Source of the DNA: an uncultured bacterium
GTDB taxonomy: Bacteria; Patescibacteriota; Minisyncoccia; Phycocordibacterales; UBA918
Assembly (NCBI GenBank): GCA_950073265.1
Contig: CATMPJ010000004.1
Span: forward strand, 1-47,313
Length of the DNA: 47,313 bases
Reading direction: 5' to 3'
Shown: positions 1 through 47,313 of the stretch, in pieces
How positions within the stretch are numbered: position 1 is the stretch's first letter
How the letters are laid out: each line of letters begins with the position of its first letter
Notes under the pieces: generated by a model
The model's database searches: none
Seen by the model: only the letters and a program-made list of their open reading frames with translations
Told to the model about the DNA's origin: nothing
Program-made: the position numbers and the translations under genes

Positions 1-1773
1 GAAATGATTGAAGATGCGCTTGGGCTCAAGATCTATCAATTAAAAAAGCAAGAAACCGATAGAAAGCTTGCAAAGACGCTAGAAAACATCTCGCAAGTCG
101 AATCACTGCGGCGCGAAGCGGCACCACATTTGCGATATTTGAAGAAGCAAGTTGAGCGCGCTGAACGTTCACTACAAGTCCAAGCTGAGTTAAAAACAGC
201 CTATATTGAATATCTGTGTCGTGAAGATACGTATATTGCAAAACGAACAGACATACTGACTAAGAGTAAGCAATCACCTCAAAAAACCTTAGCGGAGACT
301 GAAGACAAAATTGCCACAGTGCAGACGATTGTCGATGAGCAAGTAAAGCCACTTGAGGACAGTGCTGAGATACAGGAAGCTAAAGAGACTGCAGTAGCTG
401 CTACTGAAGCTTGGCAGCTGGCACAAAACGATATCAGTCAGCTAGAAGGACAGATAACGTTTCTAAAACGCCGACTTGAATCGCAAGAAGCTTCAAAAAC
501 AACAGTAAAGAAAATCATCTCTTACGACGCCTTATCGCAATTGGTTAGTGAGGTAGAAGAAAGTGTTGAGTCTGCTATGCGAAGCAATGATACTGCGTCG
601 CTAATGTCTTTGGTTCGTGATGTGGTAAAGAAATTAAAATCGTTCATCCAAGATAAGTCAGAAGAATTGCCTGAGCCGAGCGTCGAAGATGCTAAGGAAC
701 TAGACATGCTCGAAAAGAAATTGACGGTGGCCAAAGAAGAAATGATTCGCTTACTTGAGAAAAAGCAAACTGCCCAAGAGAAATTGTCCCTCTTACAATC
801 GTCACATGTGAACGAGCTACAAGAAAAAAGAGAAGCAGAAAAAGAACTGTTTGTGCTTATGCAACAGCGACGTGATATTGAAAGTACTTTGCGTACCATC
901 GATAGCGAATTAACTATGCTTGAACGTGACCGCGCTGATTTTAAATCTGAGCTTCAAGAGGCAGTCACTCTGATTGGCCGTGCTGCTGCGCAATACTACG
1001 AGCTAGAAATCCTCGATGAAAATGGAGAGAGGTTAGATAAAGAGGCAATTGTTGCAGAAGATAGAAATAAGCAACGTGAACGTCGCCATACTTTAGAGAA
1101 GCTGAAAATCCGCCTCGAAGAATTAGGTGTTGGCGGTACTGATGACCTGCTTAAAGAGTATAAAGAGGCGCAAGAACGGGATGAGTTCTTGGCAAAAGAG
1201 CTGTCTGATCTCAATCAATCAGTTCAGAACCTAAATACCTTAATTACCGAGATGCAGGCTAAGTTAGAAGAACAGTTTGTCGCAGGGGTGGATAAGATAA
1301 CTACCGAGTTCGATAAATTTTTTAAGCTCATGTTTGGTGGTGGGGCAGCAAAACTTGATCGGGTGACGGTTAAAAAACGTGGCGCAGATGATGAGGATAC
1401 TGAAGACGAGATAAGTCACGAAGGGGTAGAATTAAATGTAGCTCTCCCCAATAAACGGGTAAAAGGTCTTGAGATGCTCTCGGGTGGCGAACGGGCCCTC
1501 ACTTCAATCGCGCTTATTTTTGCCATGAGCCAAGTTAATCCACCGCCGTTTATCATTCTCGATGAGACTGACGCGGCGCTTGATGAGGCAAATAGTCGTC
1601 GTTATGGTGATATGATTGAAGCATTGGCACAAAAATCACAATTAGTACTTATTACTCACAATCGCGAAACAATGAGTCGGGCCGGGATTCTGTATGGCAT
1701 AACTATGGGGATAGATGGTGTGTCTAAAGTACTATCAGTTAAATTTGATGACGCAGTTTTAAATGCAAAGTAA
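1..1773 (+). CDS. smc: SMC-family chromosome segregation ATPase, 5'-truncated by the window edge
   Basis: Long coiled coil followed by a C-terminal ABC head: signature LSGGE, Walker B/D-loop FIILDETDAALD, H-loop ITH. IEDALGL matches the EEAAG-type motif that follows the N-terminal head. Confidence 0.9.
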   Translation, partial: EMIEDALGLKIYQLKKQETDRKLAKTLENISQVESLRREAAPHLRYLKKQVERAERSLQVQAELKTAYIEYLCREDTYIAKRTDILTKSKQSPQKTLAETEDKIATVQTIVDEQVKPLEDSAEIQEAKETAVAATEAWQLAQNDISQLEGQITFLKRRLESQEASKTTVKKIISYDALSQLVSEVEESVESAMRSNDTASLMSLVRDVVKKLKSFIQDKSEELPEPSVEDAKELDMLEKKLTVAKEEMIRLLEKKQTAQEKLSLLQSSHVNELQEKREAEKELFVLMQQRRDIESTLRTIDSELTMLERDRADFKSELQEAVTLIGRAAAQYYELEILDENGERLDKEAIVAEDRNKQRERRHTLEKLKIRLEELGVGGTDDLLKEYKEAQERDEFLAKELSDLNQSVQNLNTLITEMQAKLEEQFVAGVDKITTEFDKFFKLMFGGGAAKLDRVTVKKRGADDEDTEDEISHEGVELNVALPNKRVKGLEMLSGGERALTSIALIFAMSQVNPPPFIILDETDAALDEANSRRYGDMIEALAQKSQLVLITHNRETMSRAGILYGITMGIDGVSKVLSVKFDDAVLNAK

Positions 1774-1776
1774 GTT

Positions 1777-1890
1777 ATGAGCGAAAAAATCAGATCTAAC
1801 AATCACGAAAAGCCTTATCGACCGAATCACGAGATTACCCCTGAAGATACTGCAGAAATTTTAAGGGAAATTGCAGAAGAAGGAGAGTAA
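1777..1890 (+). CDS. Possible 37-aa acidic peptide (MSEKIRSNNHEKPYRPNHEITPEDTAEILREIAEEGE)
   Basis: Hand-translated. ATG lies 3 nt after the smc stop and the ORF ends just before the next promoter. No recognised homology. Confidence 0.4.
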   Translation: MSEKIRSNNHEKPYRPNHEITPEDTAEILREIAEEGE

Positions 1891-1897
1891 CAAATTG

Positions 1898-1926
1898 TTG
1901 ACTTATTGTCAAAAATAGTATATAAT
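1898..1926 (+). promoter_or_regulatory. Sigma70-type promoter with an inverted repeat over the -35
   Basis: TTGACT-N17-TATAAT; TTGAC-ttatt-GTCAA palindrome at 1898-1912. Confidence 0.75.
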
Positions 1927-1977
1927 AAATGTAGTAAGGCATCATAGTGATGCTTTTTCTCAAAAGAGGAATGGACA

Positions 1978-2292
1978 TTGATACAGCTGCCAAGAGAAGC
2001 GTTTCGAAAGTCGGGCAAGGGTCGCGATGGAACATCGGTCGGGGATAAACTCCTCGACGATGTCCGAGGCCATGTATGGAAGCGGTACGGCGGTCGATTC
2101 GAGGAACTGGCTGTCGAGGCTGGTCTTCACGAGAAGACGGTCGAAAAATTCGCGTGGGGTGATACCAAGAAGCCTCACTTCGAAACCGTCGCTCGTCTGC
2201 TTGCGGCACTTGATCTGCTTGACCTGCTGAAGCAGGTCTTGCTGACCGAGATGCCGGTAACTCGAGCACAGGCACAGCAACGCAAGCGCTAA
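1978..2292 (+). CDS. XRE/Cro-like helix-turn-helix protein
   Basis: EELAVEAGLHEKTVEKFAWGDTKKPHFETVARLLAALD fits the HTH_3 pattern. TTG start 7 nt after AGAGGA; own promoter and downstream hairpins. Confidence 0.75.
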   Translation: MIQLPREAFRKSGKGRDGTSVGDKLLDDVRGHVWKRYGGRFEELAVEAGLHEKTVEKFAWGDTKKPHFETVARLLAALDLLDLLKQVLLTEMPVTRAQAQQRKR

Positions 2293-2301
2293 TAATTCAA
2301 A

Positions 2302-2373
2302 CCGACCGGCATCTATCGGTGTCGGTCGGAAAGAGAAAAGCCGATATCACAATAGGGTGATATCGGCTGTTTT
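2302..2373. terminator. Two hairpins between the convergent HTH gene and rnr (bidirectional terminator)
   Basis: CCGACCGGCATC/GGTGTCGGTCGG (2302-2329) and AGCCGATATCAC/GTGATATCGGCT flanked by A and T tracts (2336-2373). Confidence 0.75.
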
Positions 2374-4316
2374 TATTTTTTAGAAGTTAGTAGTTCGAAG
2401 TCGAGTTGTCGTTCGTCTTTATCGGCACGCAACAGCTTCACACGCACCTCATCACCTAAGCGGTACACTTTGCCAGTCTTTTTGCCTTTGATGCGGTATT
2501 TGCTCGCTTCATGTTCAAAGTAGTCGGACTTGATGCTAGAGAGTCGCACCATACCATCAGCCAGGGTATTCTTTTCTTGTACGTAGATACCCCAGTCGGT
2601 GACGCCGGTGATCACACCTTCAAATTCTTCACCAATGTGATTCATCAAATACTCAACTTGCTTGAATTTAATTGAATCGCGTTCGGCTGACACTGCTTCC
2701 ATTTCTCGCTCAGAGGATTTTACCGATATCTGTTCGAACTTCGCTGCTTCCTTTTGCCCAATAGCAGAACCATCAAGATGGCGCCGCAGCATGCGGTGTG
2801 CCATGAGGTCGGGGTAGCGCCTGATTGGTGAAGTGAAGTGGGTGTAGTACTTAAAGGCTAGGCCAAAGTGGCCGATGTTTTTAGTCGAATAAACTGCTTT
2901 GGCCATGCTGCGAATGCTGGCGGTCTTGATAAGATTTTCTTCCGGTTTACCCTCGACCTCCTTTAAGAGTTCATTAATAGCAGTTGCTTTTACGTAGCCT
3001 TTTTTAGTCTCAAATTCATGACCAAGGGCATGTACAAAGGTAGCGAGTTCTTCAATCTTGTCTGGATTTGGTACGTCGTGAATGCGATATACAAAAGCCA
3101 ACTCTTGATTTTTTGATTTAGCTAATTTGTTGATGAAGGTGGCAACTTCACGGTTGGCAAGCAACATGAAGTCTTCAATCATCATCATGGTTTCGGTGCG
3201 CACTTTGGTGAAAGCTCTGATTGGTGCACCACGTTCATCAAGTTCAAATTTAACTTCTGGCTGCTCAAAGGCGATAGCGCCGTTGGCATAACGCTTGCGG
3301 CGTAAAATTCGCCCAAGCTTCATCATCTGGTTGAGTTCATCCAGAAATTCGCCCGATTGTGTATCGAGAACTTGCTGGGCTTCCTCGTAAGAAAAGCGCT
3401 TGTCAGAGTGAATAATGGTTTGGCCATACCAAGCGTCTACTACGCGAGCGTCATCATCTAGTTCAAACACAGCAGAGAAGGCGAGGCGGTCTTCATTAGG
3501 GCGCAGGGAACACAGATCATTTGAAAGCACTTCCGGTAACATCGGAATCACGCGATCTACCAGATATACAGATGTACCTCGCTCACGTGCTTCTTGATCG
3601 AGTGGTTCGCCTTCGCGCACGTAATGAGATACATCAGCGATATGAATACCGACTTCGGTATTACCGTTTTCAAGCGTCTGGATTGAGAGCGCATCATCAA
3701 AATCTTTCGCGTCGTGCGGGTCGATAGTCATTGTCGTCACGCCACGAAAGTCTCGGCGTTTTGGATCCTTGAGGGCGTCAGCAAAAATCTGCTCTTTGTT
3801 TTCGTATAGTTTGTGGGCGGCTTCCTGAACTGATTCAGGAAACGCTTTTGAGAAACCGCCACTACGGATAATTGCTTGCATTTCGGTTTCGTGGTCGCCA
3901 GCGTGCCCTAGTGTCTCAACAATCTTAGCCAATGGTGGCAATGTCGGTGTCTTCCAGCTTTCAATCTCCACCACCACCTTCATGCCGATGTCATTTGGTG
4001 TAGCGTTAGGAAGAATGGGCTTAATATGGAGTCTGGAGTTATCAAGCTTTACCTGTAACACTTTTTTGCCATCGACAGTGTCTTCGACTACGTTTCCGAT
4101 TAGTTCACGATGAGCTGGTTTAATAACGTGATTAACTATGCCTTCTTGTCGTTTACCGGCTTGTTTTTTCTTGAGGGTGACTTCGACTAAGTCTCCATCG
4201 AACGCGAAGCCAAGGGCTTCGCGTTCGATAACCACATCTTCTTCATGATCGGGATGTTTTAGGAAGCCAGTCCCTTTACCACGCACCATAATTGGGCCTT
4301 CAATAGTTTTTTGCAT
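2373..4316 (-). CDS. rnr: Ribonuclease R
   Basis: RNB motifs TIDPHDAKDFDDA and YTHFTSPIRRYPDL, plus C-terminal S1 domain. Start reassigned to MQKTIE (4316), 7 nt downstream of a TATACT box. Confidence 0.95.
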   Translation of the reverse strand: MQKTIEGPIMVRGKGTGFLKHPDHEEDVVIEREALGFAFDGDLVEVTLKKKQAGKRQEGIVNHVIKPAHRELIGNVVEDTVDGKKVLQVKLDNSRLHIKPILPNATPNDIGMKVVVEIESWKTPTLPPLAKIVETLGHAGDHETEMQAIIRSGGFSKAFPESVQEAAHKLYENKEQIFADALKDPKRRDFRGVTTMTIDPHDAKDFDDALSIQTLENGNTEVGIHIADVSHYVREGEPLDQEARERGTSVYLVDRVIPMLPEVLSNDLCSLRPNEDRLAFSAVFELDDDARVVDAWYGQTIIHSDKRFSYEEAQQVLDTQSGEFLDELNQMMKLGRILRRKRYANGAIAFEQPEVKFELDERGAPIRAFTKVRTETMMMIEDFMLLANREVATFINKLAKSKNQELAFVYRIHDVPNPDKIEELATFVHALGHEFETKKGYVKATAINELLKEVEGKPEENLIKTASIRSMAKAVYSTKNIGHFGLAFKYYTHFTSPIRRYPDLMAHRMLRRHLDGSAIGQKEAAKFEQISVKSSEREMEAVSAERDSIKFKQVEYLMNHIGEEFEGVITGVTDWGIYVQEKNTLADGMVRLSSIKSDYFEHEASKYRIKGKKTGKVYRLGDEVRVKLLRADKDERQLDFELLTSKK

Positions 4317-4366
4317 TGCGCGCAGTATAACATTGATGTGTACAAATAAAAGTTGTATATTATTTT

Positions 4367-4433
4367 CGTCCTTCGGGACGGTTTCTCCAGAAGCCGGACC
4401 CCTTCCACCGACACGGTAGGGGTCCTTTTCTTT
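4367..4433 (+). ncRNA. Candidate small structured RNA
   Basis: Promoter TTGATG-N17-TATATT (4333-4361), three consecutive hairpins including a C(UUCG)G loop, terminal U tract. rpsP has its own separate promoter. Confidence 0.45.
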
Positions 4434-4444
4434 ACTATTTCCTA

Positions 4445-4472
4445 TTGACCTTTTTGGCTTATCTGCTATGCT
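4445..4472 (+). promoter_or_regulatory. rpsP promoter
   Basis: TTGACC-N16-TATGCT with TG extension, 11 nt before the ATG. Confidence 0.6.
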
Positions 4473-4483
4473 AGGCGCCACTT

Positions 4484-5008
4484 ATGTTAATGATGCGATT
4501 ACAGCGTGTGGGCCGCAAGAACGATGCTTCGTTCCGAATTGTGGTAACCGACAAACGCACCGGTCCAAAAAGCGATAAGCATGTCGATCGTCTTGGTTCA
4601 TACAATCCAAAAATGAATCAGGTACAACTCGATGCTGCAAAGGCAAAAGACTGGATTTCTAAAGGGGTGCAGCCGTCAGACACGGTGTACAACATCCTGG
4701 TGGGACAAGGCGTGATTGAAGGTAAGAAACGCAATGTTCTACCAAAAAAATCACCAATTATTGATGAAGAAGCGATAAAACGAGCTGAAGAAGAAGCTAA
4801 GGCCAAGGCTAAAGAAGAAGCGGAAGCAGCCGCTACGGCGCCAGCCGAAGAAGTCGTTGAAGAACCAACAGACACTGTAGAAGTCGATGTTGTGGCAGAC
4901 GAATCAGATCCAACCGACCACAGCGAGACAGCCGAAGAATCAGAAGAAGTAAAAGAAAAAGAAGCCGCAGAAAAAGCACAAGCCGCCGCTGATGCAGAAG
5001 CAGACTAG
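4484..5008 (+). CDS. rpsP: 30S ribosomal protein S16 with a long acidic C-terminal tail
   Basis: MRLQRVGRKN..FRIVV..LGSYNP..W..KGVQPSDTV, typical of S16. Confidence 0.95.
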   Translation: MLMMRLQRVGRKNDASFRIVVTDKRTGPKSDKHVDRLGSYNPKMNQVQLDAAKAKDWISKGVQPSDTVYNILVGQGVIEGKKRNVLPKKSPIIDEEAIKRAEEEAKAKAKEEAEAAATAPAEEVVEEPTDTVEVDVVADESDPTDHSETAEESEEVKEKEAAEKAQAAADAEAD

Positions 5009-5030
5009 TTAGCTAATGCACTAGGATGTA

Positions 5031-5063
5031 TTGACTCAAAAAGCATACAATCGTATGCTTTTT
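5031..5063 (+). terminator. rpsP terminator overlapping a candidate khpA promoter
   Basis: AAAAAGCATAC-aatc-GTATGCTTTTT hairpin; TTGACT(5031)-N17-TATGCT(5054). Confidence 0.65.
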
Positions 5064-5117
5064 GTATAGCGCGCTGTTGTTGCAGCGACGGCTTGCTTAA
5101 CGAATAACTACAGAACT

Positions 5118-5471
5118 ATGGAAACTTACGAAGACAAGCAATTTCTCGAAAATGTTGTAAAGTCATTGGTAGACAACCCAGACAGCGTAAAGATTGATCG
5201 CACGGTTGATGAGATGGGTGTGCTTCTAACCCTCGACGTCCATGCTGACGATATGGGTAAAATAATTGGCCGCTCAGGTAACACCGCCAAAGCAATCCGC
5301 ACACTATTGCGGGTCGTAGGTATGAAGAATGACGCTCGCGTGAATCTAAAAATCAACGAACCGGAAGGTGGTAAGGGTATGAGTCAGGAAATGTCAGACG
5401 CTATGCGTGAAGACAATCCGTCTTCAGAGCCTAAATCTCTCGACCAGGCCATCGAAGACCTGAAGATATAA
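5118..5471 (+). CDS. khpA: KH-domain RNA-binding protein (KhpA/YlqC family)
   Basis: LVDNPD..DDMGKIIGRSGNTAKAIRTLL (GxxG KH loop); canonical position after rpsP. Confidence 0.9.
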   Translation: METYEDKQFLENVVKSLVDNPDSVKIDRTVDEMGVLLTLDVHADDMGKIIGRSGNTAKAIRTLLRVVGMKNDARVNLKINEPEGGKGMSQEMSDAMREDNPSSEPKSLDQAIEDLKI

Positions 5472-5498
5472 ACTGACGAATAACATCGTCGCTACAAC

Positions 5499-5542
5499 AA
5501 AAACAGCACTCACTGGACAGTTGTCCCACTCGTGCTGTTTTT
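5499..5542. terminator. Terminator-like hairpin after khpA
   Basis: AAAAACAGCAC/GTGCTGTTTTT with an inner GGACA/TGTCC stem. Confidence 0.6.
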
Positions 5543-5597
5543 CTTTAGGCTCCTTGTTCTTCATCCAGTTTCTAACTTCATGAAGACTATGAATGGT

Positions 5598-5632
5598 AAA
5601 AAGCACGGCGGCCCTTGGCCGCCGTGCTTTTT
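5598..5632. terminator. Strong symmetric hairpin upstream of the NUDIX gene
   Basis: AAAAAGCACGGCGGCC-ctt-GGCCGCCGTGCTTTTT, a perfect 16-bp stem. Confidence 0.7.
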
Positions 5633-5650
5633 CTATGCTAGGCTTTTTCT

Positions 5651-6079
5651 ATGCAAAAAGGATTCGATTATATAGGTGTTTGCGTTTGCTTCTATTGTCA
5701 TGACGGTAAAGGCAATTATGTCTTCCACAAAAGAGGTGAAGCGTGTCGTGATGAGTCTGGTGTTTGGGATGGCGGCGGAGGAGGAGTCAAGCATGGAGAA
5801 TCAATCGAAGAAACAGTTAAGAGGGAAGTATTAGAGGAGTACGGCACAGATCCTTTGGAGATAGAGGAACTAGGTTATTCTGATGTATTTCGTGATTTTG
5901 ACGGAAAGAAAAGTCATTGGGTAGCGTTTAGATTCAAGGTGCTCGTTGATCGAGAGCAAGTAATCAATAATGAGCCTCATAAGCGTGAAGAGTTAGGCTG
6001 GTTTAGAATAGACTCATTACCAACCCCGCTTCATTCCCAAATTCCGGGAGAGTTAGAGAGATTTAAAGATAAATTATAG
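5651..6079 (+). CDS. NUDIX hydrolase
   Basis: Nudix box GGVKHGESIEETVKREVLEEYG. Confidence 0.9.
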   Translation: MQKGFDYIGVCVCFYCHDGKGNYVFHKRGEACRDESGVWDGGGGGVKHGESIEETVKREVLEEYGTDPLEIEELGYSDVFRDFDGKKSHWVAFRFKVLVDREQVINNEPHKREELGWFRIDSLPTPLHSQIPGELERFKDKL

Positions 6080-6080
6080 T

Positions 6081-6752
6081 ATGCATTTTCATATTATTAC
6101 GTTGTTCCCTGAAGTGTGTGAGCCGTATACAAATTCAAGTATTTTAGGTCGTGCTCAGAAAACTGAGAAAGGAAAGGGTGCCAAAAGTCGTGGAAAAAAG
6201 ATTTCGGTGAGCTACTACAATCCACGTGATTTCTCGACCAATAAACATAAAAAAGTAGATGATAGGCCGTATGGTGGTGGTCCCGGCATGGTAATGCAAG
6301 CAGAGCCAGTTTTAAAAGCATGGCAAAAAGCAGTCGGCCGAAAGAAAGATCAAAAGAGAATAAAGACGTTAGTGATGGGTCCACGAGGTAAAAAATTCGA
6401 AACCAAAATGGCTAAAGATTTGGTTAAAAAGTACGACCATCTCGTAGGCAGTAGTGGCCGCTATGAAGGGATTGACACACGCGTGCAGAAAGCTCTCAAA
6501 GCCGAGGAGATCTCAATCGGTGATTACGTACTGACCGGAGGTGAATTGCCAGCACTAGCAATTGTGGATTCGACGGCGCGGCAGGTCCCGGGTGTCCTTG
6601 GTGAATTCACTTCACTCGAAGAAGAGCGAATCTCGAGTAATGAAATGTACACCCGTCCTGAAACAATTGAATGGAAAAAGAAAAAACTTAAGGTTCCGAA
6701 GGTGTTCACCTCTGGTAATCATGCGGAAATAGACAAAAAAAGAGCACGATAA
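6081..6752 (+). CDS. trmD: tRNA (guanine-37-N1)-methyltransferase
   Basis: ITLFPE, VDDRPYGGGPGMVM, GRYEGID, SIGDYVLTGGELPA, YTRP, SGNHAEI. Confidence 0.96.
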   Translation: MHFHIITLFPEVCEPYTNSSILGRAQKTEKGKGAKSRGKKISVSYYNPRDFSTNKHKKVDDRPYGGGPGMVMQAEPVLKAWQKAVGRKKDQKRIKTLVMGPRGKKFETKMAKDLVKKYDHLVGSSGRYEGIDTRVQKALKAEEISIGDYVLTGGELPALAIVDSTARQVPGVLGEFTSLEEERISSNEMYTRPETIEWKKKKLKVPKVFTSGNHAEIDKKRAR

Positions 6753-6768
6753 GATTCTTGAGAAACAC

Positions 6769-6792
6769 AAAAAGCGGCCGGAGCCGCTTTTT
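6769..6792 (+). terminator. trmD terminator
   Basis: AAAAAGCGGC-cgga-GCCGCTTTTT. Confidence 0.75.
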
Positions 6793-6993
6793 GCTGAACT
6801 TGATGGAAAGATGAACTTACCCATCGGTTAGTGTTCTGTTATACAGCTTCCGGAGAAGATATATAGGTAATGAACATAAACAACTAGTTCGTACCATCTA
6901 AACTACAACGTAGAGCTTTAATTTAGTGGTATATACATAGTACTCCTGTCTCTGAGGTTGAACACTTGTGAAAACAAAAAAATGTTTTGTATT

Positions 6994-7033
6994 AAAAAAG
7001 CAACGGCGGACCAGTGAAGATCCGCCGCGGTTG
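6994..7033 (-). terminator. Terminator of the minus-strand membrane protein gene
   Basis: CGGCGGA/TCCGCCG stem; A tract at 6994-6999 reads as a U tract on the minus strand. Confidence 0.55.
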
Positions 7034-7051
7034 GAGCCAAGTGGCTCTGGG

Positions 7052-7462
7052 CTAGTAGGGGAGGAGTGAGCGCATCCACTCGCCCCAGATAATTGCTGTT
7101 GCTAGCGCCAGATGCCCGAGCAGGCTGCTGAGGAAGTAAAAGTTTACACCCTCGCGCAGCATGTATGGATATGGGTCCCAGGGATAGTTCTGGTCCTGGT
7201 ACATGTGGGTAGCGTTTGCTGCCAGCCACGTAACCATCACACTAGCGATGACCGAAGCTGTAGCAATGGCATCTCCCGTAGGCCACGCCAGACTGAAAAG
7301 GTATAGCATAGCCAGCACGCTGAGGATACTCAGCAAACCACGGGTCTTTCGGCCAGCCGGCCCATTGCGGTGTCGCAAGAGATAAACAAGCTGACTAGTG
7401 CCAGTGACAGCGATAATGCACCAGCTGAGGTTGTTTAGTAAAAAACGAAGTACTTCTTCCAT
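7052..7462 (-). CDS. Hypothetical membrane protein (about 4 TM helices, 136 aa)
   Basis: Hydrophobic segments. Start MEEVLR lies 7 nt after GGGAG; promoter TTGACT-N17-TAGTGT at 7524-7496. Confidence 0.65.
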   Translation of the reverse strand: MEEVLRFLLNNLSWCIIAVTGTSQLVYLLRHRNGPAGRKTRGLLSILSVLAMLYLFSLAWPTGDAIATASVIASVMVTWLAANATHMYQDQNYPWDPYPYMLREGVNFYFLSSLLGHLALATAIIWGEWMRSLLPY

Positions 7463-7533
7463 CGTAGGTCTCCCAAAAATGTTCAAGCGACCCTCACACT
7501 ACAATTAAAAAACGAAAGAGTCAATTATCACTC

Positions 7534-7765
7534 TTGCAATATAAAGATTCTACAGGTATACTACCGCCCACGTACGCAGTAATGCGATCTCCGAATGTGT
7601 TGTGGGGGAGAGATTGAGTAGAAGCCAGGGGTGGTTTCTGTGCCGCGGAAGTAAAAATCACGAAGTGATGTTTTTATTTATCGGGTAGACAAAGTGGTGA
7701 ATATAGAAAAGCGCAGACGCGTGCTTTTTGTGTTTAACACTTTCGCTACATAATTATTTTGTTGT
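7534..7765 (+). promoter_or_regulatory. rpoB promoter and ~200-nt structured leader
   Basis: TTGCAA-N17-TATACT (7534-7562). Hairpins CGCA-gtaa-TGCG, ATCTC/GAGAT, AGAAGCCA-gggg-TGGTTTCT, and TCAC-gaa-GTGA followed by a U tract. Confidence 0.55.
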
Positions 7766-10700
7766 ATGGACACCAAAGAACTATCGGTGGGACACTGGCC
7801 ACAAAAGCGCTTTGAGAAAAGCGCAGCGGCACGGGTACCGCTACCAGATCTCATTGAGCCGCAACGTGAATCATATAAATGGTTCACTGAGCAAGCGCTC
7901 AAGGAGGTATTTACAGAATTTTCGCCAATTGCTGACTACTCAGAAAAGAAATTTGAGATGCAATTTAAGCGTTACGATATTAGTGAACCAAAGTACTCAC
8001 CAGAGTTTGCTAAGGAAAATAAACGTACCTACGAAGCGTCTCTTCGTGCGACCGTTGTTTTGAAGAACAAAACCTTCGAAACAGAAAAAGAGCAAGAAAT
8101 CTTCATGACCGATATCCCGGTAATGACTGATAATGGTACCTTCATCATCAATGGTGTGGAGCGGGTTATCGTTCCGCAACTTGCCCGTAGTTACGGTATC
8201 TTTTTCACTACTTCTGAATCAAAAGGCAAGACCATGTTCGGTGCCAAAATTATTCCAGCCCGCGGCGCTTGGGTGGAAATTGAGTCTGAAGCCGATGGAG
8301 TAATTTATGTAAAGATTGATCGTAAGAAAAAATTCCCAATTTCTTCACTCTTACGTGTGCTTGGAGTAGAAAAAGACGCTGACATGATTAAACTCATGAA
8401 GGGGGTCGAGCGCGGTGAAGAGTACATGAAGGCTACGCTTGAAAAAGATCCAGCCAAGACAGTAGATGACTCATACATTGAAATTTACCGACGACTACGC
8501 GACGGTGATCTTGCGACCGTTGATAATGCTCGTGAGTTCGTAAATTCTATTTTTGCTCCAGAGCGATACGATCTTTCTGAAATCGGTCGTCATCACTTCA
8601 ACAACCGTTTTGATTTACCAAACACGAAGAAAGCAGATGATGTACGCACAGTCACTATTGAAGACATGCGTCTTATTTTGACCCACATCGTTGAGAGTAA
8701 TCACGACAACTCGGCCCTGCCTGACGATATCGACCATCTTGGTTTCCGCCGAGTTCGTTACTTTGGTGAAATGCTTCAGCAACGCGTCCGAGTCGGTATG
8801 ACTCGCATGAAGCGAAATATTCAAGATCGTATGTCTACGATTGAGGCAGAAACCCAGCTGCCAATGCAAATCATCAACCCACGACCACTGCAGGCTGCAA
8901 TCAAAGAATTCTTCACCACCAACCAACTCTCACAATTCTCACAACAACAAAATATCCTTGCCGAAATTGAACACCTTCGAACACTTTCTGCGCTTGGTCC
9001 GGGTGGTCTTACTCGGGAACGAGCTGGTTTTGAGGTGCGTGACGTTCACACGTCTCACTACGGACGACTTTGTCCAATCCACACTCCAGAAGGTCCAAAC
9101 ATTGGTCTAATCCTTCGTCTTTCAATGTACTCTCGAGTAAACCGATTCGGTATTATTGAGACACCGTACATTAAGGTAGAAAAAGGGAAGGTAACCGACG
9201 AGGTTGTCTACCTAAATGCACACGAAGAAGAAAAATTCACCATTGCTCATGCAGCGGTTGAGATAACTGATGCTGGTAAAATCAAGGCAGACTTAGTTGA
9301 AGCTCGACACAAAGGGGAGCCACGTATCGTGGAAGTAAAAGAGGTGCAGTATATGGATATTGCAACCAATCAACCATTCTCTGTTGCGACCTCAATGATT
9401 CCGTTCTTGAACCACGACGACGCCAACCGCACACTCATGGGTTCAAACATGCAGAAACAAGCGACGCCTTGTATCGTTCAAGAAGCACCGTTGGTGTCTA
9501 CTGGAGTTGAGGGTATGGCTGCACGTGATATTGGACGTGTGATCTATGCACAAGAGGCTGGAGAAGTGACTGAAGTTGATGCTAAGAAAATTACAGTGAA
9601 GAACAAGGCGGGCAAGAGTCACACCTATCCACTAACACAATTCCAGCGAACCAATGACTTCTCAGCGTTTTATCATCGAGCGGCTGTGTCAGTTGGGCAG
9701 AAAGTAAAACGGGGTGATTTACTTGCAGATACTTCTGCAACCGATAATGGGCAAATTGCCGTAGGGCAAAACGCTCTTGTGGCTTTCATGTCTTGGAACG
9801 GCGCCAACTACGAAGACGCGATTATTATTTCTGAGCGTCTAGTAAAGCAAGCTAAGTTTTCAACTATTCACCTTGATGAACTTGAGGTGTCAGTTCGCGA
9901 TACTAAACTTGGCCCAGAAGTAACCACTCCAGATATTCCAAACGTATCTGAAATCAAACTCCGTAACCTCGATGAGACCGGTGTCATCCGCATTGGTGCC
10001 GAAGTACGTCCCGGAGATATTTTGGTCGGTAAAGTGACACCAAAAGGTGAGACACAACTTTCTCCAGAAGAACGCTTGCTTCGTTCGATTTTTGGTGAAA
10101 AAGCTAAGGACGTAAAGGACACCTCATTGCGCCTTGAAGCGGGTAAGCGCGGTCGCGTGATTGGAGTGAAAATCTTCTCACGTGAAAACGGTGACCAACT
10201 CGACAGCGGTGTCATCAAGCGTATTCACATTACTATCGCACAGGTACGTAACGTATCTGTAGGTGATAAGCTTGCTGGCCGACACGGTAACAAGGGTGTT
10301 ATTTCTCGCATCCTTCCTGAAGAAGATATGCCGTTTACTGAGGACGGCCGACCAATCGACGTGCTCCTCACACCATTGGGTGTTCCGTCACGTATGAACC
10401 TGGGACAGATTCTGGAACTCCACCTTGGTATGGCAGCAAACACGCTTGGATTCCAAGCGGTGGTTCCACCGTTTGCTGGTGCAAACGAAAATGACGTTAA
10501 GGCAGAACTTAAAGCTGCCGGCTTACCTGAAGACGGCAAACTACAGCTGCGCGATGGTCTCACTGGCGAACAGTTCGCGCAGAAGACAGCGGTTGGATAC
10601 ATGTACATCTTGAAGCTACACCACATGGTGGAGGACAAGATTCACATGCGCTCTATTGGTCCGTACTCTCTTATCACTCAGCAACCACTTGGTGGTAAGG

Positions 10701-10966
10701 CTCAGATTGGTGGACAACGCTTCGGAGAAATGGAAGTGTGGGCGCTTCTTGGTTACGGAGCTGCCTACACTCTTCGAGAGATGCTTACGATTAAGTCTGA
10801 CGATATCGTCGGACGTAGCGCAGCTTTTGACGCTATCGTGCGAGGTGAAAAGATCTCTCACCCACATACGCCAGCTGCCTTCAACGTCCTTGTTAATCAA
10901 CTGCGTGGTCTTGCGCTTGAGGTAAAACTCGAACGAGAAGATCGTCGTAATTATGAGACCAAATAA
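7766..10966 (+). CDS. rpoB: RNA polymerase beta subunit
   Basis: GTFIINGVERV, SALGPGGL, RDVHTSHYGRLCPIHTPEGPNIGL, GDKLAGRHGNKG, GGQRFGEME. Confidence 0.99.
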   Translation: MDTKELSVGHWPQKRFEKSAAARVPLPDLIEPQRESYKWFTEQALKEVFTEFSPIADYSEKKFEMQFKRYDISEPKYSPEFAKENKRTYEASLRATVVLKNKTFETEKEQEIFMTDIPVMTDNGTFIINGVERVIVPQLARSYGIFFTTSESKGKTMFGAKIIPARGAWVEIESEADGVIYVKIDRKKKFPISSLLRVLGVEKDADMIKLMKGVERGEEYMKATLEKDPAKTVDDSYIEIYRRLRDGDLATVDNAREFVNSIFAPERYDLSEIGRHHFNNRFDLPNTKKADDVRTVTIEDMRLILTHIVESNHDNSALPDDIDHLGFRRVRYFGEMLQQRVRVGMTRMKRNIQDRMSTIEAETQLPMQIINPRPLQAAIKEFFTTNQLSQFSQQQNILAEIEHLRTLSALGPGGLTRERAGFEVRDVHTSHYGRLCPIHTPEGPNIGLILRLSMYSRVNRFGIIETPYIKVEKGKVTDEVVYLNAHEEEKFTIAHAAVEITDAGKIKADLVEARHKGEPRIVEVKEVQYMDIATNQPFSVATSMIPFLNHDDANRTLMGSNMQKQATPCIVQEAPLVSTGVEGMAARDIGRVIYAQEAGEVTEVDAKKITVKNKAGKSHTYPLTQFQRTNDFSAFYHRAAVSVGQKVKRGDLLADTSATDNGQIAVGQNALVAFMSWNGANYEDAIIISERLVKQAKFSTIHLDELEVSVRDTKLGPEVTTPDIPNVSEIKLRNLDETGVIRIGAEVRPGDILVGKVTPKGETQLSPEERLLRSIFGEKAKDVKDTSLRLEAGKRGRVIGVKIFSRENGDQLDSGVIKRIHITIAQVRNVSVGDKLAGRHGNKGVISRILPEEDMPFTEDGRPIDVLLTPLGVPSRMNLGQILELHLGMAANTLGFQAVVPPFAGANENDVKAELKAAGLPEDGKLQLRDGLTGEQFAQKTAVGYMYILKLHHMVEDKIHMRSIGPYSLITQQPLGGKAQIGGQRFGEMEVWALLGYGAAYTLREMLTIKSDDIVGRSAAFDAIVRGEKISHPHTPAAFNVLVNQLRGLALEVKLEREDRRNYETK

Positions 10967-10977
10967 CTTTCATCTGT

Positions 10978-13900
10978 ATGGCTGAACAAACATTCAAAAA
11001 ACCACCGATGATTCCAACCAACTACACTGGGGTTCATCTAAAGTTGGCTTCACCAGAAACCATTCTCGACTGGTCATCAGGTGAGGTTACAAAACCAGAA
11101 ACAATTAACTACCGTACCCAACGACCGGAAAAGCACGGACTATTTGACGAACGTATTTTTGGTCCAGTTGAAGACTACGAATGTTCTTGTAAAAAATATC
11201 GTGGTATCCGATATAAGGGTATTGTGTGTGAAAAATGTGGTGTAGAAATTACCCGTGCAATAGTGCGACGTGAACGCATGGGTCACATCGACCTTTGCGT
11301 GCCAGTCTCACACATTTGGTTCTTGCGGGGTATTCCAAGTCGAATCGCGATGATTCTTGGTATTACTGCATCTTCAGTAGAGAAAGTGATTTACTTTGCT
11401 GGATACATTGTGACCAAAGTTAGTGAATCTGACCGCACTCGCATCTTGGCTGAGCTTGAAAATGAGTACAAGACAAAACTGAAAAGCTTACAAAACGAAG
11501 AAGCACGCGATGCACTAAAAGAGCGTTTTGACGAAACTAAGAAAGAAATCAACAGCATCCAACAAGGTATCGTGCTTGATGAAATGAACTTTCATAAGTT
11601 CTCAATTAAGTACTCAACCTTGTTTGAAGCTCGTATTGGTGCTGAAGCAATCTTCGACTTGTTTAAGCAGCTTGATGTAGCGAAGCTGATTGAAGAACTA
11701 GAAGATCGCTACACGAAGGCTGGCGCGATGGAGCGAGCAAAGCTCGACAAGCGTCTAGCTTTGCTGCGCGGTATGCTTTCCGCTGGTGTTCGTCCCGAAT
11801 GGCTCTTCCTCACTCGCATCCCAGTAATCCCTCCAGCGATTCGTCCAATGGTGGCGCTTGAAGGAGGTCGTCATGCATCTTCTGATCTTAACGACCTGTA
11901 CCGACGCGTTATCAACCGAAATAATCGTCTAAAGAAACTGATCGACATCATGGCACCAGACGTTATTCTTCGAAACGAAAAGCGTATTCTGCAGGAGGCG
12001 GTAGATGCACTCATCGATAACTCGATTCGTCATGGTGGTGGCGCCTACTCAGCAATGAGCGCAGCGCAGCGACGTCCGCTTAAGTCACTTTCTGACTACC
12101 TAAAAAGTAAGCAAGGCTACTTCCGCCAAAACCTACTCGGTAAGCGTGTGGACTATTCGGGCCGTTCGGTGATTGTGATTGGTCCAGAACTGGCACTTGA
12201 TCAATGTGGTCTACCTAAGCACATGGCACTGGAATTATTCCGACCGTTTGTGGTGGCTGAGCTTCTTAAGCAAGAGTTGGCCTACAACATCCGTGGCGCC
12301 GGTCGTCTCGTTGAGGATGGCGTGCCTGAAGTCTGGGCTATTCTTGAAAAGATTATCAGCGGCAAGCACGTACTTCTTAACCGTGCACCAACGCTTCACC
12401 GACAAGGTATCCAAGCCTTTCGCCCAGTGTTGATTGAAGGCAACGCGATTCAGGTGCACCCACTCGTCTGTCGCGCGTTTAACGCAGACTTCGACGGAGA
12501 CCAGATGGCGGTACATGTACCACTTTCTGAAGAAGCACAACTTGAAGCCAAAAACATTATCTCTGCTAACAAGAACATTCTTAAGCCAGGCTCCTCAGAA
12601 CCAGTCGTATCTGAAAAGCTTCTTGATATGGCTCTGGGAGCCTACTGGATGACAAAGGTAGTAGAAGGTGCAAAAGGTGAAGGGAAGTACTTTGCTTCAC
12701 CAAACGATGCAATTAATGCCTACGACTATGGTGTAATTGATTTCCGTGCAAAAGTACACGTACTTGCAACTGATACGCCAAAATACGCACAATTTGAAAA
12801 CGGTCTCTTTGAAACAACTGTTGGACGACTCTTGTTCAACTCAGTGCTTCCAAGTGATCACTCATTTATTAATGACGTTGTTGTGCAGAAAACACTGTTC
12901 CAAATCATTATTGATATCATCGATGATCGAGGTTCAGAAGCGGTCCCACCAATTGTCGACCGGCTGAAGCGTTTTGGTTTCAAATACGCAACGGTATCAG
13001 GTACGACGTGGGGTATCGATGATGTGATTGTGCCAGAAAAGAAAGAGGTAGTTATCGAAGCGGCACGAGCTGAAGAGCGCGACATTATTGCGCACTACGA
13101 TGAAGGGTTGCTTTCTCGAGACGAGCGGCGACGGATGATTGTAGAAATCTGGCTACGCGCTAAATCGGATATTGAAAAACTTCTACCGGAAACACTCGAT
13201 GAAGATGGTTCTGCATATGAGATGTGGAAGTCTGGAGCTCGAGGTTCTCTTGGTCAGATTGCTCAGATGGCCGGTATGAAAGGTTTGATTGTAAACACAC
13301 GTGGTGAGACAAACGAGACCCCAGTAATTTCTTCATTCAAAGAAGGTCTTTCACCAATCGAGTACTTCAACACAACTCATGGTTCTCGTAAAGGTCTAGC
13401 TGACACCGCGCTTCAAACTGCGAAAGCTGGTTATCTTACTCGTCGTCTCTTCGTGGTGGCACAGGACGCTATCATTACTGAAGATGATTGTAAAACCAAG
13501 GCCGGTACTTCTATTAACCGTATCTCTGCTTCAGGTATCGAGATTGCCTTCTCAAAAGCAATCAAAGGCCGTATCTTGGCGGAAGATGCTCTTGATGCGA
13601 AAGGCACTGTTCTCTTCAAGAAGGGGCACTTATTATCACGTCGTGACGCTATCGCTGTTGAAGAAACTACCTGTGAATCAGTAGTCGTGCGTTCACCGAT
13701 GACCTGTAACACACTCCGTGGTGTGTGCCAGAAGTGTTATGGTATTGACCTTACTACCAATGACATTGTTGATATTGGTGAAGCAGTAGGAACTGTTGCT
13801 GCACAAGCGATTGGTGAGCCGGGAACTCAGCTTACTATGAACACAAAGCACGCCGGTGGTGCTGCCTCAGCTGGTGGAGACGTAACCCAAGGCCTTCCAC

Positions 13901-14646
13901 GTGTAGAAGAGGTATTCGAAAAGCGTCAACCAAAAATTCCAGCTGTAATCAACAAGCATGAAGGACAGGTGGTTGAAATTCGAACAGAAGGACGTGAACG
14001 AATTATCGTTATCGCCCCAGACATGCAAGCTGCTGGCGCACCAAAGAAAAAGGATAATATCGAGTATCCTGTACACTTCCGTCGTACTGTTGCGGTAGCA
14101 AAGGGTGACACAGTTGTTCCTGGTCAGTTGATGACCGACGGTTCTGCTAACCTTCCAGACCTCTTTAAGTTTGGTGGAAAAGAAGTAACCCAAGATTACA
14201 TTATTTCTGAGGTGAACAAGATTTACGAACTTCAAGGTGTAACCATTGCTCGCAAGCACATCGAATTGATTGTGAAGCAAATGATGTCACGCATGAAGGT
14301 GACTGATCGCGGTGATAGTCGTTTCGCTAATGGCGAAGTAGTGGAAGAGTGGATCTTGGCACAAGAAAATGAACAGCTCAAAGCAGAAGGCAAGTCTATT
14401 GCTAAGGGTGAACGTCTGATTCTTGGTATTACCGAGACGTCGCTTTCACGCAAGAGTTTCCTCTCAGCCGCATCGTTCCAGAACACAACCCGTGTTCTCA
14501 TTAACGCAGCTGTAAAGGGAAGTCATGACAATCTTGCTGGTTTGATGGAAAACGTCATTATCGGTAAACTGATCCCAGCTGGAACCGGTTTTGAAGGAAG
14601 CCGCAAACACGAAATGATTGAAGAATTTCAAGCGACGCAAGAGTAA
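10978..14646 (+). CDS. rpoC: RNA polymerase beta' subunit
   Basis: Zinc finger CSC..CEKC, catalytic [35 protein letters not shown]. Confidence 0.99.
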
Positions 14647-14663
14647 GCTTTAGATTCTAAAAT

Positions 14664-14707
14664 ACACATAATAAAAACCTGCATTGCTGCAGGTTTTTAT
14701 TATGTGT
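14664..14707 (+). terminator. rpoBC terminator (20-bp perfect inverted repeat)
   Basis: ACACATAATAAAAACCTGCA-ttgc-TGCAGGTTTTTATTATGTGT. Confidence 0.85.
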
Positions 14708-14752
14708 TGGTTTATTTTCACTAAAACTAAAATGCGGGTATACTAAGCAACA

Positions 14753-16456
14753 ATGAATGATGCGGTGCAACAGATTAAAGACCGGTTGGATATTGTGGAA
14801 GTGATTGCGCCATATGTTGAACTGCAAAAAGCGGGTAAAAACTACAAAGGCAAGTCACCGTTCACGACTGAGAAAACGCCATCATTTTTTGTCTCACCAG
14901 ATCGCGGTATGTATTACTGCTTTTCTACCTCACAGGGCGGTGACATGTTTACGTTTATCGAAAAGATGGAGGGTGTAGACTTTAAGGAGTCTCTACGGAT
15001 TTTGGCACGAAAAGCGGGTGTAGAGTTGGTGCCGGAAGCGCCGGAAAAAAAGACGGCCCGCGATCGTGCTTACAGTGCGCTACAGCATGCAACTGATTTC
15101 TATAAAGAATGGCTAGCAAAAACAGCGGCCGCAAAAGAGTATTTGGAAAATCGAGGGGTCTCAGAGCTTACTATCGAGAAGTGGCAGATTGGGTTCGCAC
15201 CAGGTCCACCAGAGCACAGTTGGCGCATGGTCAAGGAATACTTGGAAGGCAAAGGATACAATAAAGAGGAGCTGCTAAAGGTTGGGCTGATTAAAAATAC
15301 TGAAGGAGGTAAAGAACCTTTTGATGTGTTTCGTGATCGAATCGTGTTTCCGATGGCTGATTCAGGCGGGAAGGTGGTGGCTTTCTCTGGACGTATTTTA
15401 CATCCCGATGAAAAATCTCCAAAGTACGTTAACTCGCCAGAAACAGAATTATATAAAAAATCCGAGCTACTCTTTGGTTACGATAAAGCAAAGCAGGGGA
15501 TCCGAAACTTGGATTTCTCGCTGATTGTAGAAGGTCAATTTGATGTGGTGATGTGTCACCAAGCGGGGTATGGAAACGCGGTTGCTGTTTCTGGTACCGC
15601 GCTTACTCCACACCACGTAAAACTTCTGGAAAGATTGTCTGATCGAGTGGTGTTGGCGCTTGATGCCGACAAGGCTGGGATTGCTGCGATGCAGCGGGCC
15701 GCCGATGTAATGTTGCGTCGCGGTATTGACGTAAAAGTGGCAATTATGCCCGAAGGGAAAGATCCAGCTGATATCATTCAAAAAAATAAAGATGATTTTA
15801 AAAAGATAGTAGGAAAGTCAGCGCACGTAATTGAGTTCTTATTGCAAATACTGAAGCAAAAGTATAGCGACGAACGGACACTCAAGTTAAAGACGAGAGA
15901 CCAGATTCTTCCATTCGTACTCCTGTTACCTAATCGAATGGATCAAGAGCACTTTGTTGGAGTGATTGCTAAAGAAATTGGTAGTAGCAAAGACGCTATT
16001 CGGTTTGAGTTAGACCGCTTACGTGAAGATGGTAATAAGCAGACCGATAACGAAAATGAAGAGAAAAAAGCACCAGTTAGTAAAAGTAGTCTGTTTGAAA
16101 AAACCTACACGTACTTGCAAGCGGTCAAAGAGATACAGCCAGAAACCAAACAACAAATTGACGCAGCCTTAGCGGTGTTCGCACAATATCTTGAGTACCC
16201 AATTGTTTCTGTTGATGAGCTAAGTCGCGCTACTTTTGAGTTGTCTGATTCTTTTAATCACAGAAAAGAGCATGATATCTATACTGAGATAGCAGGGGAA
16301 ATGAATCGTTTCCATGAAGAAGCAGCAAAGCAACTCTTAGCTAAAGTAAGGACGACTCATGACGATTGGACGATTGATACCGAAGCGGTTGCTTTACATC
16401 AAAAGGCAGAAGCGATGCGCCGAGAGCGGCCATATACTGCTGATAATTTAATGTAA
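14753..16456 (+). CDS. dnaG: DNA primase
   Basis: EKTPSF, FRDRIVFP, FSGR, KYVNSPET, Toprim VEGQFD and LDADKAG, KDPAD. Confidence 0.97.
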   Translation: MNDAVQQIKDRLDIVEVIAPYVELQKAGKNYKGKSPFTTEKTPSFFVSPDRGMYYCFSTSQGGDMFTFIEKMEGVDFKESLRILARKAGVELVPEAPEKKTARDRAYSALQHATDFYKEWLAKTAAAKEYLENRGVSELTIEKWQIGFAPGPPEHSWRMVKEYLEGKGYNKEELLKVGLIKNTEGGKEPFDVFRDRIVFPMADSGGKVVAFSGRILHPDEKSPKYVNSPETELYKKSELLFGYDKAKQGIRNLDFSLIVEGQFDVVMCHQAGYGNAVAVSGTALTPHHVKLLERLSDRVVLALDADKAGIAAMQRAADVMLRRGIDVKVAIMPEGKDPADIIQKNKDDFKKIVGKSAHVIEFLLQILKQKYSDERTLKLKTRDQILPFVLLLPNRMDQEHFVGVIAKEIGSSKDAIRFELDRLREDGNKQTDNENEEKKAPVSKSSLFEKTYTYLQAVKEIQPETKQQIDAALAVFAQYLEYPIVSVDELSRATFELSDSFNHRKEHDIYTEIAGEMNRFHEEAAKQLLAKVRTTHDDWTIDTEAVALHQKAEAMRRERPYTADNLM

Positions 16457-16465
16457 AAGACGAAT

Positions 16466-16498
16466 CCCCGCTCAGCGTAATGCCAAGCGGGGTGTTTT
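16466..16498. terminator. Terminator between dnaG and a convergent small ORF
   Basis: CCCCGCT/AGCGGGG stem followed by TGTTTT. Confidence 0.65.
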
Positions 16499-16512
16499 CA
16501 TAGGCACAAAGC

Positions 16513-16641
16513 CTAATGATCAGGCGTGATCGGCACCTCGTCTCTTCTCGAAGTCGTGTAGAGCAGGCTGACGACCATGATGATTGCGGCGATGATCAGC
16601 AGTATAGCCACAATGTTTTGGAGGGAACTGGATTCGAGCAT
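16513..16641 (-). CDS. 42-aa single-TM small protein (MLESSSLQNIVAILLIIAAIIMVVSLLYTTSRRDEVPITPDH)
   Basis: Hand-translated and absent from the ORF track. GGGAG SD upstream, one clear hydrophobic helix, terminator downstream. Confidence 0.6.
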   Translation of the reverse strand: MLESSSLQNIVAILLIIAAIIMVVSLLYTTSRRDEVPITPDH

Positions 16642-16766
16642 GTATTCATCTCCCAATTTATCCAGATATGGATTAATCCTGGATAATCTAATTAATACAT
16701 AAAATAAGGCAATTTGCTAGTTGATAGGGTAGACAACTAAATATTTTCCTGTATAGTGTGTCGCAC

Positions 16767-18128
16767 ATGGCAACCAAAAAAGCCACAAAGAAAGTTGCAA
16801 AAAAAGCGGTAAAAAAGACCGCAACACCAAAGAAAAAAGCTACCGTAAAGAAAGCTGTGACAGCTAAAAAAGCCGTAGCAAAGAAAGCCCCTGCTGCCAA
16901 AAAGACCGCAGTAAAGAAAACACCAACCAAGAAGGTTGCAAAGAAGCCAGTTTCAAAAACCACCAAGAAAGTCGCTAAGAAAGCGGCTGTAAAGTCTTCT
17001 CCAAAAAAGACCGCAGCAAAAAAAGCTGAGGACAAACCAAAGAAGCTGACCCGGAGTGAGAAGTTGCTTGAGATGAAGGCTGCAGACTTAATGCAGCTGG
17101 GTCGCGAGCGGGGCTATGTAACCTATGACGAGCTGCTGCGCTCGTTTCCAGAAATTGAAAAGAATGTTGACTTCTTAGATACACTCTACGAGCGATTTAA
17201 TATTGCCGGCATTGATGTGCTCCAGAGCGGTGGAATGCTCGGAGCTGATCCGAGTGCAGAAGTGATTGCACAAAAGAATTCATTTAAGCGAAGTGATAGT
17301 GGTTATGACTCAATTCAAATGTATTTGCGAGAAATTGGTCAGTACCCGCTTTTAAATGCACATGAGGAAAAGGTGCTCGCTAAGCGTATCGAAGATGGAG
17401 ATGATGAGGCGCGTAACTTGCTGGCGCGTGCCAACCTACGTTTGGTGGTTTCGATCGCTAAAAAGTATGTGGGCCGATCACCAGACTTAACGCTACTTGA
17501 CCTTATTCAGGAGGGAAATCTTGGTCTCTTTAAAGCGGTTGATAAATTCGACTTCACGAAAGGCTTTAAGTTTTCAACGTACGCGACATGGTGGATTCGC
17601 CAAGCCATTACTCGCGCGTTGGCTGATCAGTCTCGAACCATCCGCATCCCGGTTCACATGGTAGAAACTATGGCTAAGTACAAGCAGGTTTCTCGTCGAT
17701 TGGCGCAAGATCTCGGCCGTGATCCAATGCCCGAAGAAATTGCCACTGAGATGCAAGTAGAGGTTGAAAAGGTGTACCAAATTGAGAAGATCTCTCAAGA
17801 CACCATCTCACTCGAATTGCCAGTTGGTGACGATGATGATCGTTCTCGTCTTTCTGACTTTATCTCTGACGACAAAATAACTTCACCCGATCAAGAGGTG
17901 GCACATAGTATTCTGACCGATCAAATCACAGAAATTCTCGACACGCTATCTGAAAAAGAACGAAAAATTCTTGAGATGCGTCACGGATTGCTTGATGGTA
18001 CATACCACACACTCGAAGAAGTAGGTAAAGAATTTGGCGTAACTCGAGAACGTATCCGTCAAATTGAAGCCAAAGCACTTGAGAAAATTCGTCAACACGA
18101 CAAGGCGCGGAGACTCAAGTCGTACTAA
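16767..18128 (+). CDS. rpoD: Primary sigma factor with a Lys/Ala-rich N-terminal extension
   Basis: [66 protein letters not shown]. Start set at MATKK. Confidence 0.97.
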
Positions 18129-18191
18129 CCGCAATGTAAGCAATTTTATTAATAAAGCGCTGGCAACGTATTTGCGTTATACTAAGCGTTA

Positions 18192-21188
18192 ATGTCAAAA
18201 AGTAGGGACACCAGCGCTTTTGAAGCTACATACAAAACCTTAAACGCAGAGCAAAAAAAAGCCGTCGACATCATTGAAGGACCGGTGATGGTAGTGGCTG
18301 GTCCCGGCACAGGGAAGACACAAATACTGACCCTGCGCATTGCAAATATTCTGCGAGAGACGCAAGCTAAGCCAGAAAATATCCTCGCGATTACCTTTAC
18401 TGACGCAGGAGTAAAAGCTATGCGTCAACGACTCAAATCACTGATTGGTGAAGCAGCTTTTGACGTGCGAATAAGCACTTTCCATGCTTTTGCAGACAAT
18501 CTTATTCGTCAGTATCCTGAGGCCTACGAGAAGATAATTGGTGGCAGAGCTGCTTCTGAAATTGAACGTATTCAGTTAATTGAAACTATTCTTACAGATA
18601 CGACATTCAAGGCTGTGCGCCCGAGTGGTGATCCAGCCTACTATGTACAACCGCTGCTGCGAGCAATACAGACACTTAAGCAAGAAAATATAACACCAGA
18701 CACATTTTCAGTTGCGGTTAGTAAACAAGCTAACGCGCTGTTAGATATTGAGCAATATCATGAAAAAGGAGCACATAAGGGCAAGGAGCGTGGAGAGTAT
18801 AAAGACGCAGTCAAGAAGTTAGAGCGTAATCAAGAGCTACTCACAGTGTATAAGCGCTATGAGCAGCTCATGCGAGAACAAAACTGGTACGATTTTGACG
18901 ATATGATACTTGAGACCGTTGTTGCGCTAGAAAAAAACGAGGACATGTTGCGAGACTTACAAGAACAATATCAGTATGTACTGGCTGACGAACATCAAGA
19001 TGTGAATGGCGCGCAAAACAGAATTTTAGAATTATTAGTACATTTCCATGACGCACCCAATATATTTGTAGTAGGCGATGAAAAACAAGCCATATACAGG
19101 TTTCAGGGTGCATCACTAGAGAATTTCTTATATTTCGAAACAGCTTTCCCCGAGGCGGTGACTATTTCATTGACTAAAAACTATCGTTCAGGACAGAGTA
19201 TTTTGGACTCTAGCCAATCAGTCATTGCTAGTGAAGATGAATCGCTGCGTCAACTGCGCATCCCACTCACTGCGGCTGCGGTGGATTCTGCAATCGTGGA
19301 AGTGTCGTCTTTACCACACGTGAGCATGGAACAGTCTTGGATAATATCAGAAATTGAAAAGCAGTTAGCTCAAGATATTCAAGCAAACGAAATCGCTATA
19401 ATAGTTCGCACCAACAAAGAAGTTGAGCAGTACACGACGGCGCTACGAAAAAAGGGAATTGCTGTTGCTCCGTCAGCTGACAGCGATATTCTTGAACACC
19501 CATTGCTGCATAGCGTGGAGACACTTATCAGTAGTGCGGTAAATCCACTTGACGATGCAGTTATTACCCAACTGCTACATGAGCCGTATTGGGATATCGA
19601 ACCTAAAGATATATCAAAAATATTTACCTCTGCAACGAGAAATACGAAAATAAGCGCAATTCTTCATGACCCGGCACAGCTTGATGTCGCTGACGTCAAT
19701 GTCGACTCGCCGGTGCGCAGTATTATTCCTCTTCTGCAGGGTATTAAGAAAAGAACGCTCACCACAGCGCCACATCGTTTGGTTGAAATGTTGCTGGTAG
19801 AAAGCGGGTTGGTGACGCATGTGCTTCAATCTGATCCACAAGAAGGTGTGCGGGTATTGCGACGTTTGTACGATGAAATAGAAGCTATGGTTGAACGTAA
19901 AGAGGTCTCCTCGTTACGCGATGTGCTTCGACAGATTCAACTGCACAAACAATACGGCGTTTCTCTCCCAGCTCCATATATTTCCTACGGTGAGGCTGCA
20001 GTGCAGGTTACCACAGCCCACAAAGCAAAAGGATTGGAGTACGAGATTGTGTACGTTCCGAATATGACTGATTCAAATTGGGGTGGTAAGCGCCAGCGGC
20101 AATTATTTGATTTACCAATACTACGATATAACACTAATCAGCTGCCTGAATTAGAAGAAGATGAACGTCGACTCTTTTATGTAGCAATGACACGCGCTAA
20201 GGGCAAACTGGTGCTTACAAGCGCCGAGACCAATAGTACTGGTAGAGAGCTCGTGCCGTCACGTTTTCTGGATTTGATCCCAATCGAATTAATTACAGAG
20301 ATAGATACAACCAATTTTGTGAAAGAGTTTAGCCCTCTTGATTCTCTTATGGGCGTTCTCCCGGTTCCAGCTGCCCATGAAATTATGCTTCAAGTCTTAA
20401 GCGAACGAGGATTGTCGCCAACCGCTTTAAACAACTATCTAAAAAGTCCGTGGGAATATTTTTTCAAAAACGTACTTCGTGTGCCACAAGCAAAGACCAC
20501 TGAGCTCCAATTTGGGACTGCCGTGCACGAAGTTCTTGAGTTGCTGGTGCGCCATCATTCAGCGGATTCCGTAGATGCTTGGTTGTCACTTGTCCCAGCA
20601 TTATTTACAAACGTGCTGAATAAAATGGCCTTAACCGATGAAGAGTATACACGATTACATGAACGTGGTTGTGCAGCGCTGGCTACGTACATTCCACATC
20701 TTAAAAATAATGCGAGTAGTGAAGCTAAAACTGAGTACCAGGTTGAAGCGTTTTTAGAAACAGGCTTAGATACTCTTCCTGAGATACGAATCACAGGAAA
20801 TCTAGATAGAATTGATAATAAAAATGGTGTTATTACACAGGTGGTGGATTATAAAACAGGTAAGCCAAAAACTCGCGCGACCATTGAAGGAAAGACTCAG
20901 GCCAGTAATGGGGAATATAAACGGCAGCTTGTATTTTATGCGTTGTTACTTTCGCTACAGAAAAATGAAGACAAGCATTGCCAAACAGGGGTTATTTCAT
21001 TCGTTGAACCTGATACACATGGGGTGATAAAAGAAGAGGTGTTTGAAATTATAGAAGAAGAGATAATTACGTTGCGAAACGACATTGTTCGGGTTGTACA
21101 AGAAATCGTTGAAAATCGTGCATTATTGGGAGGTTGCGATGAAACGGTTTGTAATTATTGTCACCTCGTTCCAGCGTGGACACAGTAA
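18192..21188 (+). CDS. UvrD/PcrA-type SF1 helicase fused to a C-terminal PD-(D/E)XK (RecB-family) nuclease
   Basis: AGPGTGKT, DEHQD, VGDEKQAIYRFQGA, NYRS, HKAKGLE, ERRLFYVAMTRA; nuclease motif GNLDRID..VVDYKTG. Confidence 0.92.
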   Translation: MSKSRDTSAFEATYKTLNAEQKKAVDIIEGPVMVVAGPGTGKTQILTLRIANILRETQAKPENILAITFTDAGVKAMRQRLKSLIGEAAFDVRISTFHAFADNLIRQYPEAYEKIIGGRAASEIERIQLIETILTDTTFKAVRPSGDPAYYVQPLLRAIQTLKQENITPDTFSVAVSKQANALLDIEQYHEKGAHKGKERGEYKDAVKKLERNQELLTVYKRYEQLMREQNWYDFDDMILETVVALEKNEDMLRDLQEQYQYVLADEHQDVNGAQNRILELLVHFHDAPNIFVVGDEKQAIYRFQGASLENFLYFETAFPEAVTISLTKNYRSGQSILDSSQSVIASEDESLRQLRIPLTAAAVDSAIVEVSSLPHVSMEQSWIISEIEKQLAQDIQANEIAIIVRTNKEVEQYTTALRKKGIAVAPSADSDILEHPLLHSVETLISSAVNPLDDAVITQLLHEPYWDIEPKDISKIFTSATRNTKISAILHDPAQLDVADVNVDSPVRSIIPLLQGIKKRTLTTAPHRLVEMLLVESGLVTHVLQSDPQEGVRVLRRLYDEIEAMVERKEVSSLRDVLRQIQLHKQYGVSLPAPYISYGEAAVQVTTAHKAKGLEYEIVYVPNMTDSNWGGKRQRQLFDLPILRYNTNQLPELEEDERRLFYVAMTRAKGKLVLTSAETNSTGRELVPSRFLDLIPIELITEIDTTNFVKEFSPLDSLMGVLPVPAAHEIMLQVLSERGLSPTALNNYLKSPWEYFFKNVLRVPQAKTTELQFGTAVHEVLELLVRHHSADSVDAWLSLVPALFTNVLNKMALTDEEYTRLHERGCAALATYIPHLKNNASSEAKTEYQVEAFLETGLDTLPEIRITGNLDRIDNKNGVITQVVDYKTGKPKTRATIEGKTQASNGEYKRQLVFYALLLSLQKNEDKHCQTGVISFVEPDTHGVIKEEVFEIIEEEIITLRNDIVRVVQEIVENRALLGGCDETVCNYCHLVPAWTQ

Positions 21189-21215
21189 AAAAACTCGGCA
21201 TGTGCCGAGTTTTTT
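21188..21215. terminator. Bidirectional terminator
   Basis: AAAAAACTCGGC-atgt-GCCGAGTTTTTT between convergent genes. Confidence 0.85.
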
Positions 21216-21217
21216 GT

Positions 21218-21967
21218 TTACTGTGCAGGAGTGGTTTGCACGGTACCTTCAAGCTGTCCAATAAGGTTTTCTACAATACCTTTAACAATGTCATATGGTT
21301 GTGCACCGTTAATTACTGCTTGTTGGTCACCTACAATCAGTACGCTATAAGGTGTGCCGTTTGCTCCGATATTAAATGCATCTTGTACACTTGCTGAGAC
21401 GCGTTCTTCCATCTCTGTGCCGTTCATACAAGCGGCGTAAGCGTCTACATCTACACCTACTGTCTCTACGTAGTCAGGGATCTTGGTAACATTCGTGGCT
21501 TCATCCAGTTCCCGTTCTTCAAATATCAGATCAGTGAAGTCCCAAAAAGCATCGTTACCACCAAGAGATCCGACACACAATGCCGCTTCTGAAATCTTTG
21601 GGGAATTAGGGTGTAGCTGTCCGAGTGGAAAATGTCGATAGACCCAAGCGACCTTGCCCGTAACTCCATACTCATCCATGATTCTTTTGAGGGTATTGTG
21701 GTACTCCTTACAGAATGGACAGTCATAATCAGAGTACTCTATCAATAGAATCGGTGCATTTGGGTTGCCACGAATATAGTCCATATCGGTGACTGGTTTT
21801 GGCGTGCTTGAGAGGATGCCTTCATTTTGCTCAGGAGTATTAGCCTTTTGAGCTGCCGGCTCTTCGTTTTGGGTGGTAAAAAATATCGCAATGGCAATCA
21901 AAGCAAAACCGAAGACAATAGCTACCGGTATTGCAATAGATGAACGTGGTGTTTGTGATGGCTCCAT
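21218..21967 (-). CDS. Membrane-anchored DsbA/BdbD-family thiol-disulfide oxidoreductase
   Basis: N-terminal TM helix, EYSDYDCPFC, YRHFPL, GTP cis-Pro loop, GAQP. Confidence 0.9.
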   Translation of the reverse strand: MEPSQTPRSSIAIPVAIVFGFALIAIAIFFTTQNEEPAAQKANTPEQNEGILSSTPKPVTDMDYIRGNPNAPILLIEYSDYDCPFCKEYHNTLKRIMDEYGVTGKVAWVYRHFPLGQLHPNSPKISEAALCVGSLGGNDAFWDFTDLIFEERELDEATNVTKIPDYVETVGVDVDAYAACMNGTEMEERVSASVQDAFNIGANGTPYSVLIVGDQQAVINGAQPYDIVKGIVENLIGQLEGTVQTTPAQ

Positions 21968-22031
21968 AGAGAAACAATTACTAAGAAATTATGAAAAAAT
22001 TATATCATATAGGTGGTATACTTTTTAAAAT

Positions 22032-22841
22032 ATGGAAATAAGTGACGGTATTATTTTGGGGTTAATTCAGGGTATAACAGAATTTTTGCCGATTTCTTCT
22101 ACCGGGCACTTGGTTTTGGTGCGAGAGCTGATGGACATTAGTTCACTCAATATGTTGGCTGTCGACGCCGTTTTACACTTAGCCACTACAGCTGCAATCA
22201 TCATCTACTTCTGGACTGACTTATGGGTTTTGCTACAGGCGTTATTACGTAAACTTGGTCGACTGCCGGTAAACGAAAAAGATTTATTGCTGGTCTATGC
22301 GCTTTTGGTTGGTACAGTACCAGCTGTTGCTTTTGGTTTATTACTTGAATCTCACATGGAGCGGTTTCAGACACCACTTATTGTGGGTACCTTTTTAGGA
22401 ATTGCAGCCCTCTTTTTCTTATTTGTTGAATGGAGGTATTTAAAACGGCCTGAACACGGTAGTGTTACGCTCAAAAGAGCGTGGCAAGTTGGTTTGTTTC
22501 AAGCGCTGGCTTTGATTCCTGGACTATCACGTTCAGGCACTACCATTGCTGGTGGTATGTTGCTTGGCATGTCACGTTATGAAGCGTCCAGATTTTCTTT
22601 CCTGTTAGCAATCCCGATCACCCTCGCGGTTGGTAGTAAGAAAACAATTGAATTACTTTCAACTGACAATGCAGTAGAGTGGATTCCCTTGATGGTAGCG
22701 GCTGGTGTATCATTTTTCTCAGCGCTGATTGTCATCCATTATTTCCTTAAGTTTATTCGTAAATACACCCTATGGCCGTTTGTCTGGTACAGCCTGCTAC
22801 TAGCCAGCTTCATTTGGTACGTTTCATTTTTTGCTGTCTAG
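22032..22841 (+). CDS. uppP: Undecaprenyl-diphosphate phosphatase (BacA)
   Basis: QGITEFLPISSTGHL and PGLSRSGTTI motifs. Confidence 0.95.
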   Translation: MEISDGIILGLIQGITEFLPISSTGHLVLVRELMDISSLNMLAVDAVLHLATTAAIIIYFWTDLWVLLQALLRKLGRLPVNEKDLLLVYALLVGTVPAVAFGLLLESHMERFQTPLIVGTFLGIAALFFLFVEWRYLKRPEHGSVTLKRAWQVGLFQALALIPGLSRSGTTIAGGMLLGMSRYEASRFSFLLAIPITLAVGSKKTIELLSTDNAVEWIPLMVAAGVSFFSALIVIHYFLKFIRKYTLWPFVWYSLLLASFIWYVSFFAV

Positions 22842-23413
22842 AAAAGCAACGAGTGTGTCATAGCGCTTTCCTCCTTCTCTTCCCAGTGAGCGATATTTAG
22901 CTTAAGTTCACGCTTGCGGTGCCCGTCTTTGAAGAGAATATGACCATTCTTCCGTGCGTAATCAAATACTTTTTTTGTCACTCGCACGTCCTGTTCACAG
23001 TATTTCATTACTTCTTTGACTTTACCTTCGCGCCACCAGCGGACGGCCTGCAGGCCGTCCGCTGATTTTTTGGCACCGACCGTTGCCTGTGCAACAGAGT
23101 CGAGTCGCAGACGCCGGCCCAACGCTTCTTTAATGTCTTCAAGAATATCAATACTTTTGATCTGAGTTAGATCGCCAGGATAGTATTTATTCAAAAGGGG
23201 GATATCAAAATGGTTTGAGTTATAGCCGACTAACGCGTCAGCTTTTTCAATGATTGGCCAAAGTGTGTCGATGTCATCGATAGTGACCGTGGTGTATTTG
23301 TCAGTTTCGCTGTCATACACCGTAGCCACAGATATATCGAGGGCGGCTGGGTCAGACGAGTTTATCTCCTGGAAAATGTTTTGAGTTTCAAGGTCAAAAA
23401 CGATATAGCGCAT
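22838..23413 (-). CDS. DEDD-type 3'-5' exonuclease (RNase_H_2/YprB-like)
   Basis: VFDLET, GYNSNHFDIP, YCEQDV. Start set at MRYIVFD. Confidence 0.85.
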   Translation of the reverse strand: MRYIVFDLETQNIFQEINSSDPAALDISVATVYDSETDKYTTVTIDDIDTLWPIIEKADALVGYNSNHFDIPLLNKYYPGDLTQIKSIDILEDIKEALGRRLRLDSVAQATVGAKKSADGLQAVRWWREGKVKEVMKYCEQDVRVTKKVFDYARKNGHILFKDGHRKRELKLNIAHWEEKEESAMTHSLLF

Positions 23414-23435
23414 AGCGGGCATTGTAGCACAGTTG

Positions 23436-24617
23436 CTATTCAAATCTTTGGATTGAGTGTCCGTCAGTTTCGTCTATTACTATATAACCCGAAGCACCTT
23501 TTTTTCTTGCTGCTTCAATCTTTTTAGGCACTTGTCTGTCATTGTAATCAATTGAAACAACGGTACCAGCATTTTCTTGCCTGATTAAGGCTGCGATCAT
23601 TTGGGCTTTATTATCTTGATCAGGCTTGGTCGGAATCATGACTATATGCTCACTTTTAGTCTTTTTCATAGGTAAATTGTGTGTTTCGAGGAAGTCTCGC
23701 ATGGTTACATCGCCCATTCCAAAGCCGATACCCGATACCGGATCAGCACTAAAGAGACCGGTGAGATTATCGTAACGACCGCCACCAAGTAGAGAGCGGT
23801 TGTTTTCGCCGGAGACATCAAATATCTCAAAAATTACGCCGGTGTAGTAATCAAAGCCGCGTACAGTTGAGAGTGAGACTTTGGTGTTATTGATTCCAAG
23901 CTGCATTAGCCCAGCTAATACTTGGCCAAGGCGTGAGTCTGGTGCCGGATCAGATAATCCTAGATCAAATGGTTTGCCAGCAATTTTTTCAGCTTCCTCA
24001 TCGAAATTATCAATCTTTGCTTTACGATCAAGGAGATACAGCATGGCGTTGCTCTGTTCGTGGGTGAATCCTTCTTGCTCAAATCTCTCGTTCATCCACG
24101 CTCGGTCATTGATTCGGATTTCGAACATTTCTGGCTTCGCGCCAAAATCTAAAAGAAGTTGGTGGGCGAGCGCAATTATCTCTACATCTGCCGCCACGGT
24201 GTCGCTACCGAACATGTCGCAATTGAGCTGCCAGTGTTCACGTAAGCGTCCTTTTTGCGGTCGTTCGTAACGAAATAAATTTGGAATGGAGTACCAGCGG
24301 ACAGGGAAGGCAAGCTCCTTTTGTTTTTTAGCAATCATCCGCGCTACTGTTGGGGTCATCTCAGGACGGAGTGTTACTTCACGATCGCCACGGTCGGTAA
24401 ATGTGTACGTTTGGTCATTTACGATTTCTTCATTAACTGCTCCTTTGCTTTTGTACAAAGACGCCGGCTCAAGTACCGACGCGTCATAGCGCTCGTAGCC
24501 AAAACTTTCTGTGGTTTTACTCCAGGTGTCAAAAATATACTGTTGTATGGCCATGTCTTCGGGATAAAAATCACGAACACCTTTGTAGGGGTCAGTACTT
24601 AAGAAATCGTTACTCAT
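23436..24617 (-). CDS. hisS: Histidine--tRNA ligase
   Basis: KGVRDFYP, LRPEMTP, FRYERPQKGRLREH, RGFDYYTG, GGGRYD. Start set at MSNDF. Confidence 0.96.
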   Translation of the reverse strand: MSNDFLSTDPYKGVRDFYPEDMAIQQYIFDTWSKTTESFGYERYDASVLEPASLYKSKGAVNEEIVNDQTYTFTDRGDREVTLRPEMTPTVARMIAKKQKELAFPVRWYSIPNLFRYERPQKGRLREHWQLNCDMFGSDTVAADVEIIALAHQLLLDFGAKPEMFEIRINDRAWMNERFEQEGFTHEQSNAMLYLLDRKAKIDNFDEEAEKIAGKPFDLGLSDPAPDSRLGQVLAGLMQLGINNTKVSLSTVRGFDYYTGVIFEIFDVSGENNRSLLGGGRYDNLTGLFSADPVSGIGFGMGDVTMRDFLETHNLPMKKTKSEHIVMIPTKPDQDNKAQMIAALIRQENAGTVVSIDYNDRQVPKKIEAARKKGASGYIVIDETDGHSIQRFE

Positions 24618-24680
24618 AGAGTGATTGTAGGGTAAGTCGCCAGGCAAATCAAATGACTATTTAATTTGGGTGACAACTAA

Positions 24681-25247
24681 TTATTCACGGGTAAAGGGAT
24701 CGATATGGAGTTTCGAAAGGCGCTTATCCATCGCGCTTTGAATCGTTGCTTGCAAACCACGTGGGTCTGGCATGCTAGTAGCTCTAAAATTATGATCGTG
24801 ATGGCCGGCTGTTTGGGCACTAATGGTGCCAAAGTTTAAAAAGGTGGGTAAGAGACCATTGATGTGGTACTGAATGTCTTGGAGTCGTTCCAGTCGAAAG
24901 ATAGATACAGTCCGATTAAAAAAGTGAATTTGGTCAACTGAGATAATTCGTCGGTCCGTTATCAGCCACAAGTCTAAATAATAGTGTGTCCATATAGTGA
25001 ACCCGCTCATGAGCGCAAGCAACAACCATGCAGCGACACCAAATGAAATTAGGCGACCGTTGAGAGCAATCTCTACCGTGCTGTTAGTAATGATGTCCAA
25101 CATAGACACGAGGCCAGCAGATAGCAGTAAGGGAATAATTGCGGCGATGGCTACAACAAGTAATTCTGCAACAATCACAAACCAATGCTTTCTAGCAGTT
25201 GCCAGCACCTCCTCTCCTGGTTCAAGTTGAATTTTGTCTAGCAACAT
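24681..25247 (-). CDS. Membrane protein with a bacterial PH (bPH_2-like) domain
   Basis: GEEVL..RKHW, two TM helices, ITDRRI..LERLQDI..FLNFGTI. Confidence 0.8.
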   Translation of the reverse strand: MLLDKIQLEPGEEVLATARKHWFVIVAELLVVAIAAIIPLLLSAGLVSMLDIITNSTVEIALNGRLISFGVAAWLLLALMSGFTIWTHYYLDLWLITDRRIISVDQIHFFNRTVSIFRLERLQDIQYHINGLLPTFLNFGTISAQTAGHHDHNFRATSMPDPRGLQATIQSAMDKRLSKLHIDPFTRE

Positions 25248-25250
25248 ACT

Positions 25251-25475
25251 CTATATAGCTACTGCAGCAGCGAGTACTAGTATTAATGGTATGGTCAAAA
25301 TAAAATACACCACGAATGTCATAAGGTTTATACGGGCATCATTTGAGTAGGTTCGCCAATGGTAAAACAAAACCATAGTAAAAATCACATAGATTCCCAC
25401 CATCATGTAGAACAGCAATAGCAGGCTACCTTGCCCGGTAAAAATGTCTGCGAATGGTGTTGGCACTGGCAGCAT
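25251..25475 (-). CDS. Small two-TM hypothetical protein
   Basis: Packed between co-oriented genes with 3-4 nt gaps; two hydrophobic helices. Confidence 0.75.
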   Translation of the reverse strand: MLPVPTPFADIFTGQGSLLLLFYMMVGIYVIFTMVLFYHWRTYSNDARINLMTFVVYFILTIPLILVLAAAVAI

Positions 25476-25479
25476 ACAA

Positions 25480-26250
25480 TTATTCTAACACCAACACAGA
25501 ATATCGTTGGACGCCAAATTGATCTTTGTGGGTAGTGGTTTTAAAACCATGAGAAGCCGCTATGGCAGCGATGGCTTTGCTTTGTTCTGGCTCATGTTCA
25601 AGCCACAATTGTCCATCAGGGACGATGTGATATTTGGCTTCAGTGATGAGTTGTAAGATTATTTCCATGCCACCATGTCCACCAAACAATGCTAAGTGTG
25701 GTTCAAATCCACGAACGTTCTGATCCACACGATTGAGAGCGTCATCAATATATGGTGGATTGGCCAATATAAAGTGGTACTTGTCGTCTTTGTATGCACT
25801 AAAGAGATTGCTCTGCAACACTCTTGCGCGTGTTTTCTCGATATCGTTTTGCTCCACATTTTTATCAATTGTGGTGAGGTGCTGTTTATCAAGTTCAGCA
25901 AAATCGACCATGGTATTGGTGGTCTCTTTCAAAACCCCAACTCCCACACAGCCAGATCCGGCGCACATGTCAATGATTTTAAGTGGCTCAACTTCAGCGA
26001 GACCGAGTCCAGTTTTATGCGACTGGTACTGGCGTATTTCCGCTATTGCTTTTTCAGTCCAGTATTCGGTTTCGGTGCGTGGTATAAGCGGAAAACTGTC
26101 CAAATATATGGTTGTGTTTAGAAACGGAACATGACCGATTATATATCCAAGCGGTTCACCTAACGCCAATCTGCGGCAGTCGGCAAAGAAATCCATAGTT
26201 TTTTCTCCGCCATATTTCTCCTTGAGTAACCACTGCATTTCTTTTTCCAT
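25480..26250 (-). CDS. prmC: Release factor glutamine methyltransferase (HemK)
   Basis: GEPLGYIIG, LIPRTETE, DMCAGSG, ANPPY, EPHLALFGG. Confidence 0.92.
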   Translation of the reverse strand: MEKEMQWLLKEKYGGEKTMDFFADCRRLALGEPLGYIIGHVPFLNTTIYLDSFPLIPRTETEYWTEKAIAEIRQYQSHKTGLGLAEVEPLKIIDMCAGSGCVGVGVLKETTNTMVDFAELDKQHLTTIDKNVEQNDIEKTRARVLQSNLFSAYKDDKYHFILANPPYIDDALNRVDQNVRGFEPHLALFGGHGGMEIILQLITEAKYHIVPDGQLWLEHEPEQSKAIAAIAASHGFKTTTHKDQFGVQRYSVLVLE

Positions 26251-26303
26251 ATCCCTACAATGCTATCTATCGATTAAATAGTCAATCTGCTATACTGCAC
26301 GGC

Positions 26304-27077
26304 ATGGAAGCTATTACAGAACGAATCACTAGGAGATTGAAGGATCAGATTGTGGTGACAATAAACGTCTTACTGGTTACTTTTCTCTTTGCATACTTCG
26401 TAGAACTACCATTCTCAGTCAATACAGCATACCTAACGGTAGCAACATTCTTGTTTGCAATCTTTGCCAGTTTTTTCACTTCTCGGCAAAGCTCGCGACA
26501 CGATTCATTGCGCGAAAGTATTACCCAGTTTGATGGCAATCTCTCATCGATTTATCGAGGAAGTGGTAATTTAAGTCCTGCATTACAAAAAGAGATTGGT
26601 GAGATTATAACTACTCACTACGAGAATTTGCTTCGCTCACGAGATTGGACGTATCACATCGTGCATCCATCAGAAACAATTACCAAGATTCATCAGACGC
26701 TACGCAAACACGTGGGTGAAGAAATGGCGATGCCGGAGTTTAAGCGAACGAGTTTGATGCAAATGCAATGGTCTTTACGGGATTTGCAGCGGGTACGCAA
26801 AGATAAAATCTCATTAATGCGAGAGCAAGTACCTGCATTGCAGTGGATGTTACTAGTTCTTCTCGCTGTTATCCTCGTGGTTACGATTATGAGTATCCAA
26901 TCGCATACCGCAGTGGTTGCTTCGTTTCTAAAAGCATCCTTTGTGGTAGCGGTAGTCCTGGTGCTGGCTTTGATTCAAGATCTTAACCGACTAACGCTAT
27001 TTGAACGACTTATTGGAGAAGAATCTGCTCGTGATCTTTTAAAAACAATCAAACTAGAACAGTCTTTAAAAAAATAA
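26304..27077 (+). CDS. Membrane protein with 2+2 TM helices and a central helical domain (possibly DUF4239/bestrophin-like)
   Basis: Topology only; the family assignment is tentative. Confidence 0.6.
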   Translation: MEAITERITRRLKDQIVVTINVLLVTFLFAYFVELPFSVNTAYLTVATFLFAIFASFFTSRQSSRHDSLRESITQFDGNLSSIYRGSGNLSPALQKEIGEIITTHYENLLRSRDWTYHIVHPSETITKIHQTLRKHVGEEMAMPEFKRTSLMQMQWSLRDLQRVRKDKISLMREQVPALQWMLLVLLAVILVVTIMSIQSHTAVVASFLKASFVVAVVLVLALIQDLNRLTLFERLIGEESARDLLKTIKLEQSLKK

Positions 27078-27091
27078 TTTTTACCATCCCT

Positions 27092-27841
27092 ATGAGTTCA
27101 CCAATGTTAGAAATCAAAAATCTAAAAAAAGTGTATGGCACCGGCAAGGATGCTAAGGTTGCTGTCGATGACCTCTCGCTTACCGTTGAGCGGGGCGCCT
27201 TTTTTGGGTTGCTTGGTCCGAATGGTGCAGGTAAGAGCACTACCATTCATTGTATTACTGGAATTGCACAACCAACCGAAGGCCAAATATTCATTGATGG
27301 TGTTGATGTTGTTAAAGATTATAAAACCGCGCGCCGTAAAGTGGGGCTCTCGCCGCAAGAGTTCAACATAGATTTTTTTGCGAAGGTCGACGACTTGCTT
27401 GACTACATGGGTGGGTACTACGGAATACCGCGAGCCGAACGAAAGACCAGAATCGATGAATTAATCAGTCGATTTAGTCTAGAAGAACATCGTGATAAGA
27501 AGTTTCAGAAATTATCTGGTGGATTAAAGCGACGGGCCATCCTCGCGCGCGCCTTAGTGCACACACCAGATTTACTCATTCTTGATGAGCCAACTGCGGG
27601 TGTTGACGTGGAACAGCGTCATGAGCTTTGGGATTATCTTCGTGAACTTAATAGTCGAGGTAAAACAATTATTCTGACGTCTCACTACCTCGAAGAGATT
27701 CAGGAGTTGTGTAACGAAATTGCGATTATTAATCACGGTAAGATCATCAAAGAAGGAACCAAAGCGGAGTTTATGCGAGACGGCAAATCTGTAGAACAAA
27801 CGTACCTTGAAATTACCCGTAATGACGATAAGAAAGCTTAG
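27092..27841 (+). CDS. ABC transporter ATP-binding protein (YadG-like)
   Basis: GPNGAGKS, LSGG, LILDEPTAGVD, TSH. Confidence 0.93.
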   Translation: MSSPMLEIKNLKKVYGTGKDAKVAVDDLSLTVERGAFFGLLGPNGAGKSTTIHCITGIAQPTEGQIFIDGVDVVKDYKTARRKVGLSPQEFNIDFFAKVDDLLDYMGGYYGIPRAERKTRIDELISRFSLEEHRDKKFQKLSGGLKRRAILARALVHTPDLLILDEPTAGVDVEQRHELWDYLRELNSRGKTIILTSHYLEEIQELCNEIAIINHGKIIKEGTKAEFMRDGKSVEQTYLEITRNDDKKA

Positions 27842-27842
27842 T

Positions 27843-28604
27843 ATGAATGCAATTGGACTTTTTACAATGTTGCGCCGTGAGGCAAAACGAACATTGCGAG
27901 TGGTGGTACAAACACTTATAGCGCCGACTGTTTCGGCGGCCTTGTATTTGTTTATTTTCGGTACAGTGATTGGCACAAAAATTGAAGACTTCGCTGGTGT
28001 GCCTTACATATCGTTCGTATTTCCTGGGGTTTTAATGTTGTCCATTATTAACGCGTCGTTTGCGAGCGCTTCATCAAACCTATACTTCATGCGCTTTACG
28101 CGCGGGATCGAAGAGATTTTAATTGCACCGTTTTCCTATCTTGAAATGTTGGTTGGATTCGTGGGGAGTGCAGTTGTTCGGGCTCTTATGGTGTCTGTAC
28201 TCATCCTCTTAACTGGCTTGGCGTTTGGGGCAGTCAGTCTGGTTAATCCGGTTGCGTTCTTTTTGTACGTTGCTGCTGTCGCCGCTATTTTTGCGATGCT
28301 TGGTATCATTGTGGCTTTGTGGGCAGAAGGGTTCGAGCAACTACAAGTCTTAAATACGTTTGTAATAACTCCATTGACGTATCTCGGCGGAATATTTTAT
28401 TCAATCACGTTCTTGCCGCCATTAGCGGCAGAGATCACCCGTGCCAATCCATTTTTCTATTTTGCTGACGGTATTCGAAGTAGCATGATTGGGTATAGCG
28501 AAGCTAATACTGCAATCGGACTTATTGTTATTGTCGGTTTGTTAGTGGGGCTCGCTATCTTAGTGACCACACTTTTTAGAAAGGGATGGAAAATACGCGC
28601 GTAG
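27843..28604 (+). CDS. ABC-2 type permease (YadH-like)
   Basis: QTLIAP, YISFVFPG, TPLTYLGGIFYS, NPFFY; 6 TM helices. Start set at MNAIG. Confidence 0.9.
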   Translation: MNAIGLFTMLRREAKRTLRVVVQTLIAPTVSAALYLFIFGTVIGTKIEDFAGVPYISFVFPGVLMLSIINASFASASSNLYFMRFTRGIEEILIAPFSYLEMLVGFVGSAVVRALMVSVLILLTGLAFGAVSLVNPVAFFLYVAAVAAIFAMLGIIVALWAEGFEQLQVLNTFVITPLTYLGGIFYSITFLPPLAAEITRANPFFYFADGIRSSMIGYSEANTAIGLIVIVGLLVGLAILVTTLFRKGWKIRA

Positions 28605-28620
28605 ACGATAGTTTACTAAC

Positions 28621-28649
28621 AAAGGCCGGCCGCTTTGCGGCCGGCCTTT
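28621..28649 (+). terminator. Terminator of the ABC operon
   Basis: AAAGGCCGGCCGC-ttt-GCGGCCGGCCTTT. Confidence 0.8.
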
Positions 28650-28683
28650 GTTACAATTAAGACAAATACTTAATAAGTCCTTT

Positions 28684-29685
28684 ATGCAAAGAAACACAAA
28701 ACTATACGAAACAGTTGCGGCACTAATGGCCTCGGGAAAAGGCATCTTAGCGGCTGACGAGAGTGATGGTACAGCGGGGAAGCGTTTGGCGATGGTGCGT
28801 CTGGAGAACACTCCTGAGAATCGCCAAGATTTTCGAGAACTACTGTTTACTGCGCCCGATATCGAAAAATATTTATCAGGTGTGATCATGTTTGACTCAT
28901 CGATTCGCAACGAGACCGACGACGGAGTTTTGTTTGCTGATGTACTTACGGCCAAAGGTATAGTGCCTGGCATTAAGGTAGACAGAGGTACGCGCGCTTT
29001 GCAGGGCTTTAAAGATGAAGAAATTACTCAAGGACTTGATGATTTAGACAAGCGTTTTGCCGAGTACTATGACTTGGGTGCACGTTTTGCTAAATGGCGT
29101 ATGGTGGTTACCATTGATGAAGATAAAACCCCAACATACGAAGCCGTCAGAATGAACTGTGTCATGATGACACGCTATGCACAATTGGCTCAAGCGGCTG
29201 GTATTGTGCCGATTGTTGAGCCAGAGGTAATTCATGCCGGTGATCATTCGCTCGAAAAAGCCGAACTTGAAACCACGCGTACGTTACAGATTCTGTTTCA
29301 AACCCTGCAAGAATATCGAGTCGACTTAGCAGGGCTCATTCTTAAATCCTCTATGGTGTTGGCGGGTGATCGATACCAAAACCAGACTTCAGCGGAAGAG
29401 GTAGCCCAAGCAACTCTACGTACTTTCCACATGTCTGTACCACATGAGACAGGCGGTATTGTTTTTCTTTCTGGTGGACAAAGCCCGAAACGCGCAACTG
29501 AGAATCTTAACGCGATTGCAAAGTTAGGCGCACAACCATGGCCAATTACCTACTCATTCTCACGGGCGATTGAAGAGCCTTTCCTTAACGCATGGGCTGG
29601 AAAGTCTGAAAATAGTCAAAAAGCTCAAGAAGTACTGCTTGAGACCTGCAAGCAGAATAGCCTGGCCGCACAGGGAAAGCTCTAA
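28684..29685 (+). CDS. fba: Class I fructose-bisphosphate aldolase (Glycolytic family)
   Basis: GKGILAADES, GIKVD, FAKWR, VPIVEPE, FLSGGQS, YSFSRA. Confidence 0.95.
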   Translation: MQRNTKLYETVAALMASGKGILAADESDGTAGKRLAMVRLENTPENRQDFRELLFTAPDIEKYLSGVIMFDSSIRNETDDGVLFADVLTAKGIVPGIKVDRGTRALQGFKDEEITQGLDDLDKRFAEYYDLGARFAKWRMVVTIDEDKTPTYEAVRMNCVMMTRYAQLAQAAGIVPIVEPEVIHAGDHSLEKAELETTRTLQILFQTLQEYRVDLAGLILKSSMVLAGDRYQNQTSAEEVAQATLRTFHMSVPHETGGIVFLSGGQSPKRATENLNAIAKLGAQPWPITYSFSRAIEEPFLNAWAGKSENSQKAQEVLLETCKQNSLAAQGKL

Positions 29686-29705
29686 CTTTGCGCAAGCAGT
29701 ACCAA

Positions 29706-29732
29706 AAAAGGCGCGTCAGAGACGCGCCTTTT
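29706..29732 (+). terminator. Aldolase terminator
   Basis: AAAAGGCGCGTC-aga-GACGCGCCTTTT. Confidence 0.8.
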
Positions 29733-29744
29733 CACTGAGAAACG

Positions 29745-29793
29745 AAAACAGCACCAGCACGGAAACCGGTGTTGTTTCCGCCCGCTGGTGCCG
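29745..29793 (-). terminator. Long hairpin terminating the minus-strand small ORF
   Basis: GCACCAGC/GCTGGTGC with an inner CGGAAAC/GTTTCCG stem; U-rich tail on the minus strand. Confidence 0.6.
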
Positions 29794-29795
29794 GG

Positions 29796-29948
29796 TTATC
29801 TGTCGCGAATAATGCTCTTTGGCATCATTTCCGTTTCCTTAGTTCCGGTAGAGAAATGAGGCGACGGCTTTTGAACGTAAAATAAATATGCGACACATGT
29901 TAAAAGGAACAAGCCGACTGCGAGAAGTGTCCTTGGTTTAATTATCAT
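29796..29948 (-). CDS. 50-aa single-TM small protein (MIIKPRTLLAVGLFLLTCVAYLFYVQKPSPHFSTGTKETEMMPKSIIRDR)
   Basis: Hand-translated. GGGAGG SD 6 nt upstream, TGnTATTAT -10 box, terminator immediately after the stop. Confidence 0.65.
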   Translation of the reverse strand: MIIKPRTLLAVGLFLLTCVAYLFYVQKPSPHFSTGTKETEMMPKSIIRDR

Positions 29949-30026
29949 TTTCAACCTCCCTCGTTACTATCTTTAAGATAATAGCACACCTATTGGGGCG
30001 GTAATATTTAATTTGAAAATCTAAGC

Positions 30027-30046
30027 AAAAGGCCCCCGCGGGGGCC
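30027..30046 (-). terminator. rpmG terminator
   Basis: GGCCCCC/GGGGGCC stem with a U tract on the minus strand. Confidence 0.65.
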
Positions 30047-30051
30047 AATAT

Positions 30052-30234
30052 TTACTTTTTCTTTTGTTTGTAGACAGTGTGCTTTTTAGCTACCGGATTA
30101 TATTTGGTAGTTTGATACTTTTTACTCGGGTCTTTCTTGTTTTTGTTGTTGAATCGAGTGTAGTAGACGTGACCTTTACCAACGCCTTTTTCGTCGCCGT
30201 CTGAAACCATCTTGATTAGTAAATCCTGTGACAT
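30052..30234 (-). CDS. rpmG: 50S ribosomal protein L33 (zinc-free form)
   Basis: GHVYYTR..NK..KYNPVAKKHTVYK pattern; promoter TTGACA..TACAAT upstream. Confidence 0.85.
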   Translation of the reverse strand: MSQDLLIKMVSDGDEKGVGKGHVYYTRFNNKNKKDPSKKYQTTKYNPVAKKHTVYKQKKK

Positions 30235-30275
30235 AGTGCCGCAGATTGTACCAAAAAGCGTTTTATTGTCAATCT

Positions 30276-31082
30276 CTAATACTCCTTAGTCCAGGTTTTA
30301 TGTTCTGCACTGTAGGTACCTATTTTAGTGCGATGGATGTTCCAAGCTAAGCCACAGGTACCGACTTTCTTAGCAATAACTTCGCTTAAAGAACGCATGT
30401 AGGTACCGGAGGTGGCGCTACACATGAATGTCGCAATCTGGTAATGATTTGGCAGGGAAAAATTGTCTAGAACAGATTGCCAGTCTTGACGAACATCAGC
30501 TCGGCGAAAGTCGTTGCCCAAGGCCTTTCGTTTGTCTGTAACTGGAGGGATGGTATTGATCTTATCAAGGGCAGTCTCTACTGTTTCCGTTCGAGAAAGA
30601 GAGGTGAGTGACTCTAAGTGCAATTCGTATATGGTCGACTCTGCAGTTGGAATCTCTATCTCGTCTAGCCGATCTTCTAGTGTCCACGTATGCAGTGGTT
30701 TGCCTTGAACAGTCTTGCTTGAAAAATGGGGGTAGGGAAGCGAAACCTGACCAGTCAGTTTTATTGCAATATATTCAAGTTCTTCCCTAGAGATGCGGGG
30801 AACTTGTATTTCAGACTTTAACCTCCCGAGCACATCCGCAGTGTCAGAAGTAATACCGAAAAGTACTGAGAACGCGTATTCCTTATCAAGTCCATGATAC
30901 TCAGTTTGTTTTTTGCATTCAGCACCGATTAGGACCAGTAATTTTCCTGAGGCCATTGGGTCAAGACGCCCAGCGTAGGCGAGCGGCACATCCGCATACT
31001 GCGGGTGTGCCGCTCGCCACAATTCAGCACACACAAGCGGTGTCTGACCTACAGCTTTTTCTAAAACGACGTAAGGAAGCAT
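30276..31082 (-). CDS. truB: TruB-family pseudouridine synthase
   Basis: YAGRLDPMASG (catalytic Asp), KEY..FGITSDTAD, SGTYMRSL. Confidence 0.8.
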   Translation of the reverse strand: MLPYVVLEKAVGQTPLVCAELWRAAHPQYADVPLAYAGRLDPMASGKLLVLIGAECKKQTEYHGLDKEYAFSVLFGITSDTADVLGRLKSEIQVPRISREELEYIAIKLTGQVSLPYPHFSSKTVQGKPLHTWTLEDRLDEIEIPTAESTIYELHLESLTSLSRTETVETALDKINTIPPVTDKRKALGNDFRRADVRQDWQSVLDNFSLPNHYQIATFMCSATSGTYMRSLSEVIAKKVGTCGLAWNIHRTKIGTYSAEHKTWTKEY

Positions 31083-31166
31083 CTAGCCAAGTGGGTTGCC
31101 CCCTAAGTAGGCATTTACGATGGCTAAAAGTATAAATGCGCCGAGCGCTAACAGTACGATTTTCAT
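31083..31166 (-). CDS. 27-aa hydrophobic peptide (MKIVLLALGAFILLAIVNAYLGGNPLG)
   Basis: Hand-translated. TACAAT box 10 nt upstream; the stop abuts the truB ATG (TAGATG). Confidence 0.55.
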   Translation of the reverse strand: MKIVLLALGAFILLAIVNAYLGGNPLG

Positions 31167-31225
31167 AGATACGTAGATTGTATCAAATCACAACACACAA
31201 TACCCAGTTTTTAAGCCCGTTTTTC

Positions 31226-31372
31226 TTGACTTTAAAGTGAAGCATAGTAGCATACAGTCGCAAATACCCCCGGACTCCTTCGCGCGAATGTATTTGCTTG
31301 GTCAGCTATACAATTCAAACAGAAAAGCGCCATATTTCACATTACAAATTGATAGTTTAGGTATTAATATTT
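31226..31372 (+). promoter_or_regulatory. ATPase operon promoter and leader
   Basis: TTGACT-N16-TAGCAT; GCAAATAC/GTATTTGC hairpin at 31260-31297. Confidence 0.45.
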
Positions 31373-31678
31373 ATGACGGCTCTCGAAGAGATATTACAAA
31401 CGGAGCAAACTGCCGAAAAAGAAATCGCCAACGCAAAAGAAGTTGCCGCTGCAGCGGTCAGTGAAGCTAAGCAAGCTGCGAAAGAAAAGCTTTCTCAAGT
31501 AGATGCAGCATACGAATCTACAAAAATTGAAGCGCTAGAGAAACAGTCAGTTATGGCCGCAAAGGTTAGTGAAAAAATTACCACTGAATCAGAGCAACGA
31601 ATTAAGTCTCTGACCGCAAATTTTGCCGCAAAACAAGCAGCGCTTGTCCAAATGTTAAAGGATCGCTTCGTAGCTTAG
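31373..31678 (+). CDS. V/A-type ATPase subunit G/H (peripheral stalk)
   Basis: 101-aa Ala/Glu/Lys coiled coil, first gene of the operon. Confidence 0.8.
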   Translation: MTALEEILQTEQTAEKEIANAKEVAAAAVSEAKQAAKEKLSQVDAAYESTKIEALEKQSVMAAKVSEKITTESEQRIKSLTANFAAKQAALVQMLKDRFVA

Positions 31679-31699
31679 TCGAAGTCGTCACATTCTTGT

Positions 31700-33655
31700 A
31701 TGTCCATCGTTTCAATGCAGAAAGTAAGATTAATTGTTCACCAAGATGAGGTGGATACTGCTCTTGCAGTACTACAACGACATGGCGCGATGCAGTTCAC
31801 TGACGTCACGGATGAAACTATGGGAGACACGGCAGTAGTATTTCCACATGCGACGCTATTACCACGTGTGCAGCATGCTGCTAATTTTCTTTCTCAATAC
31901 TCACCGAACGTAGGTTTCTTTAAAGCTCTCCGTGAAGGCACGCGTACTAACATGTCAGAGAAAGCAGTACAAAAGAGAACTGCTGAGACAGACGACATCG
32001 AGTCAATTGTTGTTGATGTCGAGGCTCTTCAGGTAGAGTTTGCTGACAAAAACGAAATTATTCGTCGTCTTGAAGAACGTGAAGCAATACTTACTGTTTG
32101 GAAAGAATTGCCGTACAAGATATCAGAATTACACACTGGTTTAACGACAACTAGACTCGTCCGCAGGAATAATCCTCGTAAAGAAGATGTGTTACGAGAT
32201 ATTTTAGAAACTGCATTTAACGAAGCAAATATCTCTTATGCGATTACGCCAATTAGTACAGAGCTTGTGGCAGTTACCGTACTTAATGAAGAACTATCTG
32301 CGGCTATAACAGTGATTGAATCAATCAAAGCAGAATTGATTAGCACACCATTAGGTGAGGAAACGCCTGAGATAGAGCTTATTAAAGTGCAGGAATCGCT
32401 GGCCAAAATGCGAGGAGAGATAGCTCTATTACATGATCAAGCAGAACACTTCGCTATTACTCATTTAAAAACCCTGCAAATTGACGCGGAGTTGCTAAAC
32501 TGGGAGCGTAATCGATTTGCAGCACGAGCAACCAGTAAACAAACCACTTTCACAACGGTTTTTGAAGGTTGGCTTCATGCTGGTAAAAAAGACGCAGTAC
32601 TTGCTGATTTCGTTGCGCAAGACATCACTGCAATGTTAGTCGAAGCAGAAATTAAAGACGGAGAAGTGCCACCAGTAGAAATCGAAAACCACCCATTAGT
32701 GGCTCCATTTGAGGCGGTAACTAGACTGTATGGTATGCCAGGGTATAAAGATCTTGACCCAACAGTATTTTTGGCAGGTTTCTTTTTCCTTTTCTTCGGT
32801 CTTTGCCTTACTGATGTGGGGTATGGTCTCGCTCTTGTTATAGGCTCACTTTTTATTTTGCTCTTTACCAAAGTTGCAGCCGGGACACGCTTGTTTGCTA
32901 AGTTGTTACTCTTCATTGGTGCTTCAACAGTTGCAATTGGTGCACTATTTGGCGGTTATTTAGGGATTGCGCCAGAATCTCTACCCGCCCCGCTACAGGC
33001 TATTCAATTGTTTGACCCAATTGGTAACCCTCTCCCAGTATTTTATTTGGCGCTTGCATTCGGAGTGCTACAAGTAATGGTTGGGTTACTGCTTAAAATC
33101 TATAGCGATGCATGCAATGGCGATTTGCTTGGAGGTATACTAGATCAGGGTCCGTGGTTGCTTATGTTTGCTATTGGCATACTATACGTATTAACGGCAG
33201 TAGGGTATGTCTCAATCTTGACGATTAATCAAATTGGTAATTTAGCAATTGTCGGTGCAGTTCTAATTGTGCTCGCTGCCGGACGTAATGGGGAAGGTGT
33301 GTTTGGTAAAATCATTGCTGCCTTCCTCGGTCTCTATGCTGGAGTTGGTTTCCTTTCAGATATTTTGTCTTACTCACGTCTCTTGGCGTTGGGTCTGGCA
33401 ACGTCGGCTCTCGCTTTTGCCGTAAATCTTATCGCCAGCATGGTGCTTGGTGTGCCGTATATTGGCTTTATTTTGGCGGCTGTTATTTTCCTCATTGGCC
33501 ACGCTTTTACTCTTATCATTAACACGCTTGGAGCTTTCATTCATAGTGCTCGTCTCCAATTCGTTGAGTTCTTCAGTAAATTTATTGTTGGTACTGGAAA
33601 AGAATTCACACCACTCACTCGCTCCGAAGATTATGTTACGGTCGGAGACGATTGA
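31700..33655 (+). CDS. atpI: V/A-type ATPase subunit I
   Basis: YGMPGYKDLDPT, DVGYG, SDILSYSRLLALGLA, HSARLQFVEFFSKF. Confidence 0.95.
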   Translation: MSIVSMQKVRLIVHQDEVDTALAVLQRHGAMQFTDVTDETMGDTAVVFPHATLLPRVQHAANFLSQYSPNVGFFKALREGTRTNMSEKAVQKRTAETDDIESIVVDVEALQVEFADKNEIIRRLEEREAILTVWKELPYKISELHTGLTTTRLVRRNNPRKEDVLRDILETAFNEANISYAITPISTELVAVTVLNEELSAAITVIESIKAELISTPLGEETPEIELIKVQESLAKMRGEIALLHDQAEHFAITHLKTLQIDAELLNWERNRFAARATSKQTTFTTVFEGWLHAGKKDAVLADFVAQDITAMLVEAEIKDGEVPPVEIENHPLVAPFEAVTRLYGMPGYKDLDPTVFLAGFFFLFFGLCLTDVGYGLALVIGSLFILLFTKVAAGTRLFAKLLLFIGASTVAIGALFGGYLGIAPESLPAPLQAIQLFDPIGNPLPVFYLALAFGVLQVMVGLLLKIYSDACNGDLLGGILDQGPWLLMFAIGILYVLTAVGYVSILTINQIGNLAIVGAVLIVLAAGRNGEGVFGKIIAAFLGLYAGVGFLSDILSYSRLLALGLATSALAFAVNLIASMVLGVPYIGFILAAVIFLIGHAFTLIINTLGAFIHSARLQFVEFFSKFIVGTGKEFTPLTRSEDYVTVGDD

Positions 33656-33684
33656 TCGTAATTTTATTCAGTTATAAAAGTTAA

Positions 33685-34176
<492 letters not shown>

Positions 34177-34187
34177 TTATTTGCTGT

Positions 34188-34760
34188 ATGTCTCAAAGCT
34201 CACTCATTGAAAAAATTAAACAAGGTGCCGCCAAGACGGTAGCAGAAATAGAAGCAGCAGCAGCGGCTGAGATTGCAACTATTGAACGTGAGACTGAGGC
34301 GGTACTTAAAAACAAGCAAGCAGAACAAGCAATTGCGATTGAAAAAGCAACGGAGCATGCAGCCCTTGTTGCTTCATCGAAGGCTAAGCAAGCTGGTAAT
34401 ATCGCATTTCAAAATGCTAAGCGTAAAGAAATCGATGGTGTATTTGCAGAGTTCCACACTGCAATAAAAAACTTAGAAAGTGATGAATATGTTGCTCTCA
34501 GCACGAAGCTCGCCGAGATAGCTGTTCCAGAAAAGGTAACGGCTACAGACGTATTTGCTCCAAAAGGACGAGTCGAAGAAACACAAAAGGTTCTAAAAAA
34601 GTTGCACATTGATGCCTCAATTACCGAAGTGACCAATCTGATAGCCGGAATGGTTGTGCATACTAAGGATGGTGTGTATGACGCGAGCTTAGACCGTATG
34701 TTGAGCGAACAGCGTCCTGAGCTGGAAATCGAACTAATGAACATGGTTGAAGCCAAATAA
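34188..34760 (+). CDS. atpE: V/A-type ATPase subunit E
   Basis: Operon position, N-terminal coiled coil, C-terminal AGMVV..YDASLD. Start set at MSQSS. Confidence 0.85.
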   Translation: MSQSSLIEKIKQGAAKTVAEIEAAAAAEIATIERETEAVLKNKQAEQAIAIEKATEHAALVASSKAKQAGNIAFQNAKRKEIDGVFAEFHTAIKNLESDEYVALSTKLAEIAVPEKVTATDVFAPKGRVEETQKVLKKLHIDASITEVTNLIAGMVVHTKDGVYDASLDRMLSEQRPELEIELMNMVEAK

Positions 34761-34761
34761 C

Positions 34762-35757
34762 ATGCAAACTTCATATATCTACAGTGTCAGTCGCGTAAAT
34801 ACGCTTAGAGAGTATCTGCTTACCAAAACAGATATTGAGCGTTTACTCGTGGCTGCACCTGGAGATGAATTGCACACAGCCCTGAAGGAAACCTATTTAG
34901 CACCGTATCTTACTCGTCTTGATGACGAAGATATGGCAAAGGCGATAGAGCTAACCCTTATTGATGCTAAACGGTTAGTGCACCAAATCGCACCGCACGG
35001 TGATATGTTCCGAGTTCTCTGGGTGCATTATGACATTCACAATTTGCGCGTCTTTGCAAAAGCACAGCATGAACAAATCACGTTTAGTGATTTGGCTCCA
35101 TATCTTTCCCAGCGTGGTGTCTATGACCCGGTGGTCTTATATGAAAATGCTGAGAACCGAACATTAGACTCTATGCAGGTTGGTTGGAAAGCACAAGAGG
35201 TTTTTGACAGAGCAGTTGCGCTGGTGCAGGAGGGCAGGTTAGAGGCTGTTGATGCGTTGTTCGATGTGTTGTACTTCGAAACGGCCAAAGCAATTGCTGA
35301 AAAAAGTGGCGATTTGTTCATCAAGCGTTTCGTTATAGCGAATATCGACATCTTCAATGTCAAAAGTCGGCTACGAGCATTATCGCATCAAGCGGTTGCT
35401 GATAATGGAGTTCATTTTATTGCTGGCGGAACCTTCTCAAAAGAGTCACTCGACACAAAAGATGACACACTAACAGCATTGTCTCGACTCGGTTCATCTG
35501 CACAGTGGACATCGGCGATAGAGCAGTACAGTAAATCTGGTAACACAACCAGCCTTGATGTGGCAGCAGATGAATATCTTATCGCTTTAGCTAAAGAAGC
35601 TAGTAGTGACATGTTTAGTTCCGCCTCGTTGGTACTCTATTACTTACTGTGTCGCCAGTCGGCAGCTAATGTGCGGACTATCGTTGTTGGTAAAAACAGT
35701 GGAATGTCAGAGGATTCTATTCGCGCTAACCTAAGAATGAGTTATGTCAACGAGTAA
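34762..35757 (+). CDS. atpC: V/A-type ATPase subunit C
   Basis: YDIHNLR, IDIFNVKS, NVRTIVVGK..IRANLR; operon position. Confidence 0.9.
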   Translation: MQTSYIYSVSRVNTLREYLLTKTDIERLLVAAPGDELHTALKETYLAPYLTRLDDEDMAKAIELTLIDAKRLVHQIAPHGDMFRVLWVHYDIHNLRVFAKAQHEQITFSDLAPYLSQRGVYDPVVLYENAENRTLDSMQVGWKAQEVFDRAVALVQEGRLEAVDALFDVLYFETAKAIAEKSGDLFIKRFVIANIDIFNVKSRLRALSHQAVADNGVHFIAGGTFSKESLDTKDDTLTALSRLGSSAQWTSAIEQYSKSGNTTSLDVAADEYLIALAKEASSDMFSSASLVLYYLLCRQSAANVRTIVVGKNSGMSEDSIRANLRMSYVNE

Positions 35758-36094
35758 AGAGTACAAAATTGCTATCATTGGTCCAACCGAAACCGTCTCT
35801 GGTTTCAAAGCTTTGGGTGCGGTGGCATACGATGCAACCTCAGGTGCACAAGCGATTGAACACTTGCGAGTGATTAAGGAAAAAACAAATGATCCAGATG
35901 CAAACGAACGCTACGCAGTGGTATGCATCATCGAAGATATTATGAAAGATCTCGATGAGACAGAATACGCAAAAGTAGCGACCGGTGCCTTACCAGCTGT
36001 AGTGTTACTTCCCGGTACAAACGGCAGCCAGGGCTATGCTATCAAACGTCTCCGACAGATGGCTGAACAGGCAGTCGGTGCAGCCATTATTTAA
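35744..36094 (+). CDS. atpF: V/A-type ATPase subunit F
   Basis: KIAIIG..TVSGFKALG, PAVVLLP, EQAVG. Confidence 0.9.
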   Translation: MSTSKEYKIAIIGPTETVSGFKALGAVAYDATSGAQAIEHLRVIKEKTNDPDANERYAVVCIIEDIMKDLDETEYAKVATGALPAVVLLPGTNGSQGYAIKRLRQMAEQAVGAAII

Positions 36095-36123
36095 TTTATA
36101 CGTATTACAGGAATTATAAAACC

Positions 36124-37914
36124 ATGACTAAAACACAGAACAAAACAAATGAAGATATCGCCGGAGGTACTATCCTCCGCGTGACTGGCCCGCTGGTGCG
36201 TGCTAAAGGGATGGCCGAAGCCAAGCTGTACGAGGTAGTAAAAGTATCTGAGGAGAAATTACTCGGAGAAATTATCGAACTTCACGGCGACGAAGCAGCG
36301 ATTCAGGTATATGAAGAAACCGCTGGAATCGCGCCAGGTGATTCGGTGTACCGTACTGGTCGCACTATGTCGGTAGCGCTAGCACCAGGACTACTTGAGT
36401 CTATTTACGACGGTGTACAGCGACCACTGCAGAAAATCGAGGAAGTAGCAGACGGCTGTTATATCAAGCGCGGGATTGAAGCTGATCCAATTGATATGCA
36501 AAAGAAATGGAAGTTCACTCCAGTCGCTAAGGTGGGTGACAGCGTTTCAGGAGGAGATGTTCTCGGGGAAGTCCAAGAAACATCACTTATTGTGCACAAA
36601 GTCATGGTGCCACCAAACGAATCAGGAGTGGTTACTTCAATTCAGTCTGGTGAATTTATAGTGACGGAAGAAATTGCAACTCTAACAAAGGACGACGGTT
36701 CTGTGGCGTCCTTGCCAATGTTGCAATACTGGCCAATTCGCGTAGCTCGTCCGAAGGCGTCTAAGATTTTCCCAAGCGAGCCACTACGTACTGGTGGCCG
36801 TTCAATCGACACATTTTTCCCAATTGCAAAAGGTGGCGCTGGCTGTATTCCTGGACCATTCGGAGCTGGTAAAACCGTAACGCAGCAGTCAATCGCGAAG
36901 TACTGTGACGCGGAAATCATTGTATACATCGGTTGTGGTGAGCGCGGAAACGAAATGACTGAGGTATTGACTGAGTTCCCACACCTTATCGACCCAAATA
37001 CTGGCGAGCCGTTGATGAAGCGAACTATTCTGATTGCTAACACCTCAAACATGCCAGTAGCTGCTCGTGAAGCGTCTGTGTACACGGGTATTACAATCGC
37101 CGAATATTATCGAGACATGGGCTATAACGTAGCGCTGATGGCTGACTCAACTTCACGTTGGGCAGAAGCGATGCGTGAAATCTCAGGACGACTTGAAGAA
37201 ATGCCTGGTGAAGAAGGGTACCCAGCGTACTTGTCTTCACGAACTGCAGAGTTCTATGAGCGAGCAGGTATTGTAAAGACACTAGGTAGCGAAGGACGAA
37301 CCGGTTCACTTACTGTTATCGGTGCAGTATCGCCTCCAGGAGGAGACCTTTCAGAGCCAGTGTCTCAAGCGACCCTCCGTGTAACCAAGACATTCTGGTC
37401 ACTGGATTCAGATCTTGCCTACAAGAAGCACTTCCCATCAATCAACTGGCTGACATCGTACTCACTGTACGCACCAAACTTTGAAGGTTTCTGGAAAGAC
37501 GAAATCGCTCCAGATTTTGCTGCGGTGCGTTCAACCGCAATGAAACTGCTAGAACAAGAATCCAAATTACTTGAAATTGTACGTCTCGTTGGTATGGAGT
37601 CACTTTCTAACAGCGACCGTCTCGTACTTGAAGTTGCACGCATGATTCGTGAAGACTTCTTATTCCAAAACGCCTTCGATAAAGATGATGCGTATACACC
37701 ACTAAATCGCCAATACGGTATCCTGAAGTCAATTATGACGTTCTACGAAGCGGGACAGTCTGTGGTAAATAATCCGGAATTTGATTTCTCAGATTTCACC
37801 CAGATCGCAACGTACAGCGAAGTGGCCTCCCTCAAGGAAAAGCTTGATTGGGACATCAAAGATTATCAGTCATTCCAAGATCGCGTTAAGAGCGAAATCG
37901 AAGCCTTGGCATAA
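36124..37914 (+). CDS. atpA: V/A-type ATPase subunit A (catalytic)
   Basis: P-loop [36 protein letters not shown]. Confidence 0.98.
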
Positions 37915-37928
37915 GTAATAAAATCAAC

Positions 37929-39320
37929 ATGAGTAACAAAGAATACAAATCAATTTCTTCAATCGCCGGACCGCTACTCGTCGTAGAGGGTGTTGACGGT
38001 GCAAAATATGAAGAGCTTGTTGAAGTAAACGTGCCCGGTGAAAGTAAGCCACGTTTTGGTAAGGTGCTTGATACTTCAAAAGATAAGGCAGTAGTTCAGA
38101 TGTTCGACTCGACTGCAGGTATGACTGCAGATGAAACACGAGTACGTTTCAAAGGAGAAACGCTTAAGCTTGGTGTATCTGAAGATATGCTTGGTCGGGT
38201 ATTTAATGGAGCAGGCGAGGTAGCTGATGGTGGTCCAGAATTGGTGCCAGAACAACGTCGCGACATTGCTGGAGAACCGATGAACCCATACTCTCGTGAA
38301 TTCCCAAACGACTTCATTCAGACTGGTATCGGTTCTATCGACGTAATGAATACACTGGTGCGTGGCCAGAAGCTACCAATTTTCTCTGGGGCTGGGCTAC
38401 CACACTCACGACTGGCTGCGCAGATCGCTCGACAAGCATCCGTAAAGGACGGTGCAGACTTCGCGATTGTGTTTGCGACACTTGGTGTATCTTTTGAAGA
38501 AGCTGAATACTTCCGACGTGAATTCGAAGAAGCGGGAGCGTTAGAGCGGTCGGTGCTCTTCATTAACACTGCGGCTGATCCGGTAGTGGAGCGTATTTCA
38601 ACGCCACGTATGGCGCTCACGACGGCAGAGTACCTGGCGTTTGAAAAGGGAATGCACGTACTGGTAATCCTTACGGATCTCACCAACTACTGTGAGGCGC
38701 TTCGAGAAGTGTCTGCAGCCCGCAAAGAAGTTCCGGGACGTCGGGGATATCCTGGTTACCTCTACACTGACCTTTCAACTATTTATGAACGAGCCGGTCG
38801 CGTGAAAGGGAAGGCGGGTACAATCACCCAAATTCCAATTCTGACCATGCCTGACGATGATAAAACGCACCCAGTACCAGACCTTACGGGGTACATTACT
38901 GAAGGTCAGTTCGTAATCTCACGTGAACTATATCGAAAGGGCGTGTTCCCACCGGTAGACGTGCAAGGTTCTCTATCACGACTCTGGTCAGCGGGAGTAG
39001 GTGAGGGGAAGACTCGCGCAGACCATTCGGCACTAAAGGATCAGTTGTTTGCATCATACGCAACCGGTCGAGAGGTGCGTGAACTCGCGGTGGTTCTTGG
39101 GGAAGCATCGCTTGATGATACTGACCGCGCACACCTCAAGTTTGCTGACGCATTCGAAAAAGAATTTGTTGGACAAGGTGAATACGAAAATCGCTCAGTT
39201 GAAGAATCTCTAGATATCGGCTGGAAGCTTCTCTCAATGCTTCCACGAACATCACTTAAGCGTGTAAAGGCTGAACAAATTGAACAATACATGCCTAAAA
39301 CTGAAGTAACTGCTGAATAA
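37929..39320 (+). CDS. atpB: V/A-type ATPase subunit B
   Basis: [40 protein letters not shown]. Confidence 0.98.
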
Positions 39321-39325
39321 ATACC

Positions 39326-39961
39326 GTGGCTATTCTAAAAGTTAACCCAACTCGAATTGCTCTCCTTGGGCTCAAGAAAGAGCTCAAGGTAGCAAAAAAG
39401 GGACATAAGCTCTTGAAAGATAAGCGAGATGGACTCGTGAAGAAATTCATGACGGTTATCTATGAAGCAAAGAGCACCCGAGAATCAGTCGAAGAACGGC
39501 TTGGGGCTGCTTTTGATTCATATAGCCGCGCTAGCGCTATGACGGCTGCAGCAACACTGGACAGCGCTTTCTTAGCACCCAGTGCGAAGATTGATTTAGG
39601 GGTGTCGGTAAAAAGTGTTATGTCTGTAAAAATCCCTGAATTCACTGTAGAGAAGTCAGGTTCAGCTTTTTCGTACGGTCTCTACGAAACCACTGGTGAT
39701 CTTGATAACGCGATTGTAAAATTTGACGATGTCATCGTAGATATTCTTCGCCTCGCTGAGCTTGAGAAAACCGCCGAAAACTTGGCAGAAGAAATTGAAA
39801 AAACCCGTCGTCGTGTGTCAGCACTTGAAAACGTTCGGATTCCAAATCTCGAAGATACCATCAAATTCATTACTATGCAGCTTGATGAGCGAAATCGAGA
39901 TGCGGTGGTGTCTACCATGCGCGTTAAAGCCATGATCCTAGCCAAGGAGGAGAATTCTTAA
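39326..39961 (+). CDS. atpD: V/A-type ATPase subunit D
   Basis: NPTR..GHKLLKDKRD, IEKTRRRVSALE; GTG start. Confidence 0.96.
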   Translation: MAILKVNPTRIALLGLKKELKVAKKGHKLLKDKRDGLVKKFMTVIYEAKSTRESVEERLGAAFDSYSRASAMTAAATLDSAFLAPSAKIDLGVSVKSVMSVKIPEFTVEKSGSAFSYGLYETTGDLDNAIVKFDDVIVDILRLAELEKTAENLAEEIEKTRRRVSALENVRIPNLEDTIKFITMQLDERNRDAVVSTMRVKAMILAKEENS

Positions 39962-40116
39962 AATTAACGCAACTGCACTGACTTCAGAATTTTACTCATT
40001 CAATGTACAGCCTGGTACGCCTCATTCACAAAGTTTTTCCAGCCCGCACAACTTCATCAAGTTTAAGAAGACATTTCTAACCAATGACATTTTTGTTAAA
40101 CTATGAATACAAAAAA

Positions 40117-40338
40117 TCAGCGCTCCTGAAATAGGGCGCTGATTTCGCTAATGGCTAGATTACCTATGGTTGACCGAGTTCGCTCGCTAACGACAAGGGA
40201 TACGATTGAAACAAGTAGCAATAAGACGCAACATGCTGCAATGAATCCTGAGACAAAACCATCTCTACGACCTTGTCCGTAATGACCGATTGCGGTCATA
40301 ATCTCGGTGTGGTTTTTGCACTGGCTGATGTTAATCAT
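40117..40338 (-). CDS. 73-aa single-TM hypothetical protein
   Basis: AGAGGAG SD before MINISQ; promoter TTGACA-N17-TGATAT; one hydrophobic helix. Confidence 0.6.
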   Translation of the reverse strand: MINISQCKNHTEIMTAIGHYGQGRRDGFVSGFIAACCVLLLLVSIVSLVVSERTRSTIGNLAISEISALFQER

Positions 40339-40445
40339 TTGGAACTCTCCTCTCTTTTGGATTAGATTCAATATCACATGCAGTCACACCTTTTGTCAAC
40401 AACTCAATCGTTTGAGATACTTTAAGTGTTAAAGAAGGGATAATT

Positions 40446-41060
40446 TTAGAGCTCACAAGTTAAGCCGCAGCTTTCGGGCGGGGCTGTGCCGCGTTCAGGA
40501 CAGGTACCAGAGTAGATGCAAGATTTGTCGGTGACTTCAAGCAATAGTGCTTGGATAGTTTCATTGTCGTTCTTGTTTCCGAAGTAAATAAGAACTCGGT
40601 CTTCTTCCTGAGTTACGTATTCTGCAGGGTCCTCAATCCGCTCATCATTTACAAATACCATCAACTCATCAGTATCACTGTTTAAGAAAGTAACACCCGC
40701 GTCTGTGGTGATGCGGTCTGATCCAAGTGTAAAGCCTAACGAACCAAAGAAATCACCAAGGGTAATACCACGGTCGTGTCGATGAATAACATCATCATTG
40801 TTGTCATGAAGATGTACGTGTTTATGCAGTGTCTGGGTGTTGCTAGTTTGGTACTTATCGTCCGACAGGTCAATCCGTACGCCGTCGAGATATACTAAAA
40901 AGTCGCTGTGCACGTGCACTTCTTCTTCATTGTCAGCGTACCCAATTGGATGAGGATTGTTTTGCTGTTCAGAAAGATGAGCTGTTTCATTTATAAAGGC
41001 GTATATAAAAAGACCTCCTACCAGTATTCCGATTATAAAGGCAATAATATTTTGGTTCAT
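40446..41060 (-). CDS. Membrane-anchored His/Cys-rich putative metal-binding protein
   Basis: N-terminal TM helix, HVHSD, HKHVHLHD, IHRH, C-terminal CIYSGTC..CGLTC. Confidence 0.75.
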   Translation of the reverse strand: MNQNIIAFIIGILVGGLFIYAFINETAHLSEQQNNPHPIGYADNEEEVHVHSDFLVYLDGVRIDLSDDKYQTSNTQTLHKHVHLHDNNDDVIHRHDRGITLGDFFGSLGFTLGSDRITTDAGVTFLNSDTDELMVFVNDERIEDPAEYVTQEEDRVLIYFGNKNDNETIQALLLEVTDKSCIYSGTCPERGTAPPESCGLTCEL

Positions 41061-41070
41061 AACAACTAAT

Positions 41071-41742
41071 CTACCAGTTTATTTCCGGTTTACCATGTTG
41101 GCGCAAATACTGATTTGTTTTTGAAAAATGTCCAGCATCAAAAAAGCCAGTATGAGCTGAGAATGGTGAGGGATGTGGTGCTTCGAGCACGAGATGTTTG
41201 TTGGTGTCAATAAGTGTCTTTTTAGAGCGAGCAAAGCTGCCCCAGAGTAAAAAGACTATATGCTCACGTTTGTCACTAATTTTTTTGATGACAGCGTCAG
41301 TAAATTGTTCCCAACCTCGGCCTTGGTGCGAGCCGGGTTTTGATTTCTCTACTGTCAGTGTGGCGTTTAGTAGTAAAACACCCTGCTTGGCCCAGCGTTC
41401 TAAATTACCGGAATCGGGTTGCTTGGTGCCAATGTCAGCTTCAATTTCTTTATAGATATTTTTGAGTGACGGGGGAATTCGAACGCCGTCAGCCACTGAG
41501 AATGATAATCCGTGTGCTTGGCCTTCGCCGTGGTACGGATCTTGTCCGAGTATAACGACGCGCACTTCACCCAGTGGGGTCAGATTAAATGCGTTAAAAA
41601 CCAGTGAAGCAGGCGGGTATACTGGCGGCTTGTTAAGAAGAAAGTCGGCCCTAATCTTTTCTGAAAGCTCTTTAAAGTACTCTTTATCAAACTCATCAGC
41701 CAAAGCCTCTTTCCATGAATATTCAATTTTTACATCTGTCAT
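41071..41742 (-). CDS. ung: Uracil-DNA glycosylase (family 1)
   Basis: GQDPYH, AHGLSFS, LLLNATLTV, HPSPFS. Confidence 0.97.
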   Translation of the reverse strand: MTDVKIEYSWKEALADEFDKEYFKELSEKIRADFLLNKPPVYPPASLVFNAFNLTPLGEVRVVILGQDPYHGEGQAHGLSFSVADGVRIPPSLKNIYKEIEADIGTKQPDSGNLERWAKQGVLLLNATLTVEKSKPGSHQGRGWEQFTDAVIKKISDKREHIVFLLWGSFARSKKTLIDTNKHLVLEAPHPSPFSAHTGFFDAGHFSKTNQYLRQHGKPEINW

Positions 41743-41751
41743 AGCACTGGT

Positions 41752-42612
41752 TTATTTTTGACATCCTGGACAATAATGGGTCCCGCGACCTGCGCAGCGT
41801 ATTTTCTTGATGGTTGAACCACATCGGCTACATTTCGTCCCTTGCTGTCCAAATACTTGTAAATAATCGGTAAAGTTGCCGTTCTCGCCCCCGGTATCTT
41901 TGAAATGTTGAAAGGTGGTGCCACCAACGGCAATGCTTTCTTTCATAACGGATCCGGCGGCGCACAGCGCCGCCGCTTCTGCTTTGGTAACCCGATTTGC
42001 ACGCCTGGTGGGACGGACTTGAGCACGCCAGAGTGCCTCATCAACGTAAATGTTTCCGAGTCCTGCCACAAAGGATTGATCTAGCAGAGCCGCCTTAACC
42101 GAAGTCTTCCGTTTGCGTAATGTTTCTCCAAACCAGTCACAATCAAACTCATCATCAATGGGTTCAGGACCAAATTTCTCACGTGCTTCTGCTACTTCAG
42201 CAGCAGTCGCAAGTTTGGTATAACCAAACAAACGCATATCATTGTAGTGTAGGGCAGTATGATCGGTAAAATGAAACGTGACCCGAGTATGTCGAGTCGG
42301 TAAATCGAGGTCGACTTTAGTAAAAGTGTGACCCCCGCCAGCAACATCACCTTGCTTATCAACGTAAAAAAACTGGCCAGTCATCTTAAGGTGCGCCAGT
42401 AAGAATAAATCATTCTCATTTTCAAATGAGAAAATCATGAGTTTTCCAATTCGATCAATATCCTCAATTGTTTTATTGATGAGTCGGTCTTCGACTGATT
42501 CATCGAAAGCGACTGTCTTGTTGTGAAATATTTCAACACTATCAATTGTTTTGCCCACCACCTTATGGCGTAGCTGCATTCGTACATGTTCTACTTCCGG
42601 TAACTCTGGCAT
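41752..42612 (-). CDS. mutM: Formamidopyrimidine-DNA glycosylase
   Basis: MPELPEVE, HLKMTG, GLGNIYVDE, C-terminal zinc finger CSRC..CPGCQ. Confidence 0.96.
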   Translation of the reverse strand: MPELPEVEHVRMQLRHKVVGKTIDSVEIFHNKTVAFDESVEDRLINKTIEDIDRIGKLMIFSFENENDLFLLAHLKMTGQFFYVDKQGDVAGGGHTFTKVDLDLPTRHTRVTFHFTDHTALHYNDMRLFGYTKLATAAEVAEAREKFGPEPIDDEFDCDWFGETLRKRKTSVKAALLDQSFVAGLGNIYVDEALWRAQVRPTRRANRVTKAEAAALCAAGSVMKESIAVGGTTFQHFKDTGGENGNFTDYLQVFGQQGTKCSRCGSTIKKIRCAGRGTHYCPGCQK

Positions 42613-42680
42613 GGTGTATGTATTGTACGCATTTGACTAAAAATTTCATCCCGTCCTCAAATACATGCTAGACTCACAAC

Positions 42681-43247
42681 ATGAAAACCCGCAGAAACAG
42701 GTTGATTGAATTTATTTTGGTAGTATCTATCATAGTAATAATTAGTTGCCTTCTATACTTTATTGGTGCAGAGCAAATTGTTGCGTATGTTGGGGTTGAA
42801 AACACCTATCTAGTACTCTTTTTTATCGCTTTATTTGGGGGCATGACTTCAGTTGGCGGCACATCGTATATTGCTTCAATTCTTACTTTCGTCAGTGGCG
42901 GCGCCGACCCTATGCTTGTTGCAGTAGCTGCCGGGCTAGGAACTGGTATTGGTGACACAGTGTATTTTTTGGCAGCTAAAAAAGGTAATAAGGTACTCTC
43001 GGAGGGTAGGATAAAACACTGGACAGAATCCTTCACTGCCTGGCTACGTTCCCACGGTGAAGCTTTTAAATTCTTTGTTATCTATCTTTATGTAGGCTTC
43101 ACACCATTGCCAAACGACCCTCTGACCATTGCTCTAGGGTTTGGTAACGCGCGCAAAAAAGTAGTGATACCGGCTTTATTTTTAGGAGATACGACATTAG
43201 CACTGCTGCTGGCCTTGTTTGGCAATAATCTACCATTTATTGGTTAA
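42681..43247 (+). CDS. Membrane protein, DedA/VTT-like
   Basis: AAGLGTGIGDTVYF and TPLPND motifs; multiple TM helices. Confidence 0.7.
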   Translation: MKTRRNRLIEFILVVSIIVIISCLLYFIGAEQIVAYVGVENTYLVLFFIALFGGMTSVGGTSYIASILTFVSGGADPMLVAVAAGLGTGIGDTVYFLAAKKGNKVLSEGRIKHWTESFTAWLRSHGEAFKFFVIYLYVGFTPLPNDPLTIALGFGNARKKVVIPALFLGDTTLALLLALFGNNLPFIG

Positions 43248-43252
43248 TTGAG

Positions 43253-43280
43253 TTGAATTCTTTGGTATTTCCGGTACAAT
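43253..43280 (+). promoter_or_regulatory. Promoter of the tRNA-Asn locus
   Basis: TTGAAT-N16-TACAAT, about 160 nt upstream of the mature tRNA. Confidence 0.6.
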
Positions 43281-43310
43281 GCCTGCACTCACACGAGTGA
43301 GCTACATTTT

Positions 43311-43418
43311 TCCGCCGTAGCTCATGGTGGAGTGAGCCAGTCTGGGGGACTGGCGCAAGAGGTTGCCAGCTCGTTAGAGCGTCAACCTGAACAGCTTCTG
43401 TAAGAAGGTCGGCTGTTA
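43311..43418 (+). repeat. Split copy of the tRNA-Asn 5' half interrupted by three hairpins
   Basis: TCCGCCGTAGCTCA (43311-43324) equals tRNA nt 1-14; GTCGGCTGTTA (43408-43418) equals the anticodon stem 5' strand and loop. Confidence 0.8.
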
Positions 43419-43438
43419 CGTTTGAATAATTTTTGTGC

Positions 43439-43510
43439 TCCGCCGTAGCTCAGTGGTAGAGCAGTCGGCTGTTAACCGATTGGTCGTAGGTTCGAATCCT
43501 ACCGGCGGAG
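43439..43510 (+). tRNA. tRNA-Asn(GTT), CCA not encoded
   Basis: Acceptor stem TCCGCCG/CGGCGGA, D arm GCTC..GAGC, anticodon loop CTGTTAA, T arm GTAGG-TTCGAAT-CCTAC, discriminator G. Confidence 0.97.
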
Positions 43511-43617
43511 CAAAGAAATTATTCTTCACTAAACGATTAGTTGTAAGCAAAGCTTGCTTGAACTGCATTCACAGCTTAAATGAATATGGGCATTCATTTT
43601 GCTATTCATTGGTTCAA

Positions 43618-43645
43618 GTAGGTTCGAATCCTACCGGCGGAGCAA
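43618..43645 (+). repeat. Exact direct repeat of the tRNA-Asn 3' end
   Basis: GTAGGTTCGAATCCTACCGGCGGAGCAA is identical to 43486-43513. Confidence 0.9.
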
Positions 43646-43710
43646 TATATTTACATTAAAAAAATTAATGTTATAATAAAAATAGTATTCAATACGGCAG
43701 AAGAGGGGAT

Positions 43711-43980
43711 ATGTTCATGTCGGTCGTTCATTATTTTCTAATCGCATTCGGTTTCATTCTTCTATTTCTAGGTTTTAGAAAAGCTTTTCAACTTGGACGT
43801 TATCACGAGCAGAATCGACACCGTCACAAGTGTCCGAAATGCAATACCATCTGGGAACATGGTGGGCTTGCTGTTCTGGTGTATAGAGCACACAATTGCC
43901 CGAACTGTGGAACTGAAGAAAGATATATATATCATGATCCTGCTCTAGATTTTCTCGAGATTATTTTCAAGTCTCGATGA
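43711..43980 (+). CDS. Small membrane-anchored zinc-ribbon protein
   Basis: N-terminal TM helix, CPKC..CPNC; GAGGGG SD; promoter TTTACA..TATAAT at 43650-43677. Confidence 0.7.
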   Translation: MFMSVVHYFLIAFGFILLFLGFRKAFQLGRYHEQNRHRHKCPKCNTIWEHGGLAVLVYRAHNCPNCGTEERYIYHDPALDFLEIIFKSR

Positions 43981-43989
43981 GTTCGAGTT

Positions 43990-44041
43990 CCGTCACCAGA
44001 AACGAAAACCAAAACTTCGTTTCGACGAGGTGGCGGTTTTT
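43990..44041 (+). terminator. Terminator of the zinc-ribbon gene
   Basis: CCGTCACC/GGTGGCGG with an inner GAAACGAA/TTCGTTTC stem, followed by TTTTT. Confidence 0.7.
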
Positions 44042-44156
44042 GTTTATTTAGATGCCAGAAAAGTTCGAACATCATCCCATAAGGGGAGCAAACGATTTTG
44101 GCTATATTTAGCAACAAAAATTAGTTCGAGTCCTGCAAGCAGGGTATACTCTTTCC

Positions 44157-44804
44157 ATGGAAAATGAAGTGGTTTTTGTAGCGGGCATACATGGAAACGA
44201 AAGACTACCAGTTAAAGCATTACAGGATGCTGGTGTTAAATTTGTATTAGGAAACCCTGTTGCGTACGAGAAAAATGTAAGATTTCTTGATCAAGATCTT
44301 AATGCTTCTTTTGGAACCGAGAATGAAACATGTGAATCTAAAAGAGCGGCTGATTTATTAATGGTAATTCCAGAAGAGAAATTAGTGATTGATTTTCACA
44401 CAACAACCGCTGAGACAGAACCTTTTGTAATTATAGTTGATAAAGCTCAAGTCGACTTTGCAAAAAGTCTCGGTATTAAAAAGATCGTCTTGATGTCACT
44501 TAATATAAAATCCGGCAAATCACTCATCAACTATCGTAACGGGGTTTCGGTTGAACTCGGACATCACGAAGATCTTGAAAATTCATACAATCTTCCAATG
44601 TCGATTTCAACGAATTTAGGTAAAATATTTGAGTGTGATGAATATGAGTTGTATGAAGTTTATGATGTGATCAAGGAAGAGGGTAATTTTCAAAACTTTA
44701 AGGAGTGTAATGAGTCATTCGTTCCGATTCTGTACGGCGAGCATTCTTATAGAGATGAAGGTATATTTGGCTTGAAAGCTAAATCAGTCCTAAGTTTTAT
44801 TTAA
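44157..44804 (+). CDS. Succinylglutamate desuccinylase/aspartoacylase-family (M14-like) hydrolase
   Basis: GIHGNE, RFLDQDLN, IDFH, VELG. Confidence 0.85.
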   Translation: MENEVVFVAGIHGNERLPVKALQDAGVKFVLGNPVAYEKNVRFLDQDLNASFGTENETCESKRAADLLMVIPEEKLVIDFHTTTAETEPFVIIVDKAQVDFAKSLGIKKIVLMSLNIKSGKSLINYRNGVSVELGHHEDLENSYNLPMSISTNLGKIFECDEYELYEVYDVIKEEGNFQNFKECNESFVPILYGEHSYRDEGIFGLKAKSVLSFI

Positions 44805-44922
44805 ATAAAGTTCGCACCACAAGAGTATTTCCGAGTTCATACTCCCTGTAGTCATTGAATTCTAGGTCAACGTCATCCCTTGGTGAGCATAAAAATATAA
44901 TTTGTGCTATCTTTTTAAGACT

Positions 44923-45561
44923 ATGACATACACATTCACCGTAGAAAAAAGAGAAGGAAAAATAAGTGATGATGCACTCTGCATGGGTGTTGTCTCAGGT
45001 GCTGAAATGGATTCAGTGCCCGTACAAATGAATCGAAAGGATTTCGTAAAACTCGTACATGAGGCCGGGCAAAATAATATTGTGACCCTCACCGGACTTG
45101 ATAAAGACGTAGAAGTGACCATTAAGCATATTGAACAAGCCCCATTTACCAATGAAGTACATCACGTAGAATTTTATGCTCTAAAGCGTGGTGTAGATAT
45201 GAACGCGGACGTGCCGCTAACATTGGTTGGTGAAGCTCCGGCAGCAGATCTTGAAGCAATCATTAACCAGCCGGTACATAGCGTAAGTATCTCGTGTCGT
45301 CCTAAAGACCTCATTCAGGAAATTGAAGTCGACATGACAACGCTAAAGGAAATTGGCGATACTATCACTGTTGCTGATTTGAAGACACCATCTGGCATTA
45401 CTGTCACGATGGAACCAAGCACGGTATTGCTATCAGTTGCTGCGACAAAAGAAGCAGAGCCGGATGAAGACCCAGAACCAGTTGACGCAGCTGATGTGCC
45501 GGAAGTTGGAGAAGGGGATGCTGACTCGTCGGAAGCCACAACTGAAGAAAAAGAAGCGTAA
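44923..45561 (+). CDS. rplY: 50S ribosomal protein L25 (long CTC form)
   Basis: VHHVEFY, DVPLTLVGEAP, CRPKDL..IEVD..IGDTITVADL, acidic tail. Start set at MTYTF. Confidence 0.9.
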   Translation: MTYTFTVEKREGKISDDALCMGVVSGAEMDSVPVQMNRKDFVKLVHEAGQNNIVTLTGLDKDVEVTIKHIEQAPFTNEVHHVEFYALKRGVDMNADVPLTLVGEAPAADLEAIINQPVHSVSISCRPKDLIQEIEVDMTTLKEIGDTITVADLKTPSGITVTMEPSTVLLSVAATKEAEPDEDPEPVDAADVPEVGEGDADSSEATTEEKEA

Positions 45562-45583
45562 TCATATTGATTACAGTACTTAG

Positions 45584-45606
45584 AAACTCGGACTAACCGA
45601 GTTTTT
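45584..45606 (+). terminator. rplY terminator overlapping the stop of the convergent gene
   Basis: AAACTCGG-actaa-CCGAGTTTTT. Confidence 0.6.
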
Positions 45607-45967
45607 GTTTACTTAATTTTTCTTCGACTATCATAATAAGTTCTTGAACACTTTTTATGTTGTTGATTTCTTCGCTACTCACTAAGATTTCTGGTAAGTT
45701 AGCCTTATTTGTTAATAGGATAGCAGGGAGTGAAATGTCTACAGCTGGATAGGAAGTTTTGAATTCGTCACGATGGAGAAAAGATTTCTTATAGGGAAGG
45801 GAATTGAGATATTCTTTCCACGGATTCTTCATCCTGATAGCGCCATACGTCACCATGCAGAGTTGACAGTCATACTTATCTGGAGCTGCTAATTTCTTAA
45901 CAAAGTCACTTGCGACTGCAAAAACGCTTGAGTCAGCATTGTAAACCAAGAGTAAGGTTTGTGACAT
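45593..45967 (-). CDS. Hypothetical protein with a CxxC motif (possible thioredoxin-like fold)
   Basis: LVYNADS..YDCQLCMVTYG..FLHRDEF..LPAI; looks like a genuine globular protein. Confidence 0.7.
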   Translation of the reverse strand: MSQTLLLVYNADSSVFAVASDFVKKLAAPDKYDCQLCMVTYGAIRMKNPWKEYLNSLPYKKSFLHRDEFKTSYPAVDISLPAILLTNKANLPEILVSSEEINNIKSVQELIMIVEEKLSKQKLG

Positions 45968-46087
45968 GTGCCAATACTAGCACACGCATTGGCAGGCATA
46001 CGTGAGATAAAAGTATGTTAGATTTGAATCACTGTACGAAAATAGTATAAAATTAAGTCTCGTTAAACCCTTGATAAATCTCCTGCT

Positions 46088-46426
46088 ATGAAAAAATCAC
46101 CTGAAAAAATTATTTCCGAACTTGAGACGATAGCAAATCTCATGGATTCACATTTTTCCATCGGCAAATTTACTTTTGGAATCGATGGGTTGATTGGTCT
46201 TCTTCCCGGAATAGGTGACACGCTGGGGGGCTTAATATCTGTCTATATCGTACTTAGAGGATATCAAGCTGGTGTCTCTAAAACTAAAGTCAGCAAGATG
46301 TTGTTACTGGTTTGGCTAGACGCTTTGTTTGGTTCGGTGCCTGTACTCGGAGACGTATTCGACTTCCTTTTTAAGGTCAATAAAAGAAACCTCGCGACGA
46401 TTAAAAAAGAACTTCGCGTGAGCTAA
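46088..46426 (+). CDS. DUF4112-family membrane protein
   Basis: LMDSHF..FGIDGLIGLLPGIGD..GSVPVLGDVFDFLFKVNKRN. Confidence 0.85.
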   Translation: MKKSPEKIISELETIANLMDSHFSIGKFTFGIDGLIGLLPGIGDTLGGLISVYIVLRGYQAGVSKTKVSKMLLLVWLDALFGSVPVLGDVFDFLFKVNKRNLATIKKELRVS

Positions 46427-46448
46427 AATATTATTTTTCCATATAAAT

Positions 46449-47300
46449 ATGCGTAATCTACAACTGCTAGTTAAAACCTCCCGACCCCACTTCTGGATAT
46501 ATGAAGCAGGTACTTTCTTACTCGGTGCTATCATCGCGGCAGTTTCAGTTTCAGAACTTATGACCAGCATAGTAATGCTGTGGGGCTTCTATTTCTTGAT
46601 TCCAGCCAATTTGCTCATCTATGGAGTCAATGACGTGTTTGACTACGAGACTGATATAAAAAATCCCAAGAAGATAACCTACGAAAGTGTCTTGCCAAAA
46701 GAAAAGCACCGTCTAGTGCTTTTGACAGTATTGCTGACTACAATGCCCTTCGTATACTTCACAACTCAATTTTCAATCTCTCAGTATATTGCAGTCGTTT
46801 TGTTCTGGTTTTGTGCGTTGTTTTACTCAATGCCACCAATCCGCGCCAAAGCCAGAGCTTTTGTGGACGGGTTATTTTCTGCGGGGCACTACGTCGCAAC
46901 GGGTATGTTTGGGTATTTCTTACTGCAGCCAGAGGCAGCGACTCCTTGGATTGCGATAGGTGGAGCGATGGCTTGGGCGATGGCTATGCACGCGTATTCT
47001 GCGGTACCTGACATAGAAGCTGATAGGGCAGCTAAACTGGAGACAACTGCAACTGTCCTGGGGGCAAAGCGGACATTATGGTACTGCACAGCCCTATACA
47101 CCATAGCTATGCTCGCAGGATATGTGCTATTCGGCTGGTTATCACTTATGCTTTTCGTCCCGTATCTATGTCTTATGTTTATTTCTTACCGGAAAGAAGG
47201 CCCGGCACTATTATCAGTGTATGCCTATTTTCCGTATCTAAATGCGTTTACAGGGATGATACTTTGTTTTATTGCCTTTTATAGTAACGGATGGTTATAA
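46449..47300 (+). CDS. UbiA-family prenyltransferase, lycopene elongase (LyeJ/CrtEb)-like
   Basis: SRPHFWIY, YGVNDVFDYETDIKNPKK, YSMPPIRAK, AVPDIEADRAA..TTAT. Confidence 0.85.
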   Translation: MRNLQLLVKTSRPHFWIYEAGTFLLGAIIAAVSVSELMTSIVMLWGFYFLIPANLLIYGVNDVFDYETDIKNPKKITYESVLPKEKHRLVLLTVLLTTMPFVYFTTQFSISQYIAVVLFWFCALFYSMPPIRAKARAFVDGLFSAGHYVATGMFGYFLLQPEAATPWIAIGGAMAWAMAMHAYSAVPDIEADRAAKLETTATVLGAKRTLWYCTALYTIAMLAGYVLFGWLSLMLFVPYLCLMFISYRKEGPALLSVYAYFPYLNAFTGMILCFIAFYSNGWL

Positions 47301-47313
47301 CTCAGTTAGTGGT

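Follow-up and report, generated by a model that had tools for sequence, protein, structure and literature searches.

In the window (the whole 47,313-nucleotide stretch of DNA that we analyzed), collinear parts of a second tRNA-Asn copy lie on both sides of one intact tRNA-Asn gene (43439-43511). The explanation that we regard as probable, with modest confidence, is that the outer parts form a dead duplicate of the gene, bearing the footprints of non-autonomous mobile hairpin elements and kept similar to the live gene by gene conversion.

An intact tRNA-Asn gene lies within a split copy of itself

ARAGORN and Rfam each called a single tRNA gene in the window, tRNA-Asn(GTT) at 43439-43510/11, in which CCA is not encoded. 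The inner gene (43439-43510) scored 75.4 bits with RF00005 (threshold 29), which places it in the tRNA family. A repeat search recovered exact repeats of 14 nt (43311-43324 and 43439-43452), 11 nt (43408-43418 and 43464-43474) and 28 nt (43486-43513 and 43618-43645), confirming the original prediction that an intact tRNA sits inside a split, collinear copy of itself. By our own arithmetic, an exact 11-mer repeat is expected about 0.03 times by chance in approximately 520 nt.

All features described here are on the + strand. Outer piece A (43311-43332) corresponds to tRNA nt 1 to about 22-24, that is, the acceptor 5' strand and the D arm; its first 14 nt are exact, and its D loop reads GGTGGAG versus GGTAGAG in the tRNA. 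Piece B (43408-43418) is an exact copy of nt 26-36, comprising the anticodon stem 5' strand and loop, and its length of 11 nt falls inside the range of 9-22 nt found after element E elsewhere (see below). Piece C (43530-43547) is a degenerate copy of nt 35-53 with GTAAG at its end; counted by eye against tRNA positions 43473-43490, it is identical at 14 out of 18 positions, the same figure as had been proposed. Piece D (43618-43645; nt 48-73 of the tRNA) is the exact 28-nt copy and contains the T arm, the acceptor 3' strand and 3 nt beyond. The outer 5' pieces stop at nt 36 of the tRNA and those on the 3' side begin at nt 35; the copy is therefore broken in the anticodon loop, as predicted. 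It is interrupted three times, by E at the junction of the D arm and anticodon stem, by the live gene in the anticodon loop and by element F in the T stem. Rfam did not call the outer copy as a tRNA, its T arm alone reaching 13.6 bits (E = 9.3).

The 28-nt direct repeat of the tRNA 3' part, with 132 nt from start to start, is of the type found at genomic islands. The 104-nt insert between the two repeats contains no open reading frame (ORF), and there is no integrase in or beside it. Phage_integrase had one match genome-wide, on contig C1; this agrees with the earlier statement that no integrase fits the locus, since the one tyrosine recombinase of the genome lies on another contig.

With its repeats of 11-28 nt, in a draft genome of 30 contigs, the locus might consist of tRNA repeats wrongly joined during assembly. 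We nonetheless practically dismiss an assembly artefact. Independent Logan contigs span the locus in runs from three studies: those of runs X1 and X2, which are possibly the source of the window, cross 43150-43800 with 0 differences, and one from X9, a separate study, crosses 43150-43668 with 1 difference. X6 contigs cover two parts (43150-43354 and 43369-43785) with 0 differences. In addition, a second genome holds a collinear locus (L110) that is orthologous to the one in the window. The misassembly check that had been called for thus indicates that the locus is real.

Comparison with L110 also informed us about the state of the outer copy. The orthologue of piece C differs from the tRNA of L110 itself at 1 out of 19 positions. 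At acceptor pair 5:68, the window has C-G where L110 has G-C, in all four strands, inner and outer. Gene conversion explains such a concerted change, as selection on pairing also would.

Flanking arms, upstream signals and predicted folding

The live gene is preceded by a leader arm (43424-43438) that pairs with a trailer arm (43510-43524), its complement, and lengthens the live acceptor stem. The corresponding inverted repeat (I1) has 22-nt arms that are 91% complementary, and the trailer arm is likewise paired in the minimum free energy (MFE) fold. The arms contain 14 paired positions; comparable flanks occur at just 3 out of the 37 tRNAs of this genome. Compensatory changes distinguish the arms from those of L110 and of a relative, G012, whose tRNA-Asn has similar arms without the outer pieces.

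The promoter that had been proposed at 43253-43280 (TTGAAT-16-TACAAT) matches at 9 out of 12 positions and both of its hexamers are kept in L110. It is the sole promoter-like site on the + strand ahead of the live tRNA, and it stands upstream of the outer copy. A short hairpin (CTCAC-ACGA-GTGAG) followed by a T run at 43288-43310 resembles a terminator and is also present in the MFE fold. The locus as a whole has a predicted folding energy of -142.4 kcal/mol (z = -7.0), with 0 out of 100 shuffled sequences as low. In this predicted fold, the outer 5' and 3' acceptor strands are paired, the outer T arm is formed and the live tRNA stands on an extended stem.

Elements E and F are multicopy repeat families

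The hairpins noted in the original prediction are present, and the three upstream ones are the helices P1-P3 of a repeat family that we named E. In the window, element E (43333-43407) consists of (G)UGAG, the P1 hairpin, CGCAAGA, the P2 hairpin (GGUUG..CAACC), UGAACAG and the P3 hairpin (loop UGUAA); the covariance model R1 matched it at 43330-43410 with 79.7 bits (E = 1.3e-16). Across 70 copies, 95.5% of the cells at helix positions were paired, compared with at most 48.3% when the partners were slid. Double-sided changes affected 196 cells versus 47 in shuffles, and none of 500 shuffles reached the observed value. The 70 sequences (alignment A1) had been collected with a pattern that fixed CAAGAGGYTG and AACCTGAACAG, so that P2a and the second linker are invariant partly by construction; the covariation evidence for E rests on P1 and P3. 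For these two helices, covariation is supportive. G-U pairs in the E helices were found on this strand only, which marks the element as strand-specific. Rfam 15 gave no match to E in the window, nor over E at the relatives' loci L022, L025, L027 and L030 (E up to 0.1).

The modules P1 and P2-P3 are separable, and E copies can be tandem or nested in the P1 loop of others (L056, L096, L170; L093, L148, L152). E starts with (G)TGAG and ends with CTGTAAGNNN; these termini are not inverted, and E has neither the terminal inverted repeats nor the target-site duplication of a miniature inverted-repeat transposable element (MITE). In our own reading, 2-4 nt of the target are missing at readable sites and the junctions show no duplication. 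Just ahead of TGAG in 119 copies, the bases were G (68%), R (77%) and G (90%); only this G-R-G preference was seen, where IS200/IS605-type mobilization would insert 3' of a fixed tetra- or pentanucleotide. Relative to neighboring ORFs, identified crudely, E showed only a weak bias in orientation (58:36 and 57:42), from which we draw no conclusion.

Some E copies are T-loop variants. In each, 7 nt exactly complement the T loop of the host tRNA itself, and a helix of 12 perfect base pairs is formed with the tRNA 3' fragment. The same antisense stretch can also pair with the 3' end of the live tRNA, which makes two alternative pairings available.

Element F (43548-43617) is 70 nt long, starts with CAAAGCTTGCT and lies between GTAAG (43543-43547) and GTAGG (43618-43622). 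An alignment of seven copies has the invariant 5' end GTAAGCAWAGCTTKCT. All seven have GTAAG ahead and GTAGG, GTAAG or GTAAT behind, so F is multicopy and flanked by direct repeats, as MITEs are. Two of the seven F copies are inside P3 loops of E, and one copy lies in a site that we take to be 5S-like.

E is concentrated in one order of Patescibacteria

E was found in 57 out of 61 genomes of the window's genus, with 0-64 copies per genome (median 8), and in 52 out of 141 genomes of the order, where it occurred in 47 of the 127 genera sampled. By comparison, 1 out of 150 other genomes, drawn as an even sample of the phylum, contained E. The window's own genome had four matches to model R1, including E-like cores.

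A scan of contigs for the E pattern returned at least 120 loci. Among the 80 titles listed, 62 were of Patescibacteria lineages (such as Saccharibacteria, Kaiserbacteria, Paceibacteria and Nomurabacteria); the titles carry submitters' taxon names, which are an unreliable guide to the breadth of E. Full E copies were present in contigs titled Azotimanducaceae and Patiriisocius (L083 and L097). Matches at three loci in viral contigs all lacked GTGAG-P1 and are apparently chance matches in coding sequence. Seven further loci (L066, L067, L077, L129, L136, L150 and L153) have the GGCTG form without P1 and were also read as chance. Titles among the P1-less contig matches were Bacillota, Alphaproteobacteria, Ignavibacteriota and Planctomycetaceae. 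In the literature on tRNAs, introns, repeats and noncoding RNAs of the Candidate Phyla Radiation, Patescibacteria and Saccharibacteria, we found no description of E, F or nested tRNA genes; supplementary motif lists were outside the scope of this search.

The footprint of E recurs at tRNA and protein genes

E copies repeatedly showed one order: a truncated 5' gene copy, E, 9-22 nt of the target and the intact gene. The 40-nt flank upstream of E was found again within 300 nt downstream for 25 out of 105 copies, compared with 0 out of 105 when the flanks were shuffled. In about 14 readable cases, the target piece after E measured 9-22 nt. The genes concerned encode tRNA-Asn, Met, Tyr, Val, Cys and Pro, as well as msrA, rnhB and a P-loop kinase. 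One msrA gene is preceded by several serial units, with insertions at two codon positions. Among the loci that we inspected, no E copy stood inside a gene lacking an intact neighbor copy.

In the window's own genome, the other tRNAs were also checked for a similar layout, as had been suggested, and 7 out of 37 had partial self-copies. (An eighth candidate, Leu-tag, was dropped, being only the T arm of a neighboring tRNA.) Both tRNA-Met and tRNA-Leu are followed by an E-like core and a copy of their own 3' end, of 23-24 nt at tRNA-Met. Behind tRNA-Thr lies a whole pseudo-tRNA-Thr with a P1-like hairpin and an F copy, and tRNA-Thr also bears paired leader and trailer arms.

Among relatives, an E or E-like match was near 5 out of 25 tRNA-Asn loci. 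The upstream block is absent in G017 and G021, whose tRNA-Asn genes are 99% identical to that of the window, and there was no E-like match in G017 or G012. The outer flanks, being absent at most of the relatives' tRNA-Asn loci including these nearly identical genes, are therefore dispensable.

The original prediction had offered three readings, namely a tRNA-derived structured RNA, a processing switch and the footprint of a non-autonomous tRNA-targeting element. The last is the best supported, as E and F are multicopy and the layout recurs. Its restriction to tRNAs did not hold, given that msrA, rnhB and P-loop kinase genes are also targets.

E copy number varies with Y1 transposase matches

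Among the 61 kin genomes, the number of E copies correlated with the number of Y1 transposase matches (Spearman 0.56, a value overstated by kinship). Y1 matches were present in 19 out of 22 genomes with at least 12 E copies versus 3 out of 22 with five or fewer. The matches included proteins of approximately 200-250 amino acids that scored 35 bits with the RAYT model, below its cut-off of 80, and 31 bits with Pfam Y1_Tnp, above its cut-off of 23. An example of a Y1-like protein from an E-rich genome, of about 207 amino acids, is encoded in L182 at 2381-3004. Model R1 found E near 0 out of 16 Y1-like genes (2.5 kb either way, in loci of about 3.2-5.5 kb). The window's own genome had no Y1 match and four E matches. 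We found no pair of close strains with the same E site filled in one and empty in the other, and saw no transposition step.

Two other partners were considered and rejected. For a retroelement, RVT_1 matches occurred in 17 out of 61 genomes and were uncorrelated with E number (rho 0.03). For a TnpB/omega-RNA arrangement, in which E would be the scaffold and the 9-22 nt the guide, Cas12f1-like_TNB was found in 0 out of 5 genomes, four of them E-rich.

A candidate mechanism for the nested arrangement

In the explanation that we favor, E and F would be small, gene-less repeats that fold on one strand and are mobile but non-autonomous. E would probably move as single-stranded DNA, with IS200-like or RAYT-like Y1 transposases helping in trans, and would land after G-rich sites (G-R-G|TGAG), such as D loops of tRNAs and glycine-rich catalytic motifs often contain. 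An E insertion in a single-copy essential gene would persist only with an intact copy adjoining, and this would explain the frequent order of truncated copy, E, target and intact gene. Recombination needs a minimum length of homology; on that basis, we suggest that the stretch after E is kept short, as longer homology downstream of E would recombine and destroy the intact gene. Stretches of the outer copy that are identical to the live gene would have been homogenized with it by gene conversion. Transcription of the block probably starts at the 43253-43280 promoter, and RNase P and RNase Z would then release the live tRNA with the help of the stem formed by leader and trailer.

Further observations run counter to a mobile E. 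Simple insertion leaves the intact neighbor at a quarter of the copies unexplained; the T-loop complement is matched to each host tRNA, unlike a fixed mobile sequence; and the acceptor and T-arm strands of the outer copy are still exact.

We also tentatively entertain, while thinking it doubtful, that E is a new kind of small structured element, either a propagator borne on gene ends or a functional RNA riding on tRNA scaffolds. In the first case, the start of a gene, E and roughly 15 nt of target may form one unit that recombines, in the form of a small circle or taken-up fragment, by homology beside the intact gene, and the conserved sequences of tRNAs and catalytic motifs may be the vehicle of E between genomes. 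If either reading is true, the "tRNA inside a tRNA" may be the product of a mechanism new to bacteria.

Alternative explanations for the outer copy

A serious though minority possibility is that the whole block is a functional chimeric RNA, in which an outer tRNA-like scaffold of acceptor stem and T arm carries the E module. It would act as a processing switch between outer and inner ends, as a decoy for tRNA-binding enzymes or as a scaffold stabilizing E. The MFE fold pairs the outer acceptor strands, the 5:68 pair changed in concert in inner and outer strands between the window and L110, and the lone promoter-like site is upstream of the outer copy. The sequence and structure of E, moreover, are kept across more than a third of the genera sampled in the order, and the T-loop variants offer two alternative pairings, including the perfect 12-bp helix. 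Such a fold is, however, expected from repeated tRNA sequence anyway and is no proof. The flanks are missing at most of the relatives' tRNA-Asn loci, outer piece C is decaying (14 out of 18), the footprints at protein genes have no tRNA scaffold, and a range of 0-64 copies among congeners is unlike a regulator. At most 0.07 of the sampled words were present in three runs, two of them metatranscriptomes and the third of uncertain type.

Two other origins were considered. A leader-tRNA-Asn-trailer cassette could have inserted itself into the anticodon loop of a resident tRNA-Asn, killing and replacing it, with E and F entering later; we judge this unlikely. The left piece of L110 ends in ...CTGTTAA and the right piece starts with TTAAC..., a 4-nt overlap like a target duplication, and the junction in the window shows TTA/TAA. 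Inverted arms of approximately 15 nt bound the cassette, and such arms also flank tRNA-Thr, the second tRNA for which a complete pseudo-copy is present. In G021, a "trailer arm + tRNA nt 35-53" junction of another tRNA-Asn allele lies about 230 nt downstream of tRNA-Asn, suggesting repeated replacement. Yet the window and L110, being orthologous, amount to a single evolutionary instance; the arms change by compensatory substitutions, like an RNA or single-strand stem and unlike a transposase binding site; and G012 has arms without outer pieces. The 11-nt piece after E already fits the 9-22 nt rule, and no transposase or integrase is nearby, the only tyrosine recombinase being on C1. The outer copy as the remnant of an intron-bearing tRNA-Asn, its group I intron lost or replaced, is very unlikely, even though a group I intron interrupts tRNA-Asn genes of relatives precisely between CTGT and TAAC (nt 35|36), where the outer copy breaks (RF00028, 65.3 bits in G019 and 53 bits in G011; intron sequences also in G022 and G018). 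By eye, the leader and trailer of the window share short resemblances with the ends of the G019 intron. RF00028 had no match in 43200-43750, however, even at E up to 10. The two features are independent of each other, for G022 combines the upstream A-E-B block with a live gene whose intron is intact. In L058, the piece after E passes the exon boundary by a few bases and ends within the intron; it is therefore distance from E, and not the exon boundary, that sets where piece B ends.

Comparison with known systems

The footprint of mobile hairpin elements, our preferred reading, has its closest parallels in REP/REPIN sequences with RAYT (Y1/HUH) proteins and in hairpin MITEs derived from IS200/IS605. 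Like these, E is a short, gene-less, multicopy, strand-specific hairpin element; its copy number is uneven between close genomes and tracks Y1 matches, and it makes no target-site duplication. Unlike REP, E is no palindromic doublet: it combines three helices that differ from one another with long single-stranded linkers that do not vary. The Y1-like genes here, unlike classical loci, are not flanked by E. E is often embedded in truncated duplicates of the adjoining gene, for which, to our knowledge, REP and IS200-type elements offer no described precedent.

A further parallel is the att duplication made by genomic islands and phages at tRNA genes: an intact tRNA and, behind it, its 3' end repeated in direct orientation (28 nt here). 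In the window, by contrast, both tRNA ends are duplicated, the "island" is 70-140 nt long, gene-less and without an integrase nearby, and E leaves its footprint at the 5' ends of protein-coding genes as well. Bacterial tRNAs can also carry group I introns in their anticodon loops, and those in tRNA-Asn genes of the relatives sit at the position of the split, whereas the loop in the window holds a complete tRNA gene instead. Rickettsia palindromic elements are small structured repeats inside conserved genes, RNA genes included, and are tolerated in frame; here, the struck copy is dead and an intact copy adjoins it. In archaea and red algae, the halves of split and permuted tRNAs are joined into a working tRNA by the splicing endonuclease. 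The outer copy resembles these in having halves that are parted at the anticodon loop and able to pair through the acceptor stem, but it contains mismatches and two insertions, accompanies a complete tRNA-Asn and belongs to a bacterium. TIGR-Tas arrays were set aside as a match for E: their guide RNAs are described as 36 nt long and arrayed (PMC12045711), unlike E.

Implications

These genomes of 0.5-1.2 Mb are thought to shed all dispensable bases, yet 7 out of 37 tRNAs in the window's genome retain partial self-copies, which are tied to a repeat family that in one congener numbers 64 copies. A mobile E would be a compact element, specific to one strand and supported by covariation, with an unusual footprint, a truncated end-duplicate of an essential gene, and it could show how selfish DNA survives where nearly all genes are essential. 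A functional E would be a structured RNA, abundant and so far undescribed, of one large Patescibacteria order. In such genomes, counts of tRNAs, checks of genome completeness and predictions of att sites will be confused by the tRNA fragments and by the group I introns of tRNA-Asn.

Anatomy of the nested tRNA-Asn locus

The window is contig C4 of a genome of 703,588 bases in 30 contigs (97% complete). ARAGORN and Rfam identified tRNA-Asn(GTT) at 43439-43511 as the sole tRNA of the whole window. A repeat search returned exact outer copies of its nucleotides (nt) 1-14 at 43311-43324 (14 nt; start of piece A), nt 26-36 at 43408-43418 (11 nt; piece B), and nt 48-73 plus 2-3 nt beyond at 43618-43645 (28 nt; piece D). 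By manual count, 14 of 18 positions were identical between nt 35-53 and 43530-43547 (piece C). All repeats listed in the original prediction were recovered, and the nesting it described was confirmed: the outer pieces are collinear with the tRNA and break in the anticodon loop, where the live gene interrupts the outer copy together with its leader arm (43424-43438) and trailer arm (43510-43524), which are mutually complementary and lengthen the acceptor stem of the live tRNA.

Misassembly was addressed using Logan-assembled contigs from sequencing runs of three studies, which spanned the locus. Contigs from X1 and X2, both possibly the source of this DNA, covered 43150-43800 with 0 differences; an X9 contig covered 43150-43668 with 1 difference, and X6 contigs carried the locus in two pieces with 0 differences. 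Taken together with L110, a collinear tRNA-Asn locus in another genome, these contigs show that the nest is no artefact.

The hairpins in the upstream part of the outer copy (43333-43407) are a copy of a repeat element, E, and the downstream hairpins (43548-43617) are a second repeat, F. Once E and F are removed, the outer pieces make up a complete tRNA-Asn (nt 1-~24, 26-36, then 35-76). Directly 3' of piece D lies a strong promoter-like site (43650-43677; 11/12 match plus a TG extension), followed by an 89-amino-acid open reading frame (ORF; 43711-43980) with two CxxC pairs and, by our reading, one predicted membrane helix; its zinc-ribbon matches were all below threshold. Elsewhere in the window (37929-39961), ORF translations look on reading like subunits B and D of a V/A-type ATPase, in a genome of 0.7 Mb.

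E is a structured repeat with covarying helices

BLAST of 43330-43407 against 40 relatives gave many matching loci per same-genus genome, and a pattern scan of one genome per species gave at least 120 loci. We aligned 70 copies, which share one design: (G)UGAG, the P1 hairpin, a CGCAAGA linker, P2 (a variable hairpin closed by GGUUG...CAACC), UGAACAG, and P3 (loop UGUAA enclosed by C-G and three variable pairs). The search pattern fixed P2a and the second linker, so their invariance weighs less. P1 and P3 covary strongly, with 95.5% of cells paired versus 30-48% for slid partners, and two-sided changes in 196 cells versus 47 ± 7 after shuffling (0 of 500 shuffles as high). G-U pairs in the helices (for example in 17 of 70 copies at one P1 pair) show that the given strand is the structured one. 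No Rfam family matched E in the window or in the relatives' loci scanned. The window copy scored 79.7 bits against R1, the covariance model of E.

With R1, we detected E in 57 of 61 genomes of the genus (0-64 copies, median 8), in 52 of 141 genomes of the order (47 of 127 genera), and in just 1 of 150 other genomes sampled evenly across the phylum, counts that are lower bounds because filters were strict and a limited number of candidates was scored. The window's own genome has four matches: the window copy, C13:18059-18158 (65 bits), C8:26857-26963 (37 bits), and C12:12682-12768 (21.9 bits, E value 0.012). Some copies stand in tandem, and others sit inside a related copy's P1 loop. Two full copies (L083 and L097) lie on contigs titled as non-Patescibacteria (Azotimanducaceae and Patiriisocius), which could reflect mis-binning or transfer. 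The nested locus leads to an undescribed, order-wide family of structured repeats, unusual in how it is associated with partially duplicated ends of tRNA and protein genes.

E leaves a recurrent footprint at tRNA and protein genes

The layout pseudo tRNA 5' end, E, short tRNA continuation, spacer, intact tRNA recurs at tRNA-Asn of G022 (a relative whose live gene has an intron), at tRNA-Pro-GGG of another relative (G017), at seven other tRNA-Asn loci, and at one locus each for tRNA-Val, Met, Cys, and Tyr. A tRNA lay within 400 nt of 25 of 130 E pattern matches. The 40-nt upstream flank of E was found again within 300 nt downstream for 25 of 105 copies, some of these 25 being tandem E arrays, whereas none of 105 shuffled flanks was, taking the best of five shuffles for each.

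The footprint extends beyond tRNAs. Upstream of intact msrA, the gene start recurs one to three times in truncated form, each time ending in an E copy placed after GCAGGAG or after TTCTGGGG, the latter within the codons of the GCFWG motif. E lies within the DE(A/V)GRG codons of rnhB at L130 and within a P-loop motif at L137. The second strong E copy of the window's genome (C13:18059-18158) sits just upstream of an RNase HII gene and follows a decayed version of that gene's first codons, arranged as at L130 and at the motif used there. The target piece 3' of E measured 9-22 nt in about 14 readable cases. It is 11 nt in the window, a length sufficient by itself to make piece B stop in the anticodon loop. 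Before E, the preferred bases were G (68%), R (77%), and G (90%).

In the window, F lies between GTAAG and GTAGG and starts with CAAAGCTTGCT. Seven F copies share the invariant start GTAAGCAWAGCTTKCT, with GTAGG, GTAAG, or GTAAT next on the 3' side. These are the window copy, one in a tRNA-Thr pseudo-copy of the same genome, two at L110, two inside P3 loops of E (L093 and L124), and one at GAGTAGG in L091 (1461-1570, minus strand), in what we take to be the 3' part of a 5S rRNA gene. Given the common start and such flanks, F resembles a small insertion of the ordinary sort, with a short repeat of its GTARG target; in tRNA-Asn, this target forms the 5' strand of the T stem.

Origin of the nested locus

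The most economical account would make E and F non-autonomous mobile hairpin elements, akin to the known small non-autonomous repeat elements. The outer tRNA-Asn would be a dead duplicate that has collected both, and the matryoshka appearance would come from a live gene flanked by an E 5'-end footprint (A-E-B) and a 3' half-copy (C-F-D). We lean slightly towards this selfish-footprint origin, so that the original prediction survives in part, in its version as the footprint of a non-autonomous element. A functional tRNA-like RNA seems less likely: in the predicted fold of 43287-43650 (z = -7.0), the live tRNA is enclosed by paired outer acceptor strands and a paired outer T arm, but any repeat of this kind is expected to fold so, and most relatives' tRNA-Asn loci have no flanks (an E-like match at 5 of 25).

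What the selfish-footprint origin does not explain is the regular presence of an intact copy beside E. A small circle carrying the gene start, E, and ~15 nt of target might have integrated through a single crossover within the shared 5' part, which would also yield serial units; E might have inserted in one copy of a transient tandem duplication that was then trimmed; or a tRNA cassette might have inserted at the TTAA of the anticodon loop, which would account for the nest only. All three routes are compatible with the order of parts. Since recombination needs a minimum homology of about 25 bp, selection may have kept the post-E piece too short for recombination to remove the intact gene.

L110 matches the window in its order of parts, from the promoter through piece D. 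Acceptor pair 5:68 is C-G in the window and G-C at L110, a change seen in all four strands (inner and outer, 5' and 3'), and piece C likewise tracks the anticodon stem of its own genome. Inner and outer copies therefore evolve in concert, via gene conversion or selection. The leader-trailer stem shows compensatory changes across the window, L110, and a further relative, G012, where it is present without any outer pieces. Arms of this type occur at 3 of 37 tRNAs of the window's genome (Asn, Thr-tgt, and Ile-gat).

As to what moves E, a Y1 (IS200-like) transposase is a lead, not a finding. Y1 matches occurred in 33 of 61 genomes and increased with E copy number (Spearman 0.56), being present in 19 of 22 E-rich versus 3 of 22 E-poor genomes, all of them kin. 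Many were ORFs of 200-300 amino acids; the single one scanned gave a weak match to a RAYT model. One such ORF with a partial Y1 domain (L182 2381-3004, on G018:C1) has similar ORFs in about 30 genus genomes, weakly resembling REP-associated tyrosine transposases. None of 16 Y1-like genes had E within 2.5 kb, and the window's own genome gave no Y1 match. A search of 5 genomes turned up no TnpB-type domain, and reverse transcriptases did not correlate with E copy number. There was no tyrosine recombinase near the locus, the genome's single one being on another contig.

Partial self-copies and introns at other tRNAs

Same-strand self-copies of at least 11 nt within 350 nt were found for 8 of 37 tRNAs of the window's genome. 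That of Leu-tag is only the T arm of neighbouring tRNA-Lys and was excluded (the downstream Lys-ctt match is likewise a T arm), leaving Asn, Met, Lys-ctt, Cys, Leu-taa, Tyr, and Thr-tgt. Upstream of tRNA-Lys, Cys, and Tyr, a copy of the first 16-18 nt comes before a lone P1-like hairpin. Downstream of tRNA-Met and tRNA-Leu(taa) lie a hairpin, an E-like core, and 17-24 nt repeated from the tRNA's own 3' end (C8:26823-26990 and C12:12645-12790, respectively).

In these two loci and eight cases from other genomes, the E-like core lies within a pseudo T arm, and the 7-nt stretch before it is the complement of the same tRNA's T loop. This complement is exact in both own-genome cases by script and, by reading, in most of the other eight (L149 has one mismatch). 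In the own-genome loci a 12-bp helix can form either with the 3' fragment or with the 3' part of the live tRNA. Insertion of a fixed sequence would not account for the complementary stretch.

Live tRNA-Thr(TGT) is followed by a complete pseudo-tRNA-Thr (C18, about 350-560, minus strand) in which a P1-like hairpin replaces the anticodon-stem 5' strand and an F copy sits at GTAGG. Its D loop is GGTGGAG, as in the outer tRNA-Asn; the live gene has GGTAGAG.

In four same-genus genomes, an insert of about 250-290 nt separates CTGT from TAAC in tRNA-Asn(GTT), between anticodon positions 35 and 36: L029 (G019, 1549-1800, minus strand), L033 (G011, 1198-1493), L035 (G022:C7), and L054 (G018:C1). In the two loci scanned, Rfam called the insert a group I intron (65.3 bits in G019, 53 bits in G011). 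ARAGORN did not call these intron-bearing genes, and Rfam gave no group I intron signal in the window. Bacterial tRNA introns have been described for Leu, fMet, Ile, and Arg. Because G022 combines the intron with an upstream A-E-B block, the two are independent features. At a tRNA-Asn locus of G021 (L007), a fragment consisting of a trailer arm and tRNA-Asn nt 35-53 from a different allele lies ~230 nt downstream of the gene, beyond an E-like copy, which suggests that the gene there has been replaced successively.
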